DNA of 60,213 bases, filler included. It is 8 parts of 8 records of this genome, joined end to end, with 100 filler letters (N's around TTAATTAATTAA, not from the genome) between each part and the next. Parts side by side here need not be neighbours in the genome. Positions count along the whole stretch, not along the records: positions 1 to 7,572 come from DRR723986_26407; 7 more parts are not named here. One strand, 5' to 3'. This document shows, piece after piece, positions 1-60,213 of this stretch. The position numbers and the translations under genes are program-made. Under the pieces are notes generated by a model. The model was not told the origin of the DNA and ran no database searches. It saw only the letters and a program-made list of their open reading frames with translations. How positions within the stretch are numbered: position 1 is the first letter of the stretch; the number at the start of each line of letters is the position of its first letter.

Positions 1-32
1 AAGCGGTCCGCCCCTTACCTTGAACGTTAGAC
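1..32 (+). repeat. attC site, 3' part (truncated by contig start)
   Basis: Core GTTAGAC at 26-32 is the reverse complement of GTCTAAC at 824-830. Confidence 0.8.
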
Positions 33-67
33 CTCCAATTCGCCCATCTGCGTAAGCGGCCAAATTT

Positions 68-808
68 ATGACCATTCCAAAGGTTTTCGTTTCGTACTCA
101 CACGACTCCCAAGCGCACAAGAAGTGGGTTTTAGAACTGGCGACCCGATTGCGAAAGGTTGGCGTTGACGCCGCGCTCGATCAATGGGATCTAGGGCCGG
201 GAGATGACATACCGCTCTTCATGGAGCGGAATTTAGCGAGTGCCGATCGCGTCATCATGGTTTGTACGGAGAAGTATGTTGAAAAGGCCAATGCCGGAAC
301 GGGAGGCGTCGGATACGAGAAGATGATCGTTACCGCTGACCTGATGAAGAAGGTCGATTCCAACAAAGTGATTCCAATTGTCCGCCAGGAAGGAACCCAC
401 CTAGTTCCCATGTTCTTGAAGTCGAAGCTGTATTTGGATTTCTCGCGAGAGGATCAGTTTGAGGAGTCGTTTGACGATCTGACGCGCTCCATTCATAACG
501 CCCCGTTGTTCGTGAAGCCGGAGATTTCAACAAGTCCGTTCGAACCAGTCGCAGGAGCCGCCAAACGTAGCGGAGATGCCTTGCTAGAACTAATGTCCCT
601 TCTCATGGCCGCCTTTGAGATGAAGCGTGATGGCGGCTACATACCCTACAAATACGTTGCAGAGCGTTGGCCTGGCTCGCGGGCGATGCTGGATATTCTT
701 CTAGAGCAAGCCAAATCCGACGGTCTCATTACGGCAATAACGCCTGCGTATATCGACATTACATTGAAGGGCAAGATGTATGCGGTTGAGAACAAGCTTG
801 TCGAGTAA
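68..808 (+). CDS. SEFIR/TIR-domain protein with a probable C-terminal winged helix (cassette 1)
   Basis: KVFVSYSHDS..HKKWVLELATRLR..GVD..LDQWDL..GGVGYE is a TIR/SEFIR signature. Confidence 0.85.
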   Translation: MTIPKVFVSYSHDSQAHKKWVLELATRLRKVGVDAALDQWDLGPGDDIPLFMERNLASADRVIMVCTEKYVEKANAGTGGVGYEKMIVTADLMKKVDSNKVIPIVRQEGTHLVPMFLKSKLYLDFSREDQFEESFDDLTRSIHNAPLFVKPEISTSPFEPVAGAAKRSGDALLELMSLLMAAFEMKRDGGYIPYKYVAERWPGSRAMLDILLEQAKSDGLITAITPAYIDITLKGKMYAVENKLVE

Positions 809-823
809 CTTACTCACGCGTTT

Positions 824-892
824 GTCTAACCCGGCAGTCAACCGGACGCTGCGCAATAAGGCTGCGCAGCGCCGATTACTTCTACGTTATGT
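824..892 (+). repeat. attC site
   Basis: GTCTAAC...GTTATGT, 69 bp, internal hairpin GCTGCGCA..TGCGCAGC. Confidence 0.92.
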
Positions 893-1094
893 GATTTCTC
901 AGAATTGCAGTTTCATTAGAATTTGGTTATAAGTTGCCTAGGTTGACTATAAGGTTTTGTGGCTATTAGCCACTACATGGACCGCCAAGGTTTGCTACTT
1001 CCAAATAGGGCGGTATAACGCAAAAAGTAGCAAAAGTCTGGACGACCCTTGCCTTGGTATGTAAAGACTTGGGTCAGTTATTTACGGAGTAGCT

Positions 1095-1226
1095 ATGGCG
1101 AAAAAGTGGGTAACAGGTTCAGCAGGTCTGTCTGTGAAATACAGGGACTTTGAGTTAAAGCTCTCTCTGACCCTGGGGCTATCAGTGGTAGCCTTTTTGT
1201 ACTTGTTGCAATTATTTTTGATGTAG
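1095..1226 (+). CDS. 43-aa small membrane peptide (cassette 2), candidate type I toxin
   Basis: GGAG at 1086-1089, ATG at 1095, MAKKWVTGSAGLSVKYRDFELKLSLTLGLSVVAFLYLLQLFLM, tandem TAG TAG; too short for the ORF track. Confidence 0.7.
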   Translation: MAKKWVTGSAGLSVKYRDFELKLSLTLGLSVVAFLYLLQLFLM

Positions 1227-1280
1227 TAGTCAGATCTAGTGGCGTATTCAGTTCGGCTGGCGCCACGCCCTCTTTAAATC

Positions 1281-1340
1281 ACATAACAATTCGTTCAAGC
1301 CGACGGAGCTATGCGCCGCTGCTTAACTCAGACGTTAGGC
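1281..1340 (+). repeat. attC site
   Basis: ACATAAC...GTTAGGC, 60 bp; similar to the attC at 5028-5087. Confidence 0.92.
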
Positions 1341-1374
1341 CTCATAGCTCGGCAGGCACATCCGAAGACGTTCC

Positions 1375-2184
1375 ATGACAGCTCAAGCTTTCGTAGACGA
1401 TAGCGGCGGGAAAGGCCAAAGCAGGAACTTTGTGCTGGCCGGCTTAGTTTCAGACTCAGAGCGATGGGCGGCCTTCTCTCGAGAATGGCAAAGCTGCCTA
1501 GATCAATATCCGCGAATCGCCGTCTTCAAGATGCGAGAAGCTGCCTCTCGCACTGGAGCTTTTCGTCGGTTTACTGAAGAACAAAGAGATAGCCGCCTGC
1601 GATCACTAGCGCAAGTCATCAATCGATACGCTGAGTTCGCCATCTGGACGGCTATCGACCTTGAAGCACACGCGCAAACGTGGGCCAAGCTGGAAAAGCC
1701 GAAGTCAGAAGTCTATTTCTGGCCGTTCCACACATTGATTCTCGGCACCTGCTTTGATCTGTGGGAAGAATGTAAGTGGAGAGAGCCCTTCGAGATCATC
1801 TTCGATGAACAACTTATCTTTGGCGAGCGAGCACGCAAGTGGTATCCACTTATGCGAGAGATCGTCCGGATTAAGTATCCCGAGGAATTCGCAATCCTTC
1901 CAGCGGAGCCGATGTTCCGAAAAGACGATGAGCATCTGCCGATCCAGGCGGCCGATTTGTGGGCATGGTGTCTTCGCAAGAATTCGGACGACCCTACAGC
2001 GGGGTCATTTGAGTGGTTACTGGAAGAGATGCAAAACGTCAGTCAGTCGCACTACTGCAACTACTATGACCTGGAGCGAATGAAGAGCGTGAGCGAAGAG
2101 TCATTTCGCATAGCTAAAGCGGGGGAGATTCCCCCAGAACTTTTGCCGCTCTATCAGTCGATCGCTCGTCAAAAGAGAGGCTAG
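1375..2184 (+). CDS. DUF3800-like (RNase H-fold) protein (cassette 3)
   Basis: N-terminal AFVDDSG, FVLAG, central IIFDEQ and C-terminal IQAADL motifs. Confidence 0.75.
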   Translation: MTAQAFVDDSGGKGQSRNFVLAGLVSDSERWAAFSREWQSCLDQYPRIAVFKMREAASRTGAFRRFTEEQRDSRLRSLAQVINRYAEFAIWTAIDLEAHAQTWAKLEKPKSEVYFWPFHTLILGTCFDLWEECKWREPFEIIFDEQLIFGERARKWYPLMREIVRIKYPEEFAILPAEPMFRKDDEHLPIQAADLWAWCLRKNSDDPTAGSFEWLLEEMQNVSQSHYCNYYDLERMKSVSEESFRIAKAGEIPPELLPLYQSIARQKRG

Positions 2185-2194
2185 TGACGATGAG

Positions 2195-2263
2195 GCCTAA
2201 CCCTTCCATCGAGAGGACATGCCCCGGCAAGCCGGGTCATGCCTCTCATGTCAAACGTTGGGC
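2195..2263 (+). repeat. attC site
   Basis: GCCTAAC...GTTGGGC, 69 bp; nearly identical to 2718-2786. Confidence 0.93.
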
Positions 2264-2281
2264 ATCACTAAGGAGACGCAT

Positions 2282-2716
2282 ATGAAGCGCGTAGAACTCG
2301 AAGACTTGTCGCGATCGCATGGCTCGGCAAAGGTCGCCGTGAATCACGCAATCCAATGGCTCTCTGCCTTACTTTCGAAATCAAGCTTTAGTGTCAAAGC
2401 AGGCGGGCTCGCATACCGAACGATGCGCCGCGATCTTCCGTATGTGATCCACGACACGAGCCTTCCCGGCACACAAATCTTGGTCAATCGGCACTACAAG
2501 CCTGTTGGTAGCAACGTTCCGGCATCTGGCCCTAATGCTATCTACGAAGAGTTCACGAACCTACACGTTCAGTTGGGTCCAGAACAGATCCTTGCAGTCG
2601 TTAGTCCGCCCCATGAGCGCGGATTGTTTGGCGATGGCAATGCACCGTGGCACTCAAAATCAAATGCCAAGGCCTACTTAGAGCGGCTCAAGAAGCTCGA
2701 GGCCTTGTTGCAGTGA
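2282..2716 (+). CDS. Hypothetical protein (cassette 4); start moved to ATG 2282
   Basis: AAGGAG precedes ATG 2282; the track start at 2219 lies inside the attC. Confidence 0.75.
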   Translation: MKRVELEDLSRSHGSAKVAVNHAIQWLSALLSKSSFSVKAGGLAYRTMRRDLPYVIHDTSLPGTQILVNRHYKPVGSNVPASGPNAIYEEFTNLHVQLGPEQILAVVSPPHERGLFGDGNAPWHSKSNAKAYLERLKKLEALLQ

Positions 2717-2717
2717 T

Positions 2718-2786
2718 GCCCAACCCTTCCATCGAGAGGACTCGCCCCGGCAAGCCGGGTCGAGCCTCTCATGTCAAACGTTATGC
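2718..2786 (+). repeat. attC site
   Basis: GCCCAAC...GTTATGC, 69 bp. Confidence 0.93.
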
Positions 2787-2800
2787 GCCACGGGGGAGAG

Positions 2801-4420
2801 ATGCCAGACCGGAAACCGTATAGATACCTAAACACTCTACTTGCAAAGGCCGAATACAGGGATAGCGATTTCAGAGATTTTCTGAGCGCAGACGCACGAG
2901 TCACTCAGTTGGAGGTTCTTGAGCAGCATGACTTCGACGGTGTTCTGTACATAAAAAACTCCCAAGAAAAGCGACCGCGTTGGGCGTTGCTAGTAGATGC
3001 AATCGTCGGTAGGAAAGTAGACCAGCTTTCAAATAAATCGAGCTCCGCAGTACTGCTTCTTCGCGTTGATGGCAAGGTACTGGCGTTTACCTTTGGCTAT
3101 GGCCGGTTTCTACTTAACACAGGGTGTTTCGAGCAAGAATTCGGACTAAAAACGGCGCTGAATACACTTAATCATCAGAGCTTACGCAGCGTTGATCTTC
3201 ACACGCTCGAAGATCAGCCAATTCAAAAGAAATCTCAAGCTACCCGTGGCTCGGAAGCCAGTGTATTTGGCGTTGACATATTCCGGGATGTGCTTCGCGC
3301 AGTTACTGGTTCACCAAGAACGGGAGTGGGATACAAGAACATTTCTGGGGGCGACGCGATCTACTCCTTTGGTCTAGAAATGTTGGTGGAGGAACTTCCG
3401 AAAATCGCCTCCGATATTCTCGGCTATTATGAACTCGAGCTTTATAAAGATTCGTTTGGCTGGGTGGACAACATTAGGCGTGTGAAAGACGCAGCATCGA
3501 TTTCAGCTTTGGATGACTCATTACTTGAAGCAGTTAAGGTTCGGGATGCCGCAATCGTTGTCACATTGCCTGAGATTATTGAGTGGGACTCGGTGCTTGG
3601 TTTCAGTTTCACTCGTTCCAAGCGTGAGTTATCACCGACAATCGATACTGGCAAGTATCTTGAGAATGTTGATTCAGACTCTGTGTCTATCGAGTCCCTT
3701 CGTCGAGACCGTCTTTATATCACAGACATACACGATAACGAGTTCGGCCACTCGATCTACAACTGTCTGTACTTTGAGTTAGAAGGTGACGATACCAAAA
3801 ATGTGATTTTTGGCGGAAATTGGTACGAGATCGACAAGTCTTTTATGCGTGGCATTGATTCTATCTTGGCCTTAATTGATCTGAGTGATATCGCATTTCC
3901 CACTGTCGAAACCTGGGTGGAAGACGATAAGCATAAGATCGAATCAGAGGGTGACTACAATGCGCGGGTAGCCGATCACTTAGGTTGCCACTTGTTGGAT
4001 AAGAAGCTTGTGAAATGCTCAAAGACTACGTCGCCTATCGAACTGTGCGATCTTCTGACGATTGAGAAGCAGCTGATCCACGTCAAGCACCGAAAAGGCG
4101 GCTCTGCCGGTCTAAGCCATCTTTTTGCACAAGGCAGCGTATCGGCAGAGGTTATGCTTGGCGACAGAGTATTTAGAAAGGAAGCGAGAAAGGTCTTGCG
4201 CCGCGTTGATCCTGATGCGTGTGAGCTTGTTCCAATCGACGGATTGACAAGCGCCGACTATGAAGTCGTATTTTTGATCCTTGGTGACGCAAATGCCAGC
4301 GTCAAAGGGAATCTTCCTTTTTTCAGCAAAGTAAATTTGACACGTGTATACGAAAATCTTTCGCAAAGGGGCTATTCGGTCAAGATTGCAGGAGCCGAAA
4401 AGGTTGCGCGTGGCGTATAA
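2801..4420 (+). CDS. TIGR04141/DUF6119-like sporadically distributed protein with a possible C-terminal nuclease motif (cassette 5)
   Basis: FTFGYGR..FGLKTALN..GNWYEID..SEGDYN..IELCDLLT..LIHVK..LSHLFAQG..LPFFSKVNL motifs; GGGGAG before ATG 2801. Confidence 0.75.
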   Translation: MPDRKPYRYLNTLLAKAEYRDSDFRDFLSADARVTQLEVLEQHDFDGVLYIKNSQEKRPRWALLVDAIVGRKVDQLSNKSSSAVLLLRVDGKVLAFTFGYGRFLLNTGCFEQEFGLKTALNTLNHQSLRSVDLHTLEDQPIQKKSQATRGSEASVFGVDIFRDVLRAVTGSPRTGVGYKNISGGDAIYSFGLEMLVEELPKIASDILGYYELELYKDSFGWVDNIRRVKDAASISALDDSLLEAVKVRDAAIVVTLPEIIEWDSVLGFSFTRSKRELSPTIDTGKYLENVDSDSVSIESLRRDRLYITDIHDNEFGHSIYNCLYFELEGDDTKNVIFGGNWYEIDKSFMRGIDSILALIDLSDIAFPTVETWVEDDKHKIESEGDYNARVADHLGCHLLDKKLVKCSKTTSPIELCDLLTIEKQLIHVKHRKGGSAGLSHLFAQGSVSAEVMLGDRVFRKEARKVLRRVDPDACELVPIDGLTSADYEVVFLILGDANASVKGNLPFFSKVNLTRVYENLSQRGYSVKIAGAEKVARGV

Positions 4421-4513
4421 CAACATGTTGCAGGTGACGTTGGACCCTTTGGCCACTTTTGCCAACGCAAAAGCGGCCGTCGCCTCAAACGCACCTGAAC
4501 ATGGGCGTTATGT
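4415..4513 (+). repeat. attC site
   Basis: GTATAAC...GTTATGT, 99 bp; CATGTTGCAGGTG pairs with CACCTGAACATG. Confidence 0.88.
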
Positions 4514-4545
4514 AGTTTCGAGTTCAACGCATTTGGAGGAAACTA

Positions 4546-5022
4546 ATGGCACGCAAACCTAAGGTTCTCGGCCTTGATGGGAAGTACCACCCTGCTGACT
4601 GGTTCTTAGGGCAAGATGGCAAATACCACGCGCCCGGTTCATTCTTAGGTCTTGATGGGCAGTATCATCCGAAAGGCCATCAACTCGGCCTTGATGGGAA
4701 GTATCACAAGCCAGGATCTACTCTCGGGCTTGACGGCAAATACCACGATAAAGGGACCACCCTAGGGCTTAACGGCCAATACCACAAACAGGGTGAGGTG
4801 CTAGGCTTAGATGGGAAGTATCACCCTAAAGACCATGTCCTAGGCCTTGACGGACAATATCATCCAAGGAGCAGCACACTCGGAATGGATGGCAAGTACC
4901 ATCCTCCCGGTTATTTCTTAGGTGTGGATGGCAAGTATCACCCTCCAGGTTACTTCTTAGGTGTGGACGGCAAGTATCACCCTCCGGGATCTATCCTCGG
5001 AGTGGACGGCAAATATCATTGA
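4546..5022 (+). CDS. 13-aa tandem-repeat protein, 12 LGx(D/N)GxYH motifs (cassette 6)
   Basis: GGAGG RBS; 7 aa + 11 x 13 aa + 8 aa = 158 aa. Confidence 0.88.
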   Translation: MARKPKVLGLDGKYHPADWFLGQDGKYHAPGSFLGLDGQYHPKGHQLGLDGKYHKPGSTLGLDGKYHDKGTTLGLNGQYHKQGEVLGLDGKYHPKDHVLGLDGQYHPRSSTLGMDGKYHPPGYFLGVDGKYHPPGYFLGVDGKYHPPGSILGVDGKYH

Positions 5023-5027
5023 GAGCC

Positions 5028-5087
5028 ACATAACAATTCGTTCAAGCAGACGCCGCTTCGCGGCGCGACTTAACTCAGCCGTTAGAC
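5028..5087 (+). repeat. attC site
   Basis: ACATAAC...GTTAGAC, 60 bp. Confidence 0.92.
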
Positions 5088-5090
5088 CTG

Positions 5091-5423
5091 ATGATCTTCG
5101 CCGTGTCTACCGACGATCGCTCGTTAATGACCTTCGCAACCGAGGCTGACGCAGTCGGGTACTGCGAGGGCCTGGATGTGGAGGCCGCAATTTGGCTGTT
5201 CTGGGACAACCGCGGTGAACCGCTGGAGCCGCACTTCTCGGTCCCGAACAAGCGGGGATTCTTTGGCGTGGTGAATGGGGTCTACTCTCTTGTGCCTGCG
5301 GGCCCCGACCACCACGCGGTGCTAGACGAAGCACTCGAAGAGGTTCTCGCGTTCGAAGGCTCCGCCCCATTCAATTCCGCCGAGGGCATTCGGTCTTACC
5401 TCAGAGGGCAACGCGTTGAGTAA
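5091..5423 (+). CDS. Hypothetical protein (cassette 7)
   Basis: 110-aa ORF starting 4 nt after the core site and filling the cassette. Confidence 0.7.
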   Translation: MIFAVSTDDRSLMTFATEADAVGYCEGLDVEAAIWLFWDNRGEPLEPHFSVPNKRGFFGVVNGVYSLVPAGPDHHAVLDEALEEVLAFEGSAPFNSAEGIRSYLRGQRVE

Positions 5424-5479
5424 GGCATGGTGCGCGCTGAGCGGGCTCCTGTTGGTCGCCGGTCACCTCTACGTTAGAC
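5424..5479 (+). repeat. Degenerate attC (3' half only)
   Basis: GCCGGTCACCTCTACGTTAGAC resembles the 3' ends of attC 824-892 and 6344-6430; no inverse core upstream. Confidence 0.65.
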
Positions 5480-5482
5480 AGC

Positions 5483-5821
5483 ATGGAAATCACTGACCTA
5501 TCTGCCATCGAGCAAGACTCATTGTTGCGCACCCTGAATTATTGTGTTGCCCAGTGGGATTTGGAATCTCCAACGCTATTTAGTCTTGAACAAAGTGATT
5601 TTCAAGCACTAATTAGCACGTGGCCACAATGCATCGCTCTCCAAGAAAAAACCGCTGCATTGGCAGTCGTCGGTGGGCTTCGGGAAATACTGTATGGCTC
5701 TGCGGTAAAGAGCGAGGCAGTAGCCAAGTTAATCGGCATTAGTCACTCCGAGGCATGCGTACTGCTCGATCGTTTGTTGCCACGAATTGATCGCGCTTTG
5801 GGCCAAGACAATGCTGTCTAA
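5483..5821 (+). CDS. Hypothetical protein (cassette 8)
   Basis: 112-aa ORF with its stop inside the inverse core GTCTAAC. Confidence 0.75.
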   Translation: MEITDLSAIEQDSLLRTLNYCVAQWDLESPTLFSLEQSDFQALISTWPQCIALQEKTAALAVVGGLREILYGSAVKSEAVAKLIGISHSEACVLLDRLLPRIDRALGQDNAV

Positions 5822-5906
5822 CATTACGGTCAAAGCCGTTCCGGCCTGCAGCCTCCACTTGACGCTGCACGATAAAGCGAAGCTCCCTTTACCTACAACG
5901 TTAGAA
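5816..5906 (+). repeat. attC site
   Basis: GTCTAAC...GTTAGAA, 91 bp. Confidence 0.82.
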
Positions 5907-5908
5907 CT

Positions 5909-6343
5909 ATGACTGATCGCGAACTCACACACTTTTACGGCATAACCGCCATTGTCATTACAGTGGCTATAGCACTCTTCCAATCCCAGCGAGTACGCTC
6001 GTGGTTTTTCATCACATTCAACTCGTGGCGCTCAACCAAGAAGGAAAAATTCAATGCCCGTATCCAAGCGCGCATTGACCTTATCTCCGAGCTAGCGGCT
6101 TCGCCCGCAAAAGCCCAAGCCTATTTCTTCGCGAAGGCATTCATGCTCCTTTTGTTTTTCCTTGTCGTTTTCTTTCTTTCAGTAATGCTGCTTCTTCGTG
6201 CAGAAATCATTGTCAGCACAATCGGTTTTTTTGGTTTTTGGGCTTGGCTTCTCGTTTCAGCGGGTGAACCGTTCGACGTGGCAGTGAGGTTACGTAACCC
6301 CGAGAAGGCGCTTGCGTGGCTTGAAAGCCAAAAGAAGCCATAG
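5909..6343 (+). CDS. Hypothetical membrane protein, about 3 TM helices (cassette 9)
   Basis: 144 aa with three hydrophobic stretches. Confidence 0.75.
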   Translation: MTDRELTHFYGITAIVITVAIALFQSQRVRSWFFITFNSWRSTKKEKFNARIQARIDLISELAASPAKAQAYFFAKAFMLLLFFLVVFFLSVMLLLRAEIIVSTIGFFGFWAWLLVSAGEPFDVAVRLRNPEKALAWLESQKKP

Positions 6344-6430
6344 TTCTAACATGGCGCTCAACCTCGCTCCCTCCGGTCGCTGGACGCTGCGCGATAAAGC
6401 CGCGCAGCGCCGGTTAGCTCTACGTTAGTT
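6344..6430 (+). repeat. attC site
   Basis: TTCTAAC...GTTAGTT, 87 bp. Confidence 0.9.
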
Positions 6431-6437
6431 TGCTTTG

Positions 6438-6809
6438 ATGGACTCTCGTATCTTGCACATTGCGATGGGGCGTGCCCTTAAGACGGTGGCATGGGACAAC
6501 TCTGGCCAAAGCGAGTACACGCTGGTCGGCGACGGCTTATCGATTGATGTGGGCCAGTTGCAGTTTTTGATCAACGAGAGGTTCGAAGCACAGGTGCTTT
6601 GGCTATCCACTAGTAAGCATGAAGCCTGTTCTTTCCTACGTGAAACGGCAGCGAAGAGACTTGCAGCTATTGTCTCGGCGGGCCGTGCAGTGACCATCTG
6701 CGACGAGAAAATCAATAGGTTCCTTCAGATCAATCCCATTGGCGTCGCCCGTACTGGTACGGCGCAAGCTAACTATTCATTCAAGCCGACGCCTTCGGCG
6801 CGGTCTTAA
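6438..6809 (+). CDS. Hypothetical protein reading into its own attC (cassette 10)
   Basis: ATG at 6438; stop at 6807-6809 lies inside attC 6767-6823. Confidence 0.65.
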   Translation: MDSRILHIAMGRALKTVAWDNSGQSEYTLVGDGLSIDVGQLQFLINERFEAQVLWLSTSKHEACSFLRETAAKRLAAIVSAGRAVTICDEKINRFLQINPIGVARTGTAQANYSFKPTPSARS

Positions 6810-6823
6810 TTCAAACGTTAGGG
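6767..6823 (+). repeat. attC site
   Basis: AGCTAAC...GTTAGGG, 57 bp, CGCC-TTC-GGCG apex. Confidence 0.88.
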
Positions 6824-6829
6824 CTATAA

Positions 6830-7480
6830 ATGACTTCCACTGACGAGCTAGTCGCCCAGATCGAGCGTGTCCTCGCCAAGTTTCCGAAGGTTGCGGATTC
6901 TTGGAGGACAGACAGAACCCTTGCTGGGTTCACGGACACGGTTGCTTTTTCAGCACTTCGCACCGAGTGCATTGCCCTGGGATCATTTATCTACGGAGCT
7001 CGCCATCCGCAGGCCCGCATGATCGCCAATACCATTTCGCACGAGACGCTACACCATCTGCAGAGCACGGAAGGAATCCTGCGAGGCACCATCGAAGCTA
7101 TCAGGCATGGCCTACTGTCAGAGTTGCGAACCCAGGTTTTGCTAGATATCAAAGCAGACTTCATAGAAGCAGGATCCAATGCGCTGCAGAGTGGCGCACT
7201 CGAAGTAGCAGCGGTTCTGGCGGCTGTGGTGCTTGAAGACTCCACAAAGAGGCTTGCTGAAAAGCAGGAGCTGAGCAGCGCGCTCAATCAAGAATTCAGC
7301 GTCGTGGTCGTGGAGCTATTCAAGTCGGGTGCAATTACGAAAGGAACGAAGGGTGTACTCCTAGGCTTCAAGGACCTAAGAAACGCCGCCCTGCACGCGC
7401 AGTGGAAAGAAGTCTCACCAGAAGCTGTTCGAGGTCTACTGCAGTTTCTGCCCATGTTTATGGAGCAACACGGTGTATAG
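6830..7480 (+). CDS. HEPN/DUF4145-like protein (cassette 11)
   Basis: AAVLAAVVLE helix and an R-x4-H motif (RNAALH) near the C-terminus. Confidence 0.72.
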   Translation: MTSTDELVAQIERVLAKFPKVADSWRTDRTLAGFTDTVAFSALRTECIALGSFIYGARHPQARMIANTISHETLHHLQSTEGILRGTIEAIRHGLLSELRTQVLLDIKADFIEAGSNALQSGALEVAAVLAAVVLEDSTKRLAEKQELSSALNQEFSVVVVELFKSGAITKGTKGVLLGFKDLRNAALHAQWKEVSPEAVRGLLQFLPMFMEQHGV

Positions 7481-7549
7481 CCCTAACAACAGGCTGCAGT
7501 GGGACGTCCTCGCCTTCGGCGAGGCCGCCCCTGAGCCTGGGCGTTAGGC
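7481..7549 (+). repeat. attC site
   Basis: CCCTAAC...GTTAGGC, 69 bp; the next cassette ORF starts at 7560 and is cut by the contig end. Confidence 0.92.
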
Positions 7550-7572
7550 ATCGCAAAGTATGAAGCTCGGTG

Positions 7573-7672
7573 NNNNNNNNNNNNNNNNNNNNNNNNNNNN
7601 NNNNNNNNNNNNNNNNTTAATTAATTAANNNNNNNNNNNNNNNNNNNNNNNNNNNNNNNNNNNNNNNNNNNN
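7573..7672. other. Artificial contig linker (N-run/TTAATTAATTAA/N-run); identical linkers at 13851-13950, 22574-22673, 28094-28193, 39180-39279, 45888-45987 and 51625-51724
   Basis: Identical 100-nt spacer with a six-frame stop 12-mer; composition and gene content change abruptly across each one. Confidence 0.99.
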
Positions 7673-7785
7673 CCAAGCGCAGCGCGAGCCGGGACCGGGG
7701 AGGCACAGCGCCGAATGATAAGTCTCCATCGGAAACACCTCGGCTCTCCGGTCCCGGATCTCCGCTTCGCTGCGTCCGGGATGAC
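7673..7785. repeat. REP/RIME-like inverted pair
   Basis: CCGGGACCGG pairs with CCGGTCCCGG, followed by ATCTCCGCTTCGCTGCGTCCGGGATGAC. Confidence 0.55.
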
Positions 7786-7851
7786 GAAGGTAGGTTTTTT
7801 TAAAACAAACGGGCCGGTTTCCCGGCCCGCTCTTTTTTCTGGACACTCTGA

Positions 7852-9426
7852 TCAGGCCTTGCGAACCGGGTCCAGCGTGACGGTGTGCAGTTCGATGTCG
7901 TCACGGTCCATCAGGCGGACGGTGAGCTGTTCGCTCTGGCCGTCGATGTCGACCAGGCCGAAGAACTGCAGCCCCATGGACGGGGGCAGGTTGGCTCCCT
8001 GTTCGGCGGTCGGGGCCTTGATGTACTTAAGCTCCGGGCCGAAGGTCATGTCGAGATCGTTCGGGCCGAAGGTGCCGGCATGGATCGGGCCGGAGACGAA
8101 TTCCCAGAACGGTTTGAAGTCCTGGAACTGGGCCTTGTCCGGATTGTAGTAATGCGCGGCGGTGTAGTGCACATCGGCGGTCAGCCAGACGATGTTGTCG
8201 ATGTCTGCCGTCTTGATGAAGCGCAGCAGATCGGCGAATTCCAGTTCTCGGCCTTTCGGTGCGCCGTGGTCGCCGTTGGCAACCGCTTCGGCGCCGGCCT
8301 GGTCTTTCCAGTTGTCCCAGACGATCAGGCCGATCGGCATGTCGCAGGCGATGACCTTCCAGGTGGCGTTGGAATTCAGAAGTTCACGCTTCAGCCAGGC
8401 AAGCTGCTCGGCGCCGAGGATGCGCGAAGCCGGTGTCATGGTGTCTTCCATCGAAGCGCTGTTCGGCCCGCGATAGGAGCGCAGGTCCAGGAAAAATACG
8501 TCCAGCAGCGGACCATAGGCGATCTTGCGGTAGACGCGGCCCGGCTCGGCCGGGGTGTAGCGGATGGGAGCCAGTTCGTGGAAAGCCCTGCCGGCGCGGG
8601 CGGCCAGCAGGTGGATGTTCTTCTCGCTGTAGCGATCGTCGGACAGGAGGTCCTTGGAGGACGACCAGTTGTTGACGACTTCATGATCGTCCCACTGGAA
8701 GAAGGTCGGCACTTCCGCGTTGAATGCCTTGAGGTTCTCGTCCATGAGATTGTATTTCCACTGGCCGCGATATTCGTCCAGCGTTTCGGCAACCTTGGAT
8801 TTTTCTTCCGTGACGATGTTCTTCCAAACGGTGCCGTCCTTCAGCTCGACGGTTTCCTTCATCGGGCCATCGGCATAAATCGTGTCGCCGGAGTGGATGA
8901 AGAAGTCCGGCTGATGTTTTGCCATGGTGGCGTAAGTCTTCATGCCGCCGCGGTCGGTATCGATCCCCCAGCCCTGGCCGGCGGTATCGCCCGACCAGGC
9001 GAAACGAATGTTGCGGCGGGACGCCGGGGCGGTGCGGAAGCGGCCGGTCATCGGCTCGGACACCGCATTGACGTCGTTCAGGTCGGCAAAGGCGACGCGA
9101 TAGAAGACATCCTGATCGGACGGCAGGTTCTCAAGCAGTCGCTTGACGGCAAAATCCGAGTCGGGAAGCGCATTGATCGGGGCAAGGCGCCGCGGCGTTT
9201 CGAACGTGCCGGTGGTGTCGACCTCAACCAGCATTTGCGCCGGGCGGTCCGAGCGGGCCCAGATCATGCCGGAATTGGCATCAACGTCGCCGGATTGAAG
9301 GCCGTGCGTGATCTGCGGGCGGGAGGCCGCACGCGACAGGCCCGGCATGGCCAGCGGTGAGGCCAGTACCAGACCGGTAGCAACCGATGATTTCAGAAAA
9401 TTGCGTCGAGAAACGTTTGAAGACAT
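7852..9426 (-). CDS. phoD: Alkaline phosphatase D family, Tat-exported
   Basis: SRRNFLK Tat motif; HSGDTIYAD, QWDDHEV and WLTADVH motifs. Confidence 0.93.
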   Translation of the reverse strand: MSSNVSRRNFLKSSVATGLVLASPLAMPGLSRAASRPQITHGLQSGDVDANSGMIWARSDRPAQMLVEVDTTGTFETPRRLAPINALPDSDFAVKRLLENLPSDQDVFYRVAFADLNDVNAVSEPMTGRFRTAPASRRNIRFAWSGDTAGQGWGIDTDRGGMKTYATMAKHQPDFFIHSGDTIYADGPMKETVELKDGTVWKNIVTEEKSKVAETLDEYRGQWKYNLMDENLKAFNAEVPTFFQWDDHEVVNNWSSSKDLLSDDRYSEKNIHLLAARAGRAFHELAPIRYTPAEPGRVYRKIAYGPLLDVFFLDLRSYRGPNSASMEDTMTPASRILGAEQLAWLKRELLNSNATWKVIACDMPIGLIVWDNWKDQAGAEAVANGDHGAPKGRELEFADLLRFIKTADIDNIVWLTADVHYTAAHYYNPDKAQFQDFKPFWEFVSGPIHAGTFGPNDLDMTFGPELKYIKAPTAEQGANLPPSMGLQFFGLVDIDGQSEQLTVRLMDRDDIELHTVTLDPVRKA

Positions 9427-9717
9427 TTTCAAGCTCCGTGGCTGGGGACCGCAGGGGCGAGTCCCTTGGCAAAAACATCAGGTGCTGAAGCTCCGTGACA
9501 GACGGATGTCTGTTCCAAGACCGTTTCCCGAATTTTTGATGACGGCGTGTACGGATTGCCGGAAAACCGCCGCGGAACGATTGAACCTCCAAATTGCTTC
9601 CAAATCGTGATCGTCCACAGCCTTGGAGCGGGGTCAAGCAGGGCGAAGTCGCATTGGTGCCGCTTGACCGTCGGTGTCAGACGGGCCAAACACGTGCCTG
9701 ACCGTCAAAAGGACGCA

Positions 9718-10557
9718 ATGATGCCGACCCCGACAGCCTATGAGCCGCCGCGTTTCGACGCCGGACACCAACGCCCCCACGTGATGGGGATCCTGAACGT
9801 GACCCCGGACTCCTTTTCCGATGGCGGGCGCCACGCCAATGCGGATGCCGCCTTGCGGCGTGCACAGGAAATGATTCTGGAAGGGGCCGATATTCTGGAT
9901 GTCGGCGGCGAAAGCACGCGGCCGGGGTCCGAACCGGTGCCGCTGGACCTGGAATGGTCGCGGCTCGATCCGATCCTTGATCAGGTGATCGACATGGGAA
10001 CGCCCGTATCGATCGATACCTACAAGGCGGAGATCGCGCGCCGCGCCTGCGCGGCAGGGGCGGTCATCGTCAATGATGTGTGGGGTCTGCAAAAGGATCC
10101 AGCCATGGCTGAGGTTGTTGCCGAGGCCGGCGTGCATGTAGTTATGATGCATAACCGTCTTGCCGCCGATGCCGGACTGGACATTCTTTCGGACATTGAC
10201 CGGTTCTTCGAAATCTCGATGGAACTGGCGGAAAAGGCAGGGGTCGCCAGGGAAAAGCAGATCCTTGATCCGGGCTTTGGCTTCGGCAAGACCATCAACC
10301 AGAATTTCATCGTCCTGAACCGTTTCGAAACGCTGAAGAAACACGGCCTTCCGCTGTTGGCCGGTGCGTCGCGCAAGCGCATGATCGGTGCCGTGCTGGA
10401 AGCGGAAACGGAAGACCGGCTGTTTGGATCCGTTGCCGTTCACATGACGGCCATGCTGAAAGGGGCAGCGATTGTGCGGGCGCATGACGTAAGTCCACAT
10501 GCCGATTGCGTGCGTATGATCGAGGCAACCCGCCTGGAACGGAACCCTGTCGAATGA
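9718..10557 (+). CDS. folP: Dihydropteroate synthase
   Basis: MGILNVTPDSFSDGG, GGESTRPG, DPGFGFGK, ASRKR, VRAHDV. Confidence 0.97.
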   Translation: MMPTPTAYEPPRFDAGHQRPHVMGILNVTPDSFSDGGRHANADAALRRAQEMILEGADILDVGGESTRPGSEPVPLDLEWSRLDPILDQVIDMGTPVSIDTYKAEIARRACAAGAVIVNDVWGLQKDPAMAEVVAEAGVHVVMMHNRLAADAGLDILSDIDRFFEISMELAEKAGVAREKQILDPGFGFGKTINQNFIVLNRFETLKKHGLPLLAGASRKRMIGAVLEAETEDRLFGSVAVHMTAMLKGAAIVRAHDVSPHADCVRMIEATRLERNPVE

Positions 10558-11069
10558 ATGCCGAAAATGCGATGGCTGACGCCCCGACCCGCTGTGCGCT
10601 CGGGCTCGGATCCAACCTTGGAGACCCGAAGGCCAATCTGGATGAGGCCATCCGCCGGCTGGAGGAAACGCCCGGCGTCATGCTGGTGTCCAGGTCTTCC
10701 GATTACCGGACGCCGCCCTGGGGGCCGGTGCCGCAGGACGATTTCCGCAATTGCTGTGTGGTGATCGATACCACCATGAGCCCGCAGGCGCTGCTGAAGC
10801 GCTGCCTTGAAATCGAGACCGAACTCGGACGTGTGCGCGACGTGCGCTGGGGACCGAGAACACTGGACATCGACGTTCTGATCTACGGTCTGCAAAAGGT
10901 TGCCGAAAACGACCTCGAAATCCCGCACCCGCGCATGGGCGACCGGGCCTTCGTTCTGATCCCGCTCGCCGAAATCTGGCCCGACGCTCCACTGGGCGAC
11001 GGCCGCACCGCGATGGAAGCATTGGAAACCTGCCCGGACCAGGATGGCGTGGTGAAGCTGGACGGGTGA
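10554..11069 (+). CDS. folK: 2-amino-4-hydroxy-6-hydroxymethyldihydropteridine diphosphokinase
   Basis: LGLGSNLGD, RWGPRTLDIDVL, IPHPRM; ATGA overlap with the folP stop. Confidence 0.96.
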   Translation: MNAENAMADAPTRCALGLGSNLGDPKANLDEAIRRLEETPGVMLVSRSSDYRTPPWGPVPQDDFRNCCVVIDTTMSPQALLKRCLEIETELGRVRDVRWGPRTLDIDVLIYGLQKVAENDLEIPHPRMGDRAFVLIPLAEIWPDAPLGDGRTAMEALETCPDQDGVVKLDG

Positions 11070-11156
11070 CTAGCATCTTACCCGAAACCAGATCTTAAAT
11101 TTATCGATTGTACAAGTGGGCTGTTTGTTACTTCACCAAGCGGAGCCCCCTTCGAC

Positions 11157-12185
11157 ATGTCTTCCGTCATGGAGATCAAAGCCGATAGCGAATACAAGCT
11201 TCGCGTTGCCGAGCAGGGAGGGACGCCCACTGCTGCATCGAGCGCTTTTGAGGAGGAGCTGGCGTTTCCGGGGCGCTTGAATGCCTTTCTCATGGTGTTA
11301 GTGATAGGCGCTACCCTTTGCCTTTATGTCTTTATCAATCCCAGAATTGAGCCGTATTCGTTTGTTCCTTACGTTTTGATTATTTCGACCTGCGTTCTTC
11401 TGAAGTATTATGTGATGCGTAGAACGTCTTTCGGTGAAATCTTTCGTCAAAGAATGCAGTTACTGCTCAACGGTGTTGTGTTCATTTTCGTTGCTCTGGC
11501 AAGTTTGCGCATATTTAATCATCTGACGATGAGTCTTGCTTTGCCGCTTGCTGATCCACTGCTGGACAGCTGGGACAAAGCACTAGGTCTTGACTGGATT
11601 ACGTATTTCACTTTCGTCCAGAATCATGGCCTAGTAAGTGCTATTCTCGAAGTAGCCTATGTTGGATTTGACGGTGCAAGTCTATTTGGCTTCGTCGTGC
11701 TTGTTGCTATGGGTTACTTTCGCCGTGCACGCTATTTTTGTGAGATCTTTTTAATCACCGCTGCAATTTCAACAACCATTGCTCTGTTTTTTCCAGCTGT
11801 TGCAGCTGTCGTGTACAATTTTGGCCCAATTGACCAAATTGAAGGGTTCAACTCGGCCCCTGGTATCTACCACCTTGAGCAGTTTATGGCGCTCAGAGAA
11901 GCAGAAATTCCTTCAATCGATCTAATGACCGCTACGGGGTTAGCGACATTTCCGTCTTTTCATGCCGCTGGTGGAGTCCTCTTGATCGCGGGTTTCTTCC
12001 GGACCCGGCTTTCGATTGCCGTTACTGCATTCGCTTTGGTGATGATTGCATCCGTGCCTGTTTTCGGCGGGCATTTCTTAATTGATGCGATTGTAGGCAT
12101 CCTTCTGGCTGCGACTGTTTCAGTTCTCAATGCGCGGCGTTCCTGTTATGCAGGGCTCTTCGGCAAAGACCCCAACCGCTATTGA
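11157..12185 (+). CDS. PAP2-superfamily (AUR1/IPC synthase-like) membrane protein
   Basis: Multiple TM helices; FPAV, TFPSFH and GGHFLID motifs. Confidence 0.8.
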   Translation: MSSVMEIKADSEYKLRVAEQGGTPTAASSAFEEELAFPGRLNAFLMVLVIGATLCLYVFINPRIEPYSFVPYVLIISTCVLLKYYVMRRTSFGEIFRQRMQLLLNGVVFIFVALASLRIFNHLTMSLALPLADPLLDSWDKALGLDWITYFTFVQNHGLVSAILEVAYVGFDGASLFGFVVLVAMGYFRRARYFCEIFLITAAISTTIALFFPAVAAVVYNFGPIDQIEGFNSAPGIYHLEQFMALREAEIPSIDLMTATGLATFPSFHAAGGVLLIAGFFRTRLSIAVTAFALVMIASVPVFGGHFLIDAIVGILLAATVSVLNARRSCYAGLFGKDPNRY

Positions 12186-12228
12186 GTTCCTAGCGCAGGT
12201 TTTGATCCTAAGCGGGTCCTTGCTGTGC

Positions 12229-12912
12229 CTACAGCCTCAGGAAACTCTCCATGTGAAACCCGGCCGTTGCCTGGCTTTGCCGGTGATCCTGGCCAAAGGG
12301 GCAGGCCCGTCTTGCCAGGCAGCCGGACCAGCAATCCAGGTTGCGGCTGGTCGCCAGATGGTTTCGGCAGTCAGTGACCTTGTAGCCTTCGTGCGCCGTA
12401 ACGGCACCGACGGGGCAAACCGTGAGGCAAGGTGCGTCGGTGCAGGTCGGGCAGGGGCCGTCCATCGTGTCCGGCGTCGGTCCATCAAAGGGTTCCGCAC
12501 TCAGAAACGCTGCGCGGAAGCCAGCCCAGGGCCCGAAGGTCCGGTGGGCGAGAACGCCGAGCGGGCTTTGGGAGAAGCCGCCGCATTTCATCGCCCATTG
12601 CTGGAACGGGTGATAGGGCGGGCCTTCGAAGGGAAACACCGGTTCGTAGCCGGAAGTCTCGGCAAGGTCCAAAAGGCTGCGCCGCGTGTAGCGGTCGAGA
12701 GGATCCGGGTGGCCGTTTTTGTATTCCGGACTTGCCGTCAGGTGCGGCCAGATCGACGGACCGGTGCTGCCGATCAGGAGAAGGCTTTTGGCTTCCTTGC
12801 CGCTGGCAAGAGGTGGAACGGCAACGGTGCCATCAGGAGCAAAGCCGCCGAGCAACAAAAAACCGGCGGCAGCAAGGTTCTGTTCGAGCTTTGCTGCCGC
12901 CGGTCTTGTCAT
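12229..12912 (-). CDS. 4Fe-4S ferredoxin-like protein
   Basis: CPTCTDAPCLTVCPVGA and CWSGCLARRACP. Confidence 0.8.
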   Translation of the reverse strand: MTRPAAAKLEQNLAAAGFLLLGGFAPDGTVAVPPLASGKEAKSLLLIGSTGPSIWPHLTASPEYKNGHPDPLDRYTRRSLLDLAETSGYEPVFPFEGPPYHPFQQWAMKCGGFSQSPLGVLAHRTFGPWAGFRAAFLSAEPFDGPTPDTMDGPCPTCTDAPCLTVCPVGAVTAHEGYKVTDCRNHLATSRNLDCWSGCLARRACPFGQDHRQSQATAGFHMESFLRL

Positions 12913-12922
12913 GTCAGAGATC

Positions 12923-13850
12923 TCAGCCGATCCGGTCGCGCTTGGCGAGGGTGCGCAGGCGCAGGGCGTTCAGCTTGATGAAACCGGCGGCGTCCTTCTG
13001 GTCGTAAGCACCCTGGTCGTCCTCGAAGGTGACCAACTCTTCGGAATAGAGCGAATAGGGCGAGGACCGGCCGACGAGGATGACGTTGCCCTTGTAGAGC
13101 TTCAGCTTGACGGAGCCGGTGACATGCTCCTGGCTCTTGTCGATGAGCGCCTGCAACATTTCGCGCTCCGGCGAGAACCAGAACCCGTTGTAGATCAGCT
13201 CGGCGTAACGCGGCATCAGTTCGTCCTTCAGGTGCGACGCACCGCGGTCGAGCGTGATGGATTCCATGGCGCGGTGCGCCGTCAGGAGGATGGTGCCGCC
13301 CGGCGTTTCGTAGATGCCGCGGCTCTTCATGCCGACGAAGCGGTTTTCGACCATGTCGAGACGGCCGATGCCGTTGTCGCGGCCATAGTCGTTGAGTTTG
13401 GCAAAGAGCGTTGCCGGCGACATCTTCTCGCCGTTGAGGGAGACGGCGTCGCCCTTTTCGAAGCCGATTTCGATATAGGTGACTTCGTCCGGTGCCTCGG
13501 TCGGGTCAACCGTGCGCTGGAACACGTAGTTCGGTGCTTCCTCGGCCGGGTCTTCCAGCACTTTGCCTTCCGATGAGGAGTGCAGCATGTTGGCGTCGAC
13601 GGAGAACGGAGCTTCGCCGCGCTTGTCTTTCGGAACCGGGATCTGGTGCTGTTCGGCGAACTCCAGAAGGTCGGTCCGGGACTTGAACGTCCAGTCGCGC
13701 CACGGCGCGATCACCTTGATGTCCGGGTTGAGGGCATAGGCGGACAGTTCGAAACGAACCTGGTCGTTGCCTTTGCCGGTCGCGCCATGGGCAATCGCGT
13801 CAGCGCCGGTTTCCTCGGCAATCTCGATCAGGCGCTTGGAAATCAGCGGC
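12923..13850 (-). CDS. argG: Argininosuccinate synthase (5' truncated by contig end)
   Basis: [39 protein letters not shown]. Confidence 0.97.
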
Positions 13851-13950
13851 NNNNNNNNNNNNNNNNNNNNNNNNNNNNNNNNNNNNNNNNNNNNTTAATT
13901 AATTAANNNNNNNNNNNNNNNNNNNNNNNNNNNNNNNNNNNNNNNNNNNN

Positions 13951-14471
13951 TCTTCATTGAATGAAAGCAATTTAAAGCCTTTGAATCCGAACCAAACAGC
14001 AAACACAACAACTAAGGTGGCAAATAATTCTACATAAAAAGCTCTTGGACCGAGGTACAAATTGCCATCTACAATTACCTTGTCTAAATTGATCAATCCA
14101 ATATCTCCGTATAAAACACATTCCATATCAATGTCCACATTTCCTTTGAACCAACTAGAAATCATAATCATTCCTATGGCGAATAACAAGGTGTAAGTTA
14201 TTCCAATTGAAGCGTCTCCCTGAATTTTAGCTTTTTTGCTCAACCATTCTATTAATAATGAAGTGAGCACTCCTGTTAAAGCTGCTGCAATTAGTAATAA
14301 CGGAGAAGTTCTATCTCCACTAAAGTAATAGGCTACGACAATACCAGGCAAAACAGAATGCGAAATGGCGTCTCCTACCATAGACATCTTCCTTAACACC
14401 AAAAACACTCCTAGTATAGAAGCGTTAATCGCAACCAAACTGGCAGTTAATATGATAAATAAGTCACTCAT
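13951..14471 (-). CDS. Mn/Zn/Fe ABC transporter permease (3' truncated)
   Basis: LRKMSMVGDAISHSVLPG. Confidence 0.9.
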
Positions 14472-14545
14472 TTTATAATCATTCTTTCCTCTATCTCATA
14501 CATTTTTACTACGAACTTTTCGATAATCGAAAATTCGAAATCGTC

Positions 14546-15829
14546 CTAATAATCCTTCTCTGGTATACCCGTTATTCCTAATTCTTTTTCTAATTCCTTT
14601 TCTAATTCAGGTGATATAATGTGCTCTATAGCCTCCGCGCCCGAATGCACGTGATCGGTATCGATAGAAGTCCGTTTCAATAAATACTGCTCCCAAAGTC
14701 GGTGCAATCTTACAATTCGTTTCGCTTCGCGCTTTCCAGCTTCGGTGAAGTAAAACAAATCTTCATCTTTTAAAATAAAACCGTATTTATTCAAGCGTTT
14801 GAGACCTTTTAGCAGTGAGTCTGTCTCGAATTTTCTTCTTGTAATAATGTCTGAAATTGTTAATCGGTCGTTCAAATCTTCTTGTAATCCCTTTTTCTCT
14901 TGGATATGATAGATGGCCTTTAAAATATTTTCGTGCAATATTTTCAATCGATTATTACGGGCGCGTCTGAATCTGGAAATCACTCCTCTTTTTGGTGCAA
15001 ATAAAATGGACACCCCCATTGCAACCGATAAAAACACAACCACCCATGGTCCGGTTGGCATCCCTGCTTCTGCATATGAGACATAAGCCCCACCAATGCC
15101 TGAAAGAACTGAAATGAGAACCGCCAAAAGAATGATAAAATTGAGTTTATGAGACCACAAACGAGCCGCAGCAGCCGGTGTCACAATTAATGCTGACATC
15201 AAAATCACTCCCAATGCTTGAATTCCAGATGCAATGGCCAACACAGTTAAGGAAGTAATTAAAAATTCTATCAATCTAACCGGAAGTCCAACGGATTTCG
15301 CAAAATCTGCATTAAATGAAACCATTACAAAAGCCTTGTAAAAGAAAACAATGACAGCAAAAATGATTAGAAAAATAAAGGCAAAAACCGCTATTTCATC
15401 TTTATTAATTGCCGCAGCTTGTCCGAATAGAAAATTGTTTAAACCTGAATGCTGACCCGTTCCGTTTGACTGAATATAGGTCAATAGGACAATACCAAAA
15501 GCGAAAAAACTGGACAACACAATTCCAATGGCCGAATCTTGTTTGACTTTACTTTTATTCACGATAAGATCTATGGCATAAGTTGCAATCCAACCAGTCA
15601 AAAAAGCCCCAATTAACAAATAAGTAATGTCTTTAGATCCAGAAAACAGAAAACCTAGGCACAAACCTGGCAAGAGTGCATGCGCAATTGCATCACCTAT
15701 TAAAGCACGCTTTCGTAAAAAGGCGAAGGTACCAATCATGGCAGATGACGCATTGATAAATATCATGCCCAAAACCACGTAAATGACGTTGGGATCTTTA
15801 AATGATATGAAATCTATGAATGTTTGCAT
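14546..15829 (-). CDS. Mn/Zn/Fe ABC permease fused to a C-terminal DtxR-like domain
   Basis: GDAIAHALLPG permease; C-terminal RIVRLHRLWEQYL..HVHSGAEAIEH DtxR motif. Confidence 0.9.
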   Translation of the reverse strand: MQTFIDFISFKDPNVIYVVLGMIFINASSAMIGTFAFLRKRALIGDAIAHALLPGLCLGFLFSGSKDITYLLIGAFLTGWIATYAIDLIVNKSKVKQDSAIGIVLSSFFAFGIVLLTYIQSNGTGQHSGLNNFLFGQAAAINKDEIAVFAFIFLIIFAVIVFFYKAFVMVSFNADFAKSVGLPVRLIEFLITSLTVLAIASGIQALGVILMSALIVTPAAAARLWSHKLNFIILLAVLISVLSGIGGAYVSYAEAGMPTGPWVVVFLSVAMGVSILFAPKRGVISRFRRARNNRLKILHENILKAIYHIQEKKGLQEDLNDRLTISDIITRRKFETDSLLKGLKRLNKYGFILKDEDLFYFTEAGKREAKRIVRLHRLWEQYLLKRTSIDTDHVHSGAEAIEHIISPELEKELEKELGITGIPEKDY

Positions 15830-15962
15830 GTTGGTTTTTTCTCATTCGATTCTTGATTTTCGATTCTCGATTTTCGTTTTTCGTTCCTGACGATCATTTC
15901 GACTTCGCTCAATTTGATGTCAGGATCCCTTCGGGATTTTCGTTATTCGTTATTCGATATTC

Positions 15963-16053
15963 GATTCTTGCTTCTTGGTTCTTGTCTCTTGATTCTTGAT
16001 TCTAAATTCTAGATTCTTGATTCTAGATTCTTGCTTCTTGACTCTTACTTCTA
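15963..16053 (+). repeat. Heptamer tandem array (consensus GATTCTT, 13 units)
   Basis: GATTCTT GCTTCTT GGTTCTT GTCTCTT GATTCTT GATTCTA... read directly. Confidence 0.9.
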
Positions 16054-16055
16054 AT

Positions 16056-16847
16056 CTACAAATCCACATCTTTTTCTCTAATCGGGAATTCTGTTTTACG
16101 GATGAGTTCTACAACTTTGGCTAGTAATGTAAGTTGACCTCCATAGGCATTAGACAGGTTTTCTTTAGTCAATACTTCTTGTAGGTTTCCTTTAGCAATT
16201 AAGCGGGTATTCAGCAATACCAAATAGTCAAAATACTCAGATACCGTCTGTAAATCATGGTGAATAATCAATACCGTTTTGCCCTCAGCTTTCATTTCTT
16301 GCAAGAGGTTCAAAATCGAACTTTCAGTGGCGGCATCCACCCCTACAAATGGTTCATCCATCAAATAAACATCTGCCTTTTGAGCTAAAGCTCTGGCAAT
16401 AAAAACACGCTGTTGTTGCCCTCCAGACAATTGAGAAATTTGACGATTTTTAAATTCTGTTAATCCTACTTTTTCAATGCATTGATTGGCAATTTCGATA
16501 TCAGCTTGATTTGTGCGTTTGAGCAAGTTCTTTTTGCGATATCTTCCCATCAACACCACATCAAATACTGAAGCGGGAAAATCCCAATCAACGGACTCAC
16601 GCTGCGGTACATAGGCCACTTTTTCTCTTACTTCATCTAAGGGCTTATCAAAAATCTTAATGAATCCGCTTGAGGGTTCTAACAAGCCCATGATTGCCTT
16701 CAACAATGTGGTTTTCCCCGAGCCATTTGGCCCGATTACCCCAATAATTTGACCTTGAGGTAACTCAAAATCAATATCCCACAATACCGGTCCACCGTCA
16801 TAGGAAACCGTCAAGTTGTGCACTTCTATTGATACTTCATTTTTCAT
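16056..16847 (-). CDS. Metal ABC transporter ATP-binding protein
   Basis: GPNGSGKT, LSGGQQQR, MDEPFVGVD. Confidence 0.95.
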   Translation of the reverse strand: MKNEVSIEVHNLTVSYDGGPVLWDIDFELPQGQIIGVIGPNGSGKTTLLKAIMGLLEPSSGFIKIFDKPLDEVREKVAYVPQRESVDWDFPASVFDVVLMGRYRKKNLLKRTNQADIEIANQCIEKVGLTEFKNRQISQLSGGQQQRVFIARALAQKADVYLMDEPFVGVDAATESSILNLLQEMKAEGKTVLIIHHDLQTVSEYFDYLVLLNTRLIAKGNLQEVLTKENLSNAYGGQLTLLAKVVELIRKTEFPIREKDVDL

Positions 16848-17761
16848 TTTAAACCTTCTGAAATTGCTAAAGCGTTTGCTTTGATCATGCCGATATAGGT
16901 TCCAGCGTCAGTATCAGGTTCTCCTAAAGCATCTGAATACAAAGGTCCTGCTAGCTGAACTTCAAAGCCTTTAGCCTTGCATCCATCCACAATTGATTGA
17001 GCTGTTTTTTCTGAGGTAGAAGTCTCAATGAAAATTGATTTTAATTTATTATCAATAACGAAATCTACCATATCCGCAATATCCTTCAATCCCACTTCTG
17101 ATAAGGTTGAAACCCCTTGAATTCCCTTTACATGAATATCGTAGTAGTTCCCAAAATAAGAGAAAGCATCATGTGAGGTCACTAGTATCTTTTTTTCATC
17201 TGGAATCTCGCTTAAAAGTTCAGCTATCTCAACATCCGCTTTGAAAACCTCTTGTTGATAATTCAAATAATTCTGAACATAATAAGCTTTAGAAATGGTA
17301 TCTATTTCACCTAACTCTTCTGCCACATAGGCTAAGCCATCCATCCAAATCCCCGGATCAAACCAGATATGCGGATCATGAGCATCATCAAAATCGGCCG
17401 ACTTGATAATTTTAGACTCATCAATTCCGTCTGACACGAAAATTACTGGTTTCTCTTTAGCGTATTTACTCAACATTTCAGCCATCTTCCCTTCAAGGTG
17501 TAGGCCATTTGCAATAATCACATCTGCTTCATCCAGTAATTCAATATCACGCGGAGTTGGTTTATAAATATGTGGATCAGTTCCAGGCCCCATTAATGCG
17601 GTGACCTCACAGCTGTCACCAACAATATGACTTACGCAGTCTTCTATTATCCCCGTTGTTGCTACAATGTGCAATGGACCTCGGCGTTCTACGTCTGCAT
17701 CATCTAATCTGCATGAAACCAAGGCAAAAAGAACAGCACTGATAAAAATTACTTTTTTCAT
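16844..17761 (-). CDS. Metal ABC transporter substrate-binding lipoprotein (TroA/MntA family)
   Basis: Lipobox ALVSC; DPHIY, DPHIW, SHDAF, LYSD. Confidence 0.93.
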   Translation of the reverse strand: MKKVIFISAVLFALVSCRLDDADVERRGPLHIVATTGIIEDCVSHIVGDSCEVTALMGPGTDPHIYKPTPRDIELLDEADVIIANGLHLEGKMAEMLSKYAKEKPVIFVSDGIDESKIIKSADFDDAHDPHIWFDPGIWMDGLAYVAEELGEIDTISKAYYVQNYLNYQQEVFKADVEIAELLSEIPDEKKILVTSHDAFSYFGNYYDIHVKGIQGVSTLSEVGLKDIADMVDFVIDNKLKSIFIETSTSEKTAQSIVDGCKAKGFEVQLAGPLYSDALGEPDTDAGTYIGMIKANALAISEGLK

Positions 17762-17762
17762 T

Positions 17763-18446
17763 TTATTTCTGAATGAATTTGACATAGATATTTTCGGCAA
17801 CTTTTTTAGACAAGCTCAATTCTCCATTCCCTTCGAGCTTAACCCTGATAGATTCATCAAAAGCCACTCGTTCTAGAATCTCAATTTTACTTCCCAAATT
17901 CAATTTTATGCTATCTAGATATTGCAATAGGTCTAGGGAATCTTCGCTCACCTGCACCACCTCAACTTTTGATGATATGGCTGTTTCGCTTAGAAGTACT
18001 TTCGATTCTAAATAATCGATATTCCCTTCTTTATCTGGGATGGGATCGCCATGAGGATCAACTTTCGGATAATTTAAAATATGATCAATCCCATTAATCA
18101 ATTTTAACGACTGAATGTGCTCTAACTGCTCGGCCACATCATGTACCTCATCCCAACCAAAATTCAACTTATTCACCAAAAATGTTTCCCACAATCGGTG
18201 TTTACGGATAATATGGATGGCAATTTTCTCACCTTTTTTGGTTAAACTGCAGCCCTTATATTTTTCGTAGGACACCAATTTTTTATCTCCCAATTTCTTG
18301 AGCATATCCGTGATTGAAGAAGCCTTAGATTCTAACTTCTCTGCCAGCCCGTTGGTACTGACTTTAATTTTGTCTTGACCAGATAAATGAAAGATTTCTT
18401 TCAAATAGTTCTCTTCGGCCTGTGATAATGCGCTAACCTTAGTCAT
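17763..18446 (-). CDS. DtxR/MntR-family metal-dependent repressor with FeoA-like C-terminus
   Basis: EENYLK, RKHRLWETFL, VHDVAEQLEH, DPHGDPIP. Confidence 0.93.
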   Translation of the reverse strand: MTKVSALSQAEENYLKEIFHLSGQDKIKVSTNGLAEKLESKASSITDMLKKLGDKKLVSYEKYKGCSLTKKGEKIAIHIIRKHRLWETFLVNKLNFGWDEVHDVAEQLEHIQSLKLINGIDHILNYPKVDPHGDPIPDKEGNIDYLESKVLLSETAISSKVEVVQVSEDSLDLLQYLDSIKLNLGSKIEILERVAFDESIRVKLEGNGELSLSKKVAENIYVKFIQK

Positions 18447-20655
18447 TCTTCTTTCTTTCTATTTGCCATCTTAATCCAAAAAACACTCTGCGTGTTTGCA
18501 AAGGCCCATAAGCATAAGATGTATCAAAACTATCGCCATATGGATTTGAGGGGTCGATTAGTGGTGAATCCTGGGTATAATTAAAGATGTTCTTTAATCC
18601 AGAATAAATTTCTAATCCAATTTTATTAAATGTTTTTGTTACTTGGAAATGCTGAACCGTGAACCAAGGCGAAACATCAGGTCTTGCAAACTCATCTGCA
18701 AAAGTCGGTAGCTTTTGAGGCCCCATCACTTTCCCAATCCAATTAAAACTTAATCCAGCTTTTTTCCACGAATAAGTCAATCCAAAAGTGGACGAAAACT
18801 TAGGTGCAAAAACTTGTTGCACTTTTTCAATATTTCCATCATCATCTTCAACTTTCTCAAACACATCCATAAATGTTGCCCCCATTCTTAGTCTTAAAGG
18901 AAATTTAAAGGAATGATTAACAGCAAACGAAACTCCTCTGGTAATACCATACCCCGCTAAGTTGTCATAAACGATTAGGTTAGGATCTTGATCATAATCT
19001 GGGATGATCTTGTTCTGAAAATAGGTATAGAAAACATCTACATCAAAATTCCCATAACCCAACACTGTATAAGTATGGTTCAAGTTTAGCGTAACGTTAT
19101 GCGAACGCTCCGGCTTTAATTCGTTCAGAATAACCACATCTCTTGATCCAGATACAAAGGCGTGATCTTCTGTGAACAAATGCACCTGTCTAAATCCGGT
19201 GCCGTAATTGAACCTAAAAGCAGTAAATGCACCAAACTGTTTTTTAAAGCTTAATCGAGGCGAAAAAATAAGTCCGTGATTTTTATGGTAATCTAATCGA
19301 GCACCTCCCAATAATTTAATTTGATCGGTCACATCCCATTCGTCTTGAATAAAGATACCCGGTACGTAGTCGTTTTCGTCTGTTTGAGATGGTGTATTGT
19401 CTGTATAGATATTGTATCGATTCGCCAATCCGGCAATTAAATAGTGACGCTTTTTAATTTTCTGTGACCAGATTAAATTACTGAAAAACACCTGTTGCAG
19501 TGCCTCATAACTTACATCACCATACCATGAATCTTGACGGTGACTGTTCGCCGAAAAATCAAGTTTTAGGTTTCTACTTTTTAATGGAAAGATATAAGAT
19601 CCTAACACCTCAAATCGCTCAGTTTTTATACTCTCACCATAAACCGTGCTGCTTCCTCTATCAGACTTTTCCCAATCCATAACTCCTCCAAATCGGTCTT
19701 CATTATAATACCGGCCGGCAAGTGAAAAAACGGTCTGATCTTTCTTATTATTGATTTGCCATTTGTTGAAAACAGAAAGCCTATTGTTTAAAGGGATATC
19801 GGTAAAATTATCGCCGTTGTTATCGATTCGTAAATCATTGAAATAATAATCACCGCTCAAAGTGGTAAACACCCGTTTTCCAATGCGTGGAGTAATTGCG
19901 AAGTTTGTTTTTAATTCTTGATGAGAATTGTAGTTGGTCTCGACATCAATCAAAGGCGCTTTTTCAGGAGTTTTAGTAATGATATTGATCACTCCTCCAA
20001 CCGCTTCTGTTCCATACAAGGTGGATGATGGACCTTTCACTATTTCAACACGATCTATTATTGAAGTGGGAACACCGTTAAAACCATAAACAGATGATAA
20101 ACCTGAAACTATCGGCATCCCGTCAATTAACACTAGAGTATAAGGCCCTTCCATACCGTTAATGTGGATATCATTGGTTCCGCACACACCACAGTTAACT
20201 TGTTCTTGAACGCCGTTGACTGTTTCAAGGGCATCAATAATAGAATTCACTGGAGATGATCTGAAAAAGCTTTGCGATAACACTTCAATTTTCACTGGTG
20301 ACTTGGCGACAGAAGTTTCTCGCATTGTTCCGGTCACCACAACTTTGTTTAAGTTGAAATGATCTTCAAGTTCTATTTGCAATGGTTCAAAGTCTTTTCG
20401 AACATCAATACTCATCTGAAAATCTTTAATACCAACTGACGAAACTTTGATTTCATAAGCACCATAAGCTACATTCTCAAAAAAGAAACGTCCTTCGTCA
20501 TCTGAAATCACTCCTTTTTCAGTTGGTAAAAGCAGCACTTTTGCATATGGAACAGGCGTTCCGTCTGATTTCACCACCCCTTCTATCATCCTCTGAGAGA
20601 AAGCGTTAATTGCGAACAAGCTAATAATAATGACAGTAAATATTTTCACTAACAA
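18439..20655 (-). CDS. TonB-dependent receptor (metal uptake)
   Basis: Signal peptide; plug motif IDRVEIVKGPSSTLYG..GGVINIITK; NCGVC motif. Confidence 0.92.
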   Translation of the reverse strand: MLVKIFTVIIISLFAINAFSQRMIEGVVKSDGTPVPYAKVLLLPTEKGVISDDEGRFFFENVAYGAYEIKVSSVGIKDFQMSIDVRKDFEPLQIELEDHFNLNKVVVTGTMRETSVAKSPVKIEVLSQSFFRSSPVNSIIDALETVNGVQEQVNCGVCGTNDIHINGMEGPYTLVLIDGMPIVSGLSSVYGFNGVPTSIIDRVEIVKGPSSTLYGTEAVGGVINIITKTPEKAPLIDVETNYNSHQELKTNFAITPRIGKRVFTTLSGDYYFNDLRIDNNGDNFTDIPLNNRLSVFNKWQINNKKDQTVFSLAGRYYNEDRFGGVMDWEKSDRGSSTVYGESIKTERFEVLGSYIFPLKSRNLKLDFSANSHRQDSWYGDVSYEALQQVFFSNLIWSQKIKKRHYLIAGLANRYNIYTDNTPSQTDENDYVPGIFIQDEWDVTDQIKLLGGARLDYHKNHGLIFSPRLSFKKQFGAFTAFRFNYGTGFRQVHLFTEDHAFVSGSRDVVILNELKPERSHNVTLNLNHTYTVLGYGNFDVDVFYTYFQNKIIPDYDQDPNLIVYDNLAGYGITRGVSFAVNHSFKFPLRLRMGATFMDVFEKVEDDDGNIEKVQQVFAPKFSSTFGLTYSWKKAGLSFNWIGKVMGPQKLPTFADEFARPDVSPWFTVQHFQVTKTFNKIGLEIYSGLKNIFNYTQDSPLIDPSNPYGDSFDTSYAYGPLQTRRVFFGLRWQIERKKND

Positions 20656-20685
20656 TAATTTTTCAATTCAAAAATACAAAATTAT

Positions 20686-20703
20686 TTTTAGACAAGCCTA
20701 AAA
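20686..20703. promoter_or_regulatory. Putative DtxR/MntR operator
   Basis: Near-palindrome TTTTAGACAAGCCTAAAA about 30 bp upstream of the operon's first gene. Confidence 0.65.
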
Positions 20704-20808
20704 TATTATTTTTAAGCACCCTTAAAACCTGATATTTTCATCAAAATTGACAAGCTAATAAATTCAAAACCCTATCTTTGCGCCGAATTAACAATTGAAA
20801 TAAACGTA

Positions 20809-21231
20809 ATGGCTACAAATAGAACATTCACAATGATTAAGCCTGAAGCAGTTGCTGCAGGTCACGCTGGAAAAATTATAGACGCAATTATCGCTGCAGG
20901 ATTCGAAATCAAAGCATTAAAATTGACTCAATTATCTGCTGAAAGAGCCGGTAAATTTTATGAAGTACACAAAGAACGTCCATTTTATGGAGAGTTGGTT
21001 GAGTACATGTCAAGCGGACCTATTTATGCTGCGGTATTAGAAAAAGACAATGCTGTTGCAGATTTTAGAGCCTTAATTGGTGCTACTGACCCAGCTGAAG
21101 CAGCTGAAGGAACAATCAGAAAGAATTTCGCTAAATCAAAAGCTGAGAATGCAGTTCACGGATCTGACTCAGATGAAAACGCTCAAATAGAAGCAGATTT
21201 TCATTTTACAGCTGCTGAAATTGTAGGATAA
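20809..21231 (+). CDS. ndk: Nucleoside diphosphate kinase
   Basis: [23 protein letters not shown]. Confidence 0.97.
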
Positions 21232-21250
21232 AAAATTCCTTAATGGATTG

Positions 21251-21281
21251 AACCACGCTTTTTAAGCGTGGTTTTTTTTTT
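21251..21281 (+). terminator. Rho-independent terminator after ndk
   Basis: AACCACGCTT-TTT-AAGCGTGGTT followed by a T-run. Confidence 0.9.
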
Positions 21282-21284
21282 GCC

Positions 21285-21839
21285 TTAATCCATTTTGTTC
21301 AGCTTACGTTTTCTTTTCATCACTTCAAAAGAAAAACGATAGCTCCCTTTTATATTCAACATAGCAGACATTGGAGAATCCCCTTCAGGTGGAATAAAAC
21401 TGAAACTATCAGTACTATGAACGTACATTGGCCCAACATTAAAAGTCCAATTCCATTTTTTATCTGTAAAAAAAGTGAGCCCAACTAATATTGCGTGCTG
21501 ATAAACTGGTAGACGCCATGGCGTGTTAAAATAGACTCCTTTATAAGCAATCATAAAGCGTTCTGAAGCTCGTTTCACCTTCCAAGGATAAACATTTAAG
21601 CCAATTCCACAAGCGGGAAACCCTGCCCCTATCTCCAATTGTAAGTGAGGATTCACGAAATGTTCGAAACTTCCACCAATGAATCCACTGGTTCCGCCCA
21701 CATTTACCGAAATGCTACTTTTATAAAGTCCACCAAACTCCGTTGATTTTAAATCTGCTACGGTAGCCGAGTCAATCTCTTTTTGACCCCAAGAAAAGAG
21801 GCAACCAAAAGTCATTGCTATCAATAAAACACTTTTCAT
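21285..21839 (-). CDS. Hypothetical secreted or outer-membrane protein
   Basis: Signal peptide, alternating beta-strand pattern. Confidence 0.7.
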   Translation of the reverse strand: MKSVLLIAMTFGCLFSWGQKEIDSATVADLKSTEFGGLYKSSISVNVGGTSGFIGGSFEHFVNPHLQLEIGAGFPACGIGLNVYPWKVKRASERFMIAYKGVYFNTPWRLPVYQHAILVGLTFFTDKKWNWTFNVGPMYVHSTDSFSFIPPEGDSPMSAMLNIKGSYRFSFEVMKRKRKLNKMD

Positions 21840-22447
21840 TCGACAGGAATCTCTTTGTATTTTTTCTGAACTGCAAACTTATTTCCCTTCCAAACCAAAT
21901 CTAGCAATGGAAACTCAAATTGATTTTTATCAATCGATAGATAAACATTCACAAATCCTCCATTTCGGGGAAGAACAAATTTAAACTGTGCATTTTGATC
22001 TTTAGTTTCGGGATACTTTTTCAAGAATTTCTTCTTCATTTTTCTCAAATGGCGAACCATTTTCTTCAACGGGAAAATTTGCGTGGTGACTTCTACAGAG
22101 TCCGTTGAATTGAATTCAAAAAAACTGCACTCGTAACTACATATTGGTGCGCAATTATCTGAAGTAACACCAACCAGGTCATTTCCGCTATCCATTTTCC
22201 ACATGGCCATTTCATAATCAGGGCCATATCCTCCACTAATTCGGACAAAATCACCGTCTAAATCTTTGGTCTTGTAAAAGTATAATTTGCCTTGATCAAA
22301 ATTCACCTCTTCCTGCGTTTCCATTATCTTCATTCCTAACAATCGCTCAGCATACATATGAATTGAAGCATAGGATTTTTTAGAATAGTCTTGGGCAAAA
22401 CTTGGACTAATCACAAACAGAAACAATATGAGCAAGTACTTTCTCAT
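21836..22447 (-). CDS. Hypothetical secreted protein
   Basis: Signal peptide ending SFA-Q; 4-nt overlap with the next gene. Confidence 0.7.
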   Translation of the reverse strand: MRKYLLILFLFVISPSFAQDYSKKSYASIHMYAERLLGMKIMETQEEVNFDQGKLYFYKTKDLDGDFVRISGGYGPDYEMAMWKMDSGNDLVGVTSDNCAPICSYECSFFEFNSTDSVEVTTQIFPLKKMVRHLRKMKKKFLKKYPETKDQNAQFKFVLPRNGGFVNVYLSIDKNQFEFPLLDLVWKGNKFAVQKKYKEIPVE

Positions 22448-23519
22448 TAATAAGCTTCGTTGATTTCATGATACAATTCCTCCACAAAGAAATTTGTTTT
22501 GTTCCAGCCCAACTTGATAATCGGATATTCGATTTCATCTGCTCCTAAAATCAAATTAACATCCATGGATGTTNNNNNNNNNNNNNNNNNNNNNNNNNNN
22601 NNNNNNNNNNNNNNNNNTTAATTAATTAANNNNNNNNNNNNNNNNNNNNNNNNNNNNNNNNNNNNNNNNNNNNGCGGAACTTTGCAAACTCCGCTTTCTG
22701 CGCCTTGCTGCCGTAAGTGCAGTAGCAGCATCAGATTGGGCAGCCGGAAACCGCTGAACGTCTGCTTTCGGGAAACTGACCTTCAACTCTCGCGAATGCA
22801 GCATTGTGCGCGGAGCACGCTGTGTCAGAGTCCGCTTTGAGCTGACACAGGTCACCCAGCGCAGCTACCCAAGCTGGCGACGGCGTGATCTGGGTGAAAA
22901 TCACACGCTGCATCGCTGCAAGGAGCCCGCAGGAGACGAACAGATTCCTCGCGGCATGCGCTCGCAGCACGGACTATGCTGAAACCGCTAAGAATTCGGT
23001 GTCGCCTTGCGGCCTGAAGACCGGCCATTCACACAAAGCGCAGCGAGGAATAACTGTTCAAGGATCAAGTCGCGGGGCAAAATGAGATTTCGCTGCACCT
23101 GTGTCAAAGGCCGGTTTGCGTTATTTTCGACCGCAGTAAGAAACAACAAACGCAAGAAGCAGAAGTTGCCAAATGAGCGTATAATCAAGCAACAATGGAG
23201 CTAGCTGAACTTCAGTCGACAAAGTGGTTGGATTTTACCCTGCACTGTCGAAAGTCAGGTCTGAGCCCACACTAAACCTGCCGATATTTTGCGGCGCCTG
23301 CTCGCGGCATAAAAACTCGTTTGTGTGTGCGATGTCCATAGCTAATCTGCGGCTGTTTGAACTGCCCATAATGTTAGGCGCAGCTTAGTTATGGTCGCAA
23401 TTAATCACTTCGCAGGATGCTTGGGCTTGATCCTAAGCTGTTTCAGCGAACTGACCAGACAAACCAACACGTGCGCCTAACCTAGAAGGCTGAACATCCT
23501 CCGTTTCATAACCCGCAAA

Positions 23520-24419
23520 TCAGAGATATTCAGCACAAGAAGCTTCAAGCTGGTCCCATAAAGCAGCGGCTTTCTCGGTATTCAGTCCTGCATCCCTTTC
23601 AGGGAGTTTCATCATTCCGCAGACGTTGTGCCAGTAACCACCGGACGGCAGATCCTGTGTTGCGGCGATCAGTGAGGCCTGCGCGCCTTGTTCTTCATTG
23701 ATGGCCATTCTTTTGAGAAACCAAAGCGCAAGTCCTGTGGGCCGTTGGCCACCAAGACCGCTCATGATCGCGCCCGGATGTACTGCGGTTGCGTGGATTT
23801 CAGGAAAGCGTTTTGACAACTCGGCCGCCTGCCAGAGATTACCCAGCTTGCTGCCGCCGTAAACCCGCATCATGTTGAATTTCTTCGGGTTTGCTTCGCA
23901 GTCCTTGGCAGCAACATAGGCATCGCCTGTTGTCATGACCACGCGAGGCGCGTCGCCATACTGGCCTCGCTTGGTTAGCAGCCGATACAGCAGATGGTGC
24001 CCAAGGACATTGATGGCATAGGTCATCTCAATATTGTCGGGTGCCATTTTATGCTCATTCAGCGCAACACCAGCGTTGCAAATCAGAATATCGATTTTCT
24101 GACCGTCCATTGCATCCACAGCGTCGCGCACTGACGTGAGGTTCGAAAGATCGCATTTGATCTGCTGCACCCCTGCCAGTTCGCCTGTGCCTTGGGACAC
24201 ACCACGCGACATCGAGATAACTTTGGCCCCACGTGCAAGCGCCCCTCGCGAAATGAACTCGCCGACTCCGGCAGTGCCACCCGTAACAAGGACAGTTTTG
24301 CCACTGAGCCGCGGAAGATCGGGGCACGTCTGTGTGCGCGATTGTTGGCGATACATGCACCGAAACATGCGAGGCACCACTCCTCGGGCAGCTCGGTAAG
24401 GCGTTAGGCTGATGGTCAT
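23520..24419 (-). CDS. Short-chain dehydrogenase/reductase
   Basis: TGGTAGVG, ICNAG, YGGSK. Confidence 0.9.
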   Translation of the reverse strand: MTISLTPYRAARGVVPRMFRCMYRQQSRTQTCPDLPRLSGKTVLVTGGTAGVGEFISRGALARGAKVISMSRGVSQGTGELAGVQQIKCDLSNLTSVRDAVDAMDGQKIDILICNAGVALNEHKMAPDNIEMTYAINVLGHHLLYRLLTKRGQYGDAPRVVMTTGDAYVAAKDCEANPKKFNMMRVYGGSKLGNLWQAAELSKRFPEIHATAVHPGAIMSGLGGQRPTGLALWFLKRMAINEEQGAQASLIAATQDLPSGGYWHNVCGMMKLPERDAGLNTEKAAALWDQLEASCAEYL

Positions 24420-24440
24420 TTTGGTTTCCTTTGGAATTTG

Positions 24441-25658
24441 TCAGGATGCAGGCCTTTCGCCTGACGCAAATTGTTTGCGATCCGCAGATATTAAGATGAT
24501 CTGGGACAATAAGCCGGTTGCGCATATCCCAATGAACAAGGGGGCAACCGTCATGTTGAAAGTGGTGGCGATGAGCGAACCAATCGCCATGGCAATACAG
24601 CCGGACAAAAAGCTGATGGCCGAGTTTGCCAGCCCGGCGATGTGTCCCAGTGGCTGCAAGGCGATTGCGTTCATATTGCCCATCGTCAGTCCAAAGCAAA
24701 AGAATATGATCGAGATCAGGGACAAAAATCCCAAAAGGCCGAGAGGCACGAAGAGGCTTATTACGTAAGCCAACCCACTGGCCAAGATCATGCCCGACAA
24801 GGCGGTGCGGCACACCACTTCAGGGCTATAGCTTTCTACGAGACGGGCGTTGGCAAGACTGGCAATACCAATAAATCCTGCGCCAACGCCAAAGTAGATT
24901 GCAAACATATCGCCCGCTTCAAAGATATCGCGGTAAATCTGCTCGGCTGACATAATGTAAGCCATGAGGGCCCCCATCATGAGTCCACTGGCGATTGTGT
25001 AGGCACGGGTTGTCCGGTTGGACAGGGTTGTGACTAGCCCGTCGCGGATTGGGGCCAGCCCGCTCGCACTTCGGCGTTCAACGGGCAGAGATTCCGGCTG
25101 GCGCATCCAAACCCAGAACCCTGAGGCGCAAGTCAGCGCCAGCATGAACCAGAATATCGCCTGCCATCCCGCCAGCGTCAGTAGCCCCTGACCAATCATC
25201 GGTGCAATGCAAGGTACTATGATGAACACTGCCATCGTCAGCGACATAATGCGCGCCATGGCGGCCCCTTCGTAGCGGTCGCGAATAATGGACATCGGCA
25301 CAATCCTGAGCGCCGCAGCCCCCACACCCTGAAAGAACCGGCCCACAAACATCACAGTAAGACTGTCCGCCAGGATGCAAACCAGGCTGCTTAATACAAA
25401 AACTGCCATGCCGGTGAACAGGATTGGCCTACGTCCAAATCGATCGGACATTGGCCCAAAGGCCAGTTGCCCGATGGTCAGCCCCAAAAACAAAACGCCG
25501 ACGATCTGCTGCAACGCATTGCCGTCGGTCATCCCGAAGCTCTCGCCGATATCTGGGAGTGCTGGCAGAACCGCGTCGATCGACAATGCTCCAAGTGACG
25601 TAGTCAGCGCGACGAGTGCGACAAACTCTATTTCACTCGGCGTATTCCTAGCGGGCAT
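24441..25658 (-). CDS. Bcr/CflA-family MFS efflux transporter
   Basis: SIDAVLPALP, GPMSDRFGRRP, about 12 TM helices. Confidence 0.9.
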   Translation of the reverse strand: MPARNTPSEIEFVALVALTTSLGALSIDAVLPALPDIGESFGMTDGNALQQIVGVLFLGLTIGQLAFGPMSDRFGRRPILFTGMAVFVLSSLVCILADSLTVMFVGRFFQGVGAAALRIVPMSIIRDRYEGAAMARIMSLTMAVFIIVPCIAPMIGQGLLTLAGWQAIFWFMLALTCASGFWVWMRQPESLPVERRSASGLAPIRDGLVTTLSNRTTRAYTIASGLMMGALMAYIMSAEQIYRDIFEAGDMFAIYFGVGAGFIGIASLANARLVESYSPEVVCRTALSGMILASGLAYVISLFVPLGLLGFLSLISIIFFCFGLTMGNMNAIALQPLGHIAGLANSAISFLSGCIAMAIGSLIATTFNMTVAPLFIGICATGLLSQIILISADRKQFASGERPAS

Positions 25659-25759
25659 GTCGGGTCATCCTCATGGCAAGGCCGTCAACTGGGCCGATGT
25701 TGCGAGGAATATCATTCTCGGCCATAATATAAACAAGGCGCATTTTTCTGAGGTCACAT

Positions 25760-26662
25760 ATGAAAAAACCTGATCTAATGAAAGTTGATGTCAAGCTGCT
25801 GACGATTTTCTGCACAGTTGCAAAAGAGGGGGCGATCTCACGTGCAGCTGAACGTTTGGGCGTAAGCCAACCCCTTGTGAGTCATGCTCTAGATCGGTTG
25901 CGATTGGTGTTTGGTGATCCTTTGTTCGTGCGCGCCGGGCGTGGTATTGCGGCAACCGAACGCACTCTTGCCCTCGTACCTGAGATTTCTGAAATCCTCG
26001 ACCGGCTGGACACTCTCGTTTCGCCTGAACCGCTGGGTCTGGCGGAAATGACGACGCGGTTCTGCCTGGAAGCACATGACTACGAACGTCAGCTGATAGC
26101 CCCCGGCTTGCTAGGCAGGTTCTTTCTTGAAGCGCCTAGGGCCAAACTTCGCATGATACCGTCTGGCAAGAATTACCTAGATCGCTTGCGCATGCGTGAA
26201 AGTGATGTTGTCATCTCACCCATTCCTCCGGCGGACCAGCTTGATATCCATAGCACCCCATTGTTTGAGGACAGAGCAGAGTGTTTCTTTGACCCCGAAG
26301 TTGTTTCGGCAGATGAAGTAAGGGACAGATTCAGTTCATTGCCGCACGCCTCTGTTCGTTTCTCTCTGACCGGAACGTCATTCGAGGACCAAATCTTTGA
26401 ACAACATGGCATTGAACGTCAGGTGATGGTCGAAGTTCCGAGTTTCGAAGCCTTGCCGCCATTAATGCGTGGGTCACAGCTCATTGCGATACTGCCATCG
26501 CGTTTGGCCCAAGGGCTGTTCAGGGATTTTGCGCATATTGAGGCACCTTGCCCGTTCCCGCCGGTACAGTTCAACATGATCTGGCACAAAGCGACGCACC
26601 ATTCCCCTGCACAAAAATGGCTTCGCGATGCTATTCGCCAGACAGTAGCGCAGATTGCGTAA
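25760..26662 (+). CDS. LysR-family regulator, divergent from the MFS gene
   Basis: ISRAAERLGVSQPLVSHALDRLR..DPLFVR. Confidence 0.93.
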   Translation: MKKPDLMKVDVKLLTIFCTVAKEGAISRAAERLGVSQPLVSHALDRLRLVFGDPLFVRAGRGIAATERTLALVPEISEILDRLDTLVSPEPLGLAEMTTRFCLEAHDYERQLIAPGLLGRFFLEAPRAKLRMIPSGKNYLDRLRMRESDVVISPIPPADQLDIHSTPLFEDRAECFFDPEVVSADEVRDRFSSLPHASVRFSLTGTSFEDQIFEQHGIERQVMVEVPSFEALPPLMRGSQLIAILPSRLAQGLFRDFAHIEAPCPFPPVQFNMIWHKATHHSPAQKWLRDAIRQTVAQIA

Positions 26663-26862
26663 ACTGTAGGCGCAGCCTTTCGCTGGCCCCAATCCTACAA
26701 TCGTTTGCCTTAAGGTCCGCCAAACACCACACGTGAATGCGCCAATACATCAGCTTTCGACATGCATTACCTCAAAGGTGCGGGAGTTGTTGATGTAATG
26801 CCTGACGCGTACTTTCCGGGTAGCCCAGCGAAAACAGCTGGAAACCTGTGAAAGCGTATAAA

Positions 26863-27783
26863 ATGAAAACCTACAGTAACGACAGTGTTGCCGTTTCAAG
26901 GATTGGCCTAGGGTGCATGCGCATGTCGATGATGCCGGACCAACAGCGATCCGAAAGCATCGCCACAATCCACGCGGCACTTGAGGCTGGAATCAACCTG
27001 TTAAATACTGGTGATTTTTACGGTCAGGACGGCCATAACGAAATTCTCATAGGCGAGGCGCTAAAGGGCTATGACCGGGACAAAGCGTTCATTTCCCTGA
27101 AGTACGGGACTTTTCAGAATACCTTCAAGGGCAGCAACAAAGTTGATGTTGGACCCAAGAACGTAAAGACCTATATCACCACCTCGTTGAAGCGCCTGGG
27201 TTTGGATTACGTGGACCTTTATCAACCCGCCCGCGTGGATATCGGCATCCCGGTTGAAGAAACGATCGGTGCGATAGCCGAGCTGGTCGAGGCTGGGTAT
27301 GTGCGCAATATCGGATTGTCGGAAACTGATGCCCAGACCATTCGTAAGGCGCACGCGACGCACCCTTTAAGCTTGATAGAGTTTTCCTATTCAGTCACCG
27401 ATACAAACGTCGAGGAAAGCATCCTGCCAACGGCACGCGAGTTGGGCATCGGAGTTGTGGCATTTGGCGCAATGGGCTTTGGAAAGCTGTCCGATGCGGG
27501 GGATGACCCGCTGTTGGAAACGCTTCGCGACTTGGCAGCGGACAAGAATGTCACGCTCGCGCAGCTGTTGCACGGTTGGTTGTTGGCCAAAGGCGGCGAC
27601 ATTATCCCGCTCGCTGGGGCACGCACCATAGCCCAGCTTGAGGATACGCTGAAAAGCCTTGATCTGCAGTTGACCGACCAAGACCTTGGTCAGATCGAAG
27701 CCGCCAGAAAGCAGAGCGATCTTGTCGGTCGTTCTATGCCAAACATGGTCATCAAGAACGGTGTCCTGCTGGATCAAAACTAG
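26863..27783 (+). CDS. Aldo/keto reductase
   Basis: IGLGCM, NTGDFYG, SLKRLGLDYVDLY, IGLSE. Confidence 0.88.
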   Translation: MKTYSNDSVAVSRIGLGCMRMSMMPDQQRSESIATIHAALEAGINLLNTGDFYGQDGHNEILIGEALKGYDRDKAFISLKYGTFQNTFKGSNKVDVGPKNVKTYITTSLKRLGLDYVDLYQPARVDIGIPVEETIGAIAELVEAGYVRNIGLSETDAQTIRKAHATHPLSLIEFSYSVTDTNVEESILPTARELGIGVVAFGAMGFGKLSDAGDDPLLETLRDLAADKNVTLAQLLHGWLLAKGGDIIPLAGARTIAQLEDTLKSLDLQLTDQDLGQIEAARKQSDLVGRSMPNMVIKNGVLLDQN

Positions 27784-28193
27784 TCGCGCAATACGCGTTC
27801 TAGCGAGAATTTCAACCTTATGCCGGTCAAATGTCGGACCGGAAGAAGGACCAGTTTCATACGTCTCAATGTTAACGGTTCAGAATTTGAAGAGTAATAC
27901 CTTTGGCAATATGAAACCCTTCTTATGGTCTTGCGAGAACAGTTGGCTTTTGTCGGCCCAAATCCCTTAGTTCATGCAATCGCATTGGTGGGATACGACT
28001 GGGCGCGGATAGCATTGCACGAATAAACGACCAGACATTCGACGGTGCATGTTGAGTGTCTGGTTCGTCCGCGGAGCGGTCACAAGCCAAGACNNNNNNN
28101 NNNNNNNNNNNNNNNNNNNNNNNNNNNNNNNNNNNNNTTAATTAATTAANNNNNNNNNNNNNNNNNNNNNNNNNNNNNNNNNNNNNNNNNNNN

Positions 28194-28610
28194 GTTCGGC
28201 CTGTCACCAGGCTCGAAGCTCCCTACGCCGGACATGTTGAACGAAGTCGCCCTAAGGCTACTCCAAACCCCATGTGCAGGATTACTTCGCTTCAGACCAC
28301 GAAGCGCCCTCACCTGCTTTGGATAAAACGGCCTCAAAAGAAACTCCACCTCTTCGGTGAGCTCCTAACGAGGTTTTTCCGCATCGCCCCCGCCCTGGTT
28401 TTTCACTTCCACCTTTCGGACTTCTAACCTCTTCAAGCATCGGATCGAATCGTCGGATTCCTCGAACTCCCAATTACCGACAAACAAAGTCGGTAGTTGG
28501 AGCGGTTCGCATTACTCGACGAAGCCTCCGTCGAACCGGACAAGCACCTCTCGATGCATCCGGCTCTACGGGTCAGTCACGTGGCGGGAGTTACTTCCGC
28601 CCCCTTAGCC
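28194..28610 (-). ncRNA. Group II intron-like RNA with apparent order D3-D5-D6-exon-D1 (candidate circularly permuted group II ribozyme), cut by the contig end
   Basis: Minus strand 28566-28533 reads GAGCCGGATGCATCGAGAGGTGCTTGTCCGGTTC (34-nt domain V); a D6 hairpin ends TTCGATCCGAT at 28439; a 5'-end-like GGGCGACTTCGTTC starts at 28252. Confidence 0.65.
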
Positions 28611-28839
28611 TAAGTGGTAAGCCTAGGTTTACCGGGTGTAACTGGCTACGAATGTCTGTCATGCATGCCACTGCTAACGAGTCCTGAATTTGCAGGCCAC
28701 TTCACAGCAAGCGCGTTTGACGATGGCAACAGCCGTAAGCGGTCAGAGCCTCCGCAAAGCTCTGCCCAAACTCGCTACCTAGCACTCAGGAGCATTGCTG
28801 CAAGCTTTATTTTCTTTCCGCTTATAGCAGTTCTCAGCC

Positions 28840-29073
28840 TGTGGATAACTCGATCTATAGGCGTGTCGGTATCGTCATACTTTTTCGTTGAAAATGCGTG
28901 TCGGTCCCGTCAGTAAAAAGCCCTCGACACGTGTCGGTGCCGTCATGTTTTTAAGGCATTTCGAATTGAAGAAGCTCAGATAATCGACTGCAATCATTGA
29001 GCAATTCGGGAGTAACCGAGCCGCTTCAACGCTTCGTACAAAGTACTTGTACAAAGTACTTGTACAAAGTACT
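28840..29073. other. Putative iteron-type replication origin
   Basis: DnaA box TGTGGATAA at 28840-28848; three CGTGTCGGTnnCGTCA repeats (28862, 28897, 28930); tandem GTACAAAGTACT(T) x3 at 29036-29073. Confidence 0.75.
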
Positions 29074-29099
29074 ATTATTGAGACAAATGTAATTGCTTA

Positions 29100-30389
29100 T
29101 TAAAGGTCGAACTTGAGAACGTCCCCGATACTTTCAAGCTTCTTACGGCGCTCTTCAACGTCTTTCTCTGGACGTGCGGTAGAACCGAATAATTCTGTTC
29201 TTAGCTTTGCCATCATCTGTTTGCTTTCACGGCTTAGCTCCCGAGGTTTTTCCTCTTCACGTTTAAGCTTCTGCCACCATTCAGGCGTGCCTCGAGTGCC
29301 TTTGTGGGCCTTATCAATTGAGTCGACTAGGAATGCCATTGGGCTCGCACTGAAGAACTTCTTACCGAATCGCTCCTGGGCCGCTTGAGTGATATCGCAC
29401 CATTCGCTGAGAAGGCGGGAAGGGAAGCGACGGATGAGGCGAATAGCAGGATCGTCCTCAAACCCAATGTTGCGAAGCGTTTCTAGGAGAGGGGAGTTGT
29501 AGGCGTCTGCTTGGTAGCTTCGCCTCTTTACTTCCTTGAAGTAGAGCCCTTGAGACATTTTGACGAAGTAGTTTCCTGGCTTGGTTCGAAAGACCTCGCC
29601 GTCACTGATAACGTGCATTTCTTCTAGCTTCTTGATGCAGCGGCTTACCTTGGCTTTCATCTCGGCAGTGGAGAGCGAATCGCTAAACCCTAGAAGGTCT
29701 ACGGCAACGTGCTCAAGCTTCAGGGCCTTGAGTTGTTTGCGGCGAGAGAGCACCTTGCTTGCGAACAGGAATAAACGCCTACTAGCGTTGTCTAGCTCGC
29801 GGTATACGGCGAGATCGAAGCGAAATTGGCCCGCAGCATGCTTTACCATTTCGAAGAACAGAGGGTCCCACACGATTCGCCAGGCACGAGACGACTTGGG
29901 GTCTTCAGGGAGGCTATAGCTGAAAAAGCCAAAGCTTACTCTACGGTGTTCTGAACGCACCGGGTCATAGAACCCGTCGTTCATGTAGGTCACTGCTGAT
30001 AGTCGTTTGAGGGCATCAGCAAACTGTTTGTATTGGCGTCCACCTCGTTTGTTTGTTTGGTTGATAACTCCAAGTTGGCGGAGTATCCAATGCGGCGTAG
30101 CGACGAGCTCAGGCTCTGCATCGGCCGGTAGTAGGCTTAAGGCTAGCAGGCCCCAAAGGTAAAGCTCATCGGCGGCAGAAAGTCCAAGTGGAGAGAACAC
30201 TCGAGCTTGGGCGTAAGACCTGGTTCCGTGCTCATTGGGAAAGGAATACTTCGTTGCATAGACGAGGTTATCCACGAGAGATGCTCTGGGGTTCAGGGGG
30301 CAGAGTGCATGCTCCACAAGCGAGAGCTGGCCGAGTCCGGTTACTCGGTTGGGTTCCGACGTTTCTACTGGCTTTCTCTTGGCTGACAT
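29100..30389 (-). CDS. Putative plasmid/ICE replication initiator protein
   Basis: 429 aa next to iterons and parAB; Rep-like segments (DELYLWGLL, YRELDNASRRLFLF); family by context and resemblance only. Confidence 0.6.
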   Translation of the reverse strand: MSAKRKPVETSEPNRVTGLGQLSLVEHALCPLNPRASLVDNLVYATKYSFPNEHGTRSYAQARVFSPLGLSAADELYLWGLLALSLLPADAEPELVATPHWILRQLGVINQTNKRGGRQYKQFADALKRLSAVTYMNDGFYDPVRSEHRRVSFGFFSYSLPEDPKSSRAWRIVWDPLFFEMVKHAAGQFRFDLAVYRELDNASRRLFLFASKVLSRRKQLKALKLEHVAVDLLGFSDSLSTAEMKAKVSRCIKKLEEMHVISDGEVFRTKPGNYFVKMSQGLYFKEVKRRSYQADAYNSPLLETLRNIGFEDDPAIRLIRRFPSRLLSEWCDITQAAQERFGKKFFSASPMAFLVDSIDKAHKGTRGTPEWWQKLKREEEKPRELSRESKQMMAKLRTELFGSTARPEKDVEERRKKLESIGDVLKFDL

Positions 30390-30522
30390 CTCCTTGCCCT
30401 CAGATGCTTTAAGTTGATTAAACCAACTAGCACGGGGCAGGGGATTTTGAAACAGGAAAGTTAGTTAGACCCTAGAGGTTAAGTGTCGCGAATTCGGAAG
30501 TCAGTACGGCGACTTAGTACTG

Positions 30523-30539
30523 AATTGCAAATTGCAATT
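30523..30539. promoter_or_regulatory. 17-bp palindrome AATTGCAA-A-TTGCAATT (parS/operator candidate); identical copies at 31654-31670 and 32583-32599
   Basis: Three exact copies, each upstream of a gene; the first two are followed directly by TTGACA. Confidence 0.75.
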
Positions 30540-30744
30540 TTGACAATAACCACATGGCCTGGTAGTAAACCACGGAAAAACGCACCATTTTGCTGCTATA
30601 TGCGGGTAGAGGAACTTGCTGCTCTCGGTCGGACTCAATTGAGTTGGGGCGAGAGGTGGTAAGAAGCTTAGGTTTTAGAGAAGCGTTTCCTGGTCGAGTA
30701 ACGAGCCGGAAACGTTTCTATGTCTAACCCCTTTTGAGGAATGA

Positions 30745-31518
30745 ATGACCGATGCGAAATCGCTTGCTGAAGAGCTACGCACGACTCGAAAACAACTAGC
30801 TTCTGCTGAACGAACTATCGAGAGTGTGCTTCAAAGAAACCGGGAAGAATTGCGAATAATTCATCGCGATCACCAACTAGCGTTCGACCTACTACATCAA
30901 GACCCCAAGTATGTGGACTGCGAGATGAATCTGCAGTTGCTTTGCCTGGGGGCACAGCTGTTACTCAATGAACAGGAGCTTTGGGTGCCACCTGGTGTCC
31001 TTAGTGGGGAAATCGAAGTTGGAAGCCCGTGGCCTGAGGACTTCAAGATCAAGGAGTTTCAGGTTGTTTGGGTATGCCCGATTCTTCTCCATCATTTGCT
31101 GTGGTTTCTTATGGACGAAGAGGGCAACCTCCGAGGAAATATCACAGATGAAGAGTTAAAGGCTGAACCTAAGGAAATTGTGGACGTTGACAAGAACTAC
31201 TCGAAGCAAGTCCTTGTCGACAACCTGATATGGACGGTACTAAATCTGTGCCGGAATGGTTTAGCCGATGCTGAGAAAGACGGCCAGGAATTGTTCCCAA
31301 CACTTCGGGAGTTTCCTGACCATCGTCTAATGCTTGGGCTTACAAAACACGAACGAGGTATCGTCCACTACACGCCGGAAACGATTCTTAGAGCTTTCAC
31401 TGAGGACCTCAAGGCGGTTCAGGAAGTTCTTGGGGTGTTTCGATCGGCGAGGGAAAGATACGAATCTGGCAGACGGCAAGAGTTGTCTGAATCTATACGA
31501 GTCTTGCTCAACGTCTAG
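30745..31518 (+). CDS. Hypothetical protein
   Basis: 257 aa with GAGG RBS. Confidence 0.75.
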   Translation: MTDAKSLAEELRTTRKQLASAERTIESVLQRNREELRIIHRDHQLAFDLLHQDPKYVDCEMNLQLLCLGAQLLLNEQELWVPPGVLSGEIEVGSPWPEDFKIKEFQVVWVCPILLHHLLWFLMDEEGNLRGNITDEELKAEPKEIVDVDKNYSKQVLVDNLIWTVLNLCRNGLADAEKDGQELFPTLREFPDHRLMLGLTKHERGIVHYTPETILRAFTEDLKAVQEVLGVFRSARERYESGRRQELSESIRVLLNV

Positions 31519-31907
31519 TCGTTATTCGAAGACTCGTATTTTGGGGAGGTTCGCTGAACTTCGGTTTGCTTCTTACGCCTCCCCTCAAATCTTCCGCGGA
31601 CCCCTCAGCTAAACGCCACCTGATTTCCTAATTATTTCGGTCGGTTGGCACAGAATTGCAAATTGCAATTTTGACAGAGGAAGGCCCCAGTGAAACAGTA
31701 TGAGAAGTTTTCTCATAACAATGCTGGGAATTTGCATCGATAAATAAGAGTAGAAGTCTATATCACTCTCGGTCGAGCTCGTTTGAGTTGGGACGAGAGG
31801 TGAAAGAGTCAAGAGGTTTCAAATTCCTTCGAGGGAAAGCAAGGGTAGTTCTTAGACTTTGAGGTCTAAGAACTGCTTTTGCATTTACATTTAACCCCGA
31901 GGAATAA

Positions 31908-32363
31908 ATGGAGTTTTCGAAAGAACGCTTGAAAGTAGCGTTCGAGCTAATCATCTCAGCCGAAGGTGCCTATGACTTGGACATCGATGTGCGAGCTCAT
32001 GCAAGGCTCGAAGCGAGCAACTGGCGTTATAAGCCCTTGCCGATTTCGCGCCGTGGCACGACGGAAGACGTTTTTGATTTCCTGGATCGTCTAGATAGTG
32101 AATTGCGTCGGGATGTCATTGCCACCGCCCGAAGTCTCTGCTTGGGACTAGGACTTTACGACATGAACATGGCAGCCAATCGGCTAGGCAATAATTTCCC
32201 GCTGTTCTCCTACGAAGAGTATATGTGGGTTTGTAGCCAACTTAGTGGGTACCCCAAAAGCAACCAGGATGAACCACGGTTTAGCCCCGAGAAGCTCTCA
32301 GAAGTTCTTGAGCAACTTCTGCAGGCACTCTTGGAAGCACAGCTTTTCGTTCAGCAGTGGTAA
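31908..32363 (+). CDS. Hypothetical protein
   Basis: 151 aa with GAGG RBS. Confidence 0.7.
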   Translation: MEFSKERLKVAFELIISAEGAYDLDIDVRAHARLEASNWRYKPLPISRRGTTEDVFDFLDRLDSELRRDVIATARSLCLGLGLYDMNMAANRLGNNFPLFSYEEYMWVCSQLSGYPKSNQDEPRFSPEKLSEVLEQLLQALLEAQLFVQQW

Positions 32364-32630
32364 TTTAAACGGCAGCGTTCCTAAACGCGGTGCCGTTTGG
32401 TGGGCGGAGTTTTAGAAGAACGGTTGTTCGTCTCTTGCACCTCCCATCAACTATCCCTTTCTCAAGCCTCAAAAGTCTGACGCAAACGACACGTACCCCC
32501 AGAAGCTTGACGAACATAATCCTTGACGACCTTCCCCACTTCGTGCCAGCTTATCCGAAGTGATTCCAGCAACTTAAGTGATAATTGCAAATTGCAATTC
32601 TTCAATGTTGCCAGTGGCTTGGGAGGATGT

Positions 32631-33443
32631 ATGGCCGCAGTAACGCTCTGCCTAATCAATCAGAAAGGAGGATGTGGGAAGAGTTCCACTTGCTTTCACC
32701 TAGCCGGAGCCTTTGCTGCAGAGGGCTACTCGGTCCTGATTGTTGATGCTGACCCTCAAGGCTCGCTAAGCCAGGGCTTCTTTGGTTCTGATGTTATCGA
32801 GAACCTTCCAGCGAACGAAACAATCGCAGCCATCTTCGATGACAACAGCTTCTTTCTAGACCAACGCTCTTTGGTTCAACCTACTGATTTTCCTGGGATT
32901 TCTGTAGTTAGAACGAATCAAAGTCTTGCCCCTTACAACGCCCCCTGCCCCGAAGATGCAGGGATGATTCAATACTCGATGAGGGACTTCCTTGAGCAGT
33001 TCGATGAATACGACGTCGTTCTTATTGATTGCCCGCCAAACCTCTATCAATGCAGTTGGAATGCTATGATTGCTTCTGACTACGTTGTGATTCCTGTCCC
33101 GCCCGAAGACTTCGCGACGCAAGGACTAAGAGCAGTCCACCAGTGCATCGATAACGCTCGAAAGCTGAATCCCAAACTCAGACGTCTTGGCCATCTTGTG
33201 ACGCGTTTTGATAGACGGCTGCTCGTGCATTGTTCCTATGAAGAGCGGATTCGAGGCATCTACCGGCATATGGTTCTCGATACTGTCGTTCCAGAAGCCT
33301 CTGCATTCAAGGTTGCACTCGCCTGTAGAAAGCCAGTGGAGTTTTACTCGAAGAAGAGTAAGGCAGCAGTCAGTATGCGGAGCCTGGTTAACGAATTGGT
33401 GAATCGCATCGCAGATAGAAACGAGAAGCGAAGAATTGGATAA
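32631..33443 (+). CDS. parA: ParA-family ATPase
   Basis: NQKGGCGKS deviant Walker A, DADPQGSLS, IDCPP; GGAGG RBS before ATG 32631. Confidence 0.93.
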   Translation: MAAVTLCLINQKGGCGKSSTCFHLAGAFAAEGYSVLIVDADPQGSLSQGFFGSDVIENLPANETIAAIFDDNSFFLDQRSLVQPTDFPGISVVRTNQSLAPYNAPCPEDAGMIQYSMRDFLEQFDEYDVVLIDCPPNLYQCSWNAMIASDYVVIPVPPEDFATQGLRAVHQCIDNARKLNPKLRRLGHLVTRFDRRLLVHCSYEERIRGIYRHMVLDTVVPEASAFKVALACRKPVEFYSKKSKAAVSMRSLVNELVNRIADRNEKRRIG

Positions 33444-33464
33444 CAAGAACTAGATACGGAAAGG

Positions 33465-34376
33465 ATGGCAAGCACACGCAATACCCTTGAAAGAATCAAA
33501 GCTAAAGTGGATGAATCCATGGGCTTAAGAACCAATGATTCAAAGCCCAAGCTAAGTCCAGTTGCAAATGCAAAAGACGTGGGAAGACGGGCACTTAGAA
33601 CCTTTGGGACGCTCGATATCAATAGCTTGATACCAGATCCAGAGCAGCCACGACGGGAGTTTGACGAGGCCGAGCTCGAGCTTCTTGCGGAGTCCCTAAA
33701 AGAAAAGGGCCAGCTTCATCCAATCCGCGTCAGGTGGTCAGAACAGCATTCGAAATGGATCATCATTTCAGGTGAGCGTCGATTCCGAGCTTCCCGAATC
33801 GCTGGGCTTCCGAGTGTTCAATGTCACTTCGTGGATGACCACTTGAGCAAGTCAGAGATTCTCGAGCAGCAGTTAATTGAGAACTTGGTCAGAGAAGACC
33901 TAAAGCCGCTTGAAGAAGCACGGGCATTTGAAGCACTTAGGGAAGTCACCGGATGGACCAGCAAGCAGCTAGCTGAATCGATTAGCGTGACTCCTTCTAA
34001 AGTGACTCGCTCTCTTTCGCTTCTAAAGTTACCTGAGGATATCCAGGAACGAGTCGAAGCGGGACTTATCGCATCGAGCACAGCTTACGAATTGAGCAAG
34101 CTAAGCAACGTCGATCAGATGCGAGCAGCACTGCAAAACTCTGAGGCTTCAGCTTCCACTCAGCTAACGGTCACGCAAGCACGCAAACAAGTGAGTCAGC
34201 GACGCGGGAAAGCAAAGCCAAAGTCGCGTGGCGTAAAGCAAACGTTCAGCACTGCCGCGGGCCCCAAGATCGTGGTTACTTCGAGTAGCCCAAGTAGCTA
34301 CGAGGCAATCGAGCAAGCACTTGAAGAAGCTTTGGATGAGGTGCGTCACAGAATCGAGAACAACGTGCAATTGTAG
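33465..34376 (+). CDS. parB: ParB/Spo0J-family partition protein
   Basis: QPRREFD, GERRFRA, IENLVREDLKPLEEA, HTH. Confidence 0.93.
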   Translation: MASTRNTLERIKAKVDESMGLRTNDSKPKLSPVANAKDVGRRALRTFGTLDINSLIPDPEQPRREFDEAELELLAESLKEKGQLHPIRVRWSEQHSKWIIISGERRFRASRIAGLPSVQCHFVDDHLSKSEILEQQLIENLVREDLKPLEEARAFEALREVTGWTSKQLAESISVTPSKVTRSLSLLKLPEDIQERVEAGLIASSTAYELSKLSNVDQMRAALQNSEASASTQLTVTQARKQVSQRRGKAKPKSRGVKQTFSTAAGPKIVVTSSSPSSYEAIEQALEEALDEVRHRIENNVQL

Positions 34377-34429
34377 CTTCTTTCTAGATGTAACTTTACT
34401 GCAAAAATGGACCGTGGTACTCCTACCCT

Positions 34430-34771
34430 ATGTTGAAGGAATACCACGGAATCATCACGGTTGATGGGCTACTTGCACTTAGCCTCGGCAACGCTGGTGC
34501 AGTGCATGTGGATGTTCCCTTCTTGTTGTTCTGGGCACTGCTAACCAACGAGCAGGCCAACGAGATTAAGTCCGAACTTCTTTGGGGTGATCGACACCGT
34601 GCAATCTACCTCTTGAACCTCTACGCGGTATCCATCGGGAGAATTAGTCGTACAAGTCGTACAGAATCCAGAGTGGAAATTGAGCCCAGACCACCCGCAC
34701 CGAAGGTCGCGTGTAAAGTCATTCAACTGTACGAGAAGTGTACGAGAACTACTGGTAAATCCTCGCATTAG
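34430..34771 (+). CDS. Hypothetical protein
   Basis: 113-aa ORF after parB; weak support. Confidence 0.45.
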   Translation: MLKEYHGIITVDGLLALSLGNAGAVHVDVPFLLFWALLTNEQANEIKSELLWGDRHRAIYLLNLYAVSIGRISRTSRTESRVEIEPRPPAPKVACKVIQLYEKCTRTTGKSSH

Positions 34772-34888
34772 GTGTAAGATCTGGACACGAGGCGAAAATA
34801 GCCAACTCACTTTTGAGCAAGTAAAACCAAGGCCAAACCGCAGTTTTCCGAGTCGAACCAGACTCCGCTTTACGGGCATTTTTGTGAC

Positions 34889-34930
34889 CTTCGGAACCGA
34901 GGGTTATAGGTTCGAATCCTATCGGGCGTG
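34889..34930 (+). mobile_element. att site: 3' half of a tRNA-Arg (probably anticodon TCG)
   Basis: CTTCGGA loop, ACCGA, GGGTT, ATAGG-TTCGAAT-CCTAT T-arm, CGGGCGT-G acceptor; no D-arm or 5' anticodon strand upstream. Confidence 0.78.
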
Positions 34931-35263
34931 CTTTGTTTTTCGGGGTCAAACGGCATTCGAGGCCGTTTTCTGAAGCGACTGGACAGCAACTTTCGCTGTC
35001 CATACCCCGCGAGAGGGCTTCTTGTTGACACCTCACTCGGCCTTCTTCGTCGGCGCTAGCAATTTCATCGCGTCTATCTGCGCCTGTTGATCTGCAGGTA
35101 AACCGCTTCTTGCTCGCTGTGTTTGCAGTAAACCGCCTCAACTATCACATGCGGTGTTGGCTTTTCGAGAATCCGACCTGGAAGCATGCGACTGAGGAAG
35201 GCGTACCGATGCAAACGCGTATGCTGTCACCCACCGTTCGGCTATGAGATCGTAGCTGCCAAC

Positions 35264-35337
35264 GTAGTGGACGAGGTTACGAGTCCCGAGCCAGTCATGA
35301 GTCGCGAAGAAACCGGACTCGTAACCTCGTCAACTAC
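35264..35337. repeat. REP inverted pair (REPIN-like)
   Basis: GTAGTGGACGAGGTTACGAGTCC...GGACTCGTAACCTCGTCAACTAC. Confidence 0.88.
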
Positions 35338-35362
35338 TAATTGCTTCACTTAAAGAAAACTC

Positions 35363-36949
35363 ATGAATATACTGACACGTCCCCTTCTTAGCATTGTTCT
35401 GGTGCTCGCAAGCTGCTCCGGCCATCTGCTTGCCGGCGATGAACGACCCAACGTGGTGTTTATCGCTGTCGACGACATGAACGACTTTGTCGGATGTCTC
35501 GAGTCACGTCCCAACGCGATCACGCCCAACATTGATCGGTTAGCTGCACGTGGCGTGTGCTTTACGAACGCTCACACCGCAGGAGTCTTCTGCGCCCCCA
35601 GTCGCGCGGCGATCTTCTCTGGCCAGTACGCCTCGACAACAGGATGCTACGAAACGCCGAACTACTTTGTGCACCATCCAGAGATTGAATCGCTGCAGAC
35701 CAGCTTCACCAAAGCGGGCTACTCAACTCTGGGCGCTGGCAAGTTGTTCCATCATCCCGCTGGTGCGATCGACCAGCGAGGCTGGAGCGAGTACTTTCTG
35801 CGAAATCAGTTCCAACGTGAAGGCGGCTGGGCACTGGAATCGTGGAGTAGAGATACACCGGTGCCGCAGCCCTTTCCGGCCAGCGTTTACAACAAAGGCA
35901 AGCAGATCACCGGCGGACTGTTCCTGGAATGGGGAGCGGTTCCGGCAGAACGCGAAGAGGAAATGGCCGACACCATCCGAGCCAACTGGGCCGTCGAGCA
36001 ACTGAAACGAAAGCATGACAAGCCCTTCTTTCTGGCTTGCGGATTCTATGCTCCTCATTACCCCAACTACTGCCCGCAAAAGTACTTTGATCTGTACGAT
36101 CGAGACGCCATCGAAACACCGGCGTTCAAAGAAGATGACTTAGCGGACGTCGCGGACAAGATCCGCAAGCAGCGCCAAAACCGCAAGGCATTCCACTACG
36201 ACAAACTGGTTGCAATGGGTGCTTGGAAAGATGCGTTGCACGGCTACCTCGCTTGCACCAGCTACGCCGATGCGATGGTCGGACGGATTTTGGATGCACT
36301 TGAAGCGAGTCCCTATGCCGACAATACCATCGTCGTGCTTTGGAGCGACCACGGTTATCACCTGGGCGAGAAAGGCCAGTGGGGCAAGCACACATTGTGG
36401 GAACGAACTTCCAATGTGCCATTCGTCTGGGCAGGCCCCGGTGTGGCTAAAGGCAAACGCACCGATGCAACCGTCAGCCTGATTGATATCTACCCAACTC
36501 TGGTTGAAAAGTGCAACTTGCCGAAACCGCATCAGGAGCTGGAAGGAGTGTCGCTGACATCGACACTGAAGCGGCCGGCCGAAGCAGAAGACCGCCCGGT
36601 CTATCTGCCTTACACAAGTCCGGGCGAATACACGATGATGAATCGCGACTGGCGTTTCATCCATTACGACGACAAGAGCCAGGAGCTTTATAACGTCAAA
36701 ACGGATCCTCACGAGTGGAACAATCTCGCGTCTGATCCGCAGTACGCGAGCGTCATCGCGGGCCTGCAGGAATCAGCCCCAACCAAGTTTGCCGATCCGG
36801 AACCCAAGCTCAACGCCAGGAAAGATCTCGTCGTCGAAGGCGAAACGTTCCGCTGGGAGAAAGGCAAAGGCAACTACGTTCCTCATCCGAAGTATTTGCC
36901 TTACACCGCCCCAGCAATGAAGCAAAAGCAATCGAAGAAAGGGCGCTAA
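35363..36949 (+). CDS. Formylglycine-dependent sulfatase, secreted
   Basis: [11 protein letters not shown], catalytic [15 protein letters not shown]. Confidence 0.95.
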
Positions 36950-36976
36950 CGGCGTGCAGCAGATTCGAATCGACCC

Positions 36977-37097
36977 GTAGTGGACGAGGTCACGAGTCCT
37001 CAACCATGCTATCCTTACCAATTCAACTCCGGTTTTCTGTATCGTGACGAGTGTTCGATGTGTTGGAGGGTGCTGGACTCGTGACCTCGTCCACTAC
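36977..37097. repeat. REP inverted pair upstream of RAYT
   Basis: GTAGTGGACGAGGTCACGAGTCC at 36977 and its reverse complement at 37075-37097. Confidence 0.9.
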
Positions 37098-37175
37098 AGA
37101 AATTTTTTGGCAGGTGACCTCGTGCAGGACAGGAATCTACTGAAAGGTGACGTCGTCCTATGCGGAGGGTATGAG

Positions 37176-37727
37176 ATGAAACGCGATCATCTTCGGCGGT
37201 TGCCGCGCGAATACTACACCGGTGACGCGATCGTTCACTGGTCCATCTGCATCCGTGACCGCAAGCAGGGCTGGCTGACCGCTGCGTTTCTTTACAGATT
37301 CCGCGAACTACTGACTCATACGATGTTCCGCTACGGGCTTGCCTGCCCAATTTTCTGTCTCATGCCAGACCACATCCACATGGTCTGGATGGGCCTTTGT
37401 GAAGGCAGCGATCAATTGAACGCCATGAAGCACTTCCGCACGCGTTGCGAGAATTCACTCCGTCGAATCAACTTCGATCTTCAGGACCAGGCTCACGATC
37501 ACGTGCTGAAAGACGAAGAGCGCAGGGACTTTCACAACGCATGCGAATACATCGCAAGAAACCCGGAACGTGCCGGCCTCGTGAAGCACGATCATTTCGC
37601 ATCTTACAAATACAGTGGATGTCTCGTTCCAGGGTATCCAGACCTCCGGCCATTTGAGAGCGGTTATTGGGACGAGTTTGACAAGATTATTTCCTACCTG
37701 AGAAAAGACGGCCTGATGCGCACGTAG
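37176..37727 (+). CDS. REP-associated tyrosine transposase (RAYT, Y1 HUH family)
   Basis: LMPDHIH HUH motif, QDQAHDH, YIARNPERAGL; flanked by GTAG REPs. Confidence 0.87.
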   Translation: MKRDHLRRLPREYYTGDAIVHWSICIRDRKQGWLTAAFLYRFRELLTHTMFRYGLACPIFCLMPDHIHMVWMGLCEGSDQLNAMKHFRTRCENSLRRINFDLQDQAHDHVLKDEERRDFHNACEYIARNPERAGLVKHDHFASYKYSGCLVPGYPDLRPFESGYWDEFDKIISYLRKDGLMRT

Positions 37728-37840
37728 TGGACGAGGTCACGAGTCCTGAACCAAGAACGCGTCCTATCCTCGCGGACTCGTGACGTGGGGACCTATCCCC
37801 GGGGACTGGTGATGTGGGGACTCGTGACCTCGTCCACTAC
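37724..37840. repeat. REP inverted pair downstream of RAYT, with internal partial copies
   Basis: REP at 37724-37746 contains the RAYT stop; inverse copy at 37818-37840. Confidence 0.9.
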
Positions 37841-37890
37841 CGCTGACAGATCCTGCCCAGCCAAACTCCCGAAGTGAGAATATACAACAC

Positions 37891-39151
37891 ATGAATCGAA
37901 TCATTTTTGCAGTGTCGATCTTCGTCGTGACCGTCACTCTGCCGCACGCCCAGGCCCAGGATCAGCGACCGCCGAACATCATCTTCATGTTCGCTGATGA
38001 TCTTGGTTATGGCGACTTGGGTTGCTACGGACATCCTTATGCCAAGACGCACGGGGCTCATGACCGGCGTGTTCCCAGCTCGATTCCCAAAGTATGCAGC
38101 CGATTTTGGCTTTGGAGACCGAACGACCGTTACCGAGCTTTTGAAGAAGCGGGGCTACAGCACCGGGCACTTTGGCAAGTGGCACATCGGGCCGGACGAC
38201 AGCGATGGTACTTATGGCATCGACACCATCAGGACGATCGGCAAGAGTCGCGATCGCTCCAAAGGACGCGATACCGATCTGTACTCGGCCGCCATCGAAT
38301 TCATCAAGCAGAACAAAGACGGGCCGTTTTATGTCAACATCTGGGGACACGCGACGCACTTTCCTGTAAACACTCCAACCGAGCTGGCTGGCCACTTCAA
38401 AGACGTGACAGTCGACCGACGAGACTTCTCGCCAGCCATGCAGCACAAGTTCGATGAGTGCCTGAAGATCGGAGGCGATCTGGACACTTCGATGCGTCAG
38501 TATCTCGGCGACGTCTACCAGATCGACTTAAACGTCGGGCGTGTACTCAAAGTGCTCGATGAACTTGGCCTGAGCGACGATACGATTGTGGTGTTCTCAA
38601 GTGACCATGGACCGGCCCCCGTACTCACTGGCAAGAAGGGCCCGCGCGAGTTCGCGAACAATATGTTGGGGTACGCGGGAATGTTTCGTGGCGGCAAGCA
38701 CGAGCAGTATGAGGGTGGCACTCGGGTTCCCTGCATCATTCGATGGCCCGGCAAGGTGCCTGCAGACCGCGTTGACAGAACAAGCATCTGTTCTTTCATC
38801 GACTGGCTTCCGACGCTCGGTACGATCGCGGGGGTTGATAAGCTACCCACCGAACTTGACGGCGAAGACATTTCGCAGGCGTGGTTCGGGGAAGACTACC
38901 AGCGAACAAAGCCGCTGTTTTGGAAGACGAGCAGCACGAACAGTCCTCCCGCGATTCGCGACGGCCAATGGAAGCTTCATCTAAATCGCAGACGGGATCA
39001 GGGCATCCAACTTTATGACCTAAGCGAAGACCCCAGCGAAAGCCGCAATGTCGCTGCAGACAACCCGAAGATTGTTGGCCGTCTCAAGAAATTGCTGCAC
39101 AATTGGGTCGCCGAACTGTCTGCGAACTATGAAAAGGCACAGGATCGATGA
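37891..39151 (+). pseudogene. Sulfatase with an internal deletion and frameshift at about 38050
   Basis: One frame gives [27 protein letters not shown], then another resumes at TGLMTG; the CxPxR segment is absent. Confidence 0.8.
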
Positions 39152-39584
39152 CTACAACGAGTATCGGCCACACGGCTCCNNNNNNNNNNNNNNNNNNNNN
39201 NNNNNNNNNNNNNNNNNNNNNNNTTAATTAATTAANNNNNNNNNNNNNNNNNNNNNNNNNNNNNNNNNNNNNNNNNNNNGATGCGACACAAGCCATTTAA
39301 TTTCAGCGGCAATTGCATGTAGTGACGTCATCTGGTATTGGGCTTTAACGGTGTACACAAACTCACTCTAAGGCGAATGCCGATTGTATTAATGGGCATT
39401 TCAGAAACTGATCTGCTCCTTATACAATTGCGTCATCACCGGCCCGCACCCCATTCCACACCCAGGATGTCGGTTTTGTTCAATTTTTGACGATCTTCTA
39501 TGCTTATCTTGCAACATATTCGATTCGACATCTACGTCACGGCCAAATCAACACATTGTTTAACCAACAAACAGGAACCTCAGC

Positions 39585-40025
39585 ATGGCAATTAACCCGA
39601 TCCCAGAATCAATGCAGCGCGTCACTCCCTACCTACTCGTAACGGACGTTGACGCCCTGCTCCATTTTGTCAAAGAAGTATTTGGCAGCAAGGTACTGGA
39701 CGCGATGAAGACGGAAGAAGGCAAGACCGTCCACTGCGAGTTTACGATTGGCGACTCGATGATAATGGCCGGCGCCGCCAAGAACAGCGAGGAAGTGACG
39801 GCCGGAATGTTATACGTATATGTAGAGGATACCGATGCGACCTACAAACGTGCACTCGAACTCGGTGGCACAAGTTTAATGGAACCCGCCGATCAGTTTT
39901 ATGGCGACCGCAACGCCGGCGTCAAAGGCCCACAGGGTGTCTCATGGTGGCTTGCCAGTCGCATTGAACAGGTCAGTGATGAAGAAATGGCTAAACGTTC
40001 AAAAGATTGGACGTCGAGTTTGTAG
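39585..40025 (+). CDS. VOC/glyoxalase (PhnB-like) protein
   Basis: VTPYL, HCEFTIGDSMIM, YVYVEDTDATYKRALELG, DQFYGDR. Confidence 0.9.
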   Translation: MAINPIPESMQRVTPYLLVTDVDALLHFVKEVFGSKVLDAMKTEEGKTVHCEFTIGDSMIMAGAAKNSEEVTAGMLYVYVEDTDATYKRALELGGTSLMEPADQFYGDRNAGVKGPQGVSWWLASRIEQVSDEEMAKRSKDWTSSL

Positions 40026-41129
40026 GCTGAGGGAGTTAACACTTCAGCGTTTTTATAAAATGCGACAGCTGCTGAACTGGGAGTAATTCCCGGATTTCAG
40101 CAGCTGTTTGTGCATCTAGTACTTTTGGGGCGTGAGCACTGCGCCCCTTATCCAGTGGCCGGCTTTTTTCTTTTTGTTAACTGGCGGGTTTTATACTGAA
40201 AGAATCTGAGGCTGGAGATTCAGTGATTAACAAAAAAATCAAGAAGCCTGAGGGCAAGCAGAGCGCAGCACTCAAAGCGATCATATCAAGTCATCCGATT
40301 CAAAATCACAGCAGACTTGTTTAATACAATTCGCTGCACCCCGCTCACAGCATGGCGTACACTTGCTTCAACCGGTCTCTTCGTAGATCAGAGCGATTCG
40401 GCGCAGATCTGTTTAACAGCCTCAGATAAGCACACTACCGGAATTAGAGTACATTACCCACATCACGGCTAACCAGTTAACCGGTCACTCCTCAACGTCC
40501 CGAATAGCCAATATTGCGGTCAAATTTGACTACCGGCACAAAACAACTGAAAGTATTTTAAAAAAAATTGCCTCCAGTTAGCGCTTCAACCCTCGTGACC
40601 CTATTTGTTTTGAGGAGCTTTACCGACATCCATGCAGTGAAGTCTATGCGCCGCAATCCCTTGTACATGGTCGTAGGTATAGAAAAGCTTGCAGCGAACG
40701 ACTTCTGGCACTATCCCCCGCCATAACGTTTAGCGATCATTCTCAAAAATTCACCATAGTTTTTTTTGCTTCAATGTGACCAATTTGTGTAAGTTGTGTC
40801 CAGCTATTACTCAGCACTGTTGGAACAACAAGTTGACGATCAACAACTACCCAAAAAGCCATGTACTTTCAATCTAGACCTGTTGAGAGATCATTGATGT
40901 AAAGCGCCCAATTCGGGGTTTTGATTCACAAATTCCGATGCAGGCAGTTCATCAAGTAATTTCGATTTGGAGATTGCCCCCCACGTTTGTACTACCGATA
41001 GTACCACTGATAGTACCACTGCTTTTTGTTTGATCACATATTAGCCCGTGTTCCGCAGTCTCATCGTCGCTGTGACAGCACTTGTCATTGGTGATGCACT
41101 ATCTAACTTTTTTTACAAAGGTAAATGCT

Positions 41130-42122
41130 ATGTATCCAAGTTTTTTGGTCAATGCAAAGAGATCGCTATTGAGCCTCGCGGCAGCCTTGCTGTGTTTCTT
41201 TTCCGTCGCCGAAATGTCGGCACAGATTCCACTGGCCTGTACGCCGGATTGTCCTCAGACGCCTTTCAACGGACCATTCACATGGAATGTCGGCATCACG
41301 ATTCCCCCATGCCCCAGCCCGGTCACATTTGAGGTCACCTTCTGGACCCGACATGCCTGCAATATCTGGTGGGATGTTCAGATTACCGGCATTCGGTCTA
41401 TAGGCGGCGTTTATTCCGAATGTTCCGGCGTGCGGATATTCCCGGAACAATATTTTGCGGCAATTTTACGGGAAATCATGGAGCACCCGTCCAATCCGAC
41501 CGGTTTTCCGCCATTCAACCCCGGTGACTGTGAAACTCAGTGGCGCGTCTCCGTGGGGGCCTGTCAACGTGTGGTCGGCATCAATCCCGGCCCCGGCGAA
41601 AGCTGGTGGAAAATGGAAATGCTCAATTGCGATGAGACCGTCTGCTGTCTGACGCCGTTCACGGTCTGTATGAATCCCGACGGCAGTAAAACTGCCACTG
41701 CCAATGGCGGCTCGGTCGGCGGTTCAGACTGCCCGCCGGCAGATCCCACTTTCGTACCGGAAGATCCAAATTGGGACGGACTGTCGCGACCCTGTCAAGA
41801 CGTCTGTGGTTGGTCTAGTTGGGGCCTCACTAAGAGCGGCGCACGCCTGCCGATCGAATTCGATAATTCCGGTTTGACAATCGCGCCAAATCCCGCGCAA
41901 CAGAGTGTCCAGATGGATTTCGACAGTGGTCTTGCCGGTAACGCGCAGATCGTAGTGGTCGATGCCCGCGGCAGTCAGGTAGCGCGCCTTGCGCACACGA
42001 TTGTAGCGGGTTCGAACTCACTGAACATCGATGTAAGTGAGATGCCCGCCAGTACGTACACTGTCCAAGTGCTACTTGATGGCAAAGTACTGACTCAAGG
42101 TCGATTCGCGGTTACGAGGTAA
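41130..42122 (+). CDS. Cys-rich secreted protein with a T9SS C-terminal sorting domain
   Basis: Signal peptide; Cys-rich mature part; IAPNPA..IDVSEMPASTYTVQV..FAVTR. Confidence 0.82.
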   Translation: MYPSFLVNAKRSLLSLAAALLCFFSVAEMSAQIPLACTPDCPQTPFNGPFTWNVGITIPPCPSPVTFEVTFWTRHACNIWWDVQITGIRSIGGVYSECSGVRIFPEQYFAAILREIMEHPSNPTGFPPFNPGDCETQWRVSVGACQRVVGINPGPGESWWKMEMLNCDETVCCLTPFTVCMNPDGSKTATANGGSVGGSDCPPADPTFVPEDPNWDGLSRPCQDVCGWSSWGLTKSGARLPIEFDNSGLTIAPNPAQQSVQMDFDSGLAGNAQIVVVDARGSQVARLAHTIVAGSNSLNIDVSEMPASTYTVQVLLDGKVLTQGRFAVTR

Positions 42123-42188
42123 TTTTTTTACTTTCAACCCCTCCGTCGTCGTGGCGGAGGGGCGGATCATTTACCGGAAAATTGGCAT

Positions 42189-43514
42189 ATGCGTTTCCCA
42201 CTTGCTTTAGCCTGTCTCGCGTTCTTCCTTCTAAGCAGCGCGCCGCCGCTACCAGCGCAACCCGGCACCTGGACTATCAGCGACGATCAGTCCAGCTTGT
42301 CCGTCGTCTACCGCAAAATTGCCTGTAGCGACCCGCAAAATTGCCTGGCCTTAGGATGGATCACCAATTCCAGTACTTTTCTGCGGCGCAGCACCGATGG
42401 CGGCATGAGCTGGGAGACTATCGTGCGGGTATCCGAAATTCCTGCCCCACCGGTGTGGCAGACCTTCGCGGTCCCCGACCGCCAAACCATCGTAGCCGGC
42501 GATGATAGCGGCGACCTGCACGTCAGTCGCGACGCCGGCGAAACATGGACCGTGGTGCAAACGCCCTTCGAGCGCAGCATCAAACACGTCGAAATGCTTG
42601 ATGATCAATATGGCGTGGCATACAGTTACCATGCATTACTCATTACCAAAGACGGTTGGGAATCATTTGAGCGAATCGATCTGAGCAATGCAATTTCTTC
42701 GCCGAATCTCATCGCCGACCTGCAGATACACGCTATTGACGACATTGTCATCTGTAACAATCAAATATTCGCGCGCACGCGCGACGGCGGCGAAACCTGG
42801 CAGGAAACGACATTAGCTGAGGGCGGTGGCTGGAGCTCGCTGGATTTTGTTAATGCAACTACGGGGTGGATGGCAGGTACCCGCTTGACAGGCAACGGCA
42901 GCATCGCCGCTGATCTGATTCAGCGCACCGATGACGGCGGCCTGACCTGGACAACGCAGCTGGATTCCCTGATCGAGGTGCCGGCCGGATTAACCCAGAT
43001 TGATTTTGCCGATGAACGTTGCGGTATTGCCGTCGGACGCGCCTTAAAGATGCTGCATACGACGGACGGCGGCGAAACCTGGACACGTTATCCTTTTCCA
43101 GATCCGCTTAGCGATGAAGGGGCCGCGCGCGTGACGTTTCTGCTGTCGCTGGCTTATCCCGGCGACGGCCTTGCGCTGGCCGGCAGCAATAATGCCGGAC
43201 TCCTCCTGCGCTTTGATCAAACGACGAGCGGCGGAATCGCGGATGCCGAAGATGATCGATCAGCCGTGCTTCTTTACCCCAATCCTGCCACCGACAAATT
43301 GTGGCTGCGGCTGCCGCCCAATGACCGCATTCAAACTATCCGCATGGTCGATGCCACCGGTAAAACCGTCCGTAAGCTCAGCAGAGATTTGCTCAAGGAA
43401 AACTCCGGCGGACTTATTGCGCTTGACGTGCAAGACATCCCCTCCGGTTCATATGTCATTCATATCAGCGGCGAATCAATCAGCTTGACGAAATCCGTTG
43501 CGATTATTCGTTAA
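42189..43514 (+). CDS. Ycf48/BNR-repeat beta-propeller with a T9SS C-terminal domain
   Basis: Repeated (S/T)xDGGxTW Asp-boxes; LYPNPATD..IPSGSYVIHI. Confidence 0.88.
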   Translation: MRFPLALACLAFFLLSSAPPLPAQPGTWTISDDQSSLSVVYRKIACSDPQNCLALGWITNSSTFLRRSTDGGMSWETIVRVSEIPAPPVWQTFAVPDRQTIVAGDDSGDLHVSRDAGETWTVVQTPFERSIKHVEMLDDQYGVAYSYHALLITKDGWESFERIDLSNAISSPNLIADLQIHAIDDIVICNNQIFARTRDGGETWQETTLAEGGGWSSLDFVNATTGWMAGTRLTGNGSIAADLIQRTDDGGLTWTTQLDSLIEVPAGLTQIDFADERCGIAVGRALKMLHTTDGGETWTRYPFPDPLSDEGAARVTFLLSLAYPGDGLALAGSNNAGLLLRFDQTTSGGIADAEDDRSAVLLYPNPATDKLWLRLPPNDRIQTIRMVDATGKTVRKLSRDLLKENSGGLIALDVQDIPSGSYVIHISGESISLTKSVAIIR

Positions 43515-43579
43515 ACTGCAATCCCACACCGAACGAGTTTTTTGATTACACGCCACCGCTGTATCCTGGCGACCCACTG

Positions 43580-43775
43580 ATGTTTGCCGGCGCAGCCAAA
43601 GGTGCCAATTACGTGACTGTGGGTGTGCTGAATGTTTACATAGAAGATGCAGACGCCAGCTACAACAATGCCTTTGAGCTGGGAGCCGGCAGTTTAATGG
43701 AACCCGGCAGTCAGTTTTATGGGAAGCGCAATGCCGGTGTTAACAGCGCAGGGCGCATCATGGTGGCCGGCAACT
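43580..43775 (+). pseudogene. Degenerate copy of the C-terminal half of the VOC gene at 39585
   Basis: AGAAKGANYVTVGVLNVYIEDADASYNNAFELGAGSLMEPGSQFYGKRNAGV aligns by eye to AGAAKNSEEVTAGMLYVYVEDTDATYKRALELGGTSLMEPADQFYGDRNAGV. Confidence 0.8.
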
Positions 43776-44087
43776 TTCGGTTCACTGTAATTTGCCTAAG
43801 GTTAAATAAGTTTAAGCCGGTGCGGCAGCTTGTTACACTACAACCCGTCGCAACTTTTAGCAGTATGATCACAACCGCTAACCACACCCTGGCGCAACTG
43901 CAGGCACACCAACCAGCAAACTCATCCTGCTCTATTTACGGTTCACCATTCTTTTGTGAAATACAGCATTGGATTCTGATTACAGAGCCCGTATTTTACA
44001 TCATATGCCCGAAACCTTTTGATACGGCAGGCACTCTTTAGTGCTACAACACACTTGCATTCGGACTAATCTTTGAGCTTAAACTTT

Positions 44088-45431
44088 ATGAAAAGTCTAT
44101 CCCTAACGCTATTGTTTTTCTGTCTCGCCATATCGACTGCTTCAGCAGAATTCAGAACGCTGAGGTACACACCTCCCGGAGATGTCAGGTCCGGCAGTGA
44201 GGGCACGTATGCAATCAACTTCATGCAGGCCATTGACGACGAGCTTTTTGTTCGGTTTAACACATCGGATTCAGTCTACATTTTCAGCAATGGGGCGTGG
44301 AGCACCCACCCGGAACTCAGTACTGTCCCAACCACTGAAAGAATCGTTAAAATTCTCAAAACTGCGAACGACACATACATTGCTACTGATAAGCAGTTGT
44401 ACATTGTGCGTTCCGGTGGACTGTCATTTATTAACTTTCCCGATCCAGGCTACGATCTCTCATCCATTGAGAACTACAATAATTACGATCGCACAATTGT
44501 AGACCTCAGCCTTGGCCAGAATGGCAACATTCTAGTACTTAACAGCTTTAACATCAATGGCCAAAACAGCACCGGCTTCTTGACGGTGCGTCTGAGCGAA
44601 GCACTTGTACTAAACAATACGACCGTTCTCCAGCAGTGGCGCGCACGATTTCAGCTTTCAGATATCTTTAACGATGTCCCTGAGATGCCCTTTGTGTCTT
44701 CACCCAGCTTCATTCGCTTGTATGAAGGTGATGTCGTGGTGGCTTCGTCTTCTGTTAAACCCGCATTTGGCCCCGTAGTTGTGCGCAAGGACGACGACAA
44801 CAACTGGAGTGAGATTCCGTTTAACTCTCCTGGCATTTCGGATGACTTTTCACTTTCCGGCGTGCTTTTTTTTGAGATCGAAGACAGTGACATCTGGATC
44901 AGCCACTATCAGATAAATCCAAACATTGGGCTGCTATTCCAGTACAACGGAACGTCCTGGCAGAGTTATGGCAATCTCGCAGCGGACGTCAAACTCCCCG
45001 CGGCGTTCAGCGAGCATAATAGCACCTTCCGTCCGCTCAACTTAACATTTAAGGGCGACGCGAAGTATTTCTGCACATTTGGGCATGGCCTTGTCACTCT
45101 CCGCAACAATGAATTCAGTTTTGAGCCGATTAATTCCGAGAATGAATTCGAGCCATACGTCATTCAACAAATCGAGTTTGTTGGCGACGACATTTGGATG
45201 CGTACGGGTGGGATCACGGCCAGCGGCGGCAGGCTTTTCAGGTTGGAGCAAACGGCGACTTCGGTTAGCGAAGAACTTACACCCTTGCCATCCAAGCTCA
45301 TTAACACCGAGTACTTCAGCGTTCTTGGTCAGAGGCTCTCTGCCGACGATTTACGTTCCGGGATGCTGTATATGCGCGTGGAGCATTATGCGGACGGCAG
45401 TACGGTATCGCACAAGTTGATTGTTGATTAG
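44088..45431 (+). CDS. Secreted beta-rich protein with a T9SS-like C-terminal tail
   Basis: Signal peptide MKSLSL..ASA; tail TSVSEE..EYFSVLGQRL..KLIVD. Confidence 0.75.
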   Translation: MKSLSLTLLFFCLAISTASAEFRTLRYTPPGDVRSGSEGTYAINFMQAIDDELFVRFNTSDSVYIFSNGAWSTHPELSTVPTTERIVKILKTANDTYIATDKQLYIVRSGGLSFINFPDPGYDLSSIENYNNYDRTIVDLSLGQNGNILVLNSFNINGQNSTGFLTVRLSEALVLNNTTVLQQWRARFQLSDIFNDVPEMPFVSSPSFIRLYEGDVVVASSSVKPAFGPVVVRKDDDNNWSEIPFNSPGISDDFSLSGVLFFEIEDSDIWISHYQINPNIGLLFQYNGTSWQSYGNLAADVKLPAAFSEHNSTFRPLNLTFKGDAKYFCTFGHGLVTLRNNEFSFEPINSENEFEPYVIQQIEFVGDDIWMRTGGITASGGRLFRLEQTATSVSEELTPLPSKLINTEYFSVLGQRLSADDLRSGMLYMRVEHYADGSTVSHKLIVD

Positions 45432-46056
45432 GAGTTTAACGGCCTTCGCAGTGCACAGCCAAACAGATGTTAAATGTTTTTGGGCTTGAGGCTTGATTGC
45501 TGCGCCCCCTCGGTTTCACCGTTTGGTGGCTGGCTTTTTTATCCTCTTGTTAGTCGCTGAGTCTTCAGCTTTCAGCTTGCCGGCTGGAATGCTCGCATGA
45601 TGTGATTGAGTCTCATGACTTGCGGCTTATGGCAATGCGGTCAATAAACGTTGTCCAGGTCTTTGTTTTCGTCCAGGCTCAAGATTTTGTCGCTGGGCGG
45701 CGCTTGTTCGTGGCTGAATCTCGGGTAACATATGGTTCAGAAGTCTGACTTTGTGTAATTCTGATAGTTCCAAGGCAAATCGACGAAGCGGGCAGGATTT
45801 GAGGCTAAGCGTGCAGAGATATAGGATTTGAGATGATGATTGAGAGTTGAAGTATTTCAGGCACCCGGGTCGAGCCCTTAGGGCTCGNNNNNNNNNNNNN
45901 NNNNNNNNNNNNNNNNNNNNNNNNNNNNNNNTTAATTAATTAANNNNNNNNNNNNNNNNNNNNNNNNNNNNNNNNNNNNNNNNNNNNGCTCTATCCAGTT
46001 GAGCTAAGGGACCGCTGTTCCTGCTTTTGCAGATTTTCCGGGGGCGGCGCAAGCGG

Positions 46057-46974
46057 TCAGCCCGTCTCGGCCACCGCCCGGCGGGCCATCTCCATCGCCG
46101 CCTCGCGGGTGGCCGCGACCGCGATGAACCGCCCGGTGTGGCAGAAGCGGGCCCCCGCCACGCCCGAGGCGCGCTCCAGCGCCGCGTCGGTCAGCCCGGC
46201 CCAAGCCTCTGGCAGGTCGGCGCGGCTGTCGAAGGTCTCGGCGTGCTTCCGGATCGTGTTCAGCGCCCAGTCGTCGCCGCGCGGGTAGACCACGAACAGC
46301 AGGTGATCCGCCCCGGCCTTCCGGATCGCCGACAGATGCGGCATCCCCATCGGCAGTTCCAGCACCCGGCCCGGCCCCGCGGCGGCGATCGCCTCCAGCA
46401 CCCGGGCCTCGGCCCGCTCGCGCGCCGCCGCCGTGGCGACCGTCGCCTCCAGCACCTGCCGAGCAAGGCCGAGCGCCGCGTCGAACGCCGCGTCCTCGGC
46501 GCCCGCGCGGGTGTCGTCGAAGGCGGGCTTCATCCGCTCCAGAAGCACCGGCAGGGTCAGCCCCGCCAGTGGCCCGGCCACCGAGGGCTCCAGCGCGCCG
46601 TTGTCCATCAGGTCCACGGGCTGCACCAGCCCCGCGTCCAGTTCCGCGTGCAGGGGGGCGACGGCTGCCTCCGGCACCTCCAGCGCGCGCAGGTAATCCG
46701 CCCCGAACCGCTGCCAGATCAGCCCGAAAGAGCTGTAGGGCGCGCCATCGGGCCGCCGCGGCGCGCCGGGCTGGTGGTGATCGAACAGGCCCCGATCCGC
46801 GTCGAAGGCCCGCCCCACGTCATAGACGATCCGCCCCGGCGCGGCAGAGGTCAGCGCCGCGTCGCGGCTCCGCAGCCGGCGGGCGTCGGGAAACAGCCGC
46901 GACAGCACGACGGTCGACAGAAGCTCATCCGCGTGAAAGCCACCGGAGTGGGTGACGAGTTCGGTGACCCGCAT
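46057..46974 (-). CDS. MYG1-family exonuclease
   Basis: VTHSGGFHADE, YDVG, FDHHQ, YSSFGLIW, ARFCHTGRF; start at ATG 46974. Confidence 0.9.
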   Translation of the reverse strand: MRVTELVTHSGGFHADELLSTVVLSRLFPDARRLRSRDAALTSAAPGRIVYDVGRAFDADRGLFDHHQPGAPRRPDGAPYSSFGLIWQRFGADYLRALEVPEAAVAPLHAELDAGLVQPVDLMDNGALEPSVAGPLAGLTLPVLLERMKPAFDDTRAGAEDAAFDAALGLARQVLEATVATAAARERAEARVLEAIAAAGPGRVLELPMGMPHLSAIRKAGADHLLFVVYPRGDDWALNTIRKHAETFDSRADLPEAWAGLTDAALERASGVAGARFCHTGRFIAVAATREAAMEMARRAVAETG

Positions 46975-46986
46975 CGCGCGCCCCCC

Positions 46987-47129
46987 TGTCGGTGTGAATC
47001 GGAATAAAGTTGCTTCCAGATGACGTGAAAATATTCGCAGTTTCAATGGGTTATTTCTCCTCGTTTTGACCTCGGAGCAAAGATTTCGCGAAAATCAGGG
47101 TAAGATCCCGCGAAGTTTCGGAAGTAAAA
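46987..47129. mobile_element. Putative transposon end (TGT terminus plus transposase-binding repeats)
   Basis: TGTCGG at 46987 coincides with an abrupt GC drop; TCGGAATAAAGT (46999), TCGGAGCAAAGA (47072), TCGGAAGTAAAA (47118). Confidence 0.6.
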
Positions 47130-47155
47130 AAGGAAAAGCCCGCCGAAGCGGGCTT
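47125..47155 (-). terminator. Terminator after tniQ
   Basis: AAGCCCGC-TTCG-GCGGGCTT followed by TTCCTTTTTT on the minus strand. Confidence 0.85.
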
Positions 47156-47179
47156 GATCATCCGTTCTGTGGGGAAGGA

Positions 47180-48655
47180 TCAGCCTGCGAATTCCGTGTA
47201 AATCAAGGGCCGGACCTCGACGAGAATGGACCCGATTCCGGTCCTGTCGGGATGTCGGACCGCCGGAATCTTGCCTTCGAGAATCTCGATGAACAGGTGT
47301 TCGAACCGGCCCGCGCCACGCTGGCACGCATAGGAGATGGGGTGGAAGCCTTCGTCGTTCGAAGGCTGCAACATCGGCAAGCGGGCTACCTTCTTCAACA
47401 GTTCGTCTAGGTGGGAGCGGGAGAAGACGACGTGGCGGACCGATCCGCGGGCGGACCTCGGAACCAAGGGCAGCACGATACCTTCGCGATACAGGATTTC
47501 GACTTGCCGCTTTGTCGTCCCCAGGTAATCCGGGAGGTCTCGCAGGGGAACGGCCGTCTGAAACGCTTCGATGAGCGGGACGCTTGTTGCCGCGTCGAAC
47601 ACCATGTTCCCGCTTTCGACCTCAGTCGCCTCATCCGGGATTTCACCAAGTTTCTTGAGGAGGCGGGCCAGCCTCGACCGATCGATGCCAACCGCATCGG
47701 AGAGACTGTAGAGGGTGTGGAATCGCCGCTCGGTGATCTCGACGCCAAGGACCGTCGTGCCGGGCTCCACAGCCGAATGCTTCACGATGTGGTCGCGCAA
47801 GATATCACGGACCGGGCCGGGATCGATGGAGTTGGCCCGGCGGTCGAGCCAATCGAAAAGTCTGCCGTAGTAGGCGAGAGGCCCGGCCTGCACCGCCGTG
47901 GCAGGAGACGTCTGGCGGATTGTGTCCAGCGCCTCTTCGACCGCTTCTGGTCCGTCACTGTAGATAGAAAACCCGATGTCGGTGGCTTCTTCGGACTCGG
48001 CGGAAGACAGCTTCGTCAGGGTGACTTTGTGGCCGTGCTGCAGGATGCCACCGATCATCTTGGAGGCCGCCAGAACCTGCTCCAGCGTCTGGTTTACCAT
48101 CCAGTGGGTTTCCGAGACACCACACCCATGAACGCGTCCGCGAAGCCACGAGAGGTACTCTGGGACTTCAGCCTCAGGCTCCTGCGCCGTTGCCAAGGTC
48201 ATGTCGTTCAGCGCGACCCGAAGACTCGTCGCAGTGCCCTCGGGTGTCGATGACAACCACAGTCCGTGCCGGTCGCAGCGATGAACGTGACGGAAGCCCC
48301 ACATCAGGCGGAAACGCCACTCGGTGGGGCCGCCGTCTTCTGCGAGGCAGGCTGAGCAGTAGCATTTTGCCTGAGGCGACAGGAACGGTTTCGAGATCGC
48401 TTCACCTCGGAACTCGCCACCGCGCTGGAGAACACGAATGGCGTTTCGCTGCAGGTAGTGCGACCCGTGGCCGGTGGCTTCCGCGAACTGTGCAATGGCT
48501 TCAGGTCGCCCGGCCCTGAAGTGCTCGTGGCTAATCCCGCAGTCACGCAGAAGCCGCTCCATGCCGCGGCCGGTATGGAACATCGACAGGCGGTCGGCGT
48601 AAGAGGTCAGGGTCTCCGCCGGGTCGAACTGGAGTACCGGACGCAACATCGTCAT
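47180..48655 (-). CDS. tniQ: TniQ/TnsD-like target selector (491 aa)
   Basis: ETLTSYADRLS, YCSACLAED..W..CDRHGLWL zinc motif, long C-terminal extension. Confidence 0.85.
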   Translation of the reverse strand: MTMLRPVLQFDPAETLTSYADRLSMFHTGRGMERLLRDCGISHEHFRAGRPEAIAQFAEATGHGSHYLQRNAIRVLQRGGEFRGEAISKPFLSPQAKCYCSACLAEDGGPTEWRFRLMWGFRHVHRCDRHGLWLSSTPEGTATSLRVALNDMTLATAQEPEAEVPEYLSWLRGRVHGCGVSETHWMVNQTLEQVLAASKMIGGILQHGHKVTLTKLSSAESEEATDIGFSIYSDGPEAVEEALDTIRQTSPATAVQAGPLAYYGRLFDWLDRRANSIDPGPVRDILRDHIVKHSAVEPGTTVLGVEITERRFHTLYSLSDAVGIDRSRLARLLKKLGEIPDEATEVESGNMVFDAATSVPLIEAFQTAVPLRDLPDYLGTTKRQVEILYREGIVLPLVPRSARGSVRHVVFSRSHLDELLKKVARLPMLQPSNDEGFHPISYACQRGAGRFEHLFIEILEGKIPAVRHPDRTGIGSILVEVRPLIYTEFAG

Positions 48656-49638
48656 GCCTGCCATCCGATGGCTTCCAGCTCCCGCTTTACGGTGCCCCAT
48701 TCGGCCGCATGGAAGGGCGTCATGTCGGCACCTTTCCGATTCTTGCGATAGACCGCTTAGGCGCGTTCAAGTGACAGCATCGTACGCCGCCGGGTGACCG
48801 CATCATGCAGGATCGCCTTGGCCAGTGCGACGCTTCGACCAATCTGTCCATTCCTGGCAAACAGGATGCGTTCGACGAAGGCGTCCTCCTCGGAGACTTC
48901 GATGCCGAGAACCTCCGCGGACTTCCTGAAATTCGTGTCGAAGACCTTGGTTTCTCGGCTTCCTGGGCGAATGTCGTGGAGGTCCAGTTCCTGAAGACGA
49001 CGGTAGGTTTCTCCCGAAGTTTCCGAGAGCATGGCCTCGCGCAAGTCTGCGACACCGGCGATGATGAGGCAAATGCCGCCGGCGGACTGGAGAATATGCT
49101 TCATGGACTGGATAGCGCCAAGCTTGTCGCAACCGGCGCCGGGGCGAAACAGGTGGTGGCACTCATCGATCACCACGAGCTGGACGCCAACCAGGGAGAG
49201 GCGATGCATGACCATTTCCCAGGCATCTGCAGAACGGAGCTTGGCATCGACGCGCTGATACCCTGTCGCGGCGAGGATGACTTCAGCCAGCTTCTTGATC
49301 GTGGCATCCGGGCGGACCGTGATGTAGAGCGTATTGCCTTCCTGCTGGTCGGTCATCTCGGTCAGCACGGAGCTCGTCCTGAGGGTCCGTTTCAGCAATG
49401 CGGTCTTGCCGTCGCCGGAGCGGCCGATCACCATCAAGCCACGGCTTTCCCCTGTCAGCGGGTCGATCCGCGGCTGTGCTGTCATCTCGCCGTCGTCGTC
49501 GATCTCGAAGAGGTCGAAGAGATGGTCGTCGATCACCTCCTCCATGCCGAACCGCCAGTAGCGTTCCTTCAGCCATGTGGTTTTCTGGGAAATAGTGGTC
49601 GGGGCGGTTTTGCCGGTCTGAATCGTCATGCGCATCAC
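48652..49638 (-). pseudogene. tniB: TniB/TnsC-like AAA+ ATPase with a probable premature TAA at 48757-48759
   Basis: GRSGDGKT, VVIDECHH; the frame stays open past the TAA to a TGA overlapping the tniQ ATG. Confidence 0.72.
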
Positions 49639-51594
49639 TCCATGGTGTCTGTATCGTCTTCGTCTCGGACGTCTGCCTTGACGTCGGGGTCGTTGCGGAA
49701 GTGTGGATGCGCGCCCTCGAAGGTCACAGGCTCTGCACCATTGAGATCTCCCAGAAGCGGGCGATGCGGACCGGCAGCGTGACGCCGTTCCGCGGTATCG
49801 GCATGGCGCATGAAGCGCACCGTTCCGGCATCAAGATCTTCGGAGGTCCGCGGAAGAGAGATCAGCCCGGAAAGGCGCTTCAGCCGGTAGGCTTCGGCAT
49901 TAGCTGCATTGATGAAATCGCGCCGCGCAATGCGCTCGGCCTCATCTTCTTCTGAGCGTTCCGCCAACCAGATCCGCAGATCCGTATCTGTCTTGCCAAT
50001 CCAACGAGGGTCGCATGCAGGCACGGTGTGCCGGGGACCATCATCGGCTCGCACGGAAATGGCCCCGATGTCGCCGTCCCAGCGGAGTATCTTGATGTCG
50101 TCGACCTTCTCGCGGAGGAACGTCTGCATGACGGCAGCATCGGACTGGTAGTCGATATGCTGAACCCGGAGGCCTTTCCGGGAGAGCTTGCGGCGCGTCT
50201 TCACCCCGAAGACCTCGCGCATTTCAGTGCTGGTCAGCGATCGGGGAGGGCATTCGCGGCTAGCTTTCTCCCAGGCTTTGGCCGGCGACATGCCAAGGGC
50301 GGAGTGATTTTTGGTATGATAAGCGTCTACGACCCACCGAACGAGCCAGCAGAGAAAGGCCTCAAGGGTCAGCGTGGCGCGGGCGCCTGCGTCGTTCTCT
50401 CCGCGCTCAACCACGTTGCTGAAGGCTCGGCCTGAGAAGCGGAGCAGGAGGTCATTGTGGAGTGTTCTGAAAACACGCTCGATGTACGGCTTTAGCCACG
50501 GTTTCCCCGCGGGAGCCCCGAGGTTGGTGATGCCTAGATCCGCAAGGATGTCATATGCGTTTTCGGCGATGTATTTATCACCGCGGTCGAAGACGATTGC
50601 CTCAGCGGCTCCGCCCATGGGCCATCCGAACTTTGCGCCAGCCGCATCGGCGATCGGCGACTTGTCCATGTAGATCATCTCGAGCGTCCGGGCGAGTGGA
50701 CTGTCGGTTGCTTGAGGCACGATCTGCAGGGCGAGGAAGCACCGGGTGTGAACATCGATCGCACCGGAGAGCGTGACTCTGCATGCTTTACCGTCCAGGC
50801 CGATCACCTGCTTGATCGAGGCGGGAAGATGGTCGAAGAGGCTCGTGTCCCGCATGAGGACGAAAAGGTCGACCGTGTATTCATCCACCTCTACCCGTTC
50901 GAGCAGCCTTGAGGTCTCGATCCCCATCCCCAGAGTGTGAAGATCCTTGTACGCCTTGTCTCGTCCGTATTTCCGCAGGGCGTGGTCGATCGGCGCGAGT
51001 TCCCGGATCTTACCGGCAAGATGATCGTAACCAGGGCGCTTGAGCTTCGGGGCGGGGACGGGCAGGCGTTCCCGGCGATCGTTTTCGGCATCGATCGCGG
51101 CCTGCACGCTTTCCACGAAGGACTTGACCGTTGGACGTTCGGCATCCCACAGCATGTCGAGCTGCCGCTCGATGAAACTGGCCGTCTCGTCGTCAAAGCG
51201 CTTGTAGCGACCGCAGTTACGGTACTGATCGAACAGGCCATCGTCGCCGTGGATCTTCCACTGCCAGTACCATTTCTACATCGTGTGGCCGGACTTGAAG
51301 CCTTGGTGGAATTCGGCGGCGCGTTCCTGCTCCTTTCTGCGCTTCTGAACCCTGGTGCCACCGCGCTTGGAGAAACGCATGGACTGTGCGGCCAGATACT
51401 CGCGATATCGCTGCGACCCTTTGGCGACGATGCTGACAATCTTGTGGCCAAAGTCGTCCCGGATCGGCTCGAGTTGCCCTCCGTCCAACATGTCCTGAAT
51501 CGCGAGCACGAACCGTTTTCGGAACCGTTGTCGGGCGATCTCGGTCTGAACGCGATGGCTACGGCGGACAGCCTTGGCGTCGAATGACTTGGCC
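49635..51594 (-). pseudogene. tniA: TniA/TnsB-like DDE transposase with an in-frame TAG at 51276-51278 and a missing 5' end
   Basis: VEVDEY, AIDVHTRC, VFDRG, KPYIERVF, YHTKNH; ORFs 51276-51509 and 49635-51155 are in the same frame. Confidence 0.82.
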
Positions 51595-52029
51595 GTCCTT
51601 CAGTCGGCCGAACATGATCTCGATNNNNNNNNNNNNNNNNNNNNNNNNNNNNNNNNNNNNNNNNNNNNTTAATTAATTAANNNNNNNNNNNNNNNNNNNN
51701 NNNNNNNNNNNNNNNNNNNNNNNNCGCCCATGAATGCAATGAATACAGCGGCAATTCGCGTCGAGTGAAGATTGGATTGGCTAGAGAGTAAGTCGCGATA
51801 AAGCTGAAATACTGACCGTTTGGATACGAATTCCGGCACTTTGGCGTGAATGCGGTGGGAAATACAAAAAAGGCGACCTAAACTTGTGATGAAATTGCGC
51901 GAGTATGCAGCGCTTCATTCCGTGAGCTTCAATCGCGCAAAACATCTGCTGATTAGTAACAGGGCGAGTGTTGTGGAATTAGCTGCAATACAAGAATGCC
52001 GCCTGGTGCCGCCGGACAACAAAACACAA

Positions 52030-52056
52030 AAAGGTCGCCTGAAACAGGCGACCTTT
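52030..52056 (-). terminator. Terminator after rplS
   Basis: AAAGGTCGCCTG-AAA-CAGGCGACCTTT with an A-run on its left (U-tail on the minus strand). Confidence 0.85.
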
Positions 52057-52119
52057 GGAATTTTAACTGGAGTTCAATAGAGCTGGACTGCCAGGCAGTT
52101 TGAAGCTCGATTGACCTTC

Positions 52120-52500
52120 TTAGTTGATCTTTTGGCGCATTTGTTTGTTCGTCATACCGCGCAGGAAATACAGCTTGGCGCGACGAACATTGCCTTGAGA
52201 TACAACGTGAACACCCTGGATAATTGGTGAGTGAAGTGGGAAAACCCGCTCCACGCCAATGCCATTGGAGAGTTTGCGAACGCGGAACGTTTCACTGATA
52301 CCAGATCCGCGGCGTCCAATTACGACACCTTTGAATTTCTGGATACGTTCTTTTTCACCCTCTACAACGCGCACAGCTACTTCAACTGTGTCACCAGGAC
52401 GAAAGTCAGGAATAACAACGTCTTCGCCATTGTTATTCTGTTTGCGGAGCGCGTGACTTTCAGCAATCGCGAGCTCATCTATAACGGCCAAATCCTTCAT
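52120..52500 (-). CDS. rplS: 50S ribosomal protein L19
   Basis: [42 protein letters not shown]. Confidence 0.97.
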
Positions 52501-52651
52501 GACCCACCTATCCTTTTGAAAAAAGCAAGACTTCAAAGCTACGGGTATTTTGGGACTGATCCAAAGCTTTTTTGGGAATTTTACATTTTGATCAATTTGC
52601 GAAGCACGAGGACCGCGTGAAACCTAAGCCGGCAAGCAGAGTAGGAAACGT

Positions 52652-53356
52652 TTATTCTCTTTCCGGCAAGACTGTAGTCAGGCTCAGCACACTGGTGAAT
52701 GGTAGAGTAGCCAAGGGTAGTATTTGCCTGGTGGAAGAGATCAGCTCCATCTCCAGAGTGCGAGAGGCCTCTTCATAACTTACACGCAGTTCACACTCTT
52801 CTACCGGATTCACACGACTCGGATACACAAAGCGACGCTCGGGGGGACCGGGAGTAATGACTTCAAACTCGAACCCGGCAGCACGGTCATCGACCACCCT
52901 GGGATCTTCTGTCAGAATCACAGGCGTGCCGTCGGTAGGAATCTGCTTGCAGCGTATGGTTAGGGAGTTCAGTACCCATTCTTCTGGGTTTCCCGGCCGC
53001 GGAAATTCAGTAGTACCGCTTGCAGGAGTGCGTCTGGCCGTCAAGTCGATATCCAGTTCGGGAACGTCAGGAGCGCTATTTAGCTGTGCCTGAAATTCAA
53101 TATTGTTAAAGTTCTGTTCTCGGTTATCAATATCGCCACGTAATGTTACCAGGAAGTCTTCAACACCCGACTCATCAAAGTCACGGATTGCATTCAGCTC
53201 GGTAACGGTGCGGGCATCCGTCAAGTCGGGTGCGGAAGCATCGTCACAGCCATTGCTTATAAGTACAAAAGCCCCCAGACACAAAACGCACGCTAATGCG
53301 TGCGTTTTGGATAAGAGGCTTGCAGATCGAGCATTATTTCTGAATGTTGGCGTCAT
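52652..53356 (-). CDS. Hypothetical lipoprotein
   Basis: Hydrophobic signal ending ISNG-C; start moved to ATG 53356 to avoid overlap. Confidence 0.7.
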   Translation of the reverse strand: MTPTFRNNARSASLLSKTHALACVLCLGAFVLISNGCDDASAPDLTDARTVTELNAIRDFDESGVEDFLVTLRGDIDNREQNFNNIEFQAQLNSAPDVPELDIDLTARRTPASGTTEFPRPGNPEEWVLNSLTIRCKQIPTDGTPVILTEDPRVVDDRAAGFEFEVITPGPPERRFVYPSRVNPVEECELRVSYEEASRTLEMELISSTRQILPLATLPFTSVLSLTTVLPERE

Positions 53357-53384
53357 TAAAACACCTGACGTCTTCAACGTTTGA

Positions 53385-54788
53385 TCAAAATAGAGCGTAA
53401 GAGAACCCAAGGTGCAGGCCACGTTTCTGCGAACTGTTCGTGCCACCCGGAATCGAGTAGAGCAGTTCAGAGTAGTGCCAGGCCATGTCGAGCTCCACGA
53501 GATTAAAGAAGCGCGCTGAGGCTCCGGCCGTAAAGCGGCCCAGGAATGCATTGGTTGTACCGTACCCGGCCTGCATCTCCACATATGGCGTCACAAAGTC
53601 TGCAACCCGCAGGCGTTCCGGACTAAAACGCGCCGTAAGACCACCCCAGTCGATCATTGGATTCTGGCGGTATTCCAGCAGGCGATTATCGGCATCGCGG
53701 AAGCGGAAGACCTGACCAAACTGCTCGCGTCCATAGGTCAAACCAAGTGTCCAGTCTGGACTAATCGAATAGAGCAGATCAATTGACACATTCTGGTCGG
53801 ACTGCGAATTCTCAAGTTCCGGCGCCGCGCTGCTGCTTGCAACGTCAGGCGAAGAGACTCCACCAATGTAGTTCACGCGAAACTTAAAGCGGCGTGCATC
53901 GGGAATAACGACAGCTGGGAAAGCCAGAGGATCAAATTGACTTACGCTGGGAGAGTTTGGTGTTGTGTTGGGCGAACTGGCAGACGGCAAGGTGGCCGAA
54001 AGCAGAACTCCCTCACTCAGCACGGCTGCTTCTGCGCGCGAGTTGTTCGCATCATTGGCTGCAGCGTTTGCCGCCTGAGCTCTGGCATCAGATACGAGAG
54101 CGGCGGCTGAAGATCCACCGGCATTACTCAATGCCTGTGTGTTACCGGAATTGTCAGTTGCAGCAGAATTCTGGCTCCAGGCCTCAGCGGATTCGGAAGC
54201 GCCGTTTGGCGTCGTGGAACCAACTGCTGACAGCTGGGCATCCTGAGGCTCACTCAGAGACTGACTTTGATACTCACCCAAAGTCTCAAGGCCTCCGGCG
54301 ACGCGCTCTTGTGAGGATTCAAGCTGAGCGTCCGCATCCAAGGTTCTTGCAGGGGTTAGGGATGCAAAATCGGACGAAGTTGATTCCAACGCGCCGCCGG
54401 TGTCATCACCAACGTTAACGAGTGTGACGAGCGTAACAAGTACTGCTAAAATTGCCGTGATGCCATATAAAACGGCAGACCGACGATTCGACCACGTCGT
54501 AGACGCGGCGGCCGCACCTGCAGCAGGCGGGATGGGAGTGGGAACAGCCGAAACCGGCGCATTCATTCCCAATCGTGTAAATAGCTGGGAGGTAGCCGCA
54601 GCGGGTGCGGTCAACTGCCCACCATAATACTTCAGTGAGGACCGAATTTTTTGATGCTCGTTGAACTGGCGGCGCAATTCAGGGTTGCGACCCAATTCGG
54701 CGAATAAGGCGCTCTCCTGGTCAGGTTCAATGCCACCGTCAAAAAAGCCGTGCATCAAATCTTCAGGAGACATGTAGCCTTGGTCCAT
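53385..54788 (-). CDS. Anti-sigma-like protein: N-terminal anti-sigma domain, TM helix, low-complexity linker, C-terminal beta-barrel
   Basis: HGFFDGGIEPDQESALFAEL N-terminus; one TM; Ser/Ala-rich linker; ends LHLGFSYALF; follows an ECF sigma gene. Confidence 0.7.
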   Translation of the reverse strand: MDQGYMSPEDLMHGFFDGGIEPDQESALFAELGRNPELRRQFNEHQKIRSSLKYYGGQLTAPAAATSQLFTRLGMNAPVSAVPTPIPPAAGAAAASTTWSNRRSAVLYGITAILAVLVTLVTLVNVGDDTGGALESTSSDFASLTPARTLDADAQLESSQERVAGGLETLGEYQSQSLSEPQDAQLSAVGSTTPNGASESAEAWSQNSAATDNSGNTQALSNAGGSSAAALVSDARAQAANAAANDANNSRAEAAVLSEGVLLSATLPSASSPNTTPNSPSVSQFDPLAFPAVVIPDARRFKFRVNYIGGVSSPDVASSSAAPELENSQSDQNVSIDLLYSISPDWTLGLTYGREQFGQVFRFRDADNRLLEYRQNPMIDWGGLTARFSPERLRVADFVTPYVEMQAGYGTTNAFLGRFTAGASARFFNLVELDMAWHYSELLYSIPGGTNSSQKRGLHLGFSYALF

Positions 54789-54800
54789 GGTGTTTTACCA

Positions 54801-55373
54801 TCATTTAAGATTAGACAACTCCGAAAGGTAGGGCGACAAGATTTCGCGAAGTTTATCCTTGGCGCGCCACACACGGTTGCGCAAAGCAGGAATGGTATCT
54901 TCGGTAATCTCAGCCATCTCGGCATAGTTCATGCCGTAGATTTCACGTAAAATCAATGCCTCACGGTATTCATCTTCCAACAGATCAATTGAGGTCTGCA
55001 GCAGCTTGAGGAGCTCTTTTTTCTCATAACTGTCATCGAAAGACAAAAACTGAATCTCGTCAAACTCGATAGTAATTTTGCTATCGCGTTTATGATTCAG
55101 GCACAGATTACGTGCAATGCGAAACAGGTAACCCGGCACATTGCCGACTTCCTGGCCTTTAACCGCACTATTGTAGAACTTGACGAATGCGTCCTGGAAA
55201 ACATCGTTGGCCTCATCCGCATGTCCAAGCATGGTCATACAGTAGCCGTAAATACGATGTGAATACCGCGAATACAATTCGGCGAATGCCAGTTCTGCCT
55301 CTCGACCACTTTGGGTCAACAAGGCATACAGGCGCCCGTCGTCAAAATCACTGTATCGTACCGGTTTCTCCAT
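54801..55373 (-). CDS. ECF sigma-70 factor (start could be further upstream)
   Basis: AFAELYSRY, DVFQDAFVK, YLFRIARN, MNYAEMAE..RVWRAKDKLR. Confidence 0.92.
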   Translation of the reverse strand: MEKPVRYSDFDDGRLYALLTQSGREAELAFAELYSRYSHRIYGYCMTMLGHADEANDVFQDAFVKFYNSAVKGQEVGNVPGYLFRIARNLCLNHKRDSKITIEFDEIQFLSFDDSYEKKELLKLLQTSIDLLEDEYREALILREIYGMNYAEMAEITEDTIPALRNRVWRAKDKLREILSPYLSELSNLK

Positions 55374-55722
55374 GCGCTTCGCTCCCCTTTGATCAGGTGC
55401 AACCACAACGCGGGAGAGCGAGTCGCGCTCCTGCACTGAAGTTGTAGCATTTGATCCGTTGGAGAGCCGGTCTTTCATAGTGTTTCCGCATTGGGTCGCC
55501 ACTTTTGTCGCTTTTCAATGATACTCTCAAGCTATTGGGAGAGAAGTCAAAGATGATCGCCTGGCCAACAGGCCCGGCCGCACATCCAGATTCAATGTTC
55601 ATTGTAAAGCCGTCCTTGCAGGGATTCGGCGACGTGAGCAAGACACGGTCACTTCTGTTTCATCACGAGCACTATTACTCTTTTGCTCAAAAAAACTGTA
55701 CAGGGCAGATCGTTGCAGCTTG

Positions 55723-56355
55723 TTAAGCGGGGTCGCGCCGCTCTGCGTCTTGGCTGCGTGCCGCAAATCCAGGGCCAAAAAGTTTTTCAATATATTTTCC
55801 GATCATATCGACTTCAATATTGACTTGGTCATGTGCTCTGGCAAGACCCAGCGTCGTATGTGTCCAGGTGTGCGGGATAATCGCGACGGTAATGCGTGTT
55901 CCCTCAACGCGGGCAGCCGTAAGACTAATGCCATTGATGCAAATCGAGCCAACCGGAATTACATAACGCTCAAACCCATCCGGCAGCTCTACCGTTACCA
56001 GGTGTGAGTCCCCGTCAGGTTCAATCGACCGAATCACGGCGCGGCAGTCTACGTGCCCCTGGACCATATGCCCACCCAGCCTTGTACCAATCTTGACGGC
56101 GCGCTCCAGATTCACCCGGCTCTGCTCTGCAAGCCCACCGATACAGGTCTTCCGCAGTGTTTCCGCCACGCTATGGACTGCAAAAGAATGCGCGCCAATC
56201 GCCGTAACCGTGTGGCACACTCCATTGATTGCCACCGAGTGATCAATCTCAAGATCAGACAGGACTGTGGTACAGCCGATTTCCAGGTCACGACCGCCAT
56301 CGCGCTCCGCTACAGACTTGACTGTGCCTACTTCTTCGATCAATCCGGTAAACAT
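55723..56355 (-). CDS. ribE: Riboflavin synthase (alpha chain; ribC in E. coli naming)
   Basis: MFTGLIEE, SVAINGVC, VNLERA, LGGHMVQGHVD. Confidence 0.95.
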   Translation of the reverse strand: MFTGLIEEVGTVKSVAERDGGRDLEIGCTTVLSDLEIDHSVAINGVCHTVTAIGAHSFAVHSVAETLRKTCIGGLAEQSRVNLERAVKIGTRLGGHMVQGHVDCRAVIRSIEPDGDSHLVTVELPDGFERYVIPVGSICINGISLTAARVEGTRITVAIIPHTWTHTTLGLARAHDQVNIEVDMIGKYIEKLFGPGFAARSQDAERRDPA

Positions 56356-56543
56356 ATCCGCCTCACATATTTTCTGATGCAGTGCTGGAACCTCAGGGAA
56401 CTCCCCCGTTCGGAAATCGTACAACGCAGCCTGAGTGCTTTTATTTGTGCTTAAAAAATCATTACTTTACAGCAAAACCTGTGCCAAGTTTTGGTTGACG
56501 ACTGTGATGCGGTCATAAGCGAACAGATAAGGGGAAGAATACT

Positions 56544-57131
56544 GTGCGACCGATCGATGGTATCCTGGTAGAAGAAGCGGTGCTGAACAGCCCCTTCTTA
56601 TGTGATTTGGACAAGTGCAAAGGCGCATGCTGCACCGCAGAAGGCGGCAGTGGCGCGCCGTTACTGGATGAGGAACTGGAACAAATTGATGCGGCCACGC
56701 CAGCCGCTCTGAAGTATCTGGATCAACGTTCAAAAGCAATCCTGAAAAAACGCGGTGGTTACCTAGGGCAAAGTGGCGCTTATGAAACCATCTGTATTAA
56801 TGACCGCGATTGCGTTTACGTATTCTATGATGGCGATGTAGCCAAATGTGCGCTGGAACGCGCCTTTTTTGAAGGCGAGTCCAGCTTCCGCAAACCCATC
56901 TCCTGCCACCTCTTTCCAATCCGCGCTACAAACTTCGGCCAGGAATACCTCTATTATGAACAGTCTCCGGACTGCCGCCCGGCGATAAAAAATGGTCGCG
57001 AAAAAGGTGTTAAGGTTGCCGGCATGGCTCGCGAAGCCCTGGAACGAGCTTACGGACCAGAGTGGTACAAAAAAGTTGAGCAGTCTCAACAAGCGGCTGC
57101 GGCTACACAAACCGAAAAGCAGCATGAATAA
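56544..57131 (+). CDS. DUF3109-like Cys-rich protein
   Basis: FLCDLDKCKGACC..GAPL..KPISCHLFPIR. Confidence 0.8.
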   Translation: MRPIDGILVEEAVLNSPFLCDLDKCKGACCTAEGGSGAPLLDEELEQIDAATPAALKYLDQRSKAILKKRGGYLGQSGAYETICINDRDCVYVFYDGDVAKCALERAFFEGESSFRKPISCHLFPIRATNFGQEYLYYEQSPDCRPAIKNGREKGVKVAGMAREALERAYGPEWYKKVEQSQQAAAATQTEKQHE

Positions 57132-57167
57132 AACAAGCCTGCACTTGTCTGCTTCAAGGTGGCAGCC

Positions 57168-58871
57168 ATGAATATCGGACTTAGCCTAAGCACCAGCCTT
57201 ACGCAGAAACTGACGCCTCAGCAGGTACAGTATCTGAAACTGCTGCAGCTCAACAGCTTGCAGCTGGAGCAGTATTTGCGTCAGGAGCTTGAGCTAAATC
57301 CCATGCTCGAAGTTGAAAACGAACTGGAGACAAACACCGAAGAGGAACTGACGCAGGAGCTGAACGACGAGCCCGCAGATGACACTGCCGATGGTGACGA
57401 TGAACTTATCGCCGGCGACTCCAATGACGACGACGACTGGCAGGAATACATCGAAGACGAAAGTGGCGTCCCCGCACAGTTTAATGACGATCGCGAGCCC
57501 ATCCCGATCCGCGAAAGCCCTACATTCGTCGATGAACTGCTCGATCAGGTACGCCTCCTCAACCTCGAACATAAGGACCTGATCCTCGCCGAAGAAATTA
57601 TCTGGAGCATCGAACCCAACGGCTACCTGATGCGCAGTCTTGAAGATATCGCCGCGAATACAAATCAGATTCTGGATGCTGAAATCGACGCTGCCCAACA
57701 GGCAAATGAGGACGACGATGAGCATTTTTCTGAAGAAACTGCTCCAACTCACAGCAATGGCAGGTCCCGCGACTGGCAGTCAGGACTCACCGTCGGCTCC
57801 GCCGGAATTCATAGTCATGTTGATAGTTCTTTCGCAGAGTTATCCGCCCACAACACACCCGACGTCTTAACCAGCGAGGCAGCAGATGATGACGCAAAGC
57901 AAAACCACGTAGACACAAACCCCGAACATGTCTCAATTGCTGATGTGGAGCGTGTTCTGCAGCATATCCAGCAGCTCGAACCACCCGGTATCGGTTCACG
58001 TAATCTACGCGAATGTTTAATCGCCCAACTCGATGCCATGCCGCGCCGCAATGCCGCTCAAAAATTGGCACGCCTGGTGCTTGAGCTCTGCTACGAGGCC
58101 TTTGCCAAAAAACACTTCGACGTGATTATTCGCGAGCTGCGCGTCAGCGAAGAATATTTGCGCGAAGCGCTTGACCTGATTCGTACACTGAACCCCAAAC
58201 CTGGCGGCGGCGAAGCTTCACTCTCAACCGAAACTATCATCCCAGACTTCTTTGTGGTTCACGAAGAGGACAAGGACGACTTCCTGGTATATCTCAACGA
58301 CAGCCGCATTCCAGCAATCAGTATCAACCGTGACTACGAACAGATGCGGGTGGACGCACGCAAACGCAAATACAACAAGGAAACACGCCAGTGGCTGCGC
58401 CGCAAACACGACGACGCCAAGTTCCTGCTGCACGCACTTAGACAGCGCCGCGAAACTATGCGCAAAGTTATTACCGCGCTTGTGCACCGCCAACGCGACT
58501 TTTTTGTCCAGGGTGAAAGCGGAATTAAACCGATGATTCAGAAAGATGTGGCCGAAGACACCGGACTCGACATCTCAACCATCAGCCGGGTTGTTAACGG
58601 CAAGTATGTGCAAACTGAATACGGCGTGTTTGAACTCAAATACTTCTTCAGTGAATCTCTCAGCAATGACGACGGCGAGGAAGTATCCACGCGCATTATC
58701 AAAAACAAATTGCGGGAGTTGATTGAGGGCGAAAGCAAAAACAAGCCCTTAAGTGATCAAAAACTCGGCGAAGAATTAAAAGAATTAGGCTTTAACGTGG
58801 CACGCCGCACTGTCGCTAAATATCGCGAACAGTTAAACATCCCAGTTGCGCGCCTGCGGAAGGAACTATGA
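57168..58871 (+). CDS. rpoN: RNA polymerase sigma-54 factor
   Basis: QKLTPQQ, STISRVVNGKY, RpoN box ARRTVAKYRE. Confidence 0.97.
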   Translation: MNIGLSLSTSLTQKLTPQQVQYLKLLQLNSLQLEQYLRQELELNPMLEVENELETNTEEELTQELNDEPADDTADGDDELIAGDSNDDDDWQEYIEDESGVPAQFNDDREPIPIRESPTFVDELLDQVRLLNLEHKDLILAEEIIWSIEPNGYLMRSLEDIAANTNQILDAEIDAAQQANEDDDEHFSEETAPTHSNGRSRDWQSGLTVGSAGIHSHVDSSFAELSAHNTPDVLTSEAADDDAKQNHVDTNPEHVSIADVERVLQHIQQLEPPGIGSRNLRECLIAQLDAMPRRNAAQKLARLVLELCYEAFAKKHFDVIIRELRVSEEYLREALDLIRTLNPKPGGGEASLSTETIIPDFFVVHEEDKDDFLVYLNDSRIPAISINRDYEQMRVDARKRKYNKETRQWLRRKHDDAKFLLHALRQRRETMRKVITALVHRQRDFFVQGESGIKPMIQKDVAEDTGLDISTISRVVNGKYVQTEYGVFELKYFFSESLSNDDGEEVSTRIIKNKLRELIEGESKNKPLSDQKLGEELKELGFNVARRTVAKYREQLNIPVARLRKEL

Positions 58872-59287
58872 TGATCGATCGTATGCTACAGCTCAGCGCA
58901 CATAATTACAACTTGCGTCTCGCTCCCATTTTAACTTTAATTTGCCTTCTGACTTCCACTCTGCTGTTCAGCTGCTCCGGCAACGAAGGTGAGCTTAGCA
59001 AAAAACAGGAAAAGCTCTTCGTGCAAACCTACGTTGAACTGTTAATTATCCGTGAACAATACCCCGACACGTCCGACGCCAACCCACGTGTCCGTGCGCT
59101 CATGGAACAACAGGGTTATAGCGAAGCACTCTTTAAACAACAGTTTAACACACTGGCACAAGACACAGAAAAGTTTCGCGCGACTATTGACTCAGCCAGA
59201 TCGCGTGCACGCTCGATTTTACGTGGAAAAGAACCGACAGACGGCCCAGCCATACAAGACAGCAGCGAACGCCCCACTTCAGATTAA
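58868..59287 (+). CDS. Hypothetical lipoprotein (DUF4296-like)
   Basis: LLFSC lipobox; ATGA overlap with rpoN. Confidence 0.6.
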   Translation: MMIDRMLQLSAHNYNLRLAPILTLICLLTSTLLFSCSGNEGELSKKQEKLFVQTYVELLIIREQYPDTSDANPRVRALMEQQGYSEALFKQQFNTLAQDTEKFRATIDSARSRARSILRGKEPTDGPAIQDSSERPTSD

Positions 59288-59290
59288 CAC

Positions 59291-59971
59291 ATGCACAAAA
59301 CGCCTTCGATTCTTTCCTGGAGTGGTGGCAAGGACTGCATGCTCGCATTGGAGTCGGCGGCCGCAACCCACGAAATCAGCACGTTGTTAAGTATTTGCAC
59401 GCAAGATGAGAATCGCGTCAGCATGCACAATGTGCCGTATTCACTTGTTAAGCAACAAGCCGACGCCCTTGGAATTACCTCAGAGCGCATTACTCTGCCT
59501 GCCTTTCCATCCAACGTGCTCTACGAGCACGCACTCAAACAGTTTTTGGAGTCGCAAAAACTCCGCGGTGTTAACACGGTACTCTTTGGCGACATTTTCC
59601 TCGAAGACTTGCGCACGTACCGCACTAAACAGCTACAAAGAGTTAACATGACCGCCACTTTCCCCTTGTGGGGCAGCAATACGCGAGAGTTGTTATTGCG
59701 CTTCATTAACAGCGGCTGGCGTGCCCTGGTAGTCTGCATCGACGACCGGGCCCTACACAAAGGCTTTCTGGGACGCGAACTCAATGAGGGTTTTCTCAAC
59801 GACTTGCCGGCGCAATGTGATCCCTGCGGCGAAAATGGCGAGTTCCACACCTTTGTTTTTGACGGACCACTTTTTAAGCAGCCTATCGAATTCACCCGTG
59901 GCTCGACTCACACTGCTTTTGTGCACTTTCACTATCTCGACTTGCTGGACTCACAGGCCCACGAACAATAA
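59291..59971 (+). CDS. Diphthine-ammonia ligase-like PP-loop ATPase
   Basis: SWSGGKD, FGDIFL, DPCGENGEFHTFV. Confidence 0.9.
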   Translation: MHKTPSILSWSGGKDCMLALESAAATHEISTLLSICTQDENRVSMHNVPYSLVKQQADALGITSERITLPAFPSNVLYEHALKQFLESQKLRGVNTVLFGDIFLEDLRTYRTKQLQRVNMTATFPLWGSNTRELLLRFINSGWRALVVCIDDRALHKGFLGRELNEGFLNDLPAQCDPCGENGEFHTFVFDGPLFKQPIEFTRGSTHTAFVHFHYLDLLDSQAHEQ

Positions 59972-60213
59972 GCCCTGCCGTTTATTCACAATTACGGGCC
60001 GCTCATACGCTAATTACGGCCTGTTAAGTGTTTCGCGGTATGAATTTCTGGCTAATAGCTGTAGACTTGTAGTGGCGCCCGCTGAGTCGACAAACGGGTG
60101 TTTTTCAGTGGATACATAGCTCTAAACCTGTAGTTTTTCTGTAGGGTGGGAGGAATGTGTACTGGAGGGACTAAAATCGTGGCGGAGGCGGGGTGGCCTG
60201 GGGCTAGGTGGCC

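What the first reader, a model, noticed from the sequence alone, without database searches (positions are those of the whole stretch)
886..1340. Seemingly empty integron cassette encodes a 43-aa membrane peptide behind a switchable leader (type I toxin-like)
Seen: no ORF of 60 aa or more, but GGAG and ATG 1095 give a 43-aa peptide with a basic N-terminus and a hydrophobic C-terminal helix. Unlike its neighbours it has about 200 nt of leader with promoter-like boxes (TTGCAG-N17-TATAAG at 905-933; TTGCTA-N16-TATAAC at 992-1019). TTTGCTACTT (991-1000) can pair with AAGTAGCAAA (1025-1034). Alternatively GCTACTTCC (994-1002) can pair with the RBS GGAGTAGC (1086-1093) with one bulge. GCCACTA (969-975) can pair long-range with TAGTGGC (1237-1243), competing with a 3' hairpin (1239-1266). 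Established: RBS sequestration and 5'-3' fold-back are hallmarks of Hok-like type I toxin mRNAs, while known cassette TA systems are mostly type II. Inference: a self-promoted type I TA or abortive-infection cassette. No antisense promoter could be identified.
Basis: partly seen in the sequence, partly recalled or inferred. Interest (0 to 1): 0.8.

Follow-up and report, generated by a model that had tools for sequence, protein, structure and literature searches.

The report
Integron cassette making a small RNA
A mobile integron cassette with no normal-sized gene turns up as a discrete, folded RNA of about 240 bases in soil RNA libraries; that RNA carries a possible 43-residue membrane peptide, but nothing shows a toxin-antitoxin pair.

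Summary
The cassette is real (887-1334; aadA-type attC 1281-1340). It is the only one of 11 in this 7.5-kb array without a cassette-filling ORF: its leader is 208 nt against 8-41 nt, and its ORF share is 0.29 against 0.79-0.95.

GGAG plus an ATG ORF of at least 43 aa occurs in 1.25% of shuffles, and the perfect 10-bp hairpin in 1.4%. The promoter-like boxes are at chance level. The two proposed "switch" pairings have predicted probabilities of 0.005 or less and about 0.

New evidence: parts of the cassette occur in 12 public runs from 9 studies. RNA-library contigs from two studies cover only 990-1229 and 993-1176, with no differences. DNA contigs run across those ends, and one shows a different downstream cassette. 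The + strand of 990-1229 folds well (z -2.15).

The peptide and the DNA have no relatives anywhere searched. I found no antitoxin RNA and no known toxin or RNA family.

Best reading: a self-expressed small-peptide mRNA. A non-coding sRNA is the main rival. A type I toxin-antitoxin pair is unsupported.

The parts
886..892 (+). R' core (GTTATGT) of the upstream attC. This is the left junction of the cassette; the cassette starts at T887.
   Evidence: A 12-nt perfect complement of 886-897 lies at 1276-1287, as expected for the two halves of one cassette's attC.
887..1334 (+). The whole cassette, 448 nt. GC of the body (893-1281) is 0.43, against 0.47-0.60 for the ORFs of the other cassettes.
893..989 (+). 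AT-rich upstream part (GC 0.41 over 893-1020) with weak promoter-like boxes: 905-933, 943-969 (TTGACT-N15-TATTAG, predicted start about 976) and others. Not covered by the RNA-library contigs.
   Evidence: at chance level; none passes the scan
959..973 (+). Small hairpin GUGGCU-AUU-AGCCAC (-8.4 kcal/mol).
990..1229 (+). Core found as contigs in RNA libraries: X3 990-1229, X7 993-1176, 0 differences. A structured RNA; strand not shown, + favoured.
   Evidence: MFE -73.0, z -2.15, 3 of 200 shuffles as good, centroid -71.9.: - strand -51.7, z -1.68; the only one of 31 windows without an attC at z <= -2.15.
991..1034 (+). Terminal stem-loop with a perfect 10-bp stem (-14.0 kcal/mol) at the left end of the RNA-covered core.
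   Evidence: Pair probability 0.8-0.97 in 4 of 5 contexts and 0.24 in one. The natural variant C998T in run X2 keeps the pair as U-G on the + strand only (plus reading).
1086..1229 (+). GGAG (1086-1089), 5-nt spacer, ATG 1095, 43-aa ORF, TAG 1224-1226 and a second TAG 1227-1229. The peptide has a basic N-terminus and a hydrophobic C-terminal helix.
   Evidence: AF2 single-sequence model: helix 9-42, mean pLDDT 81.3.
1175..1205 (+). Terminator-like hairpin (-9.9 kcal/mol) plus a U-run inside the ORF. It codes part of the hydrophobic tail. X7's RNA contig ends at 1176.
1019..1053 (-). Terminator-like hairpin on the opposite strand (10 pairs, -13.4 kcal/mol, tail ACUUUUUGCG). It is the only feature that could end an antisense RNA.
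   Evidence: The only upstream promoter-like site is weak: 1238-1211, 8 of 12 matches, at chance level.
1239..1266 (+). GC-rich 3' hairpin (-14.4 kcal/mol, pair probability 0.94-0.99) with no U-run behind it. It lies outside the RNA-covered core.
1281..1340 (+). The cassette's attC: R'' ACATAAC 1281-1287 and R' GTTAGGC 1334-1340. It is of the type seen in class 1 integrons.
   Evidence: 86% identity over query 399-455 (window 1284-1340) in the listed plasmid hits; 4774 plasmid records match and none covers 80% or more of the query., X2 record 3: a contig with the same attC type behind a different gene end; the DNA fold alone is not distinctive (z 0.35).

Best explanation
Cassette 887-1334 is a genuine, mobile integron cassette. 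Its product is a discrete structured RNA of about 240 nt (about 990-1229, probably the + strand), not a cassette-filling protein gene.

The RNA starts with a stable terminal stem-loop (991-1034). It carries a good ribosome-binding site (GGAG, 5 nt, ATG) and a 43-codon ORF closed by two stop codons. The ORF encodes a one-helix peptide anchored in the membrane by its C-terminus.

My committed reading is a self-expressed small-membrane-peptide mRNA. The 5' hairpin stabilises it, and folding that keeps the Shine-Dalgarno sequence mostly paired damps its translation. The peptide acts at the inner membrane. Whether it is toxic or defensive is open.

Shown: the cassette borders, the anatomy, presence in RNA libraries limited to 990-1229, occurrence in two array contexts, and the lack of relatives.

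Inferred: the strand, the promoter, translation and the peptide's action.
For: 1. Borders and mobility. The 5' GTTATGTGATTT (886-897) is the exact complement of 1276-1287. The attC is 86% identical to the class 1 type in the listed plasmid hits. Run X2 holds the same array (contigs 1177-1406 and 1535-1700). In run X4 the cassette is followed, after 1337, by different sequence.

2. Oddness in the array. Leader 208 nt against 8-41 nt; ORF share 0.29 against 0.79-0.95 in the other 10 cassettes.

3. RNA.
- 12 of 17 listed runs (9 studies) hold part of the stretch, and 3 of them are RNA libraries.
- Of the 4 runs laid, the RNA contigs cover 990-1229 (X3, depth 32.6) and 993-1176 (X7), with 0 differences and no loose ends.
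- Nothing in those RNA runs covers 893-989 or 1230-1340 of the same cassette.
- DNA contigs cross both ends (X2 934-1123 and 1177-1406; X4 1232-1337).

4. Structure.
- The + strand of 990-1229 has MFE -73.0, z -2.15, and a centroid close to the MFE. The - strand has -51.7 and z -1.68 with a diffuse centroid.
- Among 31 adjacent 240-nt windows of the contig, 4 have z <= -2.15. The other 3 contain attC sites.
- Variant C998T keeps the hairpin pair only on the + strand.

5. Coding signals.
- SD plus an ATG ORF of at least 43 aa occurs in 1.25% of shuffles.
- Tandem stop codons, and the X3 RNA contig ends exactly after them.
- The C-terminal 19 residues have hydropathy 2.18.
- AF2 gives helix 9-42 with pLDDT above 90 in the C-terminal half.
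- SD bases 1087-1089 are unpaired with probability of only 0.06-0.19 in 4 of the 5 contexts computed, though the partners change. In the RNA-supported 990-1229 context, 1089 is 0.94 unpaired while 1086-1088 stay at 0.07-0.09.
Against: - No homologue of the peptide, so conservation or translation cannot be tested. One search found only itself. One search found itself plus one spurious tandem-repeat protein (P0002). Searches gave 0 confirmed out of 589 and 600 pattern matches.
- An ATG ORF of this length alone occurs in 14% of shuffles.
- The hydrophobic tail is coded by a T-rich, terminator-like stretch (1175-1205), so it could be a by-product of an sRNA terminator. X7's contig ends at 1176.
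- Contigs cannot show strand, true ends or expression level, and DNA can be present in RNA libraries (notes).
- No promoter is above chance.
- The fold z-score is modest.
- The ESM Atlas gave no hit of 0.9 or more.
Confidence: 0.42

Rival explanations
1. Non-coding sRNA cassette. The ~210-240-nt RNA is a regulatory RNA in its own right, like sRNA-Xcc1 in kind. It ends at the hairpin plus U-run at 1176-1200 or shortly after. The 43-aa ORF is accidental.
For: - A discrete RNA-library contig and a well-defined + strand fold.
- A terminator-like site at 1175-1195 inside the ORF, with X7's contig ending at 1176.
- An orphan ORF with no conservation.
- Cassette-borne sRNAs are known: sRNA-Xcc1, as cited in the review PMC8876359 (passages) and in PMC12444791 (passages).
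Against: - SD plus ATG with ideal spacing and tandem stops occurs in 1.25% of shuffles.
- X3's contig runs 30 nt past the terminator-like site, to the end of the ORF.
- No Rfam family matches. The gathering search and the E <= 10 search on 800-1420 gave only two chance-level hits, neither of them sRNA-Xcc1.
Confidence: 0.23
2. True type I toxin-antitoxin cassette. The + strand mRNA encodes a membrane-damaging peptide. A cis-antisense RNA, starting around 1204 and ending at the - strand terminator-like hairpin 1053-1029, blocks its translation.
For: - A small peptide with a hydrophobic helix.
- A long structured leader with a mostly paired SD.
- A - strand terminator-like hairpin of -13.4 kcal/mol with a U-run, antisense to the leader and SD.
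- A weak - strand promoter-like site at 1238-1211.
- A defence-type neighbour: bSEFIR, E 1.4e-78.
- A type I-related cassette (symE + sRNA-Xcc1) exists in Xanthomonas integrons (PMC12444791).
Against: - The antisense promoter has 8 of 12 matches, and 73% of shuffles have as many such sites.
- The RNA contigs reach 990-993, about 30 nt beyond the antisense terminator.
- There is no match to any toxin family in Pfam or PADLOC or to antitoxin RNAs in Rfam.
- Toxicity is untested.
Confidence: 0.1
3. Promoter cassette. This would be a gene-less cassette whose role is to drive transcription of the downstream cassettes, as in Vibrio and Treponema arrays. The RNA seen would be the start of that transcript.
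For: - The cassette fits the published working definition: no annotated gene and no ORF longer than 210 bp (PMC11014356, Discussion passage).
- It has an AT-rich upstream part with several weak promoter-like boxes on the sense strand.
- That paper reports that such promoters cannot be found in silico (section heading seen in the outline).
Against: - The RNA-library contigs stop at 1229 and 1176. They do not run on into the cassette's own 3' part or attC (1230-1340), which DNA contigs do cover.
- Promoter-like sites are at chance level.
Confidence: 0.1
4. No function. This would be a decayed or junk cassette, with the RNA-library contigs coming from contaminating DNA or from a nuclease-resistant piece of array read-through.
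For: - An orphan sequence with low GC (0.43).
- No relatives in any collection.
- The tool notes that RNA libraries can hold DNA.
Against: - No remnant of a known family in any of the six stop-to-stop frames of 40 aa or more that I scanned, out of 13 of at least 25 aa listed.
- The cassette is kept at 99-100% identity in runs of several studies and habitats, and in two array contexts.
- The RNA contigs of two studies share the left end (990 and 993), and depth is 32.6 in X3 with none on the flanks.
Confidence: 0.15

Closest known systems
Gene-less (ORF-less) integron cassettes with promoter activity: Vibrionaceae superintegrons (Blanco et al. 2024, PMC11014356; abstract and passages read) and Treponema oral-metagenome cassettes (Tansirichaiya et al. 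2019, PMC6557892; search listing only)
   Same: A cassette with a normal attC and no ORF above 210 bp, of similar size (448 nt here; 491-666 bp in that paper), transcribed on its own. The authors themselves state that small ORFs and small RNAs were not excluded.
   Different: Here the RNA evidence points to a discrete RNA that ends before the attC, not to read-through into the next cassette. The cassette also carries a well-formed SD and small ORF. No promoter activity was measured here.
sRNA-Xcc1 (Rfam RF02221) and the symE + sRNA-Xcc1 cassette of Xanthomonas integrons (Chen et al. 2011, not held, known only through citations; PMC12444791, passages read)
   Same: An RNA product encoded by a horizontally moving integron cassette. 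That cassette is linked to a type I-type toxin gene (symE).
   Different: There is no sequence or structure match to RF02221 or to any Rfam family. There is no symE; Pfam finds nothing in the cassette. Here the orientation is sense to the array, while the Xanthomonas cassette is reported as reversed.
Type I toxin-antitoxin systems (Hok/Sok, TisB/IstR, Ibs/Sib, ShoB/OhsC, SymE/SymR). Their features are recalled from general knowledge, not taken from a call.
   Same: A peptide shorter than 60 aa with one hydrophobic helix, a long structured 5' leader, and a predicted occluded ribosome-binding site.
   Different: No antitoxin RNA identified, no family match, the proposed fold-back is not predicted, and toxicity is untested.
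Type II toxin-antitoxin cassettes of chromosomal integrons (phd-doc, ccd; Guerout et al. 2013, seen only as a reference in PMC8876359)
   Same: Cassettes that carry their own expression signals.
   Different: Those have two protein genes of known families. Here there is one orphan 43-aa ORF.

Membership tests
Integron gene cassette | Bounded by attC recombination sites: R' GTTRRRY at both junctions, with the cassette's first bases complementary to the R'' of its own attC | tested here: met
   GTTATGT 886-892 and GTTAGGC 1334-1340. The 12-nt stretch 886-897 is the perfect complement of 1276-1287. The attC is 86% identical to the class 1 integron attC type in the listed plasmid hits. It sits in a row of 11 cassettes. 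The DNA fold of the attC alone is not distinctive. No integrase lies on this 7.5-kb contig.
Gene-less / ORF-less cassette (definition of Blanco et al. 2024) | No annotated gene and no ORF longer than 210 bp | tested here: met
   The longest ORFs are 57 aa (174 bp with its stop, - strand) and 43 aa. The definition was read in PMC11014356.
Promoter cassette | Measured promoter activity that raises expression of the downstream cassette | not testable with these tools
   In silico sites are at chance level. The RNA-library contigs do not extend past 1229, which speaks against this but does not decide it.
Type I toxin-antitoxin | Small hydrophobic toxin peptide | tested here: inconclusive
   A 43-aa ORF with a hydrophobic C-terminal helix. 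Translation and toxicity were not tested.
Type I toxin-antitoxin | Antisense or partly complementary RNA antitoxin with its own promoter and terminator | tested here: not met
   There is a terminator-like site on the - strand (1053-1029), but no promoter above chance. There is no Rfam antitoxin family. The contigs give no strand.
Type I toxin-antitoxin | Membership of a known toxin family (Hok, Ldr, Ibs, TisB, ShoB, Fst, SymE and others) | tested here: not met
   Pfam found 0 families at E <= 1 for the frame that holds the ORF. PADLOC found 0. No homologues.
Hok-like mRNA | 5'-3' fold-back, and SD sequestration by a defined upstream box | tested here: not met
No covariation test was possible because no relatives were found.
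sRNA-Xcc1 (RF02221) | Match to the Rfam covariance model | tested here: not met
   No hit at the gathering threshold or at E <= 10 on 800-1420.

The most novel reading that the evidence does not exclude
A type I toxin-antitoxin or a single-peptide abortive-infection module travels as a self-expressed integron cassette. It has an attC of the type that class 1 integrons use. It is spread at near-identity through soil, groundwater and freshwater arrays and is transcribed in situ. That would make small membrane-toxin RNAs part of the integron cassette pool, next to protein defence cassettes such as the neighbouring bSEFIR.
Probability: 0.1. Interest if true: 0.7.

Novelty: new member of a known kind. 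Interest (0 to 1): 0.42.

Why it matters
A sizeable share of integron cassettes carry no recognisable gene, and so far they have been read mainly as promoters. Here public RNA libraries give a first hint that one such cassette makes its own discrete, structured RNA with a well-signalled small ORF. It also moves between arrays and occurs in several habitats. If the peptide or the RNA is functional, "empty" cassettes deserve screening for small proteins and sRNAs. The attC is of the type found in class 1 integrons on plasmids, so cassettes from this pool could in principle be picked up by those integrons (inference).

Tried and rejected
- Relatives of the peptide. Word-indexed search: only itself. 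Full HMMER search of 1.84 billion representatives: itself plus P0002, a 1195-aa tandem-repeat translation matched in 14 weak stretches, which I judge spurious. ESM Atlas: best score 0.84, below the level that counts.
- Related loci, using the 53-aa stop-to-stop frame 1065-1223. 0 confirmed of 589 pattern matches in metagenome contigs and 0 of 600 in genome contigs.
- A 20-nt word from the leader found 0 matches in metagenome contigs.
- blastn of the cassette body. 2 of 5 genomes at E <= 1 (20-31 nt). 5 of 401 genomes of one order at E <= 0.01, all 27-38 nt in the T-rich part, which is chance level. Nothing beyond those in 104 loci, and tblastn gave a best E of 1.4. In plasmids the 20 listed of 4774 matching records hit the attC only, and none covers 80% or more of the query. 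In phages both matching records hit the attC only.
- The - strand 57-aa ORF has no homologue.
- Six stop-to-stop frames against Pfam gave nothing better than E 0.2.
- Rfam gave only two chance-level hits: RF01721 at E 0.19 over the upstream attC, and RF02114 at E 3.2.
- The whole-cassette fold is not distinctive: z -1.38 (+) and -1.35 (-).
- Host taxon. The window is 8 unrelated contigs joined by N spacers, with GC from 0.37 to 0.61, so the other contigs say nothing about the host. No whole genome is held. A second attC type of the array (2203-2265, 2717-2780) occurs in 97 stretches. The 80 listed are mostly Burkholderiales isolates and MAGs, with some Gammaproteobacteria. That is a hint to the cassette pool, not to the host.
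- Covariation could not be tested because there are no diverged relatives.
- Earlier scan notes by place and by sequence returned nothing.
- The paper on sRNA-Xcc1 (Chen 2011) is not held.
- Literature search for a type I system in an integron cassette (14 papers, 10 listed by title and abstract start) showed none that describes one.
- Supplements of the papers were not consulted.

Full report
WHAT THE WINDOW IS. The 60-kb window is eight unrelated contigs joined by N spacers, with GC ranging from 0.37 to 0.61. Only 1-7572 belongs with the finding. That contig is one uninterrupted integron cassette array. Twelve GTT junctions define 11 cassettes (sequence). No integrase lies on the contig, and no whole genome is held.

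Neighbouring cassettes:
- a bSEFIR/TIR defence protein at 68-808 (PADLOC E 1.4e-78)
- a DUF3800 protein at 1375-2184
- a DUF6119 protein in the ORF 2771-4420
- seven ORFs without a family

THE OBSERVATION.

The cassette runs from T887 to G1334. Its first 12 bases, counted from G886, are the exact complement of 1276-1287. That is the signature of a cassette's own attC. The attC 1281-1340 is 86% identical to the attC type of class 1 integrons in the listed hits. 4774 plasmid records match, none covers 80% or more of the query, and the 20 listed match the attC only. Both phage records found also match the attC only.

The cassette stands out from its neighbours. Its leader is 208 nt against 8-41 nt, and its ORF fills 0.29 of the cassette against 0.79-0.95 in the other 10. 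Its body GC is 0.43 against 0.47-0.60.

Tests against chance:
- An ATG ORF of at least 43 aa occurs in 14.1% of 2000 shuffles. With a Shine-Dalgarno motif in front it occurs in only 1.25%.
- A perfect inverted repeat of at least 10 bp occurs in 1.4% of 500 shuffles.
- The promoter-like boxes are not special. The tool's scan finds 0 in the whole contig. Under my relaxed rule, 31% of 1000 shuffles have as many sites.

THE "SWITCH". In the predicted ensembles of five transcript versions:
- The 991-1000/1025-1034 hairpin is strong: 0.8-0.97 in four versions and 0.24 in one.
- The 3' hairpin 1239-1266 has probability 0.94-0.99.
- The long-range pairing 969-975/1237-1243 is about 0. It is outcompeted by the local hairpins 959-973 and 1239-1266.
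- SD bases 1087-1089 are mostly paired (unpaired probability 0.06-0.19) in four of the five versions, but with different partners depending on the assumed ends. In the 990-1229 version, 1089 is 0.94 unpaired while 1086-1088 stay paired (0.07-0.09 unpaired). So no specific switch is supported.

NEW EVIDENCE: PUBLIC RUNS. Of 17 runs listed, 12 (from 9 studies) hold part of 886-1340. They come from freshwater sediment, soil, groundwater and aquatic samples. Three of the 12 are RNA libraries. I laid four runs on 600-1700.

- RNA libraries. The contigs from two different studies cover only 990-1229 (X3, 240 nt, depth 32.6) and 993-1176 (X7, 184 nt). They have no differences and no loose ends. Nothing in those runs covers 893-989 or 1230-1340 of the same cassette.
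- DNA runs. Their contigs cross both ends: X2 at 934-1123 and 1177-1406, X4 at 1232-1337.
- Array context. X2 continues into the same downstream cassette (to 1406, then 1535-1700), so it holds the same array. In X4 the sequence after 1337 is different, so there the cassette sits in another context. This is direct evidence that it moves as a unit.
- Limits. The tool rates coincident contig ends in the RNA libraries of two studies as a weak hint of an RNA end. Contigs cannot give strand, exact ends or expression level.

WHICH STRAND.
- The + strand of 990-1229 folds to -73.0 kcal/mol (z -2.15; 3 of 200 shuffles as good), and its centroid is almost identical to the MFE structure.
- The - strand gives -51.7 kcal/mol (z -1.68) with a diffuse centroid.
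- Among 31 adjacent 240-nt windows of the contig (+ strand, 40 shuffles each), 4 reach z <= -2.15. The other three contain attC sites.
- The only natural variant seen inside the cassette body, C998T in X2, turns a C-G pair of the 5' hairpin into U-G on the + strand and into A-C on the - strand (plus reading).
- The left contig ends (990, 993) sit at the foot of that hairpin.

I take the + strand as more likely, roughly 2 to 1.

CODING OR NOT. In favour of a real small gene:
- GGAG, 5 nt, then ATG.
- Two tandem TAG stops, at which X3's contig ends.
- A C-terminal segment with hydropathy 2.18.
- A confident single helix, residues 9-42, in a single-sequence AF2 model (mean pLDDT 81.3).

Against it:
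- The peptide has no relative in any collection (Atlas).
- The hydrophobic tail is coded by a T-rich, terminator-like stretch at 1175-1205 (-9.9 kcal/mol).
- X7's contig ends at 1176.

Because no diverged copy was found (as well), neither covariation nor codon-level selection could be tested.

TYPE I TOXIN-ANTITOXIN? The only antisense feature is a terminator-like hairpin on the - strand at 1053-1029 (-13.4 kcal/mol, followed by a U-run). The best upstream promoter-like site (1238-1211) matches 8 of 12 positions, and 73% of shuffles have as many such sites. The RNA-library contigs run about 30 nt beyond that terminator. Rfam, Pfam and PADLOC give nothing. The label is therefore not supported, but it is not excluded either.

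LITERATURE.
- Gene-less cassettes are known as promoter carriers. Blanco et al. 2024 (PMC11014356; abstract and passages) define them by the absence of ORFs longer than 210 bp. They state that small ORFs and small RNAs were not ruled out.
- A review (PMC8876359; passages) cites ORF-less cassettes that encode regulatory RNA (sRNA-Xcc1).
- In Xanthomonas the most widespread cassette carries symE plus sRNA-Xcc1 (PMC12444791; passages). RF02221 is in Rfam (PMC3531072; passage).
- A search for type I systems in integron cassettes listed no paper that describes one (titles and abstract starts only).
- Phage-defence cassettes in integrons are in print (listing only).

VERDICT. This is a genuine, mobile, unusual cassette that most likely makes its own ~240-nt structured RNA.
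- Small membrane-peptide mRNA (my reading): 0.42
- Non-coding sRNA: 0.23
- Junk or artefact: 0.15
- Strict type I toxin-antitoxin: 0.10
- Promoter cassette: 0.10

It is a new member of known kinds (self-expressed, gene-less or sRNA-type cassettes). It is of moderate interest, mainly because of the in-situ RNA hint and its spread across habitats.

Noticed in passing
window 7573-7672, 13851-13950, 22574-22673, 28094-28193, 39180-39279, 45888-45987, 51625-51724: The window is eight contigs joined by N spacers around a TTAATTAATTAA linker (linker read at the first joint only), with GC from 0.37 to 0.61. The other contigs are probably from other organisms and say nothing about the integron's host.
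   Followed up: partly
window 68-808: The cassette just upstream encodes a bSEFIR/TIR protein (PADLOC PDLC03957, E 1.4e-78; Pfam TIR_2 and SEFIR), a single-gene anti-phage system carried as an integron cassette.
   Followed up: partly
window 2203-2263 and 2717-2786: Two cassettes share a nearly identical attC whose two arms differ by paired 2-nt changes. The same attC type occurs in 97 stretches of genome contigs. The 80 listed are mostly Burkholiales-type lineages (Rhizobacter, Ideonella, Acidovorax, Rhodoferax, Polaromonas) plus some Methylococcaceae and Competibacteraceae. The array mixes at least three attC types.
   Followed up: partly
window 1281-1340, 5028-5088 and 6770-6823: Three cassettes of this environmental array carry attC sites that by eye are of one type. 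For 1281-1340 the match to the class 1 integron attC type on plasmids was measured (86% identity in the listed hits). In run X2 a 17-kb contig has that attC type behind a different gene end.
   Followed up: partly
window 4546-5022: A cassette ORF of 158 aa made of about 11 tandem copies of a roughly 14-residue unit (LGLDGKYH-like). No Pfam family.
   Followed up: no
window 28444-28568 (- strand): Rfam group II intron domain (RF00029, 41.9 bits) on another contig of the window, next to a 429-aa ORF at 29100-30389.
   Followed up: no
window 1029-1053 and 991-1034, - strand: On the - strand, the terminator-like hairpin (1053-1029) and the 10-bp hairpin (1034-991) share bases 1029-1034 and so exclude each other. 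This would be an attenuator-like arrangement if a - strand RNA exists.
   Followed up: no
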